Source: Alphaproteobacteria bacterium
GTDB taxonomy: Bacteria; Pseudomonadota; Alphaproteobacteria; MPNO01; UBA830
DNA length: 64,000 nucleotides
Assembly (NCBI GenBank): GCA_965243135.1
Contig: OZ251539.1
Coordinates: 4,256,001-4,320,000 of the forward strand
Direction: 5' to 3'
The notes under the pieces are model-generated. The model searched no databases and was not told the origin of the DNA. It saw only the letters and a program-made list of their open reading frames with translations. This document shows positions 1 to 64,000 of the stretch, piece by piece. How positions within the stretch are numbered: the stretch's first letter is position 1; every line of letters starts with the position of its first letter. A program made the translations under genes and the position numbers.

Positions 1-1382
1 TTCTGGAAGGGCACTTTGGTCCACGCCCGGCTGATGCCGTTCTCGATCTCCGCCGCATAGCCGGAATGGATGCGCTCGCCCTGTTCGATGGCGGCTTTCA
101 GGCGTTCGGGCGGCGCCATGCCGGCGAAGCGAAGCGCGGCATCGTCGTTCCAGATATAGGCGCCGACGACGACCCCCTTGTCGCGATGGTATCCGTACGG
201 CGGATACCAGATCTGCAAGATGTCCTGATCCGTCCACGACATGCCGCCGTAGATGGCGTGATCTGCCTCCCAGAAACGCCGCCGCGTCTGAAACGCGATC
301 TTCACGGCCGGACCGAACTTGACCGAAGCGATCGCAGCCCGGGTCTCCGGCGAAAAATCGTTGGGAATGTCCTTCAGAACGGTCGCGGGAATTCCGCAGA
401 CAGCAAAATCCGCTTCGACGGAGGTCGCGGAATCGCGTCCCGCCTGCCTGTAGACGACGCGAACGCCACGGGGAGTCTTGCGGATTTCCTCGACGACGCT
501 GCGATACCGGATAAGCGGACCGACGCGCTTCTCGAAAGCCTTCGCGATGGCGTCCATCCCGCCGACAGGCTGGAACAGAGTCGGATTCTGGTCGAGGGAA
601 TGCGCATCATGCAGCTTGTACTGCCAGAAATCCGAACGGAGCAGTTCCCCGAAATCCAGCGGGTCGTTCGTTTGTCCGGCTTCAAGGCCCGCGTTCACCC
701 GCTCGCCGCGATAACCGCCCCGTGACGAACCCTTGTAGAGCCTGTCCGGGTCCAGGCTGCCGAACTGGACCAACATGTCGAGAACGCGTTCCTTGTCCTC
801 GGCCGTCAGTTCGCTGTCGAGAGCGCCGCGGTCGACCGCCTTGGCCAGCAATTCGGCGATGTATCCGCGTTGATCGGTGACGGCCCGCCGAGCCACCACG
901 GGTTCGCCGCCGAAGCGTTCCAGGTTGTGGAAAAAGGCCGCGCGGTTGTCGTTCGTGAAGACTTCGAGCTCGACGCCGAACTCCTTGCAGTAGCCGAGAA
1001 GCGCGGTGTGATGGTGGGGGATTCGGGCCGGGCCGAGATTCGCGTAGAGGTGGTCGCCGTCGTCGAAGTCGACCCGTTGCCGGTTGTCCAGTTCGTGAAG
1101 CACGTCGCCGCTCCGCGCCGTCAGGTTGCGCCCGCCGGCGCGGCCCGTCGCTTCGAGAACGGTGCAGCGGTAGCCCGCTTTAGACAGCTCGTAGGCCGCC
1201 GTCATTCCGGAAATGCCCGCCCCCAGGACGACGACGCTCTTGCCTTCGCCCGACGGGAGTTCGAGCGAAGCCGCGCGGGCCGTTCCGAAAAGGTCCAGCA
1301 CTTCCATCGCGCGATACACGGCTCCCGCGCCGGCGGCAGCCCCGATCGACTGCAGAAGCCTTCGCTTGGTCATGTTGGTCAT
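1..1382 (-). CDS. Flavin monoamine oxidase / L-amino acid oxidase family protein (3' end outside the window)
   Basis: Manual translation MTNMTKRRLLQSIGAAAGAG...KSVVVLGAGISGMTAAYELSKAGYRCTVLEATGRAGGR...NLGPARIP shows the GxGxxG FAD motif and RxGGR. GGAG RBS upstream. Absent from the ORF track because it runs off the edge. Confidence 0.85.
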   Translation of the reverse strand, partial: MTNMTKRRLLQSIGAAAGAGAVYRAMEVLDLFGTARAASLELPSGEGKSVVVLGAGISGMTAAYELSKAGYRCTVLEATGRAGGRNLTARSGDVLHELDNRQRVDFDDGDHLYANLGPARIPHHHTALLGYCKEFGVELEVFTNDNRAAFFHNLERFGGEPVVARRAVTDQRGYIAELLAKAVDRGALDSELTAEDKERVLDMLVQFGSLDPDRLYKGSSRGGYRGERVNAGLEAGQTNDPLDFGELLRSDFWQYKLHDAHSLDQNPTLFQPVGGMDAIAKAFEKRVGPLIRYRSVVEEIRKTPRGVRVVYRQAGRDSATSVEADFAVCGIPATVLKDIPNDFSPETRAAIASVKFGPAVKIAFQTRRRFWEADHAIYGGMSWTDQDILQIWYPPYGYHRDKGVVVGAYIWNDDAALRFAGMAPPERLKAAIEQGERIHSGYAAEIENGISRAWTKVPFQ

Positions 1383-1660
1383 CGCGGTCTCCGCTGTTTT
1401 TGGGAAACGACGCGCTCACGTCGCCCGGCGCCGAAAAACCGGACGCAGTATGTCTTTGCGGGCTGCGGCGATCGCCCGGACGCTCGATCCGTCTTGCCGA
1501 CGCAAACCGCTTTCGCTGCCGTCGAATTCCGCGCCGGAAATATAGCCGGCTTGCGAAACGCGGCAATGCCGAACCGGCCGAATTTTCCCGAAAAGCGGAG
1601 CCCGGTCGAAGTCGATTTTCGCCCCAGCGACTTCGTCGAGCGGCGGATGCAAGTCCCTCG

Positions 1661-2770
1661 TCATTCCGCGGCAAGCGCTTCGCCGGATTTCTTCCGCATG
1701 CTCAGACGCACCGCATCGGCCGTTTCGCAGACGTCTTCCGTTATGCCGAGCAGAGATGCATCGCGACCGTCGTAAGCTCTGAGCGACCCCGCCGCATCCC
1801 TTATCGCGTCTCTGGCGCGAATAAGCGAGGCGACAAACCTTCTTTCCACCGGCTCCGTCGCCGCATGCGCCGCGTCGAGATCCGACTTCTCCATTAGAAT
1901 GTTTAGCCCTTCAGCATTCGCAAGCACCTCGCCAAGACGTTTTATGTCCGGGTTCTGCGCCCGGACGACCGGCGACGCATCGTCCGGTTTCCACCCGTAA
2001 ATCCACCGAAGCAACTGTTTGAGTTCGCGATGCTTGTCCGCGCTTACCGGATTCGGCGTCGGATTGTATCCCGCCCAGTTCGTTTCAAGGCCCAAATAAG
2101 CCGTGTACTGGAAGCGTCCGAGCGCCGTATAGAGATGCGAGAAAGCAAATCTCGGTGTATAACGGTTCTCGATGCTGAACAAATTGTTTTCCCTTGCCTG
2201 ATCCAGAACGTAAATGGCCGACACCATCCGCTTGATCGTATCGTGCCGGTCTCCGATGGCTCTCGCTATTTCTTCCAGATTTCCGCTTTGCCTGTACCAT
2301 TCGGCTGCGAAGCGCGCCTTGGCGTAGGCGTCCCATGTTGCCGGTCCGTTGATGTGCTTGAAACCGATAAAGGAGCGCGCCTCCTCGCGGCAACTCACGC
2401 AGTATACCGATATTTCTTCCAAGGTTTGCCTTTTCGCTTCGTCCATCTTCGGAATCCGGACGCCAAGCTCAAGCAAGGCGCGGTTCTGCAAGACAAGATC
2501 GGGATCGCGCAACAAAAGCAATGCCGCGACACGCCGGTTCCCCTCAAGAACGATCATCTTGCCGTCCACGGGCATGGCGACCAGCGGTTCGATATCGAGA
2601 TAGCCGTTGGCGGAAATCGATTGCAACAACTCGTCGAGGTCCGCGCGGCGGTATAAACGGGCGATGATCGTCGCGTCGGACGCGTCTTCGTCCCGCTCGA
2701 TCAGCCGGGGATTTCTGCGATCCAGTCGAAGTTCCGCAACCGGAATTTTTTCGACGGCGTTCGGTTCCAT
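1661..2770 (-). CDS. ParB/Srx-like N-terminal domain protein
   Basis: LDRRNPRL...EPLV...IVLEGNRRVAAL ParB-like motifs. Start moved to MEPNAVEK. Confidence 0.75.
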   Translation of the reverse strand: MEPNAVEKIPVAELRLDRRNPRLIERDEDASDATIIARLYRRADLDELLQSISANGYLDIEPLVAMPVDGKMIVLEGNRRVAALLLLRDPDLVLQNRALLELGVRIPKMDEAKRQTLEEISVYCVSCREEARSFIGFKHINGPATWDAYAKARFAAEWYRQSGNLEEIARAIGDRHDTIKRMVSAIYVLDQARENNLFSIENRYTPRFAFSHLYTALGRFQYTAYLGLETNWAGYNPTPNPVSADKHRELKQLLRWIYGWKPDDASPVVRAQNPDIKRLGEVLANAEGLNILMEKSDLDAAHAATEPVERRFVASLIRARDAIRDAAGSLRAYDGRDASLLGITEDVCETADAVRLSMRKKSGEALAAE

Positions 2771-2918
2771 GATCTTCAAATCCTGCGTCGCCTCGCTTCG
2801 AAGCATACATCGACCCGCTCGCCGATCAATTGCACCGACCGCCCATGATCGTACGGACATCTATCGTGCCGACGTTTGGGCAGGCGCAGTCAAGGACTCC
2901 TTCCGCGAGTTGCTGGCC

Positions 2919-4415
2919 TCACTCTCGCATGGAGTCCCGGACGGCCGCTTCCATCGCCTCGACCTCCGCATCGTCCAACTCGGAAAAACCGCGGCGCTTG
3001 CCCGTCGAAAGCCGTCCCCCATTCTGCATGCAGAGGCGCACGAACAAGGATGCCCGGCGATCCGGCATGTCGACGATCTCGCGCACCGCCTCGAACGCCC
3101 GGTCGAAAACCGCGATGAAGCCGAGCTCTTCCTTGAGATCCCGGCGAACGGCTTCGGTCACGCGGTCGTACAGGTATTCGGCGAACGCGGTCGCGTCGAA
3201 ATAGCGATAGAGATCGGAGGTCTCGTTCTCGACGACGATCTCCTTGTCGGCGGTCCAGCGCCAACGGATGAACTCGAAAAGCGGCCGCGAAAAGCTTTCG
3301 AGCGCCGCATCGTAGCTGCGTCGGTCGCGCAGAATGGCCGCCGACACCGGAAAGATCACGCCGGGCGGGCCGTAGCCGCGCTTGGCGAGCACATGGTGCA
3401 TCAGGTATCGGTGGATACGGCCATTCCCGTCCTCGAACGGGTGGACGAAAACGAAGGCGAAGGCGGAGACCGCCGCCGCCGCGACGGGATCGACGCCGCC
3501 TTCGACGACGCGCCGCGTCAAGGCCATCCAGGCACCCATGAGATCCGGCACGTCCTCGGGCCGCGGGCAGATAAATTGCACTTCTTCGCGGTATCCGCTG
3601 ACGGTCGCGCCCACGAAGTTCTGGATGCCGCGCCAGTCGGATGCCGCGTAGCGGCGATCGACGATATCGCCCTGCAGGCGGATCAGCGCGGCCTTGTCGG
3701 ACGGATCGAGTTCCGGCGCCGCCCTCAGCGCAGCAATGAACCGCTGGATGCGCGAGGCATTCGGGGTCTCGCCCTCGATGGCGAACGAGGAGCGCGTTTC
3801 CTTCGTGTAGAGATAGCTGACGGCGCGGGCAAGGATGGCGGGATCGTAGCTTGCGGTTAGCCTGCGCGCGTCTTCGTCCACGCGCAGGCGCATCGCTTCC
3901 TTCAGGCGGGGCGTGCGCCGGATCGTCGGACACAGTCCGGGACCGCCGAGCAGGTTGTCGGCGACGCGGTGGCGCTGCGAATTGCGGCGCTCGGCAACGA
4001 TGTGCCTGTTCGGATCCAGAGCCTCGACGTAATTGCCGACTCTCGCGTCTTCCAGATCCAACGTCCGGCCGGTGACCATCTCATGAAAGAACCACGCCCG
4101 TCTGCTAAAGGCTCCAGTGGGTTCCGCCCGCACCCATGCCTCGATATCGGCGGGTTCGATCATTTTGAGCGCGGCCGCCATCACCCCGAGATCGACAGGC
4201 TCGTGGCGCAACGCGAATCGCAGATGCGACGCCACCGATCCATCCGTGGCATATTGCCGGGGATAGAGTTCCACGATCCGGGGACCGCGGGTTTCGGTCC
4301 GCCGGGCGCCGGTTACGACGTAGCTTTCCACCGCGGGCGGCGGAACCGCCAAGCCCAGTTCGCGCCTGAGCCAGACATGACCGATCGGTTGTCGTTTATT
4401 GTCGGCTGAATTCAT
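2919..4415 (-). CDS. Fic family protein (~498 aa)
   Basis: Canonical Fic motif HPFEDGNGRIHR. Confidence 0.9.
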   Translation of the reverse strand: MNSADNKRQPIGHVWLRRELGLAVPPPAVESYVVTGARRTETRGPRIVELYPRQYATDGSVASHLRFALRHEPVDLGVMAAALKMIEPADIEAWVRAEPTGAFSRRAWFFHEMVTGRTLDLEDARVGNYVEALDPNRHIVAERRNSQRHRVADNLLGGPGLCPTIRRTPRLKEAMRLRVDEDARRLTASYDPAILARAVSYLYTKETRSSFAIEGETPNASRIQRFIAALRAAPELDPSDKAALIRLQGDIVDRRYAASDWRGIQNFVGATVSGYREEVQFICPRPEDVPDLMGAWMALTRRVVEGGVDPVAAAAVSAFAFVFVHPFEDGNGRIHRYLMHHVLAKRGYGPPGVIFPVSAAILRDRRSYDAALESFSRPLFEFIRWRWTADKEIVVENETSDLYRYFDATAFAEYLYDRVTEAVRRDLKEELGFIAVFDRAFEAVREIVDMPDRRASLFVRLCMQNGGRLSTGKRRGFSELDDAEVEAMEAAVRDSMRE

Positions 4416-4668
4416 GTGGAAACGATTATTTTCGTGTAACCGGGATTATAGTAGGTCGGATTCATTTAAAATCGATTACAGGCGTTTGCGGGGCGGTTGT
4501 TTTTGTCGACTACCGGCCGTGCGGCGCACCGCTCCGCCCGCCCGCGAGGGTCACGCAGCACCTTCGACCCGGCCCGCAGTCGGCTCAACGGTCGCACGGA
4601 ACGACATGCATGAGCAAATGCGCCGACAGCTCGGTCTCGCGACGCCCGCCGCGACGCCGCGAACCCAT

Positions 4669-5610
4669 TCAGGAGCTGGACGCGCCGTAGTACAGCATCG
4701 CCGCATGCCTGGCTTCCGCGAAAAACAGCCAACGCTCGATCAGCGTGCCGGCGGAGGCCGACGCCGCGGCCAGAAGCGTTCCCGGAACGGCGATCCAGTC
4801 CGAGGCTTCGGCGGTCAGCCCGGTCAGAACCAGAGGAACCAGAAAGAAGGCGCAGAAACCGATGCGGCGCAGTTTCAGGGCGTGCTTGCGCGCGATCCGG
4901 TAGCCCATTTCCCGCTGCACGAAATTCTCCCCCGTATTCGGCGGGTCGAGAAGCCGGACAGGGCCCGCCAGACCGGTCGAGCTCTCCGGCGTCGCCGGCC
5001 CCCGGGTCGCGTCGATCGAGCGCCAGTAAGCCCTCTTGACGTACCACGCCAGAAACAGCGCCGCGACGGCCGCCAGCGCGATCTCCGGAGACCGGACGCC
5101 GAACAGCGCGGCCAGGGCATGAAACCAGAGCGCGCCCGTAAGCAGGGCGAACGTCAAGTATCCTGGGACCGTCATGCGGTTGTGCCAGGCGTGAACGGTG
5201 CGAAGCGTCGCGTAGATCATGCCCGTGGCGTGCACCGTCAGAACGCAGAACGCGACGAGAATCGCCGCGAACAGGCCGAACGGGCCGGAGAGGGTTCCTT
5301 CGACGAACCAGCCCCACGCGGCGAGGCCGAGCGGCAGGTAGGTCGCCGCGGCGAGCACCCCTTCTCGCGAAAGCCACGACGTCCGCCATTGGGAGAACGC
5401 CCGCCAGGCGCGTTCCGGACGCCCGAGATGGAAGGTCGACGACAAAAGGCCGCCGGTGATGAGCGCGGCGCCGAGACCCAGCGCCGCCGCGCCGAACGCC
5501 GGATCGACGGGAACGCCCCCCAGCGCGCCGTAGGCCGCCGTCAACGCGACCAGCCCGTAACCGGCGCCGGACGCCGCGGTGAAGAAAATGACGGAGTAAG
5601 CGGGATGCAT
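4669..5610 (-). CDS. soeC: DmsC/SoeC membrane anchor of sulfite dehydrogenase
   Basis: MHPAYSVIFFT start, HLGRPERAWRAFSQWRTSWLSREG, ERWLFFAEA; multiple TM segments; downstream of soeAB. Confidence 0.85.
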   Translation of the reverse strand: MHPAYSVIFFTAASGAGYGLVALTAAYGALGGVPVDPAFGAAALGLGAALITGGLLSSTFHLGRPERAWRAFSQWRTSWLSREGVLAAATYLPLGLAAWGWFVEGTLSGPFGLFAAILVAFCVLTVHATGMIYATLRTVHAWHNRMTVPGYLTFALLTGALWFHALAALFGVRSPEIALAAVAALFLAWYVKRAYWRSIDATRGPATPESSTGLAGPVRLLDPPNTGENFVQREMGYRIARKHALKLRRIGFCAFFLVPLVLTGLTAEASDWIAVPGTLLAAASASAGTLIERWLFFAEARHAAMLYYGASSS

Positions 5611-5671
5611 GAACCGGCGGGCTACCCGTTCCGGAGCGGGGCCGAACTCCCGCCGGTCGCGGAGCCCTCGA

Positions 5672-6406
5672 TCATCGCGACAGCGCCCGGTCGACCCAGC
5701 GAAGGAAACGCCCGGCTCCTTCCGCCAACGGCGCCGGATCCAGCGCCGCGCCCCCGGCGGCCTTCGTCGCCGGGCGCGGCGGCAGGTAGCGGTTGACCGG
5801 CCGGTAGCCGAGTTCCGGCATCAGTTCGCGGCCGCCCCGCGCCGCGCTCAGGCGCGACGCCTCCGAATCCGGGTCGCCCAGATCCCCGAAATGCCGGGCG
5901 TTCGCCGGACACGTCGCCACGCAGGCCGGCACGCGCTCTTCTTCCGGCAGGTTCTCGTTGTAGATGCGGTCGATGCAGAGCGTGCACTTTTTCATCACGC
6001 CCGCGTCTTCGTCGTATTCGCGCGCTCCGTAAGGGCATGCCCAGGAACACAGCTTGCAACCGATGCAGGCGTCCGCGTTGACGAGAACGATCCCGTCCTC
6101 GGCGCGCTTGTAGGACGCGCCCGTGGGGCACACGGTCACGCAGGCGGCATCCTCGCAATGCAGGCACGAACGCGGGAAATGCACGGTTCGGCTAGAGGCG
6201 CCCTCTCCCGCCTCGAAGCTGTGCACGCGGTTGAACCAGACGCCGGTCGGATCCGCGCCGTAGGGATCGTGATCGGGCAGCGGGCCGGGATGGCCGCCGG
6301 TGTTCCATTCCTTGCAGTTGACGGCGCAGGCGTGGCATCCGACGCAGGTGTCCAGATCGATGACGAGACCGAGCTTCCTCTCGCCCGGCGGCGGCAGCGC
6401 GGTCAT
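5672..6406 (-). CDS. soeB: 4Fe-4S subunit of sulfite dehydrogenase
   Basis: LGLVIDLDTCVGCHACAVNCKEWN, CLHCEDAACVTVCP, CIGCKLCSWACP, CTLC...CP; ATG overlaps the soeA stop. Confidence 0.88.
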   Translation of the reverse strand: MTALPPPGERKLGLVIDLDTCVGCHACAVNCKEWNTGGHPGPLPDHDPYGADPTGVWFNRVHSFEAGEGASSRTVHFPRSCLHCEDAACVTVCPTGASYKRAEDGIVLVNADACIGCKLCSWACPYGAREYDEDAGVMKKCTLCIDRIYNENLPEEERVPACVATCPANARHFGDLGDPDSEASRLSAARGGRELMPELGYRPVNRYLPPRPATKAAGGAALDPAPLAEGAGRFLRWVDRALSR

Positions 6407-9246
6407 GCGCGGCGCGCCCCGTAGCGCAAGACGTCCGGCGCGGCGGCGCCGGCCGGCAGCGGCGGGAACTGCGGCCACGTCGTCGCCGCCGCTTCCGCCT
6501 TTTCGAGCCGGACCTGCAAATCGTACCACGCGGCCTGCCCCGTGACCGGATCGGCGTTGGCGTAGCGGCAGCCGTCCTCCCGCGGCGGCAACAGGTCCGA
6601 TATCACGTGGTTCAGCAGGAATCCCCGTGTCGTCTCCGGAGCTTCGGGAGACAGGTTCCAGGCCCCCGCCCGCTTGCCGATCGCGTTCCAGGTCCAGACC
6701 GTGTCGCGCTGCGTTCCCTCCATCAGGCGAATCTGCGCCCTGATCCGCCCGTGCCGGCTGACCACCCATACCCAGTCGTCGTCCTCGAGCCCCTCGAGCT
6801 CCGCCCGGGTCCGGTTGACGTAAAGCCGGTTGCCGCCGTGGATCTGGCGCAGCCAGGCGTTCTGCGATCCCCAGGAATGGTACATCGCCATCGGCCGCTG
6901 CGTGACCGCGTGAAACGGATACGCTTCCTGGCCGCCGTCCTGGGACTCGAAGGGCCGGTACCAGATCGGCAGCGGATCGAAATACCCCTCGACCCGCGAC
7001 CTGTGCCGTTCCGGCGGCGCGACGGGTCCGTGGCCGCGCGCCGCGAGCCGGAACCGCTGCAGCGGCTCGCTGTATAGCTGCATCACGATCTGCTCGTTCG
7101 ACCCGATCCATTTCATGCGGGCCGCGTACTCGAGATAATCGCCGTTCGCGTGCCGGTAGTAGCGCATGTTTTCCGGCAACTCTTCGCGCCAGAAACAGCC
7201 GTTCTCGACGTAGCGCTTCAACTGGTCCGGATTGACCGCGCCGACGCCGTGCCGGTCGCCGTTTTCGCCGCGCCATCCCGCCAGGGGCCCGACGCCCGGC
7301 GCGCGTTCGTGATTGACGATGTAGTCTTCGTAACCCCCCGGGTACCGGGGAGAGCCGTCCGCCTCGACCATGCCCGGAAGCCCGAGCCGCGCGCCGAGAT
7401 CGAGTAGAACCGTCTGAAAGCAGCGGACGTCGCGGTCGGGTTCCAGAACCGGCTGGCGGATCGAGTCCGCGGGCGCGTCGGCGTCGCAGATCGGACGGTC
7501 GAGCAGGGATATGCAGTCCCATCGTTCCAGATAGGTCGTATCGGGCAGCACGATGTCGGCGTACGCCGCCATCTCCGAGCGGTACGCGTCGGAATAGACG
7601 ATGAACGGAATCCTGTAGGAATCGCCGTCCTTCGCCGTCAGCATTTCCATGACGCCGACGGTGTCCATCGAGGAGTTCCAGGCCATGTTGGCCATGTACA
7701 TGAACAGCGCGTCGATCCGGTATGGATCGCCCCGGCAGGCGTTTCCGATGACCGCATGCATCATGCCGTGGGCCGCCAGGGGCGCCTCCCACGAGAACGC
7801 CTTGTCGATTCTGAGGGCTTCGCCCGCGGAATCGACGAGAAGGTCTTCCGGGCCGGTCGGGAAGCCGAGCGGCGGCCCGGGCAGCGGCGTTTCGGGCCGC
7901 GTCTCGCCCTCCCGGCCCGCCGGCTTCTGGGGCGGCGGGCAGGGCCGCGGGAAAGGAGGCTTGTAACGGAAGCCGCCCGGAACGTCGATCGTTCCGAGCA
8001 GCAGCTGCAGAAGATGAATGGCGCGGCACGTCTGGAAACCGTTCGAATGCGCGGAAATCCCCCGCATCGCGTGCATGGCGACGGGGCGGCCGATCATGCG
8101 GTCGTGCCGTCGTCCCGCCCAGTCCGTCCACGCGACGTCGAGCGAGATTTCCTTCTCGAACGCCGCATGGGCCAGTTCCGCAGCGATGCGCCGGATATGG
8201 TCGGCCGGCACGCCGGTGCGGAGCGCCGCCGCCTCCGGACCGTAGATCGGATCGAGATAGCGTTCGGCCATCAGCTGGAACGCCGGCACGGCCGCGCGGC
8301 CGTCGTCCAGCGCGAACTCGCCGACGACCGCCGGCGCGACGTCCGGCAGAAGGGCGTCCGCGAGCCGCTCCGCGTTCCTGTCGAAGCAGAGCGGCCGCCC
8401 GTCGGCGTCCCGCGCGAAAAGCCCGTCGTCGCGCGAGTCCGGATCGCGGATCACGAGCCACGGCGCGTTGGTGTACCGCGCGAGATAGTCGAGATCGATC
8501 CTGTCGGCGTGCAGCAGCTCGTGGACGAGAGCCAGCACGAAGGCGCCGTCGCTCCCCGGCCGGATGCCGATCCATTCGTCGGCGATCGCTGAGTAGCCCG
8601 TCTTGACCGGATTGATCGACACGAACTTCGCGCCGCGCGCCTTGAGCCGCGAAAGCCCGGCCTTGATCGGATTCGACGCGTGATCCTCCGCCACGCCGAA
8701 CATCATGAAATATTCGGTTTTCTCCCAGTCGGGCTCGCCGAATTCCCAGAAGGATCCGCCGATCGTGTAGAGCCCCGCCGCCGCCATGTTCACCGAGCAA
8801 AAGCCGCCGTGCGCCGCGTGGTTCGGCGTCCCGAACTGCGTCGCCCACCAGCCCGTGAGCGACTGGCTCTGGTCGCGTCCGGTGAAGAAAGCGAGCTTCG
8901 CGGGATCTTCCGACCTGATCCGACGCAGGCGTTCCGCGACGGTCTCGAGCGCCTCTTCCCACTCGATCTCCTCGAACTCGCCCGACCCCCGCGGTCCGGC
9001 GCGCCGCAGCGGCTTCGACAGGCGCGCCGGAGAATATTGCTGCATGATGCCGGCCGAACCCTTCGCGCAAAGCACGCCCCGGTTGACCGGATGATCGGGA
9101 TTGCCTTCAATGTAGCGGATCCGGCCGTCCTGCAGATGCACCCTTATGCCGCACCGGCACGCGCACATGTAGCAGGTGGTCGTTTCGGTCTTGTCGGCGA
9201 CGCCCGGCGAGAGGTCGATGCGCTCTGCGGGAGTGGAATCGGCCAT
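6403..9246 (-). CDS. soeA: Molybdopterin subunit of sulfite dehydrogenase
   Basis: TTCYMCACRCGI, HGGFCSVNMA, MHAMRGISAHSNGF, MYHSWGSQNAWLRQI, DPVTGQAAWYDL; no Tat signal. Confidence 0.88.
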   Translation of the reverse strand: MADSTPAERIDLSPGVADKTETTTCYMCACRCGIRVHLQDGRIRYIEGNPDHPVNRGVLCAKGSAGIMQQYSPARLSKPLRRAGPRGSGEFEEIEWEEALETVAERLRRIRSEDPAKLAFFTGRDQSQSLTGWWATQFGTPNHAAHGGFCSVNMAAAGLYTIGGSFWEFGEPDWEKTEYFMMFGVAEDHASNPIKAGLSRLKARGAKFVSINPVKTGYSAIADEWIGIRPGSDGAFVLALVHELLHADRIDLDYLARYTNAPWLVIRDPDSRDDGLFARDADGRPLCFDRNAERLADALLPDVAPAVVGEFALDDGRAAVPAFQLMAERYLDPIYGPEAAALRTGVPADHIRRIAAELAHAAFEKEISLDVAWTDWAGRRHDRMIGRPVAMHAMRGISAHSNGFQTCRAIHLLQLLLGTIDVPGGFRYKPPFPRPCPPPQKPAGREGETRPETPLPGPPLGFPTGPEDLLVDSAGEALRIDKAFSWEAPLAAHGMMHAVIGNACRGDPYRIDALFMYMANMAWNSSMDTVGVMEMLTAKDGDSYRIPFIVYSDAYRSEMAAYADIVLPDTTYLERWDCISLLDRPICDADAPADSIRQPVLEPDRDVRCFQTVLLDLGARLGLPGMVEADGSPRYPGGYEDYIVNHERAPGVGPLAGWRGENGDRHGVGAVNPDQLKRYVENGCFWREELPENMRYYRHANGDYLEYAARMKWIGSNEQIVMQLYSEPLQRFRLAARGHGPVAPPERHRSRVEGYFDPLPIWYRPFESQDGGQEAYPFHAVTQRPMAMYHSWGSQNAWLRQIHGGNRLYVNRTRAELEGLEDDDWVWVVSRHGRIRAQIRLMEGTQRDTVWTWNAIGKRAGAWNLSPEAPETTRGFLLNHVISDLLPPREDGCRYANADPVTGQAAWYDLQVRLEKAEAAATTWPQFPPLPAGAAAPDVLRYGARRA

Positions 9247-9363
9247 ATCGTTCGCTGTCGAGTCTGCGCGGATACCGGCAGCAATAGGCGACGGCGGGCG
9301 GACGGTCAAACCCGCGCGCGGCCGAACCGGGAGACGCCGCGGCGGCGAGAGAAAGGAAGACGG

Positions 9364-10239
9364 ATGACGCCCGACGTGGTCTGCATGTTCGACGAGGCGA
9401 CAAACACGGCGTCCTACGTCGTCTCCGCCGGCGGCGAGGCGGCGATCATCGATCCGGTTCTCGACTTCGACCCGGTTTCGGGGCGCACGCGGACGGAATC
9501 GGCCGGGCGGCTGCTGGACCGTGTCCGGGAAGCCGGGCTCCAGATTTCCTGGATCCTCGAGACGCACGTGCATGCCGACCACATGACCGCGGCCGCGGTC
9601 CTGAAGGAGAAGACCGGAGCGAAAACGGCCATCTGCTCGGGCGTGACCCGGGTTCAGGAGATCCTCGCCGAATTGTTCGACGACGGGGACATGGCGGTCG
9701 ACGGCTCGCAGTTCGACGCGCTGTTCGACGACGGCGCGACGTTCCCGCTGGGACCGATCGAATGCCGGGTCATGGCGACTCCGGGCCACACCCCCGCCTG
9801 CGCGACCCTCGTCGTCGGAGACGCCTGCTTCGTCGGCGATACCCTGTTCATGCCGGATTCCGGGACGGCGCGATGCGATTTTCCGGGCGGCGACGCGAGC
9901 CTGCTCTACGAATCGATCGGGCGGATATTCGAGCTTCCCGGCGAAACGCGGATGTTCGTCGGCCACGATTACGGGGCCGGCGGCGCCCGCGGCTTCGCGT
10001 GGGAGACCACCGTCGCGGCGCAGCGCGACCGCAATGTCCACGTCGGCGGCGGCGCGCTGGAGCACGATTACGTTCAGATGCGGCGCGCGCGCGACGCCTC
10101 GCTGCCGCTGCCGCGTCTCTTTTTTCCGTCCGTGCAAGTGAACGCGCGGGCCGGCGCGTTTCCGCCCCCCGGAAAGAACGGGGTGTCTTACGTCAGGATC
10201 CCCCTGAACCGGACGATCAACGGAGAGGCCGCCGAATGA
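9364..10239 (+). CDS. MBL-fold hydrolase, persulfide dioxygenase (ETHE1/Blh-like)
   Basis: ETHVHADH, TPGHT, GDTLFMPDSGTARCDFPGG, GHDY. Confidence 0.8.
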   Translation: MTPDVVCMFDEATNTASYVVSAGGEAAIIDPVLDFDPVSGRTRTESAGRLLDRVREAGLQISWILETHVHADHMTAAAVLKEKTGAKTAICSGVTRVQEILAELFDDGDMAVDGSQFDALFDDGATFPLGPIECRVMATPGHTPACATLVVGDACFVGDTLFMPDSGTARCDFPGGDASLLYESIGRIFELPGETRMFVGHDYGAGGARGFAWETTVAAQRDRNVHVGGGALEHDYVQMRRARDASLPLPRLFFPSVQVNARAGAFPPPGKNGVSYVRIPLNRTINGEAAE

Positions 10240-11162
10240 CCACTTTCGTCTACACGCATCCGAGCTCGCTCGATCACGACACCGGCGCCGGGCATCCGGA
10301 ACGGACGGCGCGGATCGAAACCGTCTACGCGGCGCTGGCCGGCGATTCCTACGCGAGCCTCGAACGCAGGGAAGCGCGCCGGGCTTCGCTCGACGACCTC
10401 GCCCGCGTTCACGAGAGCGGCTACGTCCGGCGCAGCCTCGACGGGATGCCCGCTTCCGGACGCGCGCGGGTGGACCCGGACACCATCGTTTCTCCGGGGT
10501 CGGGCGAAGCGGCGCTGCGCGCCGCGGGCGCGGTCATCGACGCCGTCGACGAGGTGGCGTCCGGAAACGCCGGAAACGCCTTCTGCGCGGTCCGCCCGCC
10601 CGGCCATCACGCCGAGGCCGGACGCGGCATGGGATTCTGCCTGTTCAACAACGTCGCCGTCGGCGCGATGCATGCGCGGGCGGCGCACGGGTTGCGGAAG
10701 GTCGCGATCGTCGATTTCGACGTGCATCACGGCAACGGAACGCAGGCCATGTTCGCCGACGACCCCGGCACGCTGTTCGCCTCGACCCACCAGTATCCCC
10801 ATTATCCGGGCACCGGCGCGGCGGACGAGACCGGCGTCGGCAACGTCTTCAACGCGCCGCTGGGGGCCGGTTCGGGCGGCGCCGAATTCAGGGCGGCGAT
10901 GGACGACCGGATCCTGCCGGCGTTGCGCGCCTTCGCGCCGCAAATGCTCCTCGTCTCCGCGGGGTTCGACGCCCATGCGCGCGACCCCCTGGCGTCGCTC
11001 AACCTCGAAGAGAGGGATTTCGAGTGGGCGACGCGAAAGCTTCTCGACGTCGCGGAGGAATTCGCGGACGGACGCCTGGTTTCGACGCTGGAGGGCGGTT
11101 ACGACCTGCAGGCTCTCGGCGACAGCGTCCAGGCCCACGTCGGAGCGCTGATGTCGCGTTGA
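10236..11162 (+). CDS. Histone deacetylase family protein
   Basis: GHPE, RPPGHHAE, GFCLFNNVA, DFDVHHGNGT, SAGFDAH, LEGGY. Confidence 0.9.
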   Translation: MTTFVYTHPSSLDHDTGAGHPERTARIETVYAALAGDSYASLERREARRASLDDLARVHESGYVRRSLDGMPASGRARVDPDTIVSPGSGEAALRAAGAVIDAVDEVASGNAGNAFCAVRPPGHHAEAGRGMGFCLFNNVAVGAMHARAAHGLRKVAIVDFDVHHGNGTQAMFADDPGTLFASTHQYPHYPGTGAADETGVGNVFNAPLGAGSGGAEFRAAMDDRILPALRAFAPQMLLVSAGFDAHARDPLASLNLEERDFEWATRKLLDVAEEFADGRLVSTLEGGYDLQALGDSVQAHVGALMSR

Positions 11163-11193
11163 CGGCCTTTCCGCGGATCCCGCCGCGCGCCGC

Positions 11194-11222
11194 TTGTCCC
11201 GAAACCGCGAAACCCCTAATCT
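11194..11222 (+). promoter_or_regulatory. Putative sigma70 promoter for xseB-ispA-dxs-tlyA
   Basis: TTGTCC-N17-TAATCT just upstream of xseB. Confidence 0.35.
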
Positions 11223-11248
11223 GCGCGCCGCATGCGAAGGGGGAGCCG

Positions 11249-11494
11249 ATGGTCAAGGAAAATGGCGGCATCGAAGCGATGTCTTTCGAAGATGCGCTGG
11301 CGGAACTGGAGGAAATCGTCAGAACGCTCGAAAGCGGAAAAGGCAGGCTCGAAGAGTCCATAACCTCCTACGAGCGCGGTGCGCTCCTGAAGGCGCACTG
11401 CGAGGCGAAGCTCAAGGAAGCGCAGGTCAGGGTGGAAAAGATCGCGCTCGGCGCCGACGGCGTCGCCGTCGCGGAACCCGTGGATGCCGATTAG
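11249..11494 (+). CDS. xseB: Exodeoxyribonuclease VII small subunit
   Basis: SFEDALAELEEIVRTLESG...LEESITSYERG; conserved xseB-ispA-dxs order. Confidence 0.92.
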   Translation: MVKENGGIEAMSFEDALAELEEIVRTLESGKGRLEESITSYERGALLKAHCEAKLKEAQVRVEKIALGADGVAVAEPVDAD

Positions 11495-12386
11495 AAACGT
11501 CCAGCGGGCCGAACGGGCGATTTCCGCGTTCGCGGAACGGATGGAAGGCGCGTTGCGCGGCTGGCTGCCGCGGTCGGACGAGCCGGAAGGCCGGCTGTGC
11601 GAGGCGATGCGCTACGCCGCGCTGGGCGGCGGGAAATATCTCCGGCCCTATCTCGTCGAAGAGTCGGCCGCCATGTTCGGCGTTTCTCCGACCTCCCGGA
11701 TGCGCGTCGGCGCGGCCGTGGAAATGGTCCACGTCTACTCGCTGATCCACGACGACCTCCCGGCGATGGACGACGACGATCTACGCCGGGGCAAGGCCTC
11801 GTGCCATATCGCGTTCGGAGAAGCGACGGCGATCCTCGCCGGAGACGCGCTGCTGTCCCTGGCGTTCGAGACGCTCGCGTTTTCCGACACGCATCCCGAC
11901 GGCGGCGTTCGCAGCGAGCTCGTTCTGGAGCTCGCCCGCGCTTCGGGCGCGCGCGGAATGACCGGCGGCCAGATGATCGACCTCGAGAGCGAAGGCGCGC
12001 CCGCCGACGACGACGAGGTTTTCCGAATGGCCCGGCTCAAGACCGGCGCGCTGTTCGCGTTCTCCGCCGCCGCCGGCGCAATTCTGGGCCAGGCGGCTCC
12101 CGGCGAACGCGCCGCGCTGAACGCATTCGGATCGGAACTCGGACTCGCTTTTCAGATCGTCGACGATCTTCTTGACGTGGAAGGCGACGAAAAGGATCTT
12201 GGCAAGAAGGTCGGAAAGGATGCGGAGGCTGGCAAGGCGACGTTCGTTTCCGTATTCGGAGCGAAGGACGCTCGCGCGGAAGCGCGGCGCGCCGCGGATC
12301 GGGCCTGCGCGCGGCTCGACGCCTTCCAGGCGCGGGCGGACGGGCTGAGAGCGCTGGCCGAGTTCGCAGTGAATCGTGACAGATAG
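11484..12386 (+). CDS. ispA: Farnesyl diphosphate synthase
   Basis: [34 protein letters not shown]. Confidence 0.92.
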
Positions 12387-14334
12387 CCAGGCAAAACCTC
12401 GTCCGGCGGGCGAGGCGCGAACGGAGAAAGCGATGACGCCGCTCTTGGACCGGGTCCGATTCCCTCGCGACCTGAAGCAGTTCAAGCCGGAACAGCTCCG
12501 GCAGGTCGCTGACGAGTTGCGGACCGAAACGATCGACGCGGTCTCGGTCACCGGAGGGCATCTGGGCGCCGGCCTCGGGGTGGTCGAGCTTACGGTGGCA
12601 CTCCACTATCTTTTCGACGCGCCCGACGACAGGATCATCTGGGACGTCGGCCATCAGGCCTACCCGCACAAGATCCTGACGGGGAGGCGGGACCGCATCC
12701 GCACCCTGCGCCAGGGAAACGGACTGTCGGGCTTCACCAAACGTTCCGAGAGCGAATACGACCCGTTCGGCGCGGCGCACGCGTCCACGTCGATTTCGGC
12801 GGCGCTCGGCTTCTCGGTGGCGCGCGATCTTCAGGGAAGGAAGAACAAGGTCATCGCGGTCATCGGCGACGGCGCGATGACGGGAGGGATGGCCTTCGAG
12901 GCGCTGAACAACGCCGGCGCCATGGCCAACAAGCTGATCGTCATCCTGAACGACAACGACATGTCGATCGCGCCGCCGGTCGGCGCGCTGTCCGCCTATC
13001 TGTCGCGCCTGATCTCGTCGAAATCCTACCGGTCGCTGCGGGACATCGGCCTCCACATGTCGGAGAAATTTCCGCGATCGATGAAGAAGGCGGCGCAGCG
13101 CGCCGAGGAGTACGCTCGCGGGATCCTGACCGGCGGCACGCTGTTCGAGGAATTCGGCTTCTATTACGTCGGGCCGATCGACGGCCACAACCTCGACCAT
13201 CTGGTGCCCGTGCTGCGCAACGTGCGGGACGACGGCGCGGAAGGCCCCGTTCTCGTCCATGCCGTCACGCAGAAGGGCAAGGGCTACGCGCCGGCCGAGC
13301 GGTCGGAAGACAAGTATCACGGGGTGGGCAAGTTCAACGTCGTGACGGGCGCGCCCGCCGGAGGGAAGTCCAACGTCCCGACCTACACCAAGGTGTTCGC
13401 CCAAAGCCTGGTCCGCGAGGCGCAAGCGGACGACAAGATCGTCGCGATAACCGCGGCGATGCCGTCGGGGACCGGAATCGACCTGTTCGAACGGGAGTTT
13501 CCCGAGCGCGCCTTCGACGTCGGCCTCGCGGAGCAGCATGCCGTCACGTTCGCGGCGGGCCTTGCCGCCGAGGGCATGAAGCCGTTCGCGACGATCTATT
13601 CGACGTTTCTGCAGCGCGCGTTCGACCAGATCGTCCACGACGTGGCGATTCAGAACCTTCCGGTCCGGTTCGCCATGGACAGGGCCGGCTACGTCGGAGC
13701 CGACGGGCAGACCCATTGCGGCGCTTTCGACATCGCCTACATGAGTTGCCTGCCCAACATGGTCGTGATGGCTCCGTCGGACGAGGCCGAGCTGGTTCAC
13801 ATGGTGGCGACGGCCGTCGCCGTCGACGACCGGCCTTGCGCGTTCCGTTACCCCCGCGGCGAGGGAGTCGGCGTCGAATTGCCCGAACGAGGAGAGATAT
13901 TGCCGATCGGCCGGGGCCGCGTAATTCGCGAAGGCGCGAAGATCGCGCTGCTGTCCTACGGCGCCCGGCTGAAGGACTGCCTCGAAGCGGCGAACAATCT
14001 CGACGCGCGCGGACTGTCGACGACGGTGGCCGACGCCCGCTTCGCGAAGCCTCTCGACCGCGCGCTCCTGATGCGTCTTGCGGCGGAACACGAGGTGCTC
14101 GTGACGGTCGAAGAAGGCTCCATCGGCGGATTCGCCTCGCAGGCGATGCATGCGCTGGCCGAAGGCGGCGCCTTCGACGCCGGCCTGAAGTTCCGTCCGT
14201 TGGCGATGCCCGACTCTTTCCTCGACCACGACGCGCCGCGCCTCCAGGTGGAACGCGCAGGCTTGAGCGCGTCGCGTATCGTCGAGGCCGCGCTGCGCGC
14301 GCTGGGAAGCGCCGACGCGAGAGAGAGGGCCTGA
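12376..14334 (+). CDS. dxs: 1-deoxy-D-xylulose-5-phosphate synthase (start may be 12433)
   Basis: [56 protein letters not shown]. Confidence 0.95.
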
Positions 14335-15077
14335 CGACGCCCCGCAAGCGGCCCGACGTTCTGCTGGTCGAAGCCGGATTGGCGGAAACGGAAGCCTTGG
14401 CCCGGGCCCTGATCCTTTCCGGCAAGGTCTACTGCGGAGAGCGCCGCGTCGAGAAGCCCGGCATGGCGATCTCCGCCGACGCGCAGTTGGAAATTCGCGG
14501 CGCCGACCACCCATGGGTGTCGCGCGGCGGCGTCAAGCTCGACTTCGCGCTGAGCGCGTTCGGCATCGACGCCGGCGACGCCGTAGCGCTGGACGTCGGC
14601 GCCTCCACCGGCGGCTTCACCGACGTTTTGCTCAGCCGAGGCGCGCGGCGGGTCTATGCGGTGGACGTAGGTTACGGCCTGCTGCACTGGAAGCTGCGGA
14701 CGGACGCGCGCGTCGTCGTCCTCGAACGGACCAATGCGCGCCGCCTGACACGAGACCAGGTTCCTGAACCCGCGGACATCCTCGCGTGCGACGCCAGTTT
14801 CATCGGCCTCGAAACGATTCTGCCGACGCCGATGGAGCTCGCCGCGCCCGGCGCAAGATTGTGCGCCCTTATCAAGCCGCAATTCGAGGTGGACCGATCG
14901 GACGTCGGCGTCGGCGGGATCGTGCGCGACGGCGCGTTGCACGACGCGGTTTGCGCCCGCATCGAACGCTGGATCGCCGGTCGGCCGGGCTGGCGGATGG
15001 AGGGCGTCGTTCGAAGCCCGATCCGGGGGGCCAACGGGAACGCGGAATTTTTCGCAGGGGCGTCGAAGGCTTTCTGA
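14331..15077 (+). CDS. tlyA: TlyA family rRNA methyltransferase (apparent CTG start)
   Basis: [14 protein letters not shown]4 domain, [36 protein letters not shown]. Confidence 0.9.
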
Positions 15078-15146
15078 GGTCGAATGCCGCTACGGAGACC
15101 GCCTGCGTTGCGTTGATGGGGGCTCGATTTTTCCATGATCTTGTGA

Positions 15147-15191
15147 TGGTCGCGGGGACAGGATTCGAACCTGCGACCTTCAGGTTATGAG
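15147..15191 (-). other. 3' half of tRNA-fMet (att-like fragment, not a full tRNA)
   Basis: Reverse complement CTCATAACCTGAAGGTCGCAGGTTCGAATCCTGTCCCCGCGACCA gives CAT anticodon loop, T arm and CCA; D arm and 5' acceptor strand are missing. Confidence 0.85.
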
Positions 15192-15224
15192 TTCGCCGAT
15201 ATACTGGTTCGCTAATCACCGCCC

Positions 15225-15590
15225 CGTTTGCGCCAGCGAGCGCGAAGGGAAACGCCAAGTCTTCGGCGAGGCGGCGCAGCGCGCCGTCGAGAACCGCCTC
15301 GTCGCGCAAGCGCGGCAGGTAGACAAGCGAACCACTCGCGGAGCTCCTCGATCGGAACGTGCGGCCGGTCCTCCGGCCACGGCGGTTCGAAACAGCGGGT
15401 CAGATTTTCGGGACCGGTCTCGCCGAGCGCCGCGCCGTCGCCGTTCGCGTCCCCGACCGGCGCCGGACAGAGAAGATGCACCCATGCGCCGCGCACGCGC
15501 GCCCGAACTCGCCTTCCGCGTCGTTCGCCTGCGCCTGCGTCGCGTTCTTCTGAAGATCGGCATCTTTCAGGATCGACCGTCAAGCAATTT
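15225..15590 (-). pseudogene. Frameshifted fragment resembling a DUF499 ATPase
   Basis: Pieces in different frames: VRGAWVHLLCP, GPENL...WPEDRPHVPIEELREWFA, PRLRDEAVLDGALRRL...PFALA. Confidence 0.45.
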
Positions 15591-15814
15591 CCCGCCGGAC
15601 GTTCTCGCGCACCGCGTCCAGGTTCGCCGCGGCGGCGGCCACGAAGGCCAGCGCGTTGCGATAGCTCCGCTGTCCGCTTCCGCACGGCTCTACGGTGTCG
15701 CGCGCAGCGGGTTCCGCCGCGTCCGCGCCGCCGCCGTCATGCGCCGCCGAGGGAGGCAGGATCACGAGCGCCGCCGCGTCGCGCCGGTTCTCTATGCCGG
15801 AGGGATCGTCCGGC

Positions 15815-16030
15815 GCCGCGCGCGCGGGCCTCGACGACGTGCGCATCCACGATCTCCGTCACAGCTTCGCCTCCCGCGCCTTGGCGCTTGGCGAAGGGCT
15901 ACCGATGATCGGGAAACTGCTCGGCCACACCCAGCTTAAGACCACGGCCCGCTACGCTCGCCTCGCCCGCGATACCGTCAAGGCCTCCCGCCGCACGCAT
16001 CGGCGACAGCATCGAATGCGATCTGGAGGC
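15815..16030 (+). pseudogene. Tyrosine integrase C-terminal fragment 1
   Basis: AGLDDVRIHDLRHSFAS...LPMIGKLLGHTQLKTTARYA (HxxR, H and Y motifs); no N-terminus. Confidence 0.85.
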
Positions 16031-16299
16031 GGGAGAGTGATCTCGGAGCACCATTTTGCCGGAAGCTGCCAAGACCTTGGGTGGCATGATTGGCAAAAAA
16101 CTTCGCAAAAATCCTATATCTCAGTATGAGTGTGATATATTCCATGTCATTGAGAGAATATGTCTTCGGCGGAAGATGTGACCATGAGCGACGTCGCCCA
16201 TCGTTCCGAGGTCGCGCCGTGCCGCCGCCTTCGGTCCACGGAATCCGGCCAGCCAGGCAAGCATGTAGATGCTGAAGAACGACGCTACGGAATGTTTCC

Positions 16300-16421
16300 G
16301 CCCTTGCGCCCATGGATGTTCTTCAGAAGCTCCTCGATGCTGTCCCCCTGAGTCGCACGCCCGGGAATGGACAGCACTTCCGCCCAATAGCCGCCTGGTG
16401 GACTGCGACACGCAGCTTCAT
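16300..16421 (-). pseudogene. HicB antitoxin pseudogene
   Basis: GAGGAGG RBS, MKLRVAVHQA, then a frameshift into GGYWAEVLSIPGRATQGDSIEELLKNI. Confidence 0.7.
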
Positions 16422-16679
16422 TGTTCGCCTCCTCGCCTCTCGTCGGCGAGTCGTCGATGAATATGAACGGCGTAGCGCGAGCCTTCATCGCGCTGTCCCA
16501 TGCGCCCTTCCCCGAGCGCGTCAGCGCCTGATCGTACCGGAGCAGAAGTTTCAGATCCTCCTGAAGGACGGTTTCCGAGATTTTTCGGCGGCCGAGACGA
16601 TGGTGGCATAGTCCTGCTCTTGGTGAGCCCTAAAGAAACTGGCGCGCCTGGCCTCCGAGCGGAAGAGCTCGAGGCGCCT

Positions 16680-16860
16680 GGATTGGCGGCATTCCTTCGC
16701 CTCGCGCGCGCTGGCGCTGGGTGAGAGCCTGACCATGATCGGCAAGCTGCTCGGCCGCACCCAAGTAGCCCCCGTCCGCTACGCCCATCTCGCCCGCGAC
16801 TCCATCCGGACCGCCGCCGGCATCACCGGAAGCATCAGCGGGAATCTCTCGGGCGACGAC
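16680..16860 (+). pseudogene. Tyrosine integrase C-terminal fragment 2
   Basis: DWRHSFASRALALGESLTMIGKLLGRTQVAPVRYAHLARDS; paralogous to 15815-16030. Confidence 0.8.
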
Positions 16861-16898
16861 ATCGCTAATCCACAGTCGCAAAGGCCGGCTTCGGATAG

Positions 16899-16970
16899 TC
16901 AAAAATCGGAATCCACTTTATCATTGACGGACTAACACCCATTTCATATATGGTTATGGTGGATTTTTGA
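16899..16970 (+). promoter_or_regulatory. abiE promoter flanked by an inverted repeat
   Basis: TTGACG(16924)-N17-TATATG(16947), flanked by TCAAAAATC..AATCCAC and GTGGATTTTTGA. Confidence 0.55.
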
Positions 16971-16983
16971 GAACTATCGACAA

Positions 16984-17793
16984 ATGCCTCGGCACGTATC
17001 TGCGCCCTTCTTCAGTGCACATCCGGTTTTCCGACGCGCCGAATACGCCGCCGCCGTCGGTCGCAGACCCGGCGACAAGGTCGTCACTGCGATGCTCACC
17101 CAGCACCTTCGAGCGGGCAATATCCGGCGCATCTCGCGGGGTGTCTTCGCGTCCGTACCCAAACATGCCGACGCCCGGTCATGGTCCGTCGACCGTTTTC
17201 TGGCTGCATCCCGCCTGCGTCCCGGCGGCGTGATCGCTTATCACTCGGCTCTCGAATTACATGGCTACGCCTACACCGAAGGGTATGACGTGCAGGTTAT
17301 CGCGTCCGGCGAGCCTGGTTTGTTCAAGGCGGCCGGGTTCACCTGCCGGTTCGTCCGTCCACCGTGCGGCTTCACCGAACGGAGCAAGTCATCGGCGGAT
17401 GGCGTCACGGCCGTTGATCGTCTGGGCTTGGAGGTCGACGTGACGACTGTCGAGGGAACCATCGCGGATCTGTTCGACCGCCATGATCTGGCCGGTGGGG
17501 TGGAGGAGCTCTTCGACTCACTGGATCTGGTGGCGCGCGTCGATGCCGAAGCACTGGTCCGTTACGCGCGCACGCGCGGCAATGCCACGGCCGTCGGCGC
17601 GCTCGGCTTCTGGCTGGAGTGCGAGCGGACGCGGCTGAGCGTGCCGGATCGTGCGTTGGAGAACCTCCGCGCGCTGGTGCCCCATCAAGCACGCTATGCC
17701 CTCGGCGCCAAGCCGGGCGCGGGACGGATGGCGAAGAGCTGGAACGTCATTCTCCCCATTGGCGTCGCCGAACGTCGCTTCGAGGGGCTGTGA
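16984..17793 (+). CDS. AbiEi-like antitoxin / transcriptional regulator (type IV TA)
   Basis: HPVFR wHTH start, RRISRGVF, IAYHSALELHG, VTTVEGTIADLFDR; abuts the AbiEii gene. Confidence 0.8.
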   Translation: MPRHVSAPFFSAHPVFRRAEYAAAVGRRPGDKVVTAMLTQHLRAGNIRRISRGVFASVPKHADARSWSVDRFLAASRLRPGGVIAYHSALELHGYAYTEGYDVQVIASGEPGLFKAAGFTCRFVRPPCGFTERSKSSADGVTAVDRLGLEVDVTTVEGTIADLFDRHDLAGGVEELFDSLDLVARVDAEALVRYARTRGNATAVGALGFWLECERTRLSVPDRALENLRALVPHQARYALGAKPGAGRMAKSWNVILPIGVAERRFEGL

Positions 17794-18771
17794 ATGGCAC
17801 CGCCCTCCGCCCAGACGCTGCAGCGCCTCGCGAACAAGACCGGGTATCAGCCGGGCACGCTCGAGAAGGTGTTGCGGCTTCTGGACCTGCTGCGCGAGAT
17901 CGCCGGAGACCCGATCCTTTCCGAGCGGCTCGTCCTCAAGGGCGGAACGGCGCTCAACGTCTTCCATCTCGGTCTCGACCGGCTATCCGTCGATATCGAC
18001 CTCAACTATATCGGCGCGCTCGACCGGGCGGAAATGGAACTCGAACGCCCTGCGGTCGAAAACACGATCGATCGTCTCCTGGCTTCTCAGGGCTACGGCG
18101 TCCGCCGTCGACCGAGCGAACATGCCGGCGGCAAATGGCTGTCGCGCTACGCGTCGGCGCTCGGCGGCAACGCCACTTTGGAGCTGGACATGAACTACAT
18201 GATGCGCCAACCCCTGTTCGGCGCGGCGCGGATGGCATCCCGTCCCCTCGGCAACGTTCAGGCGGACGGCGTTCTCGTCCTCGACCTCCACGAGATCGTC
18301 GCCGGGAAGATTATCGCGCTCGTCGACCGGCGCGCCGCGCGCGATCTATTCGACGCACGCCGCATCCTGTCGATCGAGAGCCTTGACTGGAGCTGGATCA
18401 AAGCCGCCGTGCTGGCCATGGGCGCCGGTGGGCGGCGCGATTGGAGAACCATGTCAGTCGACGCCATCGACGGCGACTCGCGCGAGTTCCGTCAAAAGCT
18501 CGCCATATGCCTGCCGCGCGACCGCTTTGCCGGTACGGGAGAAGTCGATGCGTGGGTCGAGGAGACTGTCGCGCTCTGTCGGGAGAAGCTCGCCTTCCTG
18601 TTCGACCTGTCGGCGAACGAACGGGCGTTTCTCGACAGCGTTCTTGACCGTGGCGAGATCAACGCTGACCTGCTTGATGTCGAACCCGAAATACAAGCAC
18701 GAATCGAGGCCATGCCAATACTGGCGTGGAAGTCACTGAGCGTTCGCAAGCATCACAGGCAAGGTGTCTGA
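17794..18771 (+). CDS. AbiEii/AbiGii nucleotidyltransferase toxin
   Basis: LVLKGGTALN...RLSVDIDL, EIVAGK...R..ARDLFD. Confidence 0.88.
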   Translation: MAPPSAQTLQRLANKTGYQPGTLEKVLRLLDLLREIAGDPILSERLVLKGGTALNVFHLGLDRLSVDIDLNYIGALDRAEMELERPAVENTIDRLLASQGYGVRRRPSEHAGGKWLSRYASALGGNATLELDMNYMMRQPLFGAARMASRPLGNVQADGVLVLDLHEIVAGKIIALVDRRAARDLFDARRILSIESLDWSWIKAAVLAMGAGGRRDWRTMSVDAIDGDSREFRQKLAICLPRDRFAGTGEVDAWVEETVALCREKLAFLFDLSANERAFLDSVLDRGEINADLLDVEPEIQARIEAMPILAWKSLSVRKHHRQGV

Positions 18772-18870
18772 CAGTCCGTTTGAGAAATCGGGTTACGTTA
18801 GCCCACATTTCTCATCCTGCTTGTCCGCAAGCTTCATCCGGCGATGGAGGCGCCGCAGGGTTCGTTCGCG

Positions 18871-19100
18871 CTCCTCCCCCTGACAGGGGGGAGGTCCGGC
18901 ATAAGCGTTAACTTGTTCTCGCGGATCCTGCTCCGAGATGCTCCGACCCGGAAATGGACGACAATGGGACGGATGAGCCAACAATTCGGACATTTTCCTA
19001 CCTCCCCATCAGGCGTTTTGGCTGACGGCGCGGGCTTCAGCGATAACCACCCCAGTTTGCCAAGCAAGTTGACGCTTATGGGGAGGTCGAGAGGGGGAGG
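18871..19100. repeat. REP-like palindrome interrupted by the MITE
   Basis: CTCCCCCTGACAGGGGGGAGGTC on the left of the MITE and GGGAGGTCGAGAGGGGG on the right. Confidence 0.45.
18900..19080. mobile_element. 181-bp MITE, IS4-like ends
   Basis: TIR CATAAGCGTTAACTTG / CAAGTTGACGCTTATG (15/16 match). Flanks GGGAGGTCCGG and GGGAGGTCGAG (9/11) resemble a TSD. Confidence 0.7.
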
Positions 19101-19351
19101 CGGGGCCTTACCTGATCCGGAGGTCGATGAGATAGGCACCCGGCTTTCCGCCAGCGACGATTCGGAGATTATCCGGGTCACGGGCGGACGGCGAACATCC
19201 AATTAAGCACTGGGGCGCCGCCCCCACAAGGAATCGGCGCACTCATACCGCTTCACGGACCCGAGTCGACTCGGTGTTGACTCGACGATTGAAAACAACG
19301 TTACAGGAATCGAAAGCCCCCGGAAACGTCCATGTCTCCACTGGCTTGGAA

Positions 19352-19397
19352 CGGTTGCGGGGCGGGATTCGAACCTGCGACCTTCAGGTTACGAGTT
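19352..19397 (-). other. Second, degenerate 3' half of tRNA-fMet (direct repeat of 15147-15193)
   Basis: CGGTTGCGGGGCGGGATTCGAACCTGCGACCTTCAGGTTACGAGTT; anticodon mutated to CGT and CCA lost. Confidence 0.8.
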
Positions 19398-19503
19398 AGA
19401 AAGAAGCACCGTCGCGACAACGGCTTTTTCGCTCTGCGATATTTCCGGCGTCTGCGTCTTCAGCATCCAGACCGCGTCGCGCGCCTCTTGAAAACGGGAG
19501 CCG

Positions 19504-20574
19504 TCAGCCGCACTGCGCGCGATGGCGCAGCAAATGATCCGCCAGAACGCACGCCATCATGGCTTCGCCGACCGGCACGCCGCGAATCCCGACGCACGGA
19601 TCGTGGCGTCCCCCGGTGGCTACCTCGGCGTCCTCGCCATGCACGGTGACCGTGCGGCGGGAAACCGGAATGGAACTCGTCGGCTTGACGGCGAAGCGCA
19701 CGACGATGTCCTGACCCGTGGAAATCCCGCCGAGAATGCCCCCCGCATGGTTGGAAAGGAACGTCTCCCTGCCGTCCTTCATCCGCATCTCGTCGGAATT
19801 TTCTTCGCCGGTCAGCGACGCCGCGCCGAATCCCGCGCCGATCTCCACGCCCTTGACCGCGTTGATGCTCATCATCGCCGCCGCCAGTTCGGCGTCCAGC
19901 TTTCCGTACACCGGCGCGCCGAGTCCCGGCGGGATCCCCGACGCGACGATCTCGATCACCGCGCCGACGGACGATCCTCGCTTGCGGACATCGTCGAGAT
20001 AGGAAGCCCATTCGGCGGCGGCGGCGGCGTCGGGACACCAGAACGGATTGCGCTCCACCTCCGGCCAGCGCCATCTTGACCGATCGGCAACCCGGTCGCC
20101 CATCTGCACCATGGCCCCCCGGATCTGCATCTCGGGACCCAGGATCCGCCGCGCGATTCCAGCGGCGGCGACCCGGCAGGCGGTCTCGCGAGCGGACGCG
20201 CGGCCGCCGCCCCTGTAATCGCGATGGCCGTATTTCCTCCAGTAGGCGTAATCGGCGTGGCCGGGGCGAAACCTGTCGCGGATCGCCAGATAGTCCCTGG
20301 ACCGCGCATCCCGATTGCGGATCAGGAGGCTGACGGGCGTTCCGGTCGTCCGGCCCTCGAAAACGCCGGAAAGTATTTCAACCTCGTCGGTTTCGCGGCG
20401 CTGGGAGACGAAGCGCGATCCCCCGGGCCTGCGCCTGTCGAGCCAGATCTGGATATGGGATTCGGCCAGTTCGATGCCTGGCGGCACGCCGTCCACCACG
20501 CAGCCGATCGCGGGACCGTGGCTCTCGCCCCACGTCGTCACGCGAAACGAACGGCCGAAGCTGTTGAAGGACAT
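19504..20574 (-). CDS. aroC: Chorismate synthase
   Basis: [36 protein letters not shown]. Confidence 0.95.
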
Positions 20575-21389
20575 CAGTCGTCCTTGACGACGGAAATGTC
20601 GGGCGCGTCGACCGCTTTCATGCCGACGACATGATAGCCGCAATCGACGTGATGCACTTCTCCCGTGACGCCGGCGGAAAGGTCGGAGAGCAGATACAGG
20701 GCCGAGCCTCCGACGTCGTCGATGTTGACGTTGCGTTTCAGCGGAGCGTTGTACGCGTTCCATTTCAGGATGTAGCGGAAATCGCCGATGCCCGAAGCCG
20801 CCAGCGTCCTGATCGGTCCGGCCGAAATCGCGTTCACGCGAATGCCGCTTCCTCCCAGATCGACCGCCAGATACCTGACGCTCGCTTCGAGCGCCGCCTT
20901 GGCGACCCCCATCACGTTGTAATGCGGCATTACCCGCTCGGCGCCGGCATAGGTCAGCGTGAGCAGGCCGCCGCCGTTCTCCATCAGCGGCTCCGCCCTG
21001 CGGCACACGGCCGTGAAGGAGTAACAGGAGACGTTCAGGGTCCGCGCGAAATTTTCCGGGCTCGTGTCCAGATAGCGGCCCTTCAACTCCTCCCTGTCGG
21101 AGAAGGCGACGGCGTGAACCACGAAATCGAGCCGGCCCCATTCGCCGGCGAGCCGCTCGAAGACGGCGTCGACGCTCGCCTCGTCGGTCACGTCGCAAGG
21201 CAGGACGAGTTCCGATCCCAGCGACTCCGCCAGCGGGCGAACGCGCTTTTCCAGCGCCTCGCCCTGGTGCGTGAAAGCGAGGGCCGCGCCCTGTCCGGCC
21301 AAAGCCTTGCTGATCCCCCAGGCGAGCGAACGGTCGTTCGCGACGCCCATGACGAGGCCGCGCTTTCCGTGCATCAGGGCGTCCGTCAT
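20574..21389 (-). CDS. fabI: Enoyl-ACP reductase
   Basis: [34 protein letters not shown]. Confidence 0.95.
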
Positions 21390-21480
21390 TGCCGCCTCGT
21401 CTTTGCGGAGCCGCCGCCGCCCGGCCCGCAAACCCTGCGGGCCGGGAACCGGTCGTTCGCGCCGGCGAACCGCCGCCGCG

Positions 21481-21957
21481 CTATCCGACGATCTTCCAGG
21501 TGCCGTCCGGCTGTCTGCAGGCGGTGCCGTAGGCCTGCTCGGTCTTGCCGCCCACGGTTATGGTCTGCTGGTATTCGCGGCAATACTGCCCGGACGCCCG
21601 CTGGAAGGTCTTCCGCGGGGTAACCGTGCCGCTGTTGCCGCTGTCCGGATTCTTCCAGCTGGAAGTCTGCCCCGTTTCGGCCTTTTCCAGAGCCTTCTGC
21701 GTCGTCCGACTCATCGCCAGCCTGTCGGCCCTGTCCAGCGACTTGCCCACCTCGCTGCCCAGCCAAGCGCCGGCAAGCGTTCCGAGCGCCGTGGCGACCA
21801 GCTTGCCCCGGCCCTTGCCGGCCTGGGCGCCCAGCACGCCGCCGGCCGCCGCTCCGATAAGCGTGCCTCCGAGTTGCTTCGGTCCCTGACCCTGGCAGCC
21901 CGCCACCGCGATCGAAGCGACCGCCAGCAGCGGAATGAGTATTTTCCCGTGTTTCAT
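21481..21957 (-). CDS. 17 kDa surface antigen-type glycine-zipper lipoprotein
   Basis: Lipobox VAGC, glycine zipper, WKNPDSG, CREYQQT...ACRQPDGTW. Confidence 0.85.
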
Positions 21958-22083
21958 GTCAAGCCCTTTCGACCGCGAGCCCTTGCAGATTCCACTTGCA
22001 ATCGTTGCTCGCCACGCCGTTCCGTCTATCATGTCGACGGAAGGATGTCATCATCCGTATCGCAGCGGCCGTTCGGGCGGGAT

Positions 22084-22677
22084 ATGGCGGAAAAGAGCGC
22101 GGACGATCCGATCGGGAAGTTCCGATCCTGGCTCGAAGAAGCGGGCCGGTCCGAACTTGGCGACGCCACGGCGATGACCCTCGCCACCGCGGACGAGACG
22201 GGACGTCCGTCGGCGCGCATGGTGCTGCTCAAGGAAGCGGACGTCGACGGCTTCGTATTCTACACCAACGCCGAAAGCCGAAAGGCGCGGGAACTCGACG
22301 CGAATCCCCGCGCGTCGCTCGTGTTCCACTGGAAATCGCTGCGGCGGCAGATCCTGATCGACGGCCGGGTGCGCAAGGTGCCGAACGCGGAAGCGGACGC
22401 CTATTTCGCCACGCGGCCGCGCGGCAGCCAGATCGGCGCCTGGGCGTCCGATCAGTCCCGCCCTCTCGAAGGCCGCTTCGAACTCGAAAAACGGGTGGCG
22501 AAATTCGCCGCGAGGTTCGGCGTCGGCGACGTGCCGCGGCCGCCGTATTGGACAGGTTACCGGCTTGCGCCCGACCGCATCGAATTCTGGCGCGACAAGC
22601 CGTTCCGGCTTCACGAAAGAATCGTCTACACCCGCGCCGGCGCCGGCGGATGGGAAATCGGACGCCTGTACCCGTGA
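22084..22677 (+). CDS. pdxH: Pyridoxamine 5'-phosphate oxidase
   Basis: [37 protein letters not shown]...RLHER. Confidence 0.95.
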
Positions 22678-22760
22678 GCCGCCGCGCTTGAAGCGCCGTC
22701 GTAAAGGCTCCATGATTCCGGCCCGCGGAATCGTCGCGCGGCATGACCGGGAGACAGGAA

Positions 22761-23627
22761 ATGAGCTTCAAGACGATACTTGTCCCGCTGAGCGCGCCCG
22801 AGTCCAGCCGGCCGGTGCTTCAGACCGCGCTGCTGGTCGCCCGCCGCTCGAACGCGCATATCGAAGCGATGCACGTCCGGCCCGACCCTCGCGGCCTCGT
22901 GCCCTACACCGGAGAAGGCATGGACGGTTCCATGATCGAGGAGATCATGGACGTGACCGAACGCGAAGGCGCGCAGCGAGCCGCCCAGACTCGCGAGGCG
23001 TTCGACGATTTCTGCCGCGAGCATTCCCTCGTCGTTTCGGGCGAGCCGACGCCGGATGCCGGCGTCACGATTTCGTGGCGCGCGGAAACCGGCCGCGAGG
23101 ACGAAGCGGTCGGCTTGCGCGGGCGGCTCCACGACTTGATCGTCGTCGGACGGCCGGTCGCCGATTCTCCCGTGCCGTCGCCGATCACGCTCGAGGCGGC
23201 CCTGCACGACACGGGCCGTCCGATTCTCGTCGCGCCTCCCGACGCGCCGGAAAGACTCGGCGAACGCATCGCCATCGCCTGGGAAGCGAGCCCGGAGGCG
23301 GCGCGCACCATAGCGGTCTCGATACAGGCTCTCGCGCAAGCCGAGGCGGTGACGGTTCTGTCGGCGAATATTTCGCCGCCGCTGCCGCTCCGGGCCGACG
23401 AGCTGGTGGACCGGCTGAAATGGCACGGCGTGGACGCAAGAGTGCACGTTTTCGATGCGGCGCTGACCGATCTCGGACGCGCTTTTCTTGCCCAGACCGC
23501 GGCGGTCGGAGCCGACATGCTGGTGAAGGGGGCTTATTCGCAGAGCCGTCTGCGGCAGATGGTGCTGGGGGGCCGCACCCGGCACATCCTGAACCACGCG
23601 ACGATTCCGGTCTTGCTCGCGAAATAG
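22761..23627 (+). CDS. Universal stress protein (tandem Usp domains)
   Basis: FKTILVP, DLIVVG, GAYSQSRLRQMVLGGRTRHIL...PVLL. Confidence 0.85.
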   Translation: MSFKTILVPLSAPESSRPVLQTALLVARRSNAHIEAMHVRPDPRGLVPYTGEGMDGSMIEEIMDVTEREGAQRAAQTREAFDDFCREHSLVVSGEPTPDAGVTISWRAETGREDEAVGLRGRLHDLIVVGRPVADSPVPSPITLEAALHDTGRPILVAPPDAPERLGERIAIAWEASPEAARTIAVSIQALAQAEAVTVLSANISPPLPLRADELVDRLKWHGVDARVHVFDAALTDLGRAFLAQTAAVGADMLVKGAYSQSRLRQMVLGGRTRHILNHATIPVLLAK

Positions 23628-23684
23628 GCTGGAGAACGCCCGGCCGGAACGGCGGGAGGGCGCTTCCCCGAGGCGTACCGCCCG

Positions 23685-24896
23685 TCAGGCCGCCGCCCTG
23701 ATGGAAAGGCGCCGCCAGATGTCCTGCAAGGCCTCCACGAGACGCGCGATATCGTCGTCGCCGTGCAGCGGCGTCGGCGTCAGGCGCAGCCGCTCGGTCC
23801 CGCGCGGCACCGTCGGGTAGTTGATCGGCTGGACGTAAATGCGGTGCCGCTCCATCAGCTCGTCCGTAACCCGCTTGCAGACGACCGGATCGCCGACGGG
23901 CACCGGAACGATATGCGACTCGGACGGCATGACCGGCAGGCCGGCCTCGCGCAGTTTGCGCTTCAACGTCGCGGCCCGTTCCCGGTGACGGTCCCGCAGG
24001 CCGTCGTCCGTCTTGAGATGGCGGATGGCCGCCAGCGCGCCGGCGGCCACGGCCGGCGGCAGCGCCGTCGTGAAGATGAAGCCCGGCGCGCTGGATCGCA
24101 CGAAGTCGATCAGAGAAGCCGATCCCGCGATATAGCCGCCGATCACGCCGAACGCCTTGGCGAGAGTTCCCTGAATCACCGTCACGCGATCCGCGACGCC
24201 GTCGCGCGCCGCGACGCCCGCTCCCCGCGGCCCGTACATTCCGACCGCATGCACCTCGTCGAGATAGGTCATCGCGCCATGCTCGTCCGCGAGGTCGCAG
24301 ATCGCCGCGATCGGAGCCATGTCGCCGTCCATCGAATAGATCGATTCGAACGCGACCACCTTGGGACGGTCCGGGCCGACCGACGCCAGCTTGCGCTCCA
24401 GATCGTCAAGGTCGTTATGGGCGAAGATCACCTTTTGCGTCATGCTGTTGCGAATGCCGGCGATCATCGACGCATGGTTGTCGGCGTCGGAGATGAGAAC
24501 GCAGCCGGGCAGCTGCGAGCCGAGCGTCGACAAAACGGCCTCGTTCGCCACGTAGCCGGACGTGAAGAGCAGGGCCGCCTGCGTGCCGTGAAGATCGGCG
24601 AGCTCCGCTTCCAGCAAGACGTGATAGTGCGACGTGCCGGAAATGTTGCGCGTTCCTCCGGCACCGGCGCCGACCTTGTCGATCGCGTCCTTCATCGCCG
24701 CCCTGACGGCCGCATGCTGCCCCATGCCGAGATAGTCGTTGGAGCACCATACCGTGACGTCGCCGCCGCCGGTTTCCGAACGGTTGACCGCGCGCGGATA
24801 GGCGCCGACCGTTCGCTCGAGGTCGGCGAAAATCCGGTACCGGCCTTCCGACTTGAGACCGGCGATGCGCTCGGAGAAAAAACGTTCGTAGTCCAT
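23685..24896 (-). CDS. hemA: 5-aminolevulinate synthase
   Basis: [34 protein letters not shown]. Confidence 0.95.
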
Positions 24897-25001
24897 TCCG
24901 CAGAATCCCGTGGTCGACGCGCCACGAGTCGGCCAAGCGCAAGAATAATGCAACTTCGCCGGATTTGAAACAGGCTCGTTCGGCGGCAGGGGCCGCCGGG
25001 T

Positions 25002-26018
25002 TCAGCCTCCGGTGACGCTCATGTGCCGGGAGACCGAAGGGGACGTCCGGCGCCGGTCGATCACGAAGTCGTGCCCTTTCGGCTTGCGCCCGACGGCTTC
25101 GTCGATCGCCCTGTCCAGGTCGCCCGGCCCGCCGGTCCGCAGAACCGTCCTCAGATCGGCGGCGTCCTCCTGGCCGAGGCACATGTACAGCGTCCCGGTG
25201 CAGGTCAGCCGCACGCGATTGCACGCTTCGCAGAAGTTGTGGGTGAGGGGCGTGATGAAGCCGACCCGGCCGCCGGTTTCCGCAATCCGGAAATAGCGCG
25301 CCGGACCGCCGGTCGAATAACCTGTTTCCTCCAGCGTCCACCGCTTCTTCAGTTCGGCGCGCACCATGGAGACCGGCCAGTACTGGTCGAGCCGCGCCTC
25401 GCCGCCGATCTCGCCGAGCGGCATCACCTCGATGAACGTGAGGTCGAACCCCCGCTCGCCGCACCACGCGACGAGATCGTGCGCCTCGTCGTCGTTGACG
25501 CCCCTGAGCGCCACCGCGTTGATCTTGACGCCAAGCCCCGCCGCCGCCGCCGCGTCCATCCCGCGGAGAACGCGGTCCAGCCTCCCCCACCGCGTGATGC
25601 GCGCGAACTTGCCGGCGTCCAGCGTGTCCAGCGAAACGTTGACCCGGCGCACGCCGGCGTCGAACAACTCCCCGGCGTAGCGGTCGAGCTGGCTGCCGTT
25701 GGTCGTCAACGTCAGTTCGTCCAGAGAGCCGTCGCCGAGATGGCGGCCCAGGCGCCGGAACAGCCGCATGATGTCGCGGCGCACCAGCGGCTCGCCGCCG
25801 GTCAGGCGGAGCTTGCGCACGCCGCGCGCGACGAAGGCGCCGCACAGGCGGTCGAGCTCCTCGAGGCTGAGCACGTCGGCCTTCGGGAGAAACGTCATGT
25901 TCTCCGACATGCAGTACGCGCAACGAAAGTCGCAGCGATCCGTCACCGACACCCGGAGGTAGGTGATGCGCCGGTCGTACGGATCGACGAGAGGTTGCGC
26001 GACAGTTCGTTCTTCCAT
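25002..26018 (-). CDS. moaA: GTP 3',8-cyclase
   Basis: [28 protein letters not shown]-terminal MSVTGG. Confidence 0.95.
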
Positions 26019-26299
26019 CGATTTTTCCGGGCGGCTCCACCTTGACTATAGCGCGCCGCGGAACGTTCGAGAAAGAAGCCCGAAACGACGCGTCGTCGAT
26101 CCCTGAACACGCCGAACGACGCTCCGCGGCGTCGCGACCCGCGCGGAAAGGCTTCGACAAACTGCTTCGCCCCGGGCGCCCGCGCACGATCCCCATGAAG
26201 GAACGCTCCGGCCGGCGCGCGGCGCGTCGACGCCAAGACCGGAGACCGGAAGGTTCTCGGCTTCGCCGTTTCCGGCCGCGTTCCCCTCCCGGAATCCGG

Positions 26300-27178
26300 T
26301 CACAAGCCGCGCACGTAGTCGACAATCAGGCGGTTGAACGCTTCCGGGTGCTCCCGGTAGCTGAAATGCCCCGCCTGATTGAACACATGCATTTCGGTTC
26401 GCGGTTCCCGATGCGCGACGATTTCGTACAGGGCGAGGCCCTGGTCGATCGTCGCCGTCGGATCGTCGAGGCCCCAGACGAGCAGATTGGGACGCTGCGT
26501 GCCGCGCGCGGACAGCAGATCGAAGGTATCGGCTTTCTGGCGCGCGAGTTCCGGCTGAAACAGCTTTTCGTCGAGACCCTGCCCGAGCATCTTCGCGACC
26601 GACTCGCGATACTTGGGCAGCGCCGCGATCCGCGTCAGTTCGTCGAGCCAGTCGTCCGTGACGACCTTCGGGTTGTAGGAGTATTTCTCCATCACCCAGC
26701 GCTGGCTATCGCGGCTGAGATAGGGTTGCGGCGTATCCGCGAAAACGATGTGGTTGCGCCCCTGCCCCGGTCCGAGCGTCGCGGTATCGACCATGACGTT
26801 GGATTTGATGCGCGACGGGTCTTCGAGAGTCATGCGGCAAGTCAGGAAAGCGCCGCGGGAATGGCCGACGACGTGGCAGTCCTGCAGATCCAGAACCTCA
26901 AGGAAACGCAGGGCGTGCGCCACCACGCGCGCCATCGTGTAATCGTCGTCGGTCTCGGGATTGTCCGTCCGGCCCTGGCCGATCTTGTCGACGGCGACGA
27001 CCCGGCATTCCTCCGCGAGACCGTCGAAGTTCAGGTTCCAGTCGGCGGCGCAGTCCGCGCCGTGATGCGATCCGAAATTGCCGCCATGGAACAGCACCAC
27101 GACCTCGCCCGATCCCTTGTCGAAATAACGCGTTCCGATGCCGTCGACATCGACGAACTTCGCCTGTGAAAAATCCAT
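26300..27178 (-). CDS. Alpha/beta hydrolase (C-C hydrolase-like), paralog A
   Basis: FHGG, GHSRGA nucleophile elbow, WGLDD, AGHF. Confidence 0.85.
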   Translation of the reverse strand: MDFSQAKFVDVDGIGTRYFDKGSGEVVVLFHGGNFGSHHGADCAADWNLNFDGLAEECRVVAVDKIGQGRTDNPETDDDYTMARVVAHALRFLEVLDLQDCHVVGHSRGAFLTCRMTLEDPSRIKSNVMVDTATLGPGQGRNHIVFADTPQPYLSRDSQRWVMEKYSYNPKVVTDDWLDELTRIAALPKYRESVAKMLGQGLDEKLFQPELARQKADTFDLLSARGTQRPNLLVWGLDDPTATIDQGLALYEIVAHREPRTEMHVFNQAGHFSYREHPEAFNRLIVDYVRGL

Positions 27179-27208
27179 CTTTCCGCTCCCGTCGCTCGCC
27201 GCCGCCGG

Positions 27209-28084
27209 TCACGGCGACCGGATAAAGCTTTTCAGAACTTCGTTGAACCGTTCGGGGCGTTCGCGGAAGCCGAAGTGGCCCGCCCGGCTCAGGATATGCC
27301 ATCGCGCCCGCCGCTCTTTCCCGGCGAGGATGCGGAAGAGTTGCATCGCCTGGTCCAGAGACACGACCGGATCGCGGTCGCCCCAGATTTGCATCACGGG
27401 TCGCTGGATGCCGCGGGTCTCCAGAATTCGGAACGTTTCCTCCTTCCGCGTTTGAAGACCGGGCAGAAACCTCGTCCATTGGTAGCCGTCCACGGTCATC
27501 TTGCGGACAGCCTCGCGATAATCGGGCCGTTCGGCGACCGCGACAAGCGCGTCGATCCACTCCCCGGTCACGCAGCCGGGATCGCAGGATTGCTTCTCCA
27601 GAACCCAGCGCTGGCTTTCCGCGCTCAGCGCAGGCGCCGGCATGTTCGCGAGCACGAATTCGTCGCGTCCGACGCCGGGCGCGCAGGCGCCGCCATCGAC
27701 GATCGTGCAAGTCTTCGCCAGTTCTGGGCGCTCGACGGTCAGACGGCAGGCCAGATAGCCCCCGCCGGAATGGCCGACCAGGTGCGCACCCGCGATTCCG
27801 AGCGCATGCAGCGCGGCGGCGGCGTGCCGGACGACCGCGTCCATCGTGTAGTCGTCGTTCGCTGGATTGCCGGTATGTCCCTGCCCCAGCCTGTCGACGG
27901 CGAAGACCCGAAACCATCGCGCGAGGCCGTCGAAGTTCAGATCCCAGTCGTCGGCGGAGTTCGCGCTGGCCGTAGAGCCGAAATAGCCGCCGTGGAACAG
28001 CACGACGATCTCGCCCGATCCCTTCTCGAAATAGCGGGTGCGGATGCCGTCGACGTCGACGAATTTTTCGCCCGTCATTCCCAT
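27209..28084 (-). CDS. Alpha/beta hydrolase, paralog B
   Basis: FHGG, GHSGGG, WGDRD, AGHF; shares KFVDVDGI and ADWxLNFDGLA-like blocks with paralog A. Confidence 0.85.
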   Translation of the reverse strand: MGMTGEKFVDVDGIRTRYFEKGSGEIVVLFHGGYFGSTASANSADDWDLNFDGLARWFRVFAVDRLGQGHTGNPANDDYTMDAVVRHAAAALHALGIAGAHLVGHSGGGYLACRLTVERPELAKTCTIVDGGACAPGVGRDEFVLANMPAPALSAESQRWVLEKQSCDPGCVTGEWIDALVAVAERPDYREAVRKMTVDGYQWTRFLPGLQTRKEETFRILETRGIQRPVMQIWGDRDPVVSLDQAMQLFRILAGKERRARWHILSRAGHFGFRERPERFNEVLKSFIRSP

Positions 28085-28339
28085 GCTGCCTTCCTCCTCT
28101 CGTTCGGGTTTCCCGACCATCGGCCAATGCCCGGCGCGCCTTCGCCGGGAATCGAGGACGTTGCGCCGCGTCGCCGGACAGTTCCAGGCCGAGAACGGTC
28201 ATGAATACGCAAGCCCGGGAAAGAGCGCGAGCCATCGCGACACGGCGTTCGCGCCTGTCGGCAAGCGCGCTGCCCCCGGGTCAGGATCTCGGGCGGCCTG
28301 TCGCGGCCAAGGAAGCTTAGGCTCGATCCGAAACCGACG

Positions 28340-28640
28340 TCAATCGTCCCCGAGATCGGAACAACCGTTGCCGCGACAGCCGGCGAGATCCGCGCGCTGA
28401 AGGCGATGCCGCTCGGAATTTCCCGCCCAACATGGTTTGCGCCGAAAAGAATTTTCCCGAGAAGCAGCCGGGCGGCACGGCACCGCGACCAGATCCTGCT
28501 CGCTGGAGTCGCAGGGGCCGGTGCGAAGACGCCGGCGACGATCAGCGTCAGGACAATCGCCCCGCCGGCCGGAGATTGAGCCACCGGCGGCAGCGCTTTC
28601 CGCGGCCATTGCGGAAACAGCGCTTGCCCCGAGGTGGTTG
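28340..28640 (-). pseudogene. Eroded DppC/OppC-type ABC permease N-terminal fragment
   Basis: GAIVLTLIVAGVFAP, EQDLVAV (other frame), FGANHVGREIPSGIAFSARISPAVA; compare the LGTDxxGRDxxSRxxYGARISL consensus. Confidence 0.45.
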
Positions 28641-29046
28641 CCTGCCTGCGCGACAGCGATCTACTGACCTGAATCTGGTACAGGCCCTCCGGCGGACAGC
28701 CCAAGGCCACCAACGCCCCGCGGGTTCGGGAAGCGCGGCGACAAATCCCGTCCCGCTTTCCAGAACGAATTTGTCCGTCATCTTCATGTACGAGAACGAA
28801 CGGCAGGAGCGCCTCTTTTCCCGGCTTGCACATGATTTGAAACATCACCGCGCCGTCCGAAGCCCTGGAATTCCAGATGATCCAAAATATGCTCAGCCAT
28901 CTTGAGGTCTCCTTTCGGTGATTACATAATCTTGCGAAGCAGTTATCCTTGGGTTGAGGCCTCTCCGCGATCGTTTCGGCCAGTGTGTCGACGGGAGCGG
29001 CGATGTCCGGAGAAAGCTGGCCGCCGCGCGAACGAAGGGACAGGAT

Positions 29047-29401
29047 ATGGGAGCAACGCACGTCACGGCACTGATCCGCAATCCGGCAGAGCCGGACAGA
29101 TGCTGGGAAGGGCTTTTCCTGGTCGATACAGGCGCAACGGATTCTCTCGTGCCCAAGCCGCATCTGGAAGCCATCGGGCTCGAACCCAGGGGCCGTCGGG
29201 TTTACGAACTGGCCGACGGCAGCGAGATCGCGATGGACATCACGGTGGGGGAAATCGAGTTCATGGGAGAGACGGTCGGCGGGACGATCCTGTTCGGCGC
29301 GGACGATGCCGAGCCCTTGCTGGGAGTAACGGCGCTGGAATCCGTGGGCATCGACCCGCTCAGCCAGAGATTGAAGCGGCGGCCCGCCGTGCGGCTCAAA
29401 G
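29047..29401 (+). CDS. Clan AA aspartic protease; last codons displaced by the IS (reads through to 29592)
   Basis: LVDTGA, PLLGVTALE; native tail KGLSAAR* lies after the IS at 31051-31079. Confidence 0.85.
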
Positions 29402-31050
29402 CAGAAATTCCCGCTAAGGTGGCCGCCCTTTGCGAAAGGCGCGTCGAGATAGCGTCGTTACCGAGGGACCAGCCGCCGCGACGCACCTTCCCCGCTTCGG
29501 CTTGGTGCCGACTTAGCCTTGACCATCCTGTTTCCCCTGAAAAACTTGCTTTAGCACATTCGGTCACGGTGCCAGGTCAGGAGGTGTCGTAGGGAATTCC
29601 CTCTGCTTTCCGGTATCCAAACGCGATCATTCGGTAGAGTGTTTCCCAGTCCTTCAAGAAGTATTCGAGAAACAATCCCCGCGCCTTTTCCCAGAAGTAA
29701 ATGGGCCGCTTGGCCTTCGTTTGCGCCTGTTGGAACAGTTTGCAACATCGCTGTTGAATCTGGTCAATCAGGAACGCCAGCATCATCAGGAACGCAAAGA
29801 CCGTCGACAGATTCTTGTTACCGTGACCGAAGTTGTGCTCAAAGCAGTAGCCTTGGTTCTTCAGGGTGTTGAAAGTTTCGTTCTCGATCTTCCAGCGCGC
29901 CCGCCCGGTGCGCATCAACTCCATCAGGTTCCCTTCGTCAATTGGCAGATCCGTGACCCAGGAGAAACGTTGTTTCTTGCCGTTTGGGAGCTTCTCCCAG
30001 TATTCGAGAAAGTTCACTTTGAGGTCGAAGTGCGTATCGTTCAGAGGCACTCCGTTAAGATACCGGAATTCGTGCCGTATGTTGTCACCGTCCGTGAACT
30101 CCCGGCGCTCCACGGACGGCGCGTTGTTGACCCACTCGAACAGGAACTTGTGGTCGCCGGGCTTCGCCCCCAGTATGAAACGCATGTCTAACTCCTTGAG
30201 AAGATTGGCATGCGGTCCGTTCGAGGCCAGCCCATCTTCCAACACAACCAGCTTCAGGTGCGGGTGTTCGCGACGCACATCTTTCAGAAGCCGTTTCGCT
30301 GCGTTGCGTTCGCAATCGTTCTTTTTTGCGCCGTCTTCCTTCAGGATCGGTTCCGGTGCAAACGGAAAAACCTCCTTTTGTTCCGGATGCACCAGAACGG
30401 CTCCCAACATCTGGTGGTAGTAGGTAATCGTACCGTCGCGGTGGTGTTTCTCGCAGCAATTTTTACAGTGCACCTTGTCCGACGAGAAGTATCCCGTTCC
30501 ATCGATCGAAAGAGCGTAATGCCCGTTCAGACAAGTGTATTCTTCCAATCCCTTGCCTCGTTGCAAAACCTGGAACATCTTCGTGAAACAACGCCGCAAT
30601 TGCCGCGGACAGACTTCGTCAAGCCGTTCGCGCATCGCAGTGTCCGACGGCACGCGCTTGACGCCGTATAAGGTCGCGAGGTTGTGCCGAACCACTTCGT
30701 CGGCGTGCGCGGCCTCGTCGAATTGCAGAAGCGACGCATACTTCATACCGAACACCGCTAGACCCGACATCAGACAGTCCGTCTGGTTCAGCCCCCTGCT
30801 CGCGATCGGATCTTCGATACGGTCGAAACAAGCTCGCACTTCCTTCAGCAATCCCGGAGCGCTGAGCGTCTTGCGCATGCCTGGCATTCTGGCCATTTTG
30901 GTTACAATCCCGCCTCGCCTTCGGACCACTTTCCAGAGAAAAATGCTCCGCTCGAAGGCAAATAGCCCCGAATCACCTCGAAAAGTCCACGAAAGACTTT
31001 TTTCCGGCCCCATATTTTTCAAGGGTTTCGAGCCTTAGCGGGAATTGCTG
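29402..31050 (-). mobile_element. ISNCY-like insertion sequence, 1649 bp
   Basis: TIR CAG(A/C)AATTCCCGCTAAGG (17/18 match); exact 9-bp TSD GGCTCAAAG at 29393-29401 and 31051-31059. Confidence 0.92.
29577..30896 (-). CDS. DDE transposase (ISNCY-like)
   Basis: SIDGTGYFSS, KNDCERNAAKR, EDGL, RARWKIENETFNTLK; lower GC than the flanks. Confidence 0.9.
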   Translation of the reverse strand: MARMPGMRKTLSAPGLLKEVRACFDRIEDPIASRGLNQTDCLMSGLAVFGMKYASLLQFDEAAHADEVVRHNLATLYGVKRVPSDTAMRERLDEVCPRQLRRCFTKMFQVLQRGKGLEEYTCLNGHYALSIDGTGYFSSDKVHCKNCCEKHHRDGTITYYHQMLGAVLVHPEQKEVFPFAPEPILKEDGAKKNDCERNAAKRLLKDVRREHPHLKLVVLEDGLASNGPHANLLKELDMRFILGAKPGDHKFLFEWVNNAPSVERREFTDGDNIRHEFRYLNGVPLNDTHFDLKVNFLEYWEKLPNGKKQRFSWVTDLPIDEGNLMELMRTGRARWKIENETFNTLKNQGYCFEHNFGHGNKNLSTVFAFLMMLAFLIDQIQQRCCKLFQQAQTKAKRPIYFWEKARGLFLEYFLKDWETLYRMIAFGYRKAEGIPYDTS

Positions 31051-31924
31051 GGCTCAAAGGGCTTTCGGCAGCGCGATGAGCAAGCCGCGAAGGAAAGAAC
31101 GCGGCGACGCCCTTCGAGGGGGACCGTGCCGTCGCGCAGGCGAACGCCGCGCCGGTGGACCGGATGAAGCGCGTCGTCGCGCAGAAGGCGAGGATCCCTC
31201 AGCGCCCGCACCATTGCCGACGATCTCAAGACTCTCGGGCCGAAGCGTGGTGCGCCGCCGTTAACGGGCGGCGAGCGCGGCACGGCAGCGACGCGCACGC
31301 TCCGGCACCTTTCAACGCCGCCGCATAGAGCGTTGCGAGCTCCGCGGCGACACTCTCGTCGAGCTGTCGCGACTCGACGATTGGCATTTTTTCGCCAAGA
31401 ACGGAAACCGAATCGAGACATTCTGCTTGGCGAGAGGATGCCGGTCTTCGGCCGGAAACAAATGCGTCACTGACTGCGCGAGGAATAAGCGTTGCGCGTC
31501 TCGGAAGGACCGGCGGCGCCGGCTTGCTTCATCGCGCCGGACGGGATGCCGGAATGGGGCGCGTCGAGACTTGGAAGCGCCGGGATTCACAGCCGTATCC
31601 TGTCCAGAGACCACGACTGGTCCAATGAACGGCGAACTCCACGGCTCGTGGCTTTCATCCACAAAGTGACCGTACTTGCTGGCCGAGGAGTTTTGCTCGA
31701 TCATGGCACGGGAGAGGCACGCTCGATCAGGTGACCCCACAAGGTCGACGGCACCTGTGCAATTTTAGAACCCCGTTACCTTTGCCTCATGCGTCTTGAA
31801 GGTTTCTGTCGCGATATCTTGCACGACACAGTCTTCACGGTAGGCCGGATCTGGCTCAAGGTCGTCGAAGGAAGGTTTTTCGACTGAGCGCGCCTCAAAA
31901 AACCGTCGCTGGACGAGCGAACGC

Positions 31925-32416
31925 TTACCGTTGCTGTCCGAACCTGTCACACCAATAGTCGTCGTTGCGAAATCGATCAATATCTTGAGACTTGCTCTCG
32001 AAAGTAAATTCGAGCAAATCGTTCGCCATCCAATCCTTGGGAAGGACGCGCCAAATTGTTAACAGGCACCTGTAGAAGTACCATTCACGCTCAGTCTTCT
32101 TCTTGGTGATCCAATTGACATCTACGCACTTCCCATCATTTCGATTTCCGGTTATGGTGCCGATGGCGTTGATTTTCATTACGGCGACAAAATTGCCTTG
32201 ATTGTCGAAAGGTAGATCACGTTTGCGATTGCATGTTGACTTGATCGCGATACGGTCGCCGGGATGCATGGAACGGACATCATCCAAATACTTATCTTCA
32301 TATCTGTTTTCCCAGATTCCTTCACTCAGAAAGCGGTCGATCTGATCTTCGCCGCCACGATGCATCGCTCCGACGAACCAATTCGGCCTCGGAGCTTTTT
32401 CGCCGCCTGTCATCAC
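31925..32416 (-). pseudogene. Truncated N-terminal domain of a McrB-like restriction GTPase
   Basis: WFVGA...RFLSEGIWEN...GDRIAIKS...REWYFY...DIDRFRN; stops before any NTPase domain; low GC. Confidence 0.6.
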
Positions 32417-32624
32417 TTTGCCCTCTTGTTTCCGGTTCCGTAACCAAGCACTTGAAGCCATAGGTATAGTGAAGGCGGAGTGGCGTCAACTTCGTCGTAC
32501 GTTGACGCATGTCCTTCCTGTGGGGTCATCATGGCTATATCGGGAATCGAAGATGAGACGGTTCCGGGCGAAGCCCCGATATCCAGTTGCGCCTTCCCTT
32601 GCTTCCACAGTCCTGTTCAGAGTT

Positions 32625-32819
32625 CAGCAATTCCCGCTAAGGCTCTAATCCTTGGAAAATATGGGGTTTCAGAAAAATTTTCCGTAGATTTTTCTGGGTA
32701 TTTCGGTGCAATTTGCCTTCGAATGAGGGATTTTCTTATGTCGCGGCGGCTTGTCCATTGGTAATTTCGCCTTCTCGGCGTACCTTTTGGACATGCGCCC
32801 GCCTTAGCGGGAATTGCTG
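32625..32819. mobile_element. 195-bp MITE related to the ISNCY-like IS
   Basis: Perfect 18-bp TIR CAGCAATTCCCGCTAAGG; exact TSD TTCAGAGTT at 32616-32624 and 32820-32828. Confidence 0.9.
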
Positions 32820-32891
32820 TTCAGAGTTTGCCGTCACGAGGAACTCGCCGACACGCTCTCGCTTTCCGTGCAGGTAAACTCCGCGGCGCGG

Positions 32892-33422
32892 TCAGTCCGG
32901 CTGCACCACCCCGACATAAGGCAGGCTCCTGTACATGTGAGCCATGTCGATGCCATATCCTACGACGAACGCGTTCCCCGCCGGAAAGCCGGCGAAATCC
33001 GCCTTGATGCTGACCTCCCGCTTTTCCTCCTTGTCCAGAAGGACGCAGCTGTGGACGACCCGCGCGCCGCGCTCCTTCATCAACTTCGCGGCGAAGGCTA
33101 GCGTTCGACCGGTATCGAGGATGTCGTCGACGATGAGAACGGACCGGTCGCGGACGTCCTCCGAAATATCGCGCGTCAACCTGACGTTGCCCGAACTCCT
33201 CGTGGCCTCGCCGTAGCTCGATAGCGTGATGAAATCGACGCGCGGCCGCATTCCCGCGCGGTCAAGAGCGCGCAGCAGATCGGCCGCGAACACGAAGCTC
33301 CCCTTGAGGACCACGATGATCAGCACGTCGGCCGGCAGCCGGCTGGCGATCTCCTGCGCGAGTTCGTCGATCCGGGTCGCTATCGTCGCGGCATCGAAAA
33401 GTACGTCGATCTTCTCCGTCAC
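32892..33422 (-). CDS. hpt: Hypoxanthine phosphoribosyltransferase
   Basis: VLKGSFVF, VLIVDDILDTGRTL, FVVGYGID; GTG start. Confidence 0.93.
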   Translation of the reverse strand: MTEKIDVLFDAATIATRIDELAQEIASRLPADVLIIVVLKGSFVFAADLLRALDRAGMRPRVDFITLSSYGEATRSSGNVRLTRDISEDVRDRSVLIVDDILDTGRTLAFAAKLMKERGARVVHSCVLLDKEEKREVSIKADFAGFPAGNAFVVGYGIDMAHMYRSLPYVGVVQPD

Positions 33423-34093
33423 TGGTTCCGCCTCCTGATCGCGTTTTCCGGATCGAGCGCGACATCGATGCTCCGGGTTCCCGGAGGTTCCGCGGACCGC
33501 GTCGAATACCTGACCGTTTCTCCCGGAAGCATGCGCCGTTTCGGCGGGGGAAAATGCCACATTCCGATCACGTCGCCCGAACCGTCGAGGAAGAACGCCG
33601 TCAGCCAGGGCGCGTCCATGGACGTTCGGGCGTTGTTCGTCACTTCGCCTCGCAGCGACACTGCGCCCGCCCTCCGGTAATGCTCGAAATCGCGCAACTC
33701 GAAACGCTTGCGCCAGGGTTCCCGATCCCACCGGACGAATTCGTACAATCGCTGCGCGCCCGGAACGGCCATGATCGATTCCCGAAATCCGACCGCAAGG
33801 ACGAATGCCGTCGCCGCGGCCAGAAACAGGAGCGCCCAGTTCTGCAACGCTGGCCGGCGGCGGGGCTTGACGACAGCCAAGGCCCCGGTTTTCTCCTGGA
33901 CTGTCGTGGACAGCGCCCCGTGCGACGCCTCGCCGGCCGGGGAAGCGTCCGGTTCCGGCGACCTGTCGGACGCCGGGCGAAACTGCTTCCAGACATGCTC
34001 GCACCCGGCGCATTTCACCCTGCGGCCGTTCGGGCCGATCTCTTGCGGATCGACGACGTAGCGGGTCGCGCACGACGGACAGGAAACGATCAT
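33419..34093 (-). CDS. Zinc-ribbon (MJ0042-type) / DUF3426-like membrane protein
   Basis: CPSC...VKCAGCEHVW, one TM segment, GEVTN. Confidence 0.8.
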   Translation of the reverse strand: MIVSCPSCATRYVVDPQEIGPNGRRVKCAGCEHVWKQFRPASDRSPEPDASPAGEASHGALSTTVQEKTGALAVVKPRRRPALQNWALLFLAAATAFVLAVGFRESIMAVPGAQRLYEFVRWDREPWRKRFELRDFEHYRRAGAVSLRGEVTNNARTSMDAPWLTAFFLDGSGDVIGMWHFPPPKRRMLPGETVRYSTRSAEPPGTRSIDVALDPENAIRRRNQ

Positions 34094-34380
34094 GGCATCC
34101 CCATACTCCCAGACGGCCGGCCTTACAAGCCGCCCCGCCCGCCGCCGACCGCAGCGCGCTCGTTCCGCCCGCGCTCGAACGCCGCGCCGGAACTCTGGAC
34201 GTAACGGGCCGGTCTGTGCGATTCTGCGGCCGTGTCTTACTTGCGGCCATCGTTCGATTCAGCGGCGGCGAAACCCGCGCCGGACGCCGCGCCGTTCCCG
34301 GCCGGCCGGGCAGCGATTCCGCGCGCGGCTCGTTCTCGGCGAGGAAGGCGGCCGAACCGCGCCGCGCCGCGTCCGGGGCG

Positions 34381-34971
34381 ATGAGATACGGCAAGCGCCG
34401 GCGGCGCACGAAAACCGCGCTCCTTTGCCTCGCGCTGATCCTTCTTTGCTGGGGGGCCGGCTTTTACTGGTTCACGAGATTGATACCGACGCCCGGGCCC
34501 GTGTCGGAAGAAGCGACTGACGCCATCGTCGTCCTCACGGGCGGCGCCGGGCGCGTTCGGGAAGGCCTCAGGCTCCTCGAAAACGGCCTTGCGGGAAAAC
34601 TCTTCGTTTCCGGGGTGTATCGCGGCGTCGACGTGCAGGCGCTGTTGCGCCACGCCCGGCAGGAGCCGGGGAACCTCGAATGCTGCATCGTGCTCGGCTA
34701 CGTCGCGGACAATACCCGCGGCAACGCGCGCGAAACGGCCACGTGGATCGAACGGGAGCGCCACGGATCGCTGAGGCTGGTCACGGCCAGCTACCACATG
34801 CCGCGCAGCCTGCTGGAATTCAGGCGCGTTCTCCCCTCCGAGTTCGACCTTGTCGCCCATCCTGTCCACCCGGAACATTTTCAGGCTTGGTGGCGCAGCC
34901 GCAACTCACTCCGCCTTGCGCTCTCGGAGTATCACAAATACCTGTTCGCCCTCGCCGTCGGATTCCTGTGA
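34381..34971 (+). CDS. YdcF/DUF218 family protein
   Basis: DAIVVLTGG, NTRGNA, LVTASYHMPRS. Confidence 0.88.
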   Translation: MRYGKRRRRTKTALLCLALILLCWGAGFYWFTRLIPTPGPVSEEATDAIVVLTGGAGRVREGLRLLENGLAGKLFVSGVYRGVDVQALLRHARQEPGNLECCIVLGYVADNTRGNARETATWIERERHGSLRLVTASYHMPRSLLEFRRVLPSEFDLVAHPVHPEHFQAWWRSRNSLRLALSEYHKYLFALAVGFL

Positions 34972-34977
34972 GGCCCC

Positions 34978-35715
34978 GTGACCCTGCTTCGCTCAGCCGC
35001 TTTCAACGTTCTCATGTTCGTATGGACGATCCTTCTGTACCTCGCGTACGTGCCCGTTCTGGCGCTTCCTTCGCCCGCCATTATCGCCTGCGTGCGCTTC
35101 TGGGCGTTCTCGCTGTTCGCGCTTCACAGAGCGATCCTCGGCCTTTCCTTCGAGTTCAGGGGCGACCTGCCCGAGGGCGGCTTCATCGCCGCGTCGGCGC
35201 ATCAGTCGGCCTGGGACGTGTTCGGCTTCCACGCGGCGTTCCGCGCTCCGGTCTACGTGCTGAAGAAGGAACTGACCCGAATACCGCTGTTTTCCGTGTT
35301 CGTGCGCAGGCTGGGCATGATCGCCATAGACAGGTCGGGCAGCCCGGCCTCGACCCGCGCGATGCTGCGCGCCGCGCCGGCCGCGTTGGCCGCGGGCCGG
35401 CCCGTCGTCGTTTTTCCCGGCGGCACGCGGTCGGCACCCGGCGTCGAACCCGAACCTCTCGCCGGCATCGGAGCGCTTTACCGGTTTTGCGGGGTGCCGG
35501 TCGTTCCGGTTTCCCTGAATACCGGCGTCTACTGGGGACGCCGGAGCTTCGTCAAGAAACCCGGCGTCATGATCGTCGAATTCGGCGAACCCATTCCTCC
35601 CGGCCTGAAACGGGAGGAGTTCATGGCCTTGTTGGCGGAACGCATCGCGTCCGGAAACGCGCGCCTGCTGGCCGCCGCCCGCCAAGATTCGGACGCGCCG
35701 GGCGAACGCGCGTAG
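34978..35715 (+). CDS. plsC: 1-acyl-sn-glycerol-3-phosphate acyltransferase
   Basis: HQSAWD (HxxxxD), LKKEL, FPGGTR. Confidence 0.82.
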   Translation: MTLLRSAAFNVLMFVWTILLYLAYVPVLALPSPAIIACVRFWAFSLFALHRAILGLSFEFRGDLPEGGFIAASAHQSAWDVFGFHAAFRAPVYVLKKELTRIPLFSVFVRRLGMIAIDRSGSPASTRAMLRAAPAALAAGRPVVVFPGGTRSAPGVEPEPLAGIGALYRFCGVPVVPVSLNTGVYWGRRSFVKKPGVMIVEFGEPIPPGLKREEFMALLAERIASGNARLLAAARQDSDAPGERA

Positions 35716-35742
35716 CGTCCCCAGGAATCCGAACGGAGCCGC

Positions 35743-36714
35743 TCAGGACAGGAACGCGTCGAACTCGCGCCAGAAGAGAGTGCGCCGCTCGTCCCTCTCC
35801 ATGAGGATTTCGTGCCGCGAGTCTGGAATTTCGACCCATTCGCAGCGCGGCAACGCGCCGCAGACCGCCTTTTGCGCCGCGATCGAAACTACCCTTTCGT
35901 CCGTCGGGATGCACACGAGTATCGGGCAGGTTTCGGGTCCGGCGGCGGTAACCGCGCGCAACCGGTCAATGCTCCGAAGCGCCGCGCCGAGCCAGCCGAA
36001 CGTCGGCCCGCCCAGCGCCACGGCCGGGTTGGCGGCGATGGCGGCGCGCGTCCGGTCGAAGCGAACGCGGTCGCCGGTCAGCGGATTCCCTTCAAATGCC
36101 GCGCGCTCCGCGGCGTGGGGCCCTGTCCCGGGCAAGTACCATTCGCCCATGCCGAAACCCGCCGCGAAAGCCGTCAGCCACCGGACGGAAGCGGCCGCGC
36201 ACCGGGAAAGAGGCAGATCGATCATCGGCGCCAGGAGAATCATGCAATCGGGCGCGATTTTCGCTTCGAGAACGGCTCGCAACGCGATGTGGCCTCCCAT
36301 GGAATGCGCGAGCACGCAGGTCGTCGCGGCGCGGCGGGGAGCCACGAAGGTTTCCGCGAACCAGGCGAGATCGCGGAGATAGGCGTCGAAGTCGTCGATG
36401 TATCCCTTGCGGCGGTCGGCGAGCGCGCGGTCCGAAAGCCCTTGGCCGCGCCAGTCCATGGCCCACACGCAGAAGCCGCGCTCGCGCAGTTCGCCGATGG
36501 TTTCCTCGTATTTCTCGAGGAATTCCGACCGGCCCGGCAACAGCACGACCTGTCCGCGTTCGCCCTCGGCGGGCCAGAACCCGACGCGCAGCCGCGCGCC
36601 GTCGGGAGCGGTTTCGCGGCGCGTGAAGCCCGCTTTCACGGCCGGATCCGGCGTTGGGCGGCGGCAAGAAGCGTCGCCTCGCCGGAGCCGCGAAAAATCG
36701 GGTTTTTCCGGCAA
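35743..36714 (-). CDS. Lysophospholipase-like alpha/beta hydrolase (start uncertain)
   Basis: PGRSEFLEKY, DWRGQGLS, AHSMGG, HEILME. Confidence 0.85.
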   Translation of the reverse strand: MPEKPDFSRLRRGDASCRRPTPDPAVKAGFTRRETAPDGARLRVGFWPAEGERGQVVLLPGRSEFLEKYEETIGELRERGFCVWAMDWRGQGLSDRALADRRKGYIDDFDAYLRDLAWFAETFVAPRRAATTCVLAHSMGGHIALRAVLEAKIAPDCMILLAPMIDLPLSRCAAASVRWLTAFAAGFGMGEWYLPGTGPHAAERAAFEGNPLTGDRVRFDRTRAAIAANPAVALGGPTFGWLGAALRSIDRLRAVTAAGPETCPILVCIPTDERVVSIAAQKAVCGALPRCEWVEIPDSRHEILMERDERRTLFWREFDAFLS

Positions 36715-36721
36715 ACGTCCC

Positions 36722-37567
36722 TTATTCCGGCGGGACCACGTCCGCGCGGATGGCGCCGACGCGCCCGATCTCGATTTCCAGCTCGTCGCCGGGCTTGAGC
36801 CATCTGGGAGGATCGAAACTCGCCGCCACGCCGTGCGGAGAGCCGGTCGTGATCATGTCGCCCGGCGCGAGCGTAACGAACGTCGAAACGTAGCTCACGA
36901 GATACGCGACGGAAAAAACGAGATCGCCGGTATGCCCTCGCTGCCGCTCCTCCCCGTTCACGCGCGTCACGAGCGTCATGTCGGACGGATCTCCCGCTTC
37001 GTCCGCCGTCGCGATCCACGGTCCGAGAAGTCCCGACCGCTCCCAGTTCTTTCCGGGCGCGACCTGCGGACCGCGCTTTTGCCAGTCGCGCACGCTGCCG
37101 TCGTTGCAGATCGTGTAGCCGGCGACGCAATCCAGCGCATCCTCCTCCTTCACGCGGCGCGCGGTTCGCCCGATCACCGCCGTCAGTTCGCCCTCGTAGT
37201 CGAACTGCGCGGAATGCGACGGCATGACCATATGCCCCAGATGCGGCGCGAAAGTGCGGGGAAACCGAGAAAAGACGCTTGGCCATTCCGGCATCGCGTA
37301 ACCCATTTCCGCGATGTGCGCGGCGTAGTTCTGGCCGACGCAAAAGATCTTCTCCGGGTTCGGAACGGGCAGGCGCCATTCCACCTCTCCGAGGCCGAAA
37401 TCCGCCTCCGCTCCGGACGCGGCGCGCGCCGCCTCGTCCAGCGCGCCGTTCTCCAGCACCTGGCGCATGTCCCGCTCCGGCAACCTGTCGGTCAGGTCGA
37501 CGATTCCGTCCTCCCTGACAGCGCCGAACCGTTCGCGTCCGCCCTGCGCGTAGCTCGCCAGCCGCAT
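36722..37567 (-). CDS. Fumarylacetoacetate hydrolase family protein
   Basis: CVGQNY, DYEGEL, NDGSVRDWQ, GKN, PGDMITTGSP. Confidence 0.9.
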   Translation of the reverse strand: MRLASYAQGGRERFGAVREDGIVDLTDRLPERDMRQVLENGALDEAARAASGAEADFGLGEVEWRLPVPNPEKIFCVGQNYAAHIAEMGYAMPEWPSVFSRFPRTFAPHLGHMVMPSHSAQFDYEGELTAVIGRTARRVKEEDALDCVAGYTICNDGSVRDWQKRGPQVAPGKNWERSGLLGPWIATADEAGDPSDMTLVTRVNGEERQRGHTGDLVFSVAYLVSYVSTFVTLAPGDMITTGSPHGVAASFDPPRWLKPGDELEIEIGRVGAIRADVVPPE

Positions 37568-37582
37568 TCCGTCCTCCGCAGG

Positions 37583-38425
37583 CTATTCCGGCGCCACCCC
37601 GTTGGTCAGGACGCCGATCGGCTCGATGGCGACGCTGACGGTCTGACCGGATCTCAGCCATTTCGGCGGATCGCTTTCGACGGCCGAGCCGCCCGGCGAA
37701 CCGGTGGCGATCATGTCGCCGGGTTCGAGCCAAGTGAATCTGGAAATGTGCGATATGAGGAACGGGATCTTGAAGACCATCATGTCGCTGCCGCCGTCCT
37801 GCCGGACCTCGCCGTCGACCAGGGTCTTGATGCGCAGGCGGCCCGGATCGTCGATCTCGTCGCGGGTGGCCATCCAGGGGCCGATGCCGCCCGACCGGAA
37901 GAAATTCTTTCCGGGGCAGTTCTGCGTCCCTTTCGACTGCCAGTCCCGAACGCTGCCTTCGTTGACTATCGTATATCCCGCCACGTAGTCGAGCGCCCTT
38001 TCCTCCGGGATATGGCGGCCCGCCTTCCCCATTATCACGGCGATCTCGCCCTCGTAGTCCAGCTGCTCCGACGCCTTGGGCAGCAGGATCGCTTCCTCGT
38101 GCGCCGCGAAGCTCGAGGCGAAACGGGGAAAGACGCTCGGCCATTCGGGATCGCCGTCCTCGCGCACTTCATGATAGGCGCGGTAGTTGCGGCCGACGCA
38201 GAGTATTTTCCCGGGCGTCGTGATCGGGAACATGTACTCGATCTCGCCGAGCGACACGTCGGGCGTCGTTCCGGCCGCGAGCCGCTCCATCTCGCCGACC
38301 GAAAGCCCGGCGACGGCGGATTTGAGGTCGCGGTGATCGAGGCGGACGCTCATGTCCACGATTCCGCCGTCCGCGACGACTCCGAAGGCTTCGCGGCCGC
38401 CGTGCCTGTAGCTGACGAGTTTCAT
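37583..38425 (-). CDS. Fumarylacetoacetate hydrolase family protein (paralog)
   Basis: CVGRNY, DYEGEI, NEGSVRDWQ, GKNF, PGDMIATGSP. Confidence 0.9.
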   Translation of the reverse strand: MKLVSYRHGGREAFGVVADGGIVDMSVRLDHRDLKSAVAGLSVGEMERLAAGTTPDVSLGEIEYMFPITTPGKILCVGRNYRAYHEVREDGDPEWPSVFPRFASSFAAHEEAILLPKASEQLDYEGEIAVIMGKAGRHIPEERALDYVAGYTIVNEGSVRDWQSKGTQNCPGKNFFRSGGIGPWMATRDEIDDPGRLRIKTLVDGEVRQDGGSDMMVFKIPFLISHISRFTWLEPGDMIATGSPGGSAVESDPPKWLRSGQTVSVAIEPIGVLTNGVAPE

Positions 38426-38461
38426 GGCCCTTCCCGCGCGTCTCCCTCCGCCGTCGGCGTT

Positions 38462-39034
38462 TTATCGCGTTTTTCCGCGGAACGAAACCTCCGCGGCTTC
38501 GAACTCCAGCGCGCGGCGCAGCAACGGACGCAGATCGCCGGGGTCGATCCCCATGCGCTCCAGCTGCGCGACCGTGCCCGCCAGATAATCGATATTGGGG
38601 CCGCGGCGGCCCGCCGCGGCCGCGATCCTCCGGGCGGTCTCGTCGAAGCTCAATCCGCCCGCGAAGATTCTGCCGCCGCGATCGACGACCAGCGTGTAGC
38701 CCGCGACCCGGCGGCCCGGAAGATGCAGGATCGCGCGGCGGCAGACATAGATGGGATCGTCCTCCATCTCGCGTCGCGAGATCGCGGCGATCGCTTCTTC
38801 GCGATTCCCGGCGGCAACGCGCATGGCGAGTCCGGCGCAGGAACCGCCTTTCTCGAGCCCCAAGGAAAGCCCCGGTTTCTCCGGCGTGCCGCGATAGGTT
38901 TCCGAACTGACGCAAAAGGAGCGCCGCCAGCCGAAAATCCGCGCGGGAATCGCTTCCGCCGGCTCGAACGGCGCGTCCCACATCAGCGAACCGTAGGCGA
39001 AGAACCAGAAACCGCCGGGATCGGGAATAGTCAG
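38462..39034 (-). CDS. ChaC-like gamma-glutamylcyclotransferase (start uncertain)
   Basis: WFFAYGSLMW, YRGTPEKPGL, RREM, GPNIDYL. Confidence 0.82.
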   Translation of the reverse strand: MTIPDPGGFWFFAYGSLMWDAPFEPAEAIPARIFGWRRSFCVSSETYRGTPEKPGLSLGLEKGGSCAGLAMRVAAGNREEAIAAISRREMEDDPIYVCRRAILHLPGRRVAGYTLVVDRGGRIFAGGLSFDETARRIAAAAGRRGPNIDYLAGTVAQLERMGIDPGDLRPLLRRALEFEAAEVSFRGKTR

Positions 39035-39050
39035 CCCGCGCGGCGGGCGG

Positions 39051-39932
39051 TCACCGCCCTCTCCGCACCGCAAGAGCGACCCCTCCCGTGGCGAGCGCCA
39101 TCCCCGCGAGGGCAAGCCACGACATGACCTCGCCGAACATCGCCCATCCCATCAGCGCCGTGGTCGGCGGGCTGAGGTAGATCAGGCTGGTGATCCGCGC
39201 GGCCGCGCCGCGCTGTATCATCCAGTAGTAAAGGCATATCGCGACGACCGACAGACCCACCGCCGACCACAGAACGGCCAGCGCGAAGGCGCCGGTCCAT
39301 TCCACTTCCATCGTTTCGAAAACCGCCGCGAATCCGAACATGACGGCGCACGACATCACGTTCTGCATGGCGACGCCGGTCCGCACGTCGAAGACGCCGC
39401 AGAAGCGCTTCTGGTAGAGCGTGCCCGCCGTTATGGCGAGGAGTCCGAGAACCGGCATCGCGAGTCCCCACCAGGCGTCGGCCGGCGACGCCACCCGATC
39501 CCAAACGACGAGAGTCAACCCTGCGAAACCGAGCGCCAGGCCCGCCCAGTTTCCGCGGGTGATCCGTTCGCCGAGCGCGAAACCCGCAAGAACTCCGGTC
39601 AGGAGCGGCTGAAGGCCGACGATCAGCGCCGTCACGCCGGTGGAAACGCCGAACCAGATGCCGTAATAGACCCCGACGAGATACAGCGTCTGAACCCCGA
39701 AGCCCGCGACGAGAATGTGGAAGGCTTCCCGGAGGCTGCTTGGCCAGACGGCCTTCAGCAGGAAGCATGCCGGAACCAGGATGAGCGATCCCACGACGAA
39801 GCGAGCGGCCATCAGCGTAAAGGGCTCGGCGTACGGCAACCCGTATTTCGCGGCGACGAATCCGCTGGCCCACAGAAATATGAAGGACGTCGCCGCAAGA
39901 GCGAACGGACCCGGAGGAAGTTGATTGGTCAT
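39051..39932 (-). CDS. EamA/DMT transporter
   Basis: LWASGFV, EPFT...RF, LQPLLT...LGER; many hydrophobic segments. Confidence 0.88.
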   Translation of the reverse strand: MTNQLPPGPFALAATSFIFLWASGFVAAKYGLPYAEPFTLMAARFVVGSLILVPACFLLKAVWPSSLREAFHILVAGFGVQTLYLVGVYYGIWFGVSTGVTALIVGLQPLLTGVLAGFALGERITRGNWAGLALGFAGLTLVVWDRVASPADAWWGLAMPVLGLLAITAGTLYQKRFCGVFDVRTGVAMQNVMSCAVMFGFAAVFETMEVEWTGAFALAVLWSAVGLSVVAICLYYWMIQRGAAARITSLIYLSPPTTALMGWAMFGEVMSWLALAGMALATGGVALAVRRGR

Positions 39933-40019
39933 TCGTGCAGTCTTGCGTCCCTGCGTGCCCGCCCGTCGCCGTTCGCGGGGAACTTCCGGCGGCGCCTTCG
40001 CCAGCGAGGCAGTATAGGG

Positions 40020-40970
40020 ATGGGGCATCGTGCGGTCATACCGGCGCTCGTCGTCGCGGCGGCGCTGGGCTACGCGTTCTACTGGCACCTTCTTTCGGAA
40101 CGCGTCCTCGACAGAATCGCGGAATGGGCCGTCGAACGGCGCGGCGCGGGATGGGCGGTCGAATTCGGCGAACTCGAACGCGCCGGATTTCCGTTCCGCG
40201 TATCGATCCGAATCCGCGGGGCGCGGATGGCCGCTCCGGGCGAAAGTCTGGAATGGCGCCTGCCGGACGCGACGTTGACGATGCGCGCGTGGGAGCCCGG
40301 ACGGGTCATGATCGACGCGCCGGGAACGCATCGCGCCGCGCTCGGCGGAAGCGAGGCCGTCGTCGAAGCGGCGGAAGCCGAAATCGTTTTCGGCAGGCGG
40401 CGCGCGACGACGCTGCGCCTCGCCGCCCCGTCGGTCCGGCTGTCGGGAGGCGCGACGCTGGACATCCGAAACCTCGGCGCCCGCATCGAGAAGCAGGCCG
40501 GAAGCCCGGCCCGGTTCGCGCTGCGCGCCCAGTCGCTTTCCGCGCCGCGGCTGCCGCGGCCGGACCGGGCGATCACGGAAATCCGGCTGGAAGGCGTGGT
40601 CGAGGGATTCGCGGAGCCCGCCGGGTCGCTCGGAGTCTGGGCGGAGCGATGGCGGGACGCAGGCGGAAGGGTCGCGCTGCGCGAGTTCGCCTTGTCATGG
40701 GGATCCCTGAACGTCCGGGGCGACGGCGCTTTCCGTCTGGACGGCGACCTGCAGCCGGAAGGCGGACTGAACGTCGGGATCGCGGATATCGACCGAGCGG
40801 CCGAGGCGCTGGCCGCCGCCGGAATCGCGCCCTCCGTGGCCATGCTCGCCCTCAAGCTCATGCGCAACGCGGACGGTTCCGTCCGCGTGCCCGTCAAGCT
40901 TCAGCGCCGTCGCCTCTATCTCGGCCCCGTCCGGGTGCTCGAGCTTCGTCCGGTTCGCTGGACTCCCTGA
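40020..40970 (+). CDS. DUF2125-like protein
   Basis: N-terminal TM anchor, GFPFR, WRDAGG...WG...GxFRLD..LQPEG. Confidence 0.7.
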   Translation: MGHRAVIPALVVAAALGYAFYWHLLSERVLDRIAEWAVERRGAGWAVEFGELERAGFPFRVSIRIRGARMAAPGESLEWRLPDATLTMRAWEPGRVMIDAPGTHRAALGGSEAVVEAAEAEIVFGRRRATTLRLAAPSVRLSGGATLDIRNLGARIEKQAGSPARFALRAQSLSAPRLPRPDRAITEIRLEGVVEGFAEPAGSLGVWAERWRDAGGRVALREFALSWGSLNVRGDGAFRLDGDLQPEGGLNVGIADIDRAAEALAAAGIAPSVAMLALKLMRNADGSVRVPVKLQRRRLYLGPVRVLELRPVRWTP

Positions 40971-41179
40971 CGACGGCTTGCCTTCCGGCGCGCGACGCGG
41001 CGCCGGAAACTCCGCCCGCCGACCGGGGGGATCTCCCGTCTCGCGCGGGCGCGACGGAAAGCGGAAAGTTCCGGCCGCCGACGCGCCAACGGGATTGCAG
41101 TATGCTCCCGCAGGGGTTATTTTCGACAGGGAGAGTCGGAACGCTCTTCCCGAAAGGGTCATGTCTGGAGACGGTACGG

Positions 41180-41518
41180 ATGGAAATAAAGACGGAAAGG
41201 GAAAGCGGCGCGCTGATTGCGTGCGCGGAGGGGCGCATCGACGGCGTCAACGCGAGGGACTTCGAGGATGCGATAACGGCAGCGATCGGCGATACCGAAC
41301 GCGTCGTGATTATCGACCTCGAATATCTGTCCTACATCAGCAGCGCAGGCCTCCGGGCCATTCTGCTGACCGCCAAGAATCTATGGAAACGGAACGCGAA
41401 ATTCGCGCTCTGCTCGCTCCCGGATCCCATCAGGGAAATCGTCGAGGTCGCCGGTTTCGACAAGATCATTCCGGTTCACCCCGACCGGGCGCAGGCCGTC
41501 GCCGCGCTTTCCGCCTGA
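41180..41518 (+). CDS. STAS-domain anti-sigma factor antagonist
   Basis: GRIDG, DLEYLSYISSAGLR (phosphorylatable Ser motif). Confidence 0.9.
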   Translation: MEIKTERESGALIACAEGRIDGVNARDFEDAITAAIGDTERVVIIDLEYLSYISSAGLRAILLTAKNLWKRNAKFALCSLPDPIREIVEVAGFDKIIPVHPDRAQAVAALSA

Positions 41519-41688
41519 TTCCCTCGGCCGCCGAGCGCGGCACCCTCCCGGCGCCGCGGGCGTCGAATCCGTTTGGCGCGCTCGTCGCGGCCGCGCCGGC
41601 CCGCGTGGCTGGCCAACCTCGAAGGTTGCTTGCTGTCCGCCGCCTGATCCGGCGGCGTGCGTAGCGCGCCTCGAACTTGACGGGGCGC

Positions 41689-41718
41689 TTGAGCCGGGCA
41701 CGGCGTCTTTCCTATAGT
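41689..41718 (+). promoter_or_regulatory. Putative sigma70 promoter for the candidate RNA
   Basis: TTGAGC-N18-TATAGT in GC-rich context; no + strand gene follows. Confidence 0.45.
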
Positions 41719-41725
41719 GGCCGAC

Positions 41726-41843
41726 GCCGCCGGGTAGGCCGGGTAATAGGGGAAACCCGAATCGCTCGTGTTCCCGGTAGATGGTTTGTCGGCTTCGTCC
41801 GGCCAGCGTACTGGATCGAGGGTGGCGTCTCGTCCCGGCGGCA
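41726..41843 (+). ncRNA. Candidate structured non-coding RNA (~117 nt)
   Basis: Perfect 9-bp closing stem GCCGCCGGG/CCCGGCGGC; internal GCCGGG/CCCGGT stem, GGG-GAAA-CCC, CCAG-CGTA-CTGG and CGAGG-GTGGCG-TCTCG hairpins; begins 7 nt after the -10 box. Confidence 0.45.
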
Positions 41844-42170
41844 TTGTTCCACCTTTCCTTCGAGAACCTTGTACCGATCCTGTATGAAGTTGTGACGCTC
41901 CACATAACCCGCAGTGACGATGGAGTTCGTAGCCCTTCGCGGCTTGTTTCCTGCTTTGTCGCGCTGCGTCTCCTTGTAGCGTACGACGATCTTGCCCTTT
42001 TTGAGCGGTCCGCACGCCGGGATTGAAAACGTAGAGCAGCGCCTTGCCTCCGTTCCCGCCCTGCCCTCGGTGCCGAGCAGCACCGCCTCGGGGTTCGCCT
42101 CGGGCAGGCAGTCGAAGTCCGCGGCAGTCAGTTTCGTGCCTTTCTCCATCGAGCGTACGGCGAGATGCAC
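41844..42170 (-). pseudogene. Degraded phage MuF C-terminal / PBECR-like nuclease domain
   Basis: LTAADFDCLPEANPEAVLL, ALLYVF (shifted frame), KGKIVVRY, TNSIVTAGYV...RYKVLEGKVE; family recognised from memory only. Confidence 0.45.
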
Positions 42171-42464
42171 CTCGGTTTACCGCAGTTTCCGCTAACTCCT
42201 GCGCCGAGAGTTGACAACGGTGGAATCGAACGGCCTTTCAAGCGGGGGGCGTTGCGTCGAAGAACCGCCGGAACGCGGTCCCTGCGCGAACGGGGCGTCG
42301 GCCCGGTTCGCCTGCGAGCGTGCCTGACGGCGGCTTGCGCTACGGCGTCGCGCGGGAGACCGTTTTTCCGACCTTCCTCGCCCGGACATCCATTTTCCAC
42401 GCTGGCGGCGTTTTTTCGCCCGAACCGCCCTCGCGCCGCCCGTCCCCTGTCGCCTTCGGGGAAG

Positions 42465-42493
42465 AAAAAAGCGGCGCCCAAGGGGCGCCGCTT
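42465..42493 (-). terminator. Rho-independent terminator of pstS
   Basis: Minus strand GCGGCGCCC-CTT-GGGCGCCGC followed by TTTTTT. Confidence 0.8.
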
Positions 42494-42518
42494 CAGAGAT
42501 CGATGCTCGCAAACCAGT

Positions 42519-43559
42519 CTACATGGCGAGCGTGGTGAGACTGACGGCGGACGAGCGGGTCTTCTTGCGCTCGGAGTCGCCAAGCGGAATCAGTCCCTTG
42601 TCGGCGAGATAGCCCTCCGGTCCCCAAGCCTTGTCGGCCGTGAACTCGGAGACGTACTCCTTGATGCCGGGAACGACGCCGACATGCGCGTTCTTGACGT
42701 AGAAATACATCGACCTCGACACCGGATACTTGCCCGACGCGATGGTTTCGAACTCGGGCGCCGTGCCGTCGATCACGCTGCCCTGAATCCTGTCGGCGTT
42801 CGAATCGAGAAAGGAAAAGCCGAACACGCCGAAGGCGTTCGGATTGGCGACGAGCTTCTGGATGATCAGAACGTCGTTTTCGCCCGCCTCGACGAAGGCG
42901 CCGTCCTCGCGAATGCCGTGGCAGACCGCCTTGTACTTCTTCTTGTCGGCTTTCTTCATGGACTTGATCGCCGCGAATTGCTTGCAGCCGCCTTCCATGG
43001 CGAGTTCGACGAAAGCGTCGCGCGTACCGGAGGTCGGAGGCGGACCGAGCACCTCGATCTTCTTGTCGGGCAGAGAAGCGTCGATGTCGCTCCACTTCTT
43101 GTAGGGGTTGGCCTCGAGCGCGGAACCGTCCGCGTTCGCGGGAACGTCCTTGGCCAGCGCGAGGAAGAGCTGCTCGAGCGTCAGCGTCATCTGCGCCGAA
43201 GCCTTGGAATTGGCGACGACGATGCCGTCGTAGCCGATCTTGACTTCCGTGATCTTCGCCACCCCGTTCTTGGCGCAACGCTCGACTTCGGACATCTTGA
43301 TGCGGCGCGACGCGTTCGTGACGTCGGGATGCTGCACCCCGACGCCGGCGCAGAACAGCTTCAGCCCGCCGCCGGAGCCGGTGCTCTCGACGACAGGAGT
43401 CTTGAACTTCGTCGTCTTGCCGAACTGCTCGGCGACCGCGGTCGAAAAAGGAAACACGGTGGACGAACCGACGATGCGGATCTGGTCGCGGGCCTGCGCC
43501 GACGCCGCCATCGCAAGCGATGCGACGGCGGCGACCGCAAGAACTCTCGTGGTGGTCAT
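42519..43559 (-). CDS. pstS: Phosphate ABC transporter substrate-binding protein
   Basis: Signal peptide, IVGSSTVFP, STGSGGG, GPPPTSGTRD. Confidence 0.92.
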   Translation of the reverse strand: MTTTRVLAVAAVASLAMAASAQARDQIRIVGSSTVFPFSTAVAEQFGKTTKFKTPVVESTGSGGGLKLFCAGVGVQHPDVTNASRRIKMSEVERCAKNGVAKITEVKIGYDGIVVANSKASAQMTLTLEQLFLALAKDVPANADGSALEANPYKKWSDIDASLPDKKIEVLGPPPTSGTRDAFVELAMEGGCKQFAAIKSMKKADKKKYKAVCHGIREDGAFVEAGENDVLIIQKLVANPNAFGVFGFSFLDSNADRIQGSVIDGTAPEFETIASGKYPVSRSMYFYVKNAHVGVVPGIKEYVSEFTADKAWGPEGYLADKGLIPLGDSERKKTRSSAVSLTTLAM

Positions 43560-43669
43560 TTTGCCTCCGGATTGGTCATGTCGCGGAAAACGCGAGACAA
43601 GACGCGACATGCCGTCCCGCCTCCGGCCGACGATCGCCGCCGACAGGCACGCAACATACAACCGCAGAC

Positions 43670-43698
43670 AATACGGAAACGTTACGATTCCGTGAACT
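43670..43698 (-). promoter_or_regulatory. Putative Pho box
   Basis: AGTTCAC-ggaa-TCGTAAC-gttt-CCGTATT: 11-bp period with CTGTCAT-like half-sites, upstream of pstS. Confidence 0.55.
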
Positions 43699-43752
43699 TT
43701 TTGTTGCGATCGCCCCCTTGCGACGACGCTTGCCCGGACGTCCCGCCTCCCG

Positions 43753-44769
43753 CTAATTCTTCCAGACGCCTGCCTCCCGGTAGTATTTCACGACGCCCGG
43801 ATGGAACTCCATGTTGCCTTTCTGGGTGGCGTATTCGAGGGTGACCGCGTCCATGTAGGGAGCGCTCTTCCGGATGGCGTCGAGATTCGACCAGAACAGC
43901 TTCGCCATCCTGTACATCGTTTCGTCGTCCATGCTGGCGCGCGCGGTCACGCCGAGAATGGCGTTGTTGACCCAGACGTCGGCCTCGTTGGTCTGATTTT
44001 CGCCGTAGGCGTCCTTACTGATCGCGCCCTTCGTCCTGCCGAGCGGCTTGAAGAAATTTTTCAACGCTTCCGAACCGTCGAGGGCGGCTTCGTTGGGCAG
44101 GCCGAGAAACCGGATTTTGGAGGTCGCGGCCACCTGCTGCAGCTGGGCGCAGGGATCGAGGCAACCGATGGTGTAGACGTCGATCTGGCGATCCTGGAAA
44201 GCCTGCAGGGCCGACGCGAAGTTCAGATTGACGCTCTTGAAGTCCTTCGGCGTGAGTCCGGTGACCGCCTTCACGAAAGCGAGTCCGGTGATCAGCTGGC
44301 CGCCCGAGGGCGGCCCGATGAAGGCGCGCTTGCCCTTGATGTCGGCGAGCGTCTCGATTCCGGAATCGGCGTACACGGTGTAGTGGTAGCCGCCGAGCGG
44401 AAACCAGAACACGGTCCGCAGCTTCTTGGCGAGTTCCTTGACGCCCTTCAGCTTCTTGTAGACCCGGGTGCCGTTCTTCATCCAGTGATAGGGAACCGGC
44501 GCCGTCATCGACATGTCGATCGACTCCCTCGCGACGTCGACCATGTGCTTGGTCGCGGTTCCGGTGGCGTCGACGGTGATTTCGAAGTCGTTCTGGTTCT
44601 GGTTGACCAGATTGGCGAAGGTCGTCATCACAAGGTACATCGACGAGCCGGGGGCGATCGTCGACATCTTGATCTGACGCTTCTGCGCCTGCGCGGAAAC
44701 CGCGACGAAGGCCGCAACCAGGCAGGAAACGGCGATAAGTCCGATGCGTCGAAACATGTTTTTCTCCAT
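43753..44769 (-). CDS. TAXI-family TRAP solute-binding protein
   Basis: Signal peptide, DIKGKR..IGPPSGG, FHPGVVKYYRE. Confidence 0.85.
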   Translation of the reverse strand: MEKNMFRRIGLIAVSCLVAAFVAVSAQAQKRQIKMSTIAPGSSMYLVMTTFANLVNQNQNDFEITVDATGTATKHMVDVARESIDMSMTAPVPYHWMKNGTRVYKKLKGVKELAKKLRTVFWFPLGGYHYTVYADSGIETLADIKGKRAFIGPPSGGQLITGLAFVKAVTGLTPKDFKSVNLNFASALQAFQDRQIDVYTIGCLDPCAQLQQVAATSKIRFLGLPNEAALDGSEALKNFFKPLGRTKGAISKDAYGENQTNEADVWVNNAILGVTARASMDDETMYRMAKLFWSNLDAIRKSAPYMDAVTLEYATQKGNMEFHPGVVKYYREAGVWKN

Positions 44770-44785
44770 TGCTCGTTCGAGTGAA

Positions 44786-46663
44786 TCACGCGCGGGCGAA
44801 CCGGCGCTCCGCCAGAAACAGCCCGGCGACGGCCGCGGCGCTCGCTCCCGCGATCCAGGGGTCGGGAACCAGCACCGCGATGCCGGCGACGAAGCGCGCG
44901 GCGCGCTGGCCCGGGCCGAGCCGCCCCAGCGAATGCGCGCCGAACGCCGTGGCGAGGGCCGCGGTCGATACGAGGAAAACGGCCACGCCCCAGAACAGCC
45001 CGACATAGCTGAAGCCTTGCTCAACCAGCACCACGCTGGGATGGTAGACGAAAATGAAGGGAATGAGAAAACCCGCGACCGCGAGCCTCACCGCGACGAG
45101 GCCGGTTTCTATGGGCTTCGACCCGGCGATGGGCGCGGCCGCGAAAGCCGCGATCGCCACCGGCGGCGTGACGGCCGACAGCACCGCGTAGTAGATGACG
45201 AACAGGTGGGTCAGAAGCAGCGAAAGCCCGAGCTTGCCCAGAGCCGGCCCGATGATCAGCACGATGATCAGATAGGCCGCGCCGACCGGCACCCCCATGC
45301 CGAGCAGAAGGCACCCGGCGGCCATCACCACCAGCGAGAGGAACAGGCTGTCGCCGGCGATCGAAAGAATCATCGCGGCGAACTTGATGCCGAGTCCCGA
45401 CATGTTGACCATGCCGACCACGAAACCGATCGCCGCGACGACGATCATAATCGTCGCGCAGGTGCGCCCGCCGCGGATCAGGGCTCCGAGGATCTTCCGG
45501 AACGACCGGAATTCCGGATAGAGGATCAGCGAGAGGACGAACGCGGCGATCAACCCGAAAAAGCCCGCGTTCTGGGCCGTGCGGCCCGTCATGAGGACCC
45601 AGACGATGACGCCGAGCGGCACGAAAAACGAAATCGAGCGCACCCAGTCGGTCGCGTCGAGCCGAACCCGCTCGGCCCGCGGCGTCGGCTGAAGCCCCTG
45701 TTTCCGCGCTTCGAGCCAGACGACGGAGAACAGGCTGAAATAATACATCAGCGCCGGAATGGCCGCGGCGGCGATGATCGTCAGATAGGAAATTCCGGTG
45801 ATGTCGGCCATCAGGAACGCCACCGCGCCCATGACCGGAGGCATGATCTGACCGCCGGTCGACGCCGTCGCTTCGACCGCCGCGGCGAACTTGGGGCGGA
45901 ACCCGGTTCGCTTGATCATGGGAATGGTGAAGACGCCGGTCGTCACCACGTTGGCGACCGCTGCGCCGTTCATGGTGCCGAAGCTCGCGCTTCCGATGAT
46001 GGCGGCGTGGGCCGGACCGCCGCGCAGCGGACCCGTGACGGAGAAGGCGAACTTCAGAAGCGTGGCGCCCGCGCCCGAGGCTTCCAGCACCGCGCCGAAC
46101 AGGATGAAGACGAGGACGATCTGGCCGACGACGGCCACGGGGCGCCCGAAGACGCCGTCGGTGCTGTACCACAGCTTTTCCGAAATCAGGAACCATTCGA
46201 CCTTGGGAATGTTCAGCGCGCCGGGAATCAGGCTGCCGAAGAAAAGGATCGCGATCGACAACAGGCAAACGAGGAACAGCGGCAAGCCGAAATGCCTGTA
46301 CGTCAGATAGAACACGACGGCGACGCCGGCGAAGCCGACGAGGTAGTCGACGCGCGTGAAGTCGACGAAGAAGTTCAACTGCTCGGCCATCAGGGCGATC
46401 CAGAACTGGTAGATCGCCGCCACGGCCGCGACGAGGCCGGCGTTGAGGCCGATCAATCCCCAGGAGACGTCCTTGCGCTTGACGTCCATGTTTTCGGTCG
46501 AGAAATACGTCAGCGAGATCAGTATCGGCAGCCCGGTCGTGGCGGCGCGCACCCAGATTTCGTCGAACACGCCGAAGCCGGCCACGTAGATGGCGAAGCC
46601 GGCGAGGGCGAGCGACAATGCGTCCGCCGCGAACCGGCTCGACGACAGTACGCGCTCCTTCAT
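44786..46663 (-). CDS. TRAP 4TM/12TM fused permease
   Basis: RGGPAHAA, ANVVTTGVFTIP, EATASTGGQIMPPVMG, TPPVA. Confidence 0.9.
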   Translation of the reverse strand: MKERVLSSSRFAADALSLALAGFAIYVAGFGVFDEIWVRAATTGLPILISLTYFSTENMDVKRKDVSWGLIGLNAGLVAAVAAIYQFWIALMAEQLNFFVDFTRVDYLVGFAGVAVVFYLTYRHFGLPLFLVCLLSIAILFFGSLIPGALNIPKVEWFLISEKLWYSTDGVFGRPVAVVGQIVLVFILFGAVLEASGAGATLLKFAFSVTGPLRGGPAHAAIIGSASFGTMNGAAVANVVTTGVFTIPMIKRTGFRPKFAAAVEATASTGGQIMPPVMGAVAFLMADITGISYLTIIAAAAIPALMYYFSLFSVVWLEARKQGLQPTPRAERVRLDATDWVRSISFFVPLGVIVWVLMTGRTAQNAGFFGLIAAFVLSLILYPEFRSFRKILGALIRGGRTCATIMIVVAAIGFVVGMVNMSGLGIKFAAMILSIAGDSLFLSLVVMAAGCLLLGMGVPVGAAYLIIVLIIGPALGKLGLSLLLTHLFVIYYAVLSAVTPPVAIAAFAAAPIAGSKPIETGLVAVRLAVAGFLIPFIFVYHPSVVLVEQGFSYVGLFWGVAVFLVSTAALATAFGAHSLGRLGPGQRAARFVAGIAVLVPDPWIAGASAAAVAGLFLAERRFARA

Positions 46664-46830
46664 CTACGCGCTCCGCCGGATCCGCGCATCGCCGGGCGCG
46701 GCTCCCTTCCGGAACGCCGGAGCCTTAGGCCGGACAAGCTTCGGCGCTCGTCATGGCGGGCCGGTCGTCCCGGCCGGGCGCGGGTTTCGCCGTCCGCGGC
46801 ACGCGCCGCGTTTCGCGGAAACCGCGCGCA

Positions 46831-47745
46831 TCAGCCGTCCGCCGGCGAAGCGGGGGCGGGCGGTATGTGTTGACCGGCCTCGATCACGCCGCGCCGGATG
46901 TCCCGGGTTCGCCTGAACACCGTTTCGAGCGCCTCCCCGTCGCCGATGCGGATAGCCCGTTGCATGGCCGCGAGATCTTCCCACAAGCGGCCGATCATCT
47001 CAAGCACCGCCTCGCGGTTGGCGAGGAAGATGTCCCGCCACATGACGGGGTCGGATCCCGCGATGCGCGTGAAATCGCGGAACCCGGACGCCGAATACTT
47101 CACGACCTCGGCTCTGACGTGCTCCTCGAGATCGACCGCGGTTCCGACGATGGTGTACGCGATCAGATGAGGCAGATGGGACGTGATCGCCAGAACCTGA
47201 TCGTGATGCGCGGGGTCCAGAAAGTCTATCTGGCTGCCCGCTCTCCGCCACAATTCCGCCACCCTGTCGATGGCCGCCCGATCGGTCCCGGGCAGCGGCG
47301 TGATCAGGAACCAGCGCCCTTCGAACAGCGTGTCGAAACCGGCTTCCGGTCCCGAATGCTCGGTTCCCGCGAGCGGGTGGCCGGGGACGAAATGAACGTC
47401 GGGCGGAAGATGGGGAACGACATCTCCGACGATCGCGGCCTTGACCGAACCGACGTCGGTCACGATGGCCCCCGGCTTCAGGGCCGGCGCGATCGCCGAC
47501 GCGACGGCGGCGTAGGTGGACACCGGCGTGCAGATCATCACCAGGTCCGCGTCGAGCGCCGCTTCCGCCGGGTCCGTCGTGACCTCGTCCGCGATGCCGA
47601 GGGACCGCGCCGCCGCAAGGGTCTTCTCGGTGCGCGCGCAGGCGACGATCGTGCGCGCCAGCGCGTCGCGCCGGATCACGCGCGCGATCGACGATCCGAT
47701 CAGCCCTATTCCGATCAGGGCGACCCGGTCGAACAACGCGCTCAT
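46831..47745 (-). CDS. tyrA: Prephenate/arogenate (cyclohexadienyl) dehydrogenase
   Basis: GIGLIG, DVGSVK, GHPLAGTE, SHLPH, GFRDFTRIA. Confidence 0.9.
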   Translation of the reverse strand: MSALFDRVALIGIGLIGSSIARVIRRDALARTIVACARTEKTLAAARSLGIADEVTTDPAEAALDADLVMICTPVSTYAAVASAIAPALKPGAIVTDVGSVKAAIVGDVVPHLPPDVHFVPGHPLAGTEHSGPEAGFDTLFEGRWFLITPLPGTDRAAIDRVAELWRRAGSQIDFLDPAHHDQVLAITSHLPHLIAYTIVGTAVDLEEHVRAEVVKYSASGFRDFTRIAGSDPVMWRDIFLANREAVLEMIGRLWEDLAAMQRAIRIGDGEALETVFRRTRDIRRGVIEAGQHIPPAPASPADG

Positions 47746-48836
47746 CCAGCGCCCATGAATTCCGCGACCGCGTCCGCCGTCGCCCGCATTTCGTCCTCAA
47801 GGCCGACCGTGATCCGGACGCCATCGGGAATCCCGGCGCCCGCGGCGCTGCGCGCGATTATTCCGCGCGCGCTCAAGAACGCCATCGCGTCCGCAGCCGT
47901 CCGCCCCGGCGTCGCCGGGAAACGGGCGAGCGCGAAGTTTCCCGCGCTTGGAACGACGTCGAGCCCGGTTTCCGACAGCCGATCCGACAGCCAGGGCAAC
48001 CACGCCGTATTGTGATCGCGCGACCGCGTCAGGAATTCGACGTCGTCGACCGCCGCGAGGCCGGCCGCCTGCGCCGCGCTGCAGACGTTGAACGGCGAGC
48101 GGATGCGGTCGAGCACGTCCACGATCCCCTCCGGGCAATAGACCCAGCCGAGCCTCAACCCGCCCAAGGCATAGATCTTGGAGAACGTCCGGGTCATCGC
48201 CACGTTCTCGCCCGCGTCCACCAGATCCACGCCCGGCGAGTAGTCGTTGCGAAGCACGTATTCCGCGTAGGCGGCGTCGATCACCAGCAACACGTCGTCG
48301 GGCAGTTCCGCCCGCAGCCGCGCCATTTCGCCGGCGTCGATCATGGTGCCCGTCGGGTTGTTGGGATTGGCGGCAAGGACGATTCTCGTCCGTTCGGTCA
48401 CCTTCGCCAGAAGGGCGTCGACGGACAGCGTGAAGTCCTTCTCCGGCGCCTTCACCGGCGTCGCTCCCGCCGACATCGCGAGCAGCGGGTACATGACGAA
48501 GGCGTGCTCTCCGAACAGCACCTCGTCTCCGGGCCCGGAATAGGCGCGCACCAGCAGGTTCAGGAGGTCGTCGGAGCCGGCGCCGCACACGATTTTCTCC
48601 GGCCTCAGCCCGTGCCGCACCCCGATCGCGCGCCGCAGTTCCCCGGAATCGCCGTCCGGATAGCGGTGCAGGTCCGCCGCCGCGGCGCGATACGCTTCGA
48701 TCGCCCTGGGGCTGGGTCCCAGAGCCCCTTCGTTCGAGGAGAGCTTGACGAGGCGCGCATCGTTCGGAGCGCGCGAGTCGCCCGGAACGTAAGGCGCGAT
48801 GTCCATGATTCCCGGCTTGGGAACAAGTCCGCTCAT
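47742..48836 (-). CDS. hisC: Histidinol-phosphate aminotransferase
   Basis: KLSSNE, NPNNPTG, DAAYAEY, RTFSKIYALGGLRLG. Confidence 0.93.
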   Translation of the reverse strand: MSGLVPKPGIMDIAPYVPGDSRAPNDARLVKLSSNEGALGPSPRAIEAYRAAAADLHRYPDGDSGELRRAIGVRHGLRPEKIVCGAGSDDLLNLLVRAYSGPGDEVLFGEHAFVMYPLLAMSAGATPVKAPEKDFTLSVDALLAKVTERTRIVLAANPNNPTGTMIDAGEMARLRAELPDDVLLVIDAAYAEYVLRNDYSPGVDLVDAGENVAMTRTFSKIYALGGLRLGWVYCPEGIVDVLDRIRSPFNVCSAAQAAGLAAVDDVEFLTRSRDHNTAWLPWLSDRLSETGLDVVPSAGNFALARFPATPGRTAADAMAFLSARGIIARSAAGAGIPDGVRITVGLEDEMRATADAVAEFMGAG

Positions 48837-49633
48837 CGGTCGACTCCCGTTCTGACCGGCGCAGGGTACGCGCCGAGGCGGACGGCGCCCGCCGCGCGTT
48901 CGACGAAGCGAGAGAGAGAAGCGTCTCCGACGAAGCCTTCGAGCTCGGCGAGAAGGAATCCGCCGGAGCGGGGACGGATCATACGCCGCAACCCGGTTCC
49001 GGCCTTCGCGGCCGCGGCGTCCAGCTCTTCCTCTCCCAGATCCGCGGGGACCGCGACCAGAGTGCGGTCGTCGCCGCTCTCCTCCGGAGCCAGGGAGGCG
49101 ACGCACAGCGCCGCGCCTCCGGGAGAAGCGAACGGCAGCGCCGCGCAGACGGCGGGGCGGTCTTTCCGCATATTCGCGAGAACGGTCCACCAGGGGGAAG
49201 CCTCGCCGTCTTCCGGCGCCGGAAGCACGCCGACCGCGGCGGCCGCGTCCCGGACCGCGGCCAGCACGGTCCGCGGCGATTCGTGAAGCGACAGCGCCGC
49301 GTCCGCGCCGAACCATTCCCGCGCCGCGTCCCGGCAGACCGGATGGCCGTCCGGCACCGCCACCTTGAAGTCTCCCTGCAAGCGCACCATCGCCGACATG
49401 ATCTCGCGCCAGATCCTCGCGACGGCCGATCCGGGAAACGGTCCCTCGTGCCGGCTCAGCAGCCGCCGGAGCACCTGCGCTTCGCGCGCCGGGCGCCAAG
49501 CCGGTCCGGCGCCTTTCGCGCGCCGGATTTCGGCGGCGGTCGCGGCGCGACGCATCAGCAGGTCGTGGATCGCGTCGTCGATCTCGTCGATCCGCCGCCG
49601 CGCCCCGGCAAGCGACGCTTCGTCTCCGGTCAT
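48833..49633 (-). CDS. Chorismate mutase with C-terminal extension
   Basis: RRRIDEIDDAIHDLLMRR...RPAREAQVLRRL; upstream of hisC-tyrA. Confidence 0.82.
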   Translation of the reverse strand: MTGDEASLAGARRRIDEIDDAIHDLLMRRAATAAEIRRAKGAGPAWRPAREAQVLRRLLSRHEGPFPGSAVARIWREIMSAMVRLQGDFKVAVPDGHPVCRDAAREWFGADAALSLHESPRTVLAAVRDAAAAVGVLPAPEDGEASPWWTVLANMRKDRPAVCAALPFASPGGAALCVASLAPEESGDDRTLVAVPADLGEEELDAAAAKAGTGLRRMIRPRSGGFLLAELEGFVGDASLSRFVERAAGAVRLGAYPAPVRTGVDR

Positions 49634-49770
49634 GCTTCCTCCCGCCGCGCGGCGGCCGGCATATCCGTGCCGCAAGGCGTTCCCTTGTAATCGGCCGGCC
49701 GCGGGAAGGCAATGTTGACAGGGCGAAAGGGCCTCCCTAGCTATTCCGCCATGCCTATCCCTATTCTCGC

Positions 49771-50928
49771 ATGGCGGCCGTGAACGGAGAGGGCGCGTCG
49801 GGGAACCGCGTCGAGCTGGCGTGTGCCGCGCCGATGCGCCTGGATTCCGGAGAAGGGATCGGTCCGTTCACGATAGCCTACACGTCGGCCGGACAGCTGA
49901 ACGCCGACCGGTCCAACGCGATCATGGTGTGCCACGCCCTGACCGGCGACCAGTATGTGTGCAACGCCCATCCGATCACCGGCAAGCCAGGCTGGTGGGA
50001 ACGGATGGTCGGCCCCGGCAAGCCGCTCGACACCTCCCGTTATTTCGTCCTCTGCGCCAACGTGCTTGGCGGCTGCATGGGCTCCACCGGGCCGCGCGAC
50101 GTCAATCCGGCGACCGGCCGGCGATGGGATCTCGACTTTCCCGTGATCACCATCGGCGACATGGTGCGCGCCCACACCTTGCTGCTCGACAGTCTCGGCA
50201 TCGAGCAGCTCTTCTGCGTCGTCGGCGGCTCGATGGGAGCGATGCAGGCGCTCGAATGGGCCGCGCGGCATCCGGAACGCGTCTTCTCGGCGATCGTGAT
50301 CGCGGGCGCGGCGCGCCATTCCGCTCAGAACATCGCCTTCCACGAGGTGGGCAGGCAGGCGATCATGGCGGATCCGGAATGGCGCAAGGGCGCCTATCTC
50401 GGCTACGACACGAAACCCAAGGGCGGCCTCGCGGTGGCGCGGATGGCGGCCCACATAACCTATCTTTCGGAAGCCGCGCTCCAGCGCAAGTTCGGCCGCG
50501 CGCTGCAGAGCGGCGACGCGCTCAGCTTCGGCTTCGACGCCGAGTTCCGGGTGGAAAGCTACCTTCGACATCAGGGCAGCAGCTTCGTGGAGCGTTTCGA
50601 CGCCAACTCCTATCTCTACATCACGCGGGCGATGGATTATTTCGATCTCGCCGCCGGCCCCGAGCACGACGGCAAGCTCGCGTCCGTGTTCGAGGGCACC
50701 AGGGTCCGGTTCTGCGTGATCTCGTTCACGAGCGACTGGTTGTTTCCGACCCCGGAAAGCCGGGAGATCGTTCGCGCGTTGAACGCGGTCGCGGCCAACG
50801 TCAGTTTCGTCGAGATAGAGACGGACAAGGGGCACGACGCCTTCCTGCTCGACGAGCCCGAATTCAGCGACACCGTGCGCGGCTTCGCGGAAGGCGCCGC
50901 CGAGCATCGCGGGCTGCCCCCCGGATGA
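49771..50928 (+). CDS. metX: Homoserine O-acetyltransferase
   Basis: CHALTGD, GGSMG, RFDANSY, GHDAFLL. Confidence 0.93.
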
Positions 50929-51536
50929 ACGCCGGGATGCGGCGCGATCTCGAGATCATCGCCGGCATGATCGACCACGGCAGCCGCGTTCTCGACGTCG
51001 GCTGCGGAGACGGCGCGCTGCTCGACCATCTCGTCCACCGGAAGAACGTGGACGGGCGCGGCATGGAACTGAGCCAGGCCGGGGTCAACGCCTGCGTCGC
51101 GCACGGGCTGTCCGTCATCCAGGGCGACGCGGACACCGATCTCGCGCACTATCCCGACGACGCGTTCGACTACGCGATTCTGTCCCAGACCCTTCAGGCG
51201 ACCCGCAATCCGCTGGACGTGGTTTCGCACCTGGTCCGCATCGGGCGGCGCGCGGTCGTTTCGTTCACGAATTTCGGACACTGGCGTTTCAGGCTGAGCC
51301 TGCTTCTGAAGGGCCGCATGCCGCAAGTCTGCGACAAGGGTTACGACTGGTTCGACACGCCGAACATCCATCTCTGCACCATCCGGGACTTTGCGGACAT
51401 GTGCGAGGAGCTCGGCCTCGAGGTGAACCGGGCGCTCTCGCTTTCGCGCTCGGGAACCTCGCGAGACCTCAGCAAGATCGGCTGCGGCGCCAATCTGCGA
51501 AGCGAGGAAGCCATTTTTCTACTTGCGCGAAGATAG
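50925..51536 (+). CDS. metW: Methionine biosynthesis protein MetW
   Basis: [25 protein letters not shown]; overlaps the metX stop. Confidence 0.92.
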
Positions 51537-51551
51537 GTCCCGTCCGGCGGG

Positions 51552-52262
51552 CTACGCTCCCGCCGGACCGAACGCGCGCACGGCGGCGCGAGCGCCGGCC
51601 GGAGCGCCCGCATAGATCTGCTTTCCGGCTTCGATGAACAGAAGCCCGGCGATCGTCCGGAAACACCGCGCGCCGGCCTTTTCGATCGCCGGCGCCGCGC
51701 CCAAAACCATGCGCGACCGGGTGGGCGGGACGAACAGGCCGGCCAGGGGCCGGCCGGGGACGAACAGGTTGTCGCGCAGCAGGCGGGAAAGTTGCCGCGG
51801 CGTATAGGGATGACCATGTCCGAACGGCGTGTGATCGAGCCGCGCCCAGATGCCACGGCGATTCGGCACGACGATCAGAACCCGCCCGCCGTCGGCGAGG
51901 ACGCGCCACGCTTCGCGCAGAAGCTTGCGCAGCCGTTCCGAGCATTCCACGGCATGAACCAGCAACACGCGATCCATGGACACGTCCGGCAAGGGTAGTT
52001 CGCCCTCGGAAACCAACGCCGCCGCGTTGCCATTCTCGCCCAGCCACCGGGTTACGCCTTGCTGGGCCGGCATGAGAGCGACGACCCTTTCTGCCTCCTC
52101 CACGAAAGGACGCAGATACGGGACCGGATAGCCGATTCCCGCGACATTCATGCCGCGCAGGTCCGGCCAGACGGCGCGGACGTATTGCCGCACGATGCGC
52201 CGCGCCACGCGCCCGGTAGGCGAGGCGTAGAAATCGCGGAGGTCGATCACGTCATTGTACAT
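51552..52262 (-). CDS. Class I SAM-dependent methyltransferase (gloB-associated type)
   Basis: DVIDLRDFY, GIGYPVPYL, VPNRRGIWAR...TPFGHG. Confidence 0.82.
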   Translation of the reverse strand: MYNDVIDLRDFYASPTGRVARRIVRQYVRAVWPDLRGMNVAGIGYPVPYLRPFVEEAERVVALMPAQQGVTRWLGENGNAAALVSEGELPLPDVSMDRVLLVHAVECSERLRKLLREAWRVLADGGRVLIVVPNRRGIWARLDHTPFGHGHPYTPRQLSRLLRDNLFVPGRPLAGLFVPPTRSRMVLGAAPAIEKAGARCFRTIAGLLFIEAGKQIYAGAPAGARAAVRAFGPAGA

Positions 52263-52602
52263 GCCGCGAATATGAACTCCGGCGGCGGCCGCGAAAAGCG
52301 TTTCTGCGCGCCCGGACATTTTCGGCAAGTCGCCGCCGCGCTGACGCGACGCGCCTGCAAGCGCCGACAGCCCGTCTTGCGCTTCGCACAGGGGATCGTT
52401 CGCGCCGACCAGCGCCCGCGTCCGGCGTGGATTCAAGACTCGTTCGGCAGCCGTCTCGTCAAGGCCGAAGGCGGCGTCACGATCACCGAAACGGAGATTA
52501 TGTCGACAACCTCGGATTGACGCCAATGCGCGAGAAGCGTCAATATTCAACAATAGCGCTGTCCGACGAGCGCCACTGGAGCCGTGCGAGAGGTCGAAGA
52601 GG

Positions 52603-52986
52603 ATGGGAGCGACACATGTGACGGTAACGATCCGCAATCCGGCTGAACCGAACAGATTTTGGGAAGGACTTTTCCTGGTCGATACAGGCGCAACGGATTC
52701 ACTCGTGCCGGCGCCGCATCTCGAAGCCATCGGGCTCAAGTCCAAAGGCCGGCGAGTCTATGAACTGGCCGCCGGAAAAGAGATCGCGGTGGACATCACA
52801 ACGGCGGACATCGAATTCATGGGCGAAACGGTCGGCGGAACGATCCTGTTCGGCGCGGCGAACGCGGAGCCTTTGCTTGGAGTAACCGCTCTCGAGTCGG
52901 TCGGCATCGAGGTCGATCCGCTCGATCAGAGATTGAAGCGCCTTCCCGCCGCACGGCTCAAGGGAATCCCGCCGAAGGCGCTATGA
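52603..52986 (+). CDS. Clan AA aspartic protease (intact paralog of 29047)
   Basis: LVDTGA, PLLGVTALE. Confidence 0.88.
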   Translation: MGATHVTVTIRNPAEPNRFWEGLFLVDTGATDSLVPAPHLEAIGLKSKGRRVYELAAGKEIAVDITTADIEFMGETVGGTILFGAANAEPLLGVTALESVGIEVDPLDQRLKRLPAARLKGIPPKAL

Positions 52987-53068
52987 CGCGTACGCCTCGC
53001 GTGAGAGAGCGTCGGAGACGCTCATACGACGCAGAACGCTGCACCGCTGACGATACGACATCCGGAAA

Positions 53069-53246
53069 GGCTCAATTCGCATAAAGCATGTTTGACCCTG
53101 GACAGGGTTGCTCGACCGCGCCGAGGAACGATGAGGTTCCGAGAACGAAATTCGAGAAATCAGCGTTGTTTCGGAAAGTTACGGGAAGTTTTTGCAGGGT
53201 CGCGCTCGCTCGTCGTCAAGTGCCCGTCCATAACGCGAATTGAGCC
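53069..53246. mobile_element. 178-bp MITE, ISL3-like ends
   Basis: TIR GGCTCAATTCGC/GCGAATTGAGCC; 8-bp flanks TCCGGAAA and TGCGGAAA (7/8). Confidence 0.65.
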
Positions 53247-53569
53247 TGCGGAAAAGATCATCCTGATCGGCGGATGCAGATCCGACTTCGCCAAACCGGC
53301 AAATCCATAAAACGTTGATTTTCAAGAAAGCCGCGTGCTGTCCGCGCCCCTTCACCGCCGATTTCGACCGCTCGCCCGGCACGGTGGGCGAAGAACGGCC
53401 GCGCCGGTCCTGTTCTTCGGTCGCCTTCTCGAAAGCCGGTTTCGGGGTAACCGCCAGGAGCGCGCCTCCCCTCGGCTGGCCCGATCTTCGCCGGCGCGCC
53501 GGTTGGCCGCGCCGGGAGCTTTTGTTAGTTTGCGCGGCATCAAGTTCGCGAGGCTGGAGGCCGCCCGTC

Positions 53570-54340
53570 ATGTCGACCCTCGAAATTCACCAGATACCGA
53601 CCCGTTCCGACAACTACGTCTACCTCTTGCGCGAAAGTTCGTCGGGCAACGCAGCGGTCGTCGATCCTTCGGACGCGGCGCCGGTGCTCGAGACCCTGGA
53701 CATGTTCGGCTGGAACCTTACCCACATCCTCGCGACCCACCACCATGACGACCACATCGGCGGCGTCCCCGAAATAAAGGCCGCGACGAATTGCACGGTC
53801 GTCGGACCGCGAGCGGATCGCGAGCGGATCCCGCAGATCGACGTCGAGGTCGGCGACGGGGACGCCTACATGCTCTACGAGGCGGAAGCGAAGGTCTGGG
53901 ACGTTCCCGGCCATACTCGCGGGCACATCGCCTACTGGTTTGCCGAAAGCCGCGCCCTGTTCTGCGGCGACACCCTCTTCGCGCTCGGTTGCGGCCGGGT
54001 GTTCGAAGGAACGCATGCGCAGATGTACGCTTCGATCTCCAAATTCAGGGAAGTGCCGGACGACACATGGGTCTACTGCGCGCACGAGTATACGTCTGCC
54101 AACGCCAGATTCGCGCTGCACGTCGATCCCGGCAACGCCGCGCTCGCCGCTTACGCCAGACAGATCGAGCGGCGGCGCGAAGCGGGCGTCTCGACCGTCC
54201 CGTCGCTGATGGGGGTCGAGCGGCGAACCAACCCGTTCCTGCGCGCCGACGACCCGGCGTTCGCGAAAACGCTCGGCATGGAAGGCCGCGACGGAATCGA
54301 CGTTTTCTCCGAGGTGCGAACCAGAAAGGACACGTTCTGA
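53570..54340 (+). CDS. gloB: Hydroxyacylglutathione hydrolase
   Basis: DNYVYL, THHHDDH, PGHTRGH, GDTLF..GCGR, CAHEYT, TNPFLR. Confidence 0.92.
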   Translation: MSTLEIHQIPTRSDNYVYLLRESSSGNAAVVDPSDAAPVLETLDMFGWNLTHILATHHHDDHIGGVPEIKAATNCTVVGPRADRERIPQIDVEVGDGDAYMLYEAEAKVWDVPGHTRGHIAYWFAESRALFCGDTLFALGCGRVFEGTHAQMYASISKFREVPDDTWVYCAHEYTSANARFALHVDPGNAALAAYARQIERRREAGVSTVPSLMGVERRTNPFLRADDPAFAKTLGMEGRDGIDVFSEVRTRKDTF

Positions 54341-54455
54341 ACGCCGGGACTGCGTTCGACCCTGCTTCCATAACGAAAGTCGTCGCGGCGCCTGCGGCGG
54401 CGCAACGACCGCAAGACCGCGCAGCCGGGAGATTCCGGGGCGGACCGCCCGAAGA

Positions 54456-55178
54456 TCAGTACATGTGCTGGCCGCCGTTGATCGAGAGCGTCGAGCCGGT
54501 GATGAAATCCGCTTCGTCCGCCACCAGGAAAAGCACGCCCCGCGCAACGTCTTCGCCGCGCCCCAGCCGTCCCATGGGGATGCGCCGGATTATCTTCTCC
54601 AGAATGTCCGCCGGCACCGCCCTCACCATCTCGGTGTCGACGTATCCCGGCGCGATCGCGTTGACCGTGATGCCGTGAACGGCGCCTTCCTGGGCAAGCG
54701 CCTTGGTGAAGCCGTGTATGCCCGACTTGGCCGCCGCGTAGTTGACCTGTCCGTACTGGCCCGCCTGACCGTTGATCGATCCGATATTGACGATGCGCCC
54801 GAATTTCCGTTTCCGCATGCCTTCGATCACGCACCGCGACATGTTGAAGCACGACCCCAGATTGGTGTCGATCACCGCCTGCCAACTCTCGTGATCCATG
54901 CGATGCAGCGTGCCGTCCCGCGTGATGCCGGCATTGTTGACGAGTATGTCGACCGGACCGATATCGCTTTCGATGGAGGCGACGCCTTCCTTGCAGGATT
55001 CGAAGTCGGAAACGTCGATCTTGTAAACCGGGATCCCGGTGTCCCGATTGAATTCCCCGGCAGCCGCATCGTTTCCGCCGTAGACGGCCGCGACCGAGTA
55101 ACCCTTTTCGCTCATCTGCCGGGACACGATCCGGCCGATGCCTCGCGTACCACCCGTGACGATTGCGTTTCTCGGCAT
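54456..55178 (-). CDS. phbB: Acetoacetyl-CoA reductase
   Basis: TGGTRGIG, NNAGITRD, GQVNYAAAK. Confidence 0.92.
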   Translation of the reverse strand: MPRNAIVTGGTRGIGRIVSRQMSEKGYSVAAVYGGNDAAAGEFNRDTGIPVYKIDVSDFESCKEGVASIESDIGPVDILVNNAGITRDGTLHRMDHESWQAVIDTNLGSCFNMSRCVIEGMRKRKFGRIVNIGSINGQAGQYGQVNYAAAKSGIHGFTKALAQEGAVHGITVNAIAPGYVDTEMVRAVPADILEKIIRRIPMGRLGRGEDVARGVLFLVADEADFITGSTLSINGGQHMY

Positions 55179-55216
55179 GGCCCTTCTCCCAGGTTTCGTC
55201 GAGAACGGTCGCCCCG

Positions 55217-56485
<1,269 letters not shown>

Positions 56486-56503
56486 TCAAAGACGCCGCCG
56501 GCT

Positions 56504-57709
56504 TCAGGGCTTTCCCGCCGCATATTGGAGCCAGTCCGCCAGGGATGACCACAGCCCGGCTTCCGCCCGCCCCCCGACCACCATTCCGATGTGACCGGCG
56601 CGCGGCGCCAACGTCCGGACGGCAGGCAGCGCGCGAGCGAGGGCCGCCGCGGATTCCGGCGGCACGATGCGGTCTTGCGACGGGAGAACCGCCAGCGCCG
56701 GAACGTGGATCCCGGCCGGATCCACGACGGCGCCGGCGATCTTCCACCTGCCGGCCGCCGGCTCGTTCTCGACGTACCAACCGAACAAGCATTCGCGGGC
56801 GACCGGACCGGCGAGCGGAACGCCGTCGTTCAACCAGTCTTCGAGGGCGACGAAGATCTCGGCCTCTTCGCCGTTCGGATCCATTTCGGCGAACCGCCGG
56901 AACTTGATCCAGCTCTGCGTCGGATCGAGGGCCAGAAACAACGCCTGCAACGCGTCGACGGGCAGGCAGCCCCGAGAGGAAACGATCCGTTCGAGAACGG
57001 CGGCGCATGCCGCGACCGCCGGCGGCGGACCGCCGCCGTCCGCGTGAAAGTCCCACGGCGCCGCCAGCAAGGCCAGGGCGGACACCATGTCTCCCGTCAG
57101 CGACGCCAGCGCCGTCGCGAGCGTTCCCCCCATGCAGTACCCGATTACCGGCACGCCGCCTCCGGCCAGAGCGTTCGCGACGCGCAACGCCTCGACGAGA
57201 TCGCCGGCGACGTAGTCGTCGAGAGAGCGGTCGAGTTCGCCGCCGCCGGGCGCGCCCCAATCGACCAGAAGAGGGCGAAAACCCCGCGACGCGAGATATC
57301 GAAGCAGGCTGCGCCGCGCGGTCAGGTCGAGGACATGGCTGCGATTGACGAGAGAAGGAACGACGAAGACGGGCGAACCGCCCGTCCCGTAGTCGTACAA
57401 TCTCGTGGAGCCGGACTCCCAGAGCGCCGGAGGCGGCGCGACCGTCCGCCGGTACGGATGCGAACGGTAGGTTTCGACGCCCTTCAGAAACGCGGCGTGC
57501 CGGGACGCGAGTTCCCATCGCAGCGAGGCGCCGAACGCTTCAGGGTTCGCGTTCGCCAGATCCTTCCGCAGCGTCTCGCCGATTTCCGCCAGTTCGCCCT
57601 TCCACGGCCGCCAGCCGCCGCTCAAGAGCGGCCACGCGGCGAGCGAGCTCGCGGAGATCGTCGCGACCGTCATCAGGTGAAGCGGCAGAGGGCGCGGGCC
57701 GGTTCGCAT
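56504..57709 (-). CDS. PHA synthase-like alpha/beta hydrolase
   Basis: VPSLVNR..VLDL, GYCMGG, DRIVP, GHIG; directly upstream of phbAB. Confidence 0.8.
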   Translation of the reverse strand: MRTGPRPLPLHLMTVATISASSLAAWPLLSGGWRPWKGELAEIGETLRKDLANANPEAFGASLRWELASRHAAFLKGVETYRSHPYRRTVAPPPALWESGSTRLYDYGTGGSPVFVVPSLVNRSHVLDLTARRSLLRYLASRGFRPLLVDWGAPGGGELDRSLDDYVAGDLVEALRVANALAGGGVPVIGYCMGGTLATALASLTGDMVSALALLAAPWDFHADGGGPPPAVAACAAVLERIVSSRGCLPVDALQALFLALDPTQSWIKFRRFAEMDPNGEEAEIFVALEDWLNDGVPLAGPVARECLFGWYVENEPAAGRWKIAGAVVDPAGIHVPALAVLPSQDRIVPPESAAALARALPAVRTLAPRAGHIGMVVGGRAEAGLWSSLADWLQYAAGKP

Positions 57710-57860
57710 CAGCGAGCGGCTCCGCCGCGCCGAACCACCGAACGAAATCCATCATCCGTTCGGCGGCGAAATCCGGATCGTTCGCGGTTTGCGCGAGATG
57801 TTGCTGCCACAGGTCGAGATAGCGGCGGACGAGCGCGCTTACATCCGGTAACTCGTTCAT
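57540..57860 (-). CDS. Small hypothetical protein with C-terminal coiled coil, overlapping the phaC-like gene
   Basis: LVRRYLDLWQQHL...DP...LRELARRVAALERRLAAVE. Confidence 0.6.
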   Translation of the reverse strand: MNELPDVSALVRRYLDLWQQHLAQTANDPDFAAERMMDFVRWFGAAEPLADANRPAPSAASPDDGRDDLRELARRVAALERRLAAVEGRTGGNRRDAAEGSGEREP

Positions 57861-58163
57861 GCGGCCCAATATACCGGTTCGCGCCCGAGATTTCACGGAG
57901 TCGCGCCATGCGCCGATGAGGAAGCGGCCGCTCCCTGGGGCGAACGCCCGACCGCGGAAAAGGAGCGCCGCGGATTGCGGCGAACCGGCCGTCGCGAAGG
58001 CGGCCGACTGGCCGGACCGAGGGGACAGGCCGCCGCGACGGAAGCGGAGACGGCGCGCGGCGCGCGAATGGAGCGCGCGCTTCGGTCCCAAGCGACGCGC
58101 CCGTTTCCCTATGGCCCGCCGACGAAAGATTGAAAGGCGACGGCCCGCGGCCGAAGCCGCCCG

Positions 58164-59273
58164 TCACGGATCGGGAGGTCCGAAACCCGGATGCGGAGGC
58201 ACGGTCTCGTTCGCGGTCAACGCCCGGCGGCCGCCGAACCGCTCCTTCCAGAGATCGATCGCCTCGGGATTGAAAACGTTGTTCGGCACGTCGCCGCTCA
58301 GCGCCTGCAGCACGGCGTTGGTCGCCCACCGGTAGCCGGGCCCGAGCCCGCTTCCGTCGTTCGCCGAAACCATGTGCGGCGACAACGTCACCTTGTCGCC
58401 GAGCCGGAGAAGCGGAGAATCGGCGGGCACGGGCTCGTCGCGGAAGGCGTCGATCGCGGCTCCGGCGATGGCGCCGCTCTCCAGGGCTTCCGCCAGAGCG
58501 TCCTCGTCGACGTTCGCGCCCCGGGACGTGTTGATGAAGATCGCGTCCGGCTTCATTCGGGCGAACTGCTCGGCGCCCATCAGGCGGGCGGTCTCGGCGG
58601 TGTGCGCGCAATGCAACGTAACGATGTCGGCGTGCTCCAGAAGGTATTCCAGCTCGACCCTTTCCGCGCCCTTGCTCGCGAAACGCTCTTCCTCGATATG
58701 GGGATCGCAGGCGACGATGCGCATGCCCCATGGCGCGAAGAGCCGGGCGACCCGGCCGCCGATGCGGCCGAGCCCGATGATGCCGAGCGTAAGGCCGGGA
58801 TAGCCGTCGCTCGCGCGGGCGCCGAGATACCTGCCGGTCAGTTCCCCGTCGCGCCATCTCCCGGCCTTGACCGCGGCGTCCCTCTGCGCCGTCTTCTTGA
58901 GCTGAGCCAGGATCATGGCGACGGTCCCCTCCGCGACCCCCCAACAGTTCGACTCGGTCGGCCCGTGGCAGACGAGGATGCCGAGCTCGGTCGCCGCGTC
59001 GACGTCGACGTCGTCGGTGCCCACCGTGCACTTCGCGACGACGCGCAGATCCGGACTGGCTTCGAGAATCCGGCGCGTCAGCCGGCTCGAACGGATCGAC
59101 GTGCCCAGCAACGCCTCCGCGCCCGCCGCGTAACGCGCCACCTCGTCCTCGCTGTTCCTCTCCGGCGCATGCCATGCGGCTTCGCCGAAAACGAGGTCGC
59201 ACCCGAACCTCTCGAGCTCCGCGTGGCAGGCGTCCATTCCTGCGACGGGCGCGAATACGAGAACTCTCGTCAT
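58164..59273 (-). CDS. D-2-hydroxyacid dehydrogenase family protein
   Basis: VGTDDVD, GLGRIG, INTSRG, DAFRDEP, SPH. Confidence 0.9.
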   Translation of the reverse strand: MTRVLVFAPVAGMDACHAELERFGCDLVFGEAAWHAPERNSEDEVARYAAGAEALLGTSIRSSRLTRRILEASPDLRVVAKCTVGTDDVDVDAATELGILVCHGPTESNCWGVAEGTVAMILAQLKKTAQRDAAVKAGRWRDGELTGRYLGARASDGYPGLTLGIIGLGRIGGRVARLFAPWGMRIVACDPHIEEERFASKGAERVELEYLLEHADIVTLHCAHTAETARLMGAEQFARMKPDAIFINTSRGANVDEDALAEALESGAIAGAAIDAFRDEPVPADSPLLRLGDKVTLSPHMVSANDGSGLGPGYRWATNAVLQALSGDVPNNVFNPEAIDLWKERFGGRRALTANETVPPHPGFGPPDP

Positions 59274-59770
59274 GTCTCTCCCTCCGTGACGCGGTTGATG
59301 AAATAACGTCCCGGACGGACGCCCGGCGGCAGCGGCAGCGGCGTCCAGCCGCCGGCCCGGTATTCCTGGTCGCTGATCACGACGCCGCCGGGCGCCATCA
59401 GCGTCGAGAGAGCCGGCGCGACGACCGCCGCCAGCCGCGCGTTCGCGCTCCTGTCGCCGGTTCCCATGTCGCAGTGGGCGAGCGCCGCCCGCGCGCCGAT
59501 GCGCGCAAGGGCGCCGGACAACGTTTCGGCGATGTCGCCGAGCACCATGTGGCGGTCGTCGGGGACGCAGTCGGGGTGCGCGGCCACGCGGCGGTCGAAC
59601 ACGAAAATCTCCCGGTCGGGAAACAGCTCGCGCAGATGGTCGTAGGTCCGCCCGTTGCCGAGGCCCAACTCGAGCACGGGGCCCGGAACGCCGGCGACCA
59701 GCTCGACGGCCGCGTTCAGGCAGTCGCGCTGCGCGGCGACGCGGCGAATGAAGGAGTCGAGCCTGCTCAC
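59270..59770 (-). CDS. Small SAM-dependent methyltransferase (Methyltransf_17-like)
   Basis: SRLDSFIRR, LELGLGNGRTYDHLR, HCDMGTG; GTG start. Confidence 0.82.
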   Translation of the reverse strand: MSRLDSFIRRVAAQRDCLNAAVELVAGVPGPVLELGLGNGRTYDHLRELFPDREIFVFDRRVAAHPDCVPDDRHMVLGDIAETLSGALARIGARAALAHCDMGTGDRSANARLAAVVAPALSTLMAPGGVVISDQEYRAGGWTPLPLPPGVRPGRYFINRVTEGET

Positions 59771-60216
59771 CCCCGGCTCTTCGCCTCGCGCAGTTGCGCG
59801 GTCGTCGCCTCCAGACGCTGGGCAAGTTCGCGCATAACCCCGACCGCCATGTCGGGGAACTCGCCGATCAGCCTGAAGAATAGCTCCTTGGTGATCGCGA
59901 GGGTGACCAGCTCCGACTCGGCGCGCACGGTCGCGGTGCGCGGAACGTCGATCAGAATCGCGATTTCGCCGACGAAATCGTTCTTCCCCAGCTTCGCCAC
60001 CGAAAGCTCTCCCCCGGGCGTGTCGACCACCACGTCGGCCCGGCCCTCGAGAATGATGTAGGCCGTGTTGCCCGGGTCGCCCTGACGGAACAGCTCCTGT
60101 CCGTCGGGGAACGTCAGGCGCTCGCTGGTGAAGGCGAGAAGCTTGAGTATCGACGGCTCGATCTTCGCGAACAGCGGAACGCTGCGCAGGGCCTCGACTT
60201 CCTCGTTCAGACTCAC
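59767..60216 (-). CDS. Stand-alone cyclic nucleotide-binding domain protein
   Basis: LFRQGDPG, GEIAILIDVPRTATVRA. Confidence 0.9.
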   Translation of the reverse strand: MSLNEEVEALRSVPLFAKIEPSILKLLAFTSERLTFPDGQELFRQGDPGNTAYIILEGRADVVVDTPGGELSVAKLGKNDFVGEIAILIDVPRTATVRAESELVTLAITKELFFRLIGEFPDMAVGVMRELAQRLEATTAQLREAKSRG

Positions 60217-60231
60217 CGGATTCCTCCACCG

Positions 60232-62868
60232 CTATTCCGCGTCGATCAGTTCGCGAAGCGCCGTGCCCGGGCGGTCGAGCTCCTCGAACGATCCCTGTTC
60301 TACCACGCGGCCGGATTTCATGACGATGACCTTGTCGAACGCCCTCGCCATGGACGCCCTGTGCACCGCCCAGATCAGGCCGCGGCCGGCCATTTCCTTC
60401 TTGAGTCCTTCCAGAATTTCGGCTTGCGCCGCGCCGTCGAGGGCGGCCGTCGCCTCGTTCAGGATCAGAATGTCGGGCCGCTTCAGCGCGGCCCGCGCGA
60501 TGCCGAGCTTCTGCCGTTGCGCGCCGGACAGGCGGCCGCCGCCGGTGCCGACGTGGAAGTCGAGCCCCACGCCCATGACGGCCGACCGCAGGTCGAGCGA
60601 CCGGATGACGTCGGCGATGATCTCGCCGATCCTCTCGGCGCCGCCGGCGTGGCCGTAGGCGAGCTTCCCGAACAGGATGTTGTCCTGCAGCGACGCGGAA
60701 GCGTTGAAGCGCTCCGCATCGAAAAACTCCACGCCGCCGCGGCGCGGCAGCCCCGCCCGGAACGCTTTTCGCGCCTTCAGGATGCGGGCGCGGATATCGT
60801 CGTTGACGATGCCGAGCCGATGCCGGGCCGGGCAAAGCTTGAACGGCAGCGACAACAGCATCGTGCGCTCTTCGGGCCGCAAGGCGTCGAACCCGTGGCG
60901 GCCGCTGCGGACGAGAACCGACTGGAACTCCGGAAGGTCGTCGGAGGAAATGAAGCTGAACTGCTCGAAGAACGGATGGCCGCGAGGCAGGTCGGCGAAG
61001 ATCTCCACCATCGTCGACGCGACCTGCTGGCCGGCGTCGAGGAAAATTTCGACCAGGTCCTCGGATTCCAGCAACGCGAGGACGTACGGGTTCTCCGCGA
61101 GGCGGTCCATGCCGAACGCGGGATCGACCGGCGTGCCGAAGAGAAGGTTCTCGCCGAGAGTCGCGTTGTCGTTGTAGCGGTCGGAATCGAACGTCTCGAC
61201 CAGCGCCGCGATTTTCGGATCGTCGAGGCGCGCGCGAAACGCCGCGCGCGCCTCCATGAAGCGCGCCGCGAGGTCGCCGTCCGGATCTGTCGACCCGCGC
61301 AGGCCGAGCTCGTAGATGTCGCGATCGAGTCCCACCAGGGACAGGACCTCGAACGCCCGGTCGACGAGCGCGTCGCCCGTGGCGGCGTAATCGGTCCAGT
61401 CGGCGTCCGGATCGTCGGTCGAATTGCCGGTCGCCCGCGCCTCCGCGAGCCGGCGGGCCTCGCGAGCGGCCTCCTCGGGACCGCGCTCGGACGCGCGCAG
61501 CGGCGCGTGCCGCACGCCGTAGAGCAGATTGTCGCGCACCGTGGTCGAGAACATGAATGCGGCCGGTCCGACGTAGGCGAGGCGGCGGCCCGTCACCGCC
61601 TCCGGCAGCTCGTCGGCGAGCGCGCCGCCGATCCGGAGCGCGCCGGAATCGGGATTCAGCAGCCGCGCCAGCATCTGCGCCGTCTCGTCCTTGCCGGATC
61701 CGCCTATTCCCGCCAGCGCCACGTGATCCGTCGCGGCGAAGGCGAACGAGGCGTCGTCCACCAGCCTGGCCTCGGTGTCGTCGGTCAGCCCGATGCCCGC
61801 CGCGGCGATCTCGCCGCCGAGCGGCTCGACCGTCTCGGGTTCGTCGAGCTGCTGCCCAGAATCCATCATGCCGGGCGCCGCGAACTGCTCGACGACCTGC
61901 TCGAACTTGATCCGGGCGTCCTGCTGCCGCTGGTAGAAATTGAGCAGCTCCTTCCAGGGCGCGGCCAGATCCTTGTGCGCCGCGATCGCCGCCATCAGCG
62001 TGCCGATGTCCAGTTCGCCTTCGATGACCAGCCAGCCGCCGATCGCGTAGAAGCAGAACGGGCCGAGCTGATTGATCGAATTGTTGAGGAACTTGATGAC
62101 GAATTTCCAGACGTAGATCCGGAGCCGCACCTCGTAGATCGCACCGAGCTGCCGGGAAAACGCCGCCAGCTCGCGCCGCGCCGCGTTGTTCGCATGCACC
62201 TCCTGAACGCCCGCCACCGTCTCGCCGATCCGGTCGGACAGCCGCCGCACGAGACGGACCCGCTCCTTGGCGAGCTGGTTCACGCGGCGCTGCAGCTTCG
62301 GAATGACGTAGAGCTGAAGCGGATACAGCGCGACCGCCGCCAGCGCCACCAGCCAGTTCTGGATGAACAGGAACGCCAGAATGACGACGAGATAGCCGCC
62401 CTGGAAAACGGGAAGCTTGAAGGCGTCTCCGATGAACCCGCCGAGCGGCTCGACCTCGGAGGCGATCATCGTGATCAACTCTCCCTGCGAGGTCTTCCGG
62501 AACCGCGGAAGCGGGAAACGAAGGATGCGCCCGTAGAGGTCGTAGCGCAGGCGCCGCAGCATGCGTTCCCCGGTGACGCCGCTGTAGACGTTGATGACGT
62601 ATTTGAACCCCTGATTGACGGCGACCAGCAGCAGGAAGACTCCGGACAGCGCGAGCAGGTAGGAGATCTGGTCCAGCTGGAATCCCTGGACGGCCACCGG
62701 AAAGTCGACGCCCTTCGCCTCGATCGCGTCGTTGATGATCAGCTTCGGCAGCTCGTAGAACGCGTAGAGAAAGGGAAACGAGGCGATCGCCATGACGGTC
62801 AGGACGATCTGGCGGCCGAGCGAGTGCTCGAATATGTATCTGTAGACGTTCTTGTCCACGAGGGGCAT
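60232..62868 (-). CDS. ABC exporter (TMD plus an interrupted NBD)
   Basis: N-terminal TM domain, GIGGSGKDE, LSGAQRQ, ILILNEATAALD. Confidence 0.88.
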   Translation of the reverse strand: MPLVDKNVYRYIFEHSLGRQIVLTVMAIASFPFLYAFYELPKLIINDAIEAKGVDFPVAVQGFQLDQISYLLALSGVFLLLVAVNQGFKYVINVYSGVTGERMLRRLRYDLYGRILRFPLPRFRKTSQGELITMIASEVEPLGGFIGDAFKLPVFQGGYLVVILAFLFIQNWLVALAAVALYPLQLYVIPKLQRRVNQLAKERVRLVRRLSDRIGETVAGVQEVHANNAARRELAAFSRQLGAIYEVRLRIYVWKFVIKFLNNSINQLGPFCFYAIGGWLVIEGELDIGTLMAAIAAHKDLAAPWKELLNFYQRQQDARIKFEQVVEQFAAPGMMDSGQQLDEPETVEPLGGEIAAAGIGLTDDTEARLVDDASFAFAATDHVALAGIGGSGKDETAQMLARLLNPDSGALRIGGALADELPEAVTGRRLAYVGPAAFMFSTTVRDNLLYGVRHAPLRASERGPEEAAREARRLAEARATGNSTDDPDADWTDYAATGDALVDRAFEVLSLVGLDRDIYELGLRGSTDPDGDLAARFMEARAAFRARLDDPKIAALVETFDSDRYNDNATLGENLLFGTPVDPAFGMDRLAENPYVLALLESEDLVEIFLDAGQQVASTMVEIFADLPRGHPFFEQFSFISSDDLPEFQSVLVRSGRHGFDALRPEERTMLLSLPFKLCPARHRLGIVNDDIRARILKARKAFRAGLPRRGGVEFFDAERFNASASLQDNILFGKLAYGHAGGAERIGEIIADVIRSLDLRSAVMGVGLDFHVGTGGGRLSGAQRQKLGIARAALKRPDILILNEATAALDGAAQAEILEGLKKEMAGRGLIWAVHRASMARAFDKVIVMKSGRVVEQGSFEELDRPGTALRELIDAE

Positions 62869-63020
62869 CCGGATTCCGGCAGCGACGCGGCCGTTTTTAC
62901 GACAGGGCCGCGCCCGGCCGCAACGCGCCCGTCGCGGACGCGGAGGCGGACCCGCCGCGGCGCGGTGTTTACATGCATGGGATCCGCGCTATTTACATGC
63001 CGAAACGCGGGGAGTTCGCG

Positions 63021-64000
63021 ATGCGCCAGAAGCGGGTCCTGATATACAGCCACGACAGTTTCGGCCTGGGGCACCTGCGCCGCTGCCGGGCGATCGCGCA
63101 CGCCCTCGCGAACGACGATCCCGAGGTTTCCGTCCTGATCCTGTCCGGATCGCCGATCATCGGCAATTTCGACTTCCGCCGCCGGGTGGACTTCATCCGC
63201 GTGCCCGGCGTGATCAAGCTCCGCAACGGCGAGTACACGTCGCTGAGCCTGGGACTCGACGTCGAGCAGACCCTCGCCGTGCGCGCCTCGATCATCCGGC
63301 ACACGGCCGACATCTTCGATCCGGACATCTTCATCGTCGACAAGGAGCCGCTCGGGCTGCGCGGCGAGGTCGGCGAGACGCTCCGGCTGCTGGCCGAGCG
63401 GGGCACGCCGCTGGTGCTCGGACTGCGCGACGTGATGGACGAGCCTGCGCTCCTCGCTCCCGAATGGGAGCGGAAAAACGTCGCTCCGGCGCTGACCGGC
63501 CTCTACGACGAGATATGGGTTTACGGCCTTCCCCAGATTTGCGACCCGCTGGCCGAGATCGACCTGCCGCCGGCGGTGCGGCGAAAGACGGTGTTCACCG
63601 GCTACCTCAGGCGCGAAGCCGCGCACGCCGAACGCGCGCCGCGACCGGCTTTCGACCGGCCCTACCTGCTGGTGACCCCGGGCGGCGGCGGCGACGGGGA
63701 GGCGCTGATCGACTGGGTGCTGCGCGCCTACGAACGGGACCGCCGCGCGCCGCATCCCGCGCTGCTCGTGTTCGGTCCGTTCATGCAGCAGGACAGGCAG
63801 GCGGAGTTCGCGCGGCGCGCGGCGCAACTGCCGAAGGTGAAGGCCATCACGTTCGAGGCGAACATCGAACCGCTGATCGCCGCCGCCGCCGGGGTCGTGG
63901 CGATGGGCGGCTACAACACGTTCTGCGAAATCCTCACCTTCGACAAGCCCGCCCTGGTCGTGCCGCGAACCGTGCCGCGAAAGGAGCAGTTCATCCGCGC
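63021..64000 (+). CDS. Predicted glycosyltransferase (3' end outside the window)
   Basis: Manual translation RVLIYSHDSFGLGHLRR...VTPGGGGDG...MGGYNT...VPR..PRKEQ. Confidence 0.85.
   Translation, partial: MRQKRVLIYSHDSFGLGHLRRCRAIAHALANDDPEVSVLILSGSPIIGNFDFRRRVDFIRVPGVIKLRNGEYTSLSLGLDVEQTLAVRASIIRHTADIFDPDIFIVDKEPLGLRGEVGETLRLLAERGTPLVLGLRDVMDEPALLAPEWERKNVAPALTGLYDEIWVYGLPQICDPLAEIDLPPAVRRKTVFTGYLRREAAHAERAPRPAFDRPYLLVTPGGGGDGEALIDWVLRAYERDRRAPHPALLVFGPFMQQDRQAEFARRAAQLPKVKAITFEANIEPLIAAAAGVVAMGGYNTFCEILTFDKPALVVPRTVPRKEQFIR

Follow-up and report, generated by a model that had tools for sequence, protein, structure and literature searches.

Immunity proteins usually diverge together with their toxins, and CDI/Rhs loci hold, in addition, orphan toxin-tip/immunity cassettes in which a 3′ toxin-gene fragment is accompanied by a protective gene. 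In type III toxin–antitoxin systems of the ToxIN type, which are phage-related, an RNA neutralises an endoribonuclease directly; the ToxI antitoxins are short tandem repeats that lie upstream of the toxin, on its strand, and are processed by it. The toxins of ToxIN-type systems are not known to have the BECR fold. In type I systems, the antitoxin is an antisense RNA over the mRNA of a small hydrophobic toxin peptide. Small, structured, prophage-encoded RNAs include the phage immunity RNAs P4 CI and P1/P7 c4, and the Mu-gpT-DE motif is a small structured RNA in a Mu-like head-gene cluster. In the MuF polymorphic toxins, as set out in the part of Jamet et al. (2017, PMC5576092) that deals with these modules, the C-terminus of a MuF head protein is a variable effector domain, a protective gene is expected directly downstream, and that slot is usually occupied by a small ORF, which the authors take to be an immunity protein. 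The portion of Iyer et al. (2017, PMC5512222) devoted to MuF-C treats it as a PBECR domain with a possible RNA-binding or RNase function, and a limited literature search found no tests of the roles predicted there.

Here, we analysed a window of 64,000 nucleotides from an Alphaproteobacteria bacterium (contig OZ251539.1, positions 4,256,001 to 4,320,000), which carries one copy of an RNA gene that, in its intact relatives, fills the place expected for an immunity gene, behind a MuF protein whose C-terminus is PBECR-like. Unlike in the MuF modules, the downstream gene is an opposite-strand structured RNA with its own promoter rather than an ORF, and its conservation greatly exceeds that of the toxin domain. 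A first-pass annotation of the window had suggested a small structured RNA tail to tail with a MuF/PBECR-like nuclease gene, possibly as an RNA antitoxin or a tRNA decoy; the RNA, its MuF/PBECR-like neighbour and the decay of the protein copy were borne out, whereas the evidence counts against the tRNA-decoy form.

The RNA unit can be confirmed directly from the sequence. Its promoter (41689..41718, + strand) consists of a −35 box, TTGAGC (41689–94), an 18-nt spacer and a −10 box, TATAGT (41713–18), and ends 7 nt upstream of a structured core of 117 nt (41726..41842, + strand). The core extends from the 5′ to the 3′ strand of its closing stem, P1, whose nine pairs are perfect, as had been claimed: GCCGCCGGG (41726–41734, + strand) pairs with CCCGGCGGC (41834–41842, + strand). 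A promoter scan of 41400–42600 returned this single site, where shuffles predict 0.1. Furthermore, a −10 box (TAnnnT) ending 5–12 nt before P1 was present in 15 of 21 family copies, compared with 2.1% elsewhere in the same loci, and 10 of those 15 copies have TGn immediately upstream of the box. A Mu G-like gene (Y) on the opposite strand has a ribosome site and a start codon that overlap this promoter, and the conserved box moves together with the RNA rather than with the Y start codon. There is no terminator directly after P1, and the first terminator-like site farther along the + strand stands at 42399. The annotation had expected the unit to fold better than shuffled sequence, which was not observed: the folding energy was −59 kcal/mol compared with −54.2 ± 4.2 for the shuffles (z −1.16), 27 of 200 of which equalled it, and the minus-strand fold was also not significant (z −0.96). 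This result for a single sequence is outweighed, because the relatives covary.

Relatives were collected with a 22-nt pattern, which includes the P4 hairpin described below. On genome contigs it matched 21 loci, 17 of which (18 placements) scored 66–111 bits with the covariance model R1; the loci L043, L044, L046 and L054 scored 17 bits or less and were left out of all counts as fragments or chance matches. A metagenome scan gave two loci, L096, which is genuine (101–115 bits), and L097, which was set aside at 15 bits, and one more copy was recovered by a whole-genome search with a covariance model. The family thus has 24 placements in 12 sources: the window's own genome has four, 10 other proteobacterial genomes together have 19, and a metagenome contig has one. 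Besides the window copy, the own genome (G000) carries copies at C1 5467872–5468010, 4107997–4108120 and 5351556–5351687. All loci outside the own genome were obtained through the RNA itself, which is an ascertainment bias. The window core scores 139.1 bits with R1 and 121.8 bits with a second model, R2. The RNA was not matched by distant blastn in the sequenced phages of INPHARED or in the plasmids of PLSDB, two specific patterns gave no match in the viral contigs of IMG/VR, and R1 matched none of the 32 viral loci found with a looser 18-nt pattern, which were taken as chance. Across 151 genomes of the family around G080, R1 matched G080 alone; across 78 genomes of the window's order, R2 matched G000, plus a single 24.8-bit match in G001.

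The relatives provided the covariation check that the annotation had called for. In 20 sequences, 96.3% of cells were paired, compared with 31–50% when the partners were slid; 12 of 34 pairs had changes on both sides, and the covariation score of these 20 sequences was matched by none of 500 shuffles. Among 659 cells, G-U occurred 84 times and A-C seven times, and pairing was 96.2% on the + strand as opposed to 84.5% on the other. The large excess of G-U over A-C indicates that the RNA is encoded on the + strand of the window, and the hairpin caps are of the GNRA or UUCG type (GAAA, GCAA and UUCG) when read in this orientation. A coding reading of the element is out, as the core lengths (91–127 nt) fall in all three mod-3 classes (3, 10 and 8 of 21 copies). 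Covariation, the G-U asymmetry and the −10 box together support a genuine structured RNA, encoded on the + strand with a promoter of its own, as first annotated, and we have very little doubt that the gene family is real. Judged by sequence comparison, it is an undescribed RNA family backed by covariation.

The family has the topology of a four-way junction, formed by P1, P2 (with P2a), P3 and P4. In P1, G-C pairs are replaced in relatives by A-U, or by G-U and U-G wobbles. P2 (41738–43/41773–78, span 41738..41778, + strand) shows compensatory changes from CCGGG/CCCGG to CGGGG/CCCCG or CUGGG/CCCAG, and it encloses an optional hairpin with a GAAA loop, P2a (41748–51/41756–59, + strand), which is missing from about half of the copies and otherwise reads GGG-GAAA-CCC or UGGC-GCAA-GCCA. 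The P3 arm (41779..41812, + strand) contains the pairs 41779–80/41811–12 and 41784–86/41805–07 and a variable distal hairpin, GUCGG/CCGGC (41788–92/41799–803, + strand), which changes on both sides in five of five pairs and differs in length and loop, some loops being UUCG. P4 is the hairpin CGAGG-GUGGCG-UCUCG (41817..41832, pairs 41817–21/41828–32, + strand); being identical in 20 of 20 counted copies, it gives no evidence of covariation. Two elements of the originally drawn structure, the stem enclosing a GAAA hairpin (P2/P2a) and the 5-bp hairpin beside the 3′ strand (P4), are retained among relatives, whereas its CCAG/CTGG hairpin is lost there, mostly to CUGC or CUGA; the conserved third arm is GUCGG/CCGGC. 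By eye, all copies would allow a loop–loop contact between CGC in the P2 loop and GCG in the P4 loop, which shows no compensatory change.

Part of this structure had been likened to the acceptor stem and T arm of a tRNA. ARAGORN reported no tRNA or tmRNA in the window, Rfam gave no tRNA at E up to 10, and P1 is not followed by CCA; moreover, P3, which would stand in for the anticodon arm, varies more than any other part of the RNA, which together with the ARAGORN and Rfam results speaks against a tRNA-like decoy. Nor did a known family turn up in the Rfam check that had been proposed: with Rfam 15 (4227 models), the whole window had no match at the gathering score, the eight weak matches at E up to 10 in 41500–42520 did not overlap 41700–41850, and seven family loci had no match at E 0.1. 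The RNA thus resembles P4 CI, P1/P7 c4 and Mu-gpT-DE as a small structured RNA inside a prophage, but it differs from them in lacking an Rfam match and in its position between F and G, in antisense orientation.

In intact loci, the RNA occupies the gap between the stop codon of the nuclease-domain gene (X) and Y, antisense to both. All nine X domains in five genomes, which were chosen for carrying the RNA, abut an RNA copy. The TAG or TGA of the intact X homologs overlaps the final P1 base, and the first ORF beyond it is the G-like gene, in agreement with the earlier observations that the opposite-strand ORF ends at the 3′ end of the RNA and that no immunity ORF follows it. In the window, Y is reduced to a vestige (41687..41713, − strand) with AGGAAA at 41708–13, GTG at 41699–41701 and 5 codons, and homology to other copies stops at 41687. 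At L006, another copy in the same genome, Y runs into a 101-aa Phage_tail_S fragment (PF05069, E 8e-17, 61.9 bits, cut-off 24.3), and Y of L061 reaches 123.4 bits with Phage_tail_S, above the cut-off of 24.3. The surroundings vary: at L053, a 135-aa ORF is inserted at the RNA–Y junction, and at L062, the RNA is preceded by a different 160-aa ORF without a Pfam match. Three scans of viral contigs, each with a single X protein, found no relatives. The RNA gene is part of the head-gene module in a group of Mu-like prophages.

The X remnant of the window (41847..42149, − strand) belongs to a predicted nuclease domain of PBECR3/MuF_C-like type and is truncated N-terminally, starting past the conserved His helix. 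Its stop codon is lost to CAA (41844–46); X of L006 ends LEGEVK-TGA, and the window instead continues through the CAA. The stretch GQGGNGGKALLYVFNPG sits in a different frame, and the truncation and two frame changes relative to homologs agree with the decay of this protein copy noted at first. By tblastn, the remnant is 39% identical to P0005 and 40% to P0009, and a closely related 101-aa ORF (P0001, 85% identical to the L004 query copy) starts MEKGTKLTA like the remnant. The window's own X ORF has no Pfam match. The call of a MuF C-terminal, PBECR-like domain is supported by Pfam scores that lie under the curated cut-offs: P0005 has 25.9 bits with PBECR3 (PF18812; E 9.7e-6, cut-off 30) and 21.7 bits with MuF_C (PF18819; E 2.3e-4, cut-off 27.6), and at E 0.01, three of the nine aligned X members match each of the two families. 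The domain, of ~170 aa, is predicted to be soluble with a BECR-like fold. Its AF2 model has a pLDDT of 89.8, and the top fold rows are BrnT, RelE, CdiA-CT and colicin D, with weak Z values of 3.5–4.9; Foldseek gave nothing against the PDB at E 0.001. A His (sHL.R..K) is present in seven of the eight X rows spanning that column and an RTAGY motif in eight of nine, with Ser in L056; we infer that these residues may be catalytic. At L061, Phage_Mu_F (E 9.3e-16) lies ahead of X in one open frame, and P0007 is composed of Portal_Mu, Phage_Mu_F and X. These two proteins have the make-up of a MuF polymorphic toxin, Phage_Mu_F with a C-terminal effector domain, and the window has a stub only.

With promoter and core intact, a nuclease stub and 5 G codons, the window copy reads as an orphan. 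It is one of a four-copy family in its own genome, and orphans among housekeeping genes occur in at least six lineages, where solitary copies adjoin PepQ, citrate synthase, RluB/ScpB-type genes, TerC and others. Some orphans retain promoter and core after the loss of X, the portal gene and G, and the three RNA copies of G080 occur without Portal_Mu and without Phage_tail_S. Other copies form cassettes: L062 holds two in tandem, each with an X 3′ fragment, the RNA and a Y 5′ fragment, and the two-copy arrays of L051 and L062 repeat entire cassettes of ~350–380 nt. This is reminiscent of the CDI/Rhs orphans, in that tandem X 3′ fragments with a putative protective gene stand after a different main gene at L062 and solitary RNA copies are found elsewhere in chromosomes too; the differences are that the protective element here would be an RNA and that the cassettes also hold a 5′ fragment of G. 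Two RNA copies lie in a CRISPR array of another genome. The PstS–STAS spacer is ~1076 nt in the window compared with ~480–500 nt in the relatives G001 and G002, and it is too diverged for insertion borders to be placed. The chromosomal orphans are more simply read as remnants of Mu-like prophages that had inserted at random.

Between hosts of different classes, the RNA cores are 64–93% identical, whereas in the same lineages X is 36–45% and Y 42–58% identical. Within the own genome, three of four copies retain 62–63 of 64 conserved columns and the flanks drop to 73–75%; the window and L006 agree at 62 of 64 conserved columns, with 75% identity in the adjacent stub. L007 differs from the window copy at 10 of 62 conserved columns. 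The helices of L007, L111 (P2 and P4) and the second L051 copy are broken and look like plain decay.

Could the RNA serve to restrain the nuclease that it adjoins? Tentatively, we infer that it may be an immunity factor, or antidote, that neutralises the MuF-borne RNase domain; this is a possible function, put forward with reserve. The sigma-70-type promoter would make the RNA while the late operon is silent, in a lysogen or an orphan-bearing cell. The RNA would fold compactly as a four-way junction and would neutralise the RNase domain, whether by binding it directly or by serving as a preferred dead-end substrate; this would protect the phage-producing cell. Lysogens and orphan carriers would also be protected against the same effector arriving with related phage particles, and the orphans may be kept for that protection. 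Such an RNA would be like ToxIN in neutralising an endoribonuclease and in being phage-related. The layout of ToxIN-like type III systems is nevertheless absent, as the unit is single, has no internal repeats, forms a junction of 91–127 nt and lies downstream of X on the opposite strand. A type I system does not fit either, as the neighbour is ~170 aa long and modelled as soluble and BECR-like, and the RNA core is intergenic rather than over an ORF. Against an antidote, the core is near-invariant while X falls to 36% identity, which is the opposite of the toxin–immunity prediction, since the two usually co-diversify; in addition, the L062 RNA sits after a different ORF and several copies have decayed. 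It is more doubtful still that this is the first RNA immunity factor for a polymorphic-toxin-type effector, with the orphans as a minimal one-gene RNA defence element.

The same conservation would fit a phage "moron", a small RNA directed at some conserved component of the host (such as an RNA, RNA polymerase, an RNase or a chaperone) that alters lysogen physiology or excludes other phages, its adjacency to the nuclease being an accident of the late-operon insertion site. A core that is near-invariant across classes while both flanks diverge is easier to reconcile with a conserved host target than with a toxin that evolves fast; the RNA has its own promoter antisense to the late operon, orphans persist without remaining phage genes, and the RNA–Y junction accepts other cargo, namely the 135-aa ORF of L053. 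We nevertheless consider a moron somewhat unlikely, as the RNA stands immediately after the stop codon of nine of nine X domains in five genomes, a conserved target or complementarity was not found, and no regulatory-RNA family of Rfam was matched. The RNA could also act in cis, as an antisense regulator of the late transcript that pairs with the F–G mRNA junction and silences leaky X and G in lysogens or sets the F:G ratio, with orphans knocking down the late mRNA of incoming relatives. It is convergent with X and is the exact complement of the F–G intergenic mRNA, the 3′-overlapping type I pairs of Bacillus have a similar tail-to-tail layout, and, with no terminator after P1, antisense transcription may continue into X. 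On the other hand, such a regulator has no need of a conserved fold, yet the helices covary, the G-U excess is strand-specific and the arms are capped by GNRA or UUCG loops. Antisense pairing also needs no conservation across lineages, because an RNA and a target made from the same DNA always match, yet the RNA is conserved far above the flanking genes. Regulation in cis is thus unlikely.

The strict adjacency to X would also fit an RNA that serves the MuF C-terminal domain as a partner or cofactor, rather than as an inhibitor, while virions are assembled or deliver their contents, the RNA being bound and packaged with the domain, for example, or being its natural processing substrate. For the MuF-C/PBECR domain of Mu gp30, an RNA-binding role is predicted in the relevant part of Iyer et al. 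(PMC5512222). However, orphans with intact promoter and core outlive X, portal and G, where an assembly cofactor would be useless, and the antisense orientation makes co-expression with the late genes awkward, so that a cofactor appears quite improbable. Finally, the element might be prophage debris that evolves neutrally, or a signal at the level of DNA, for recombination or packaging for instance, and the fold of the window copy would then be irrelevant. The window copy lies inside a decayed fragment, L007 and L111 are decaying, and the single-sequence fold is not significant. Nevertheless, the G-U versus A-C asymmetry and the tetraloop orientation indicate an RNA made from one strand and not duplex DNA, three of the four own-genome copies keep 62–63 of 64 columns beside flanks at 73–75%, and the promoter box travels with the RNA and not with the Y start codon. 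Debris or a DNA site is therefore very improbable.

The ~64 near-invariant positions that the RNA maintains across proteobacterial classes represent a constraint that usually marks a specific molecular partner or activity, and the family RNA may be a ligand of the MuF C-terminal domain. Its place after a MuF-borne predicted RNase raises a testable idea, that phage-delivered BECR nucleases may be restrained by an RNA and not by a protein. The recurring solitary copies among housekeeping genes may be domesticated RNA genes that protect against phage effectors. If the antidote proposal is true, bacteria would keep stand-alone RNA genes, stripped of their phage genes, as an inherited protection from an injected nuclease.

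Between window positions 41400 and 42600, a consensus scan found one promoter-like site against 0.1 expected: TTGAGC (41689–94), an 18-nt spacer and TATAGT (41713–18), as the first-pass annotation had read it. Seven nucleotides after TATAGT, the closing helix P1 proposed there is indeed a perfect pairing of GCCGCCGGG (41726–34) with CCCGGCGGC (41834–42); no terminator was found after P1 in the window copy. The fold of the 131-nt stretch alone, at −59 kcal/mol, was unexceptional compared with shuffled sequences (−54.2 ± 4.2; z = −1.16; 27 of 200 equally good), and the opposite strand gave z = −0.96. Since the single sequence fails the shuffle test that had been suggested for it, the case for an RNA must rest on relatives.

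Searching the genome that contains the window (G000, contig C1) at the DNA level revealed three further copies, making four in total, at 5467723–5468032 (90% identity over window positions 41687–41999), 4107931–4108143 (68%) and 5351568–5351702 (73%). When trained on all four, a covariance model recovered exactly these in G000, at 110–157 bits. Their alignment changed the reading of the "promoter" stretch: in the other copies, these bases, when read on the opposite strand, form a ribosome site and the start of an ORF, MPGASMKVEMIGAEKVRRRLD..., whose longest version (locus L006, 101 aa) is a Phage_tail_S/Mu G-type virion morphogenesis protein (PF05069, E 8e-17). The homology of the window copy to the others stops at 41687, five codons into this G-like gene. 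On the other side of all four copies lies the 3′ end of the ORF described in the first-pass annotation (X), which at L006 ends LEGEVK-TGA exactly at P1, the stop having become CAA in the window and in L004. With the G-like start on one side and the X 3′ end on the other, the unit is an element set into the junction of two phage genes.

Relatives were sought in one-genome-per-species contigs with a 22-nt pattern consisting of the 3′ hairpin and the 3′ strand of P1. It matched 21 loci, of which four at 17 bits or less with the covariance model were dropped and 17 scored 66–111 bits; the latter amount to 18 placements because L051 and L062 hold two copies each and L063 overlaps L062. Together with the four G000 copies, L096 (one metagenome contig) and the more diverged L111, the total is 24 placements in 12 sources, and our counts use 21 of these, leaving out L057, L059 and L061 (identical scores). 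Host records are labelled as Alphaproteobacteria, Burkholderiales, Pseudomonadales, Azotimanducaceae, other Gammaproteobacteria and Azophilus. The family is rare: it was absent from 50,697 phage records and 72,556 plasmids, none was found in IMG/VR, only the centre genome matched among the 151 genomes of one carrier's family, and two of 78 genomes matched in the window's order, G000 and one with a weak match. This weak match, L116 1501–1588 (G001:C183 48436–48523), lies in another species of the genus, scores 24.8 bits with R2, one of our two covariance models, and may be a badly decayed copy.

Is the conserved element an RNA, and on which strand? In 20 sequences, 96.3% of the cells in the four-way junction (P1 to P4) are standard pairs, compared with 31–50% when partners are slid by 1–3 columns. 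The covariation anticipated in homologs is present, with 12 of 34 pairs changed on both sides (37 cells) and none of 500 column shuffles reaching the covariation score; the alignment was fitted to the covariance model, which favours the structure, but the pair changes are nevertheless visible in the raw sequences. G-C becomes A-U in P1 of relatives, and CCGGG/CCCGG in P2 becomes CGGGG/CCCCG or CUGGG/CCCAG; the optional arm P2a is either GGG-GAAA-CCC or UGGC-GCAA-GCCA, and in P3, an arm of variable length, all five distal pairs covary. P4 is invariant in all 20 sequences and is therefore neither supported nor contradicted by covariation. The CCAG/CTGG hairpin of the first-pass annotation occurs only in the window and L004; what the family conserves instead is the arm GUCGG/CCGGC. 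G-U cells outnumber A-C cells by 84 to 7 of 659, 96.2% of cells are paired on the window's + strand versus 84.5% on the other, and only in the + orientation do the loops read as GNRA and UUCG. The element is thus an RNA on the window's + strand.

A shared promoter box was also borne out: 15 of 21 copies have a TAnnnT that ends 5–12 nt short of P1, against a background of 2.1%, with TGn just upstream in 10 of the 15, and its spacing is constant relative to P1 and not to the G start codon. The core measures 91–127 nt with all classes mod 3 represented, so no single reading frame can run through both conserved ends, which excludes a coding reading.

No Rfam family was found in the whole window at gathering score or at the element with E up to 10, and the seven family members tested had no match at E 0.1. 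ARAGORN detected no tRNA or tmRNA in the window, and a tRNA mimic was rejected by every test run. Unlike a type III antitoxin, the RNA has no repeats and lies on the wrong side and strand of the nuclease gene; unlike in type I systems, the neighbouring protein is larger than a small peptide, and both candidates were rejected.

What does X encode? A full-library HMMER search with its conserved C-terminal piece returned only nine proteins at E 0.001. X proteins of 167–169 aa matched PBECR3 (E 9.7e-6; 25.9 bits, under the cut-off of 30) and, also under threshold, MuF_C (E 2.3e-4). One 941-aa protein combines Portal_Mu, Phage_Mu_F and the X domain, and at L061, X follows a Phage_Mu_F domain in a single frame, and beyond the RNA comes a complete Phage_tail_S gene. 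The confident AlphaFold model of the domain (pLDDT 89.8) had no Foldseek match in the PDB; an exhaustive structural aligner placed mostly BrnT, RelE, YoeB, HigB, ParE, CdiA-CT and colicin D in its top rows, at Z 3.5–4.9, which the tool considers weak. Across the aligned domains, the first helix region retains a His and RTAGY its Thr or Ser, the pattern given for PBECR domains by Iyer et al. (PMC5512222). On these grounds, "MuF/PBECR-like nuclease" is a fair family name, the nuclease activity being a prediction. The window copy is decayed, as suspected: its stub begins past the His helix and requires two frame changes, and it therefore cannot be active. Two database proteins, P0001 and P0006, are translations of this stub, and P0006 extends into the STAS-side flank seen in the window, which places this remnant at the corresponding locus of a related genome.

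In five carrier genomes, all nine X domain matches adjoin an RNA copy; these genomes hold 14 copies, so several lack an intact domain. Solitary copies neighbour PepQ, Glu/Gln-tRNA synthetase and citrate synthase, pseudouridine synthase and ScpB, APH and TerC, or an amidohydrolase. The window's orphan cassette is flanked by a STAS-domain gene (41150–41518, + strand; PF01740, E 4e-18) and the strong terminator of a PstS-like binding-protein gene (42468–42494, − strand; 12-bp stem), and PstS–STAS synteny is retained elsewhere in the genus, in species whose spacer is ~580 nt shorter. Neither Portal_Mu nor Phage_tail_S was matched in G080, which carries three RNA copies. G000, with four copies, has no Portal_Mu, a sole, distant Phage_Mu_F match and two Phage_tail_S fragments, one of them adjoining an RNA copy. 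The other fragment (L038, G000:C1 4868694–4868837; profile positions 18–65, E 7e-7) has no RNA next to it with R1 at E 1 or R2 at E 0.1. Three G000 copies keep 62–63 of 64 family-conserved columns beside stubs down to 73–75%; in L007, the remaining copy, 10 of 62 such columns and the −10 box are gone. All loci outside G000 were found via the RNA itself, so the excess of RNA-centred remnants is unbiased for G000 only.

At L062 794–2429 (OY843767.1), two RNA copies 349 nt apart, each with a short X 3′ and a short G 5′ fragment, lie behind a different 160-aa ORF (794–1276, no Pfam match) and before a full G-like gene; we take these tandem cassettes to resemble orphan toxin-tip/immunity arrays. 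At L051 1358–1955 (OZ241354.1), alone among 27 loci checked, two cassettes (inserts of ~230 and ~156 nt), each carrying the RNA with its −10 box, eight G-like codons and an X fragment, replace spacers in a CRISPR array of at least 20 repeats (29-nt repeat, 61-nt period), whose crRNA sense, judging from I-E repeats, is presumably the opposite strand. At L053 1799–2206, in one prophage of a genome that has two, a 135-aa ORF that by eye resembles part of a PAPS-reductase-type protein separates the RNA from the G-like gene, which suggests that this junction accepts extra cargo. By eye, two other G000 copies presumably adjoin defence-related genes: an ORF resembling a Cap4-type dsDNA nuclease (L004 2363–3310, about 5.468 Mb) and a VapBC-like pair with a HEPN-like ORF (near L007, about 5.352 Mb).

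How might an RNA gene with this strand, fold, promoter box, position and retention function? A small ORF, the proposed immunity protein, follows MuF toxin genes in 89.4% of 191 cases (PMC5576092), whereas here the slot after the X domain holds the RNA: the X stop codon runs into the final base of P1 with no intervening ORF, in line with the missing immunity gene noted earlier. The RNA also runs counter to the late operon under a promoter of the housekeeping type, which would allow its expression while the late genes are silent. From this position and orientation we tentatively favour an RNA that would bind or occupy the putative RNase domain and so protect the producer, the lysogen and orphan carriers. 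Against such protection, the RNA is nearly invariant while the X domain diverges to 36% identity, and some copies are decaying.

A moron sRNA directed at the host is unlikely, and cis-antisense control of the F–G mRNA, which the RNA's orientation brings to mind, is more doubtful still. We consider a role as an assembly or delivery cofactor of MuF-C improbable, and mere debris or a DNA site very improbable.

A full-text literature search, including BECR RNA antitoxins and Mu-like prophage RNAs, found no published description of this RNA, and the passages of a 2026 BECR preprint consulted here name only proteins as immunity partners. The family itself is new, although RNA partners of toxin-type nucleases, to which it would belong, and prophage sRNAs are known kinds.
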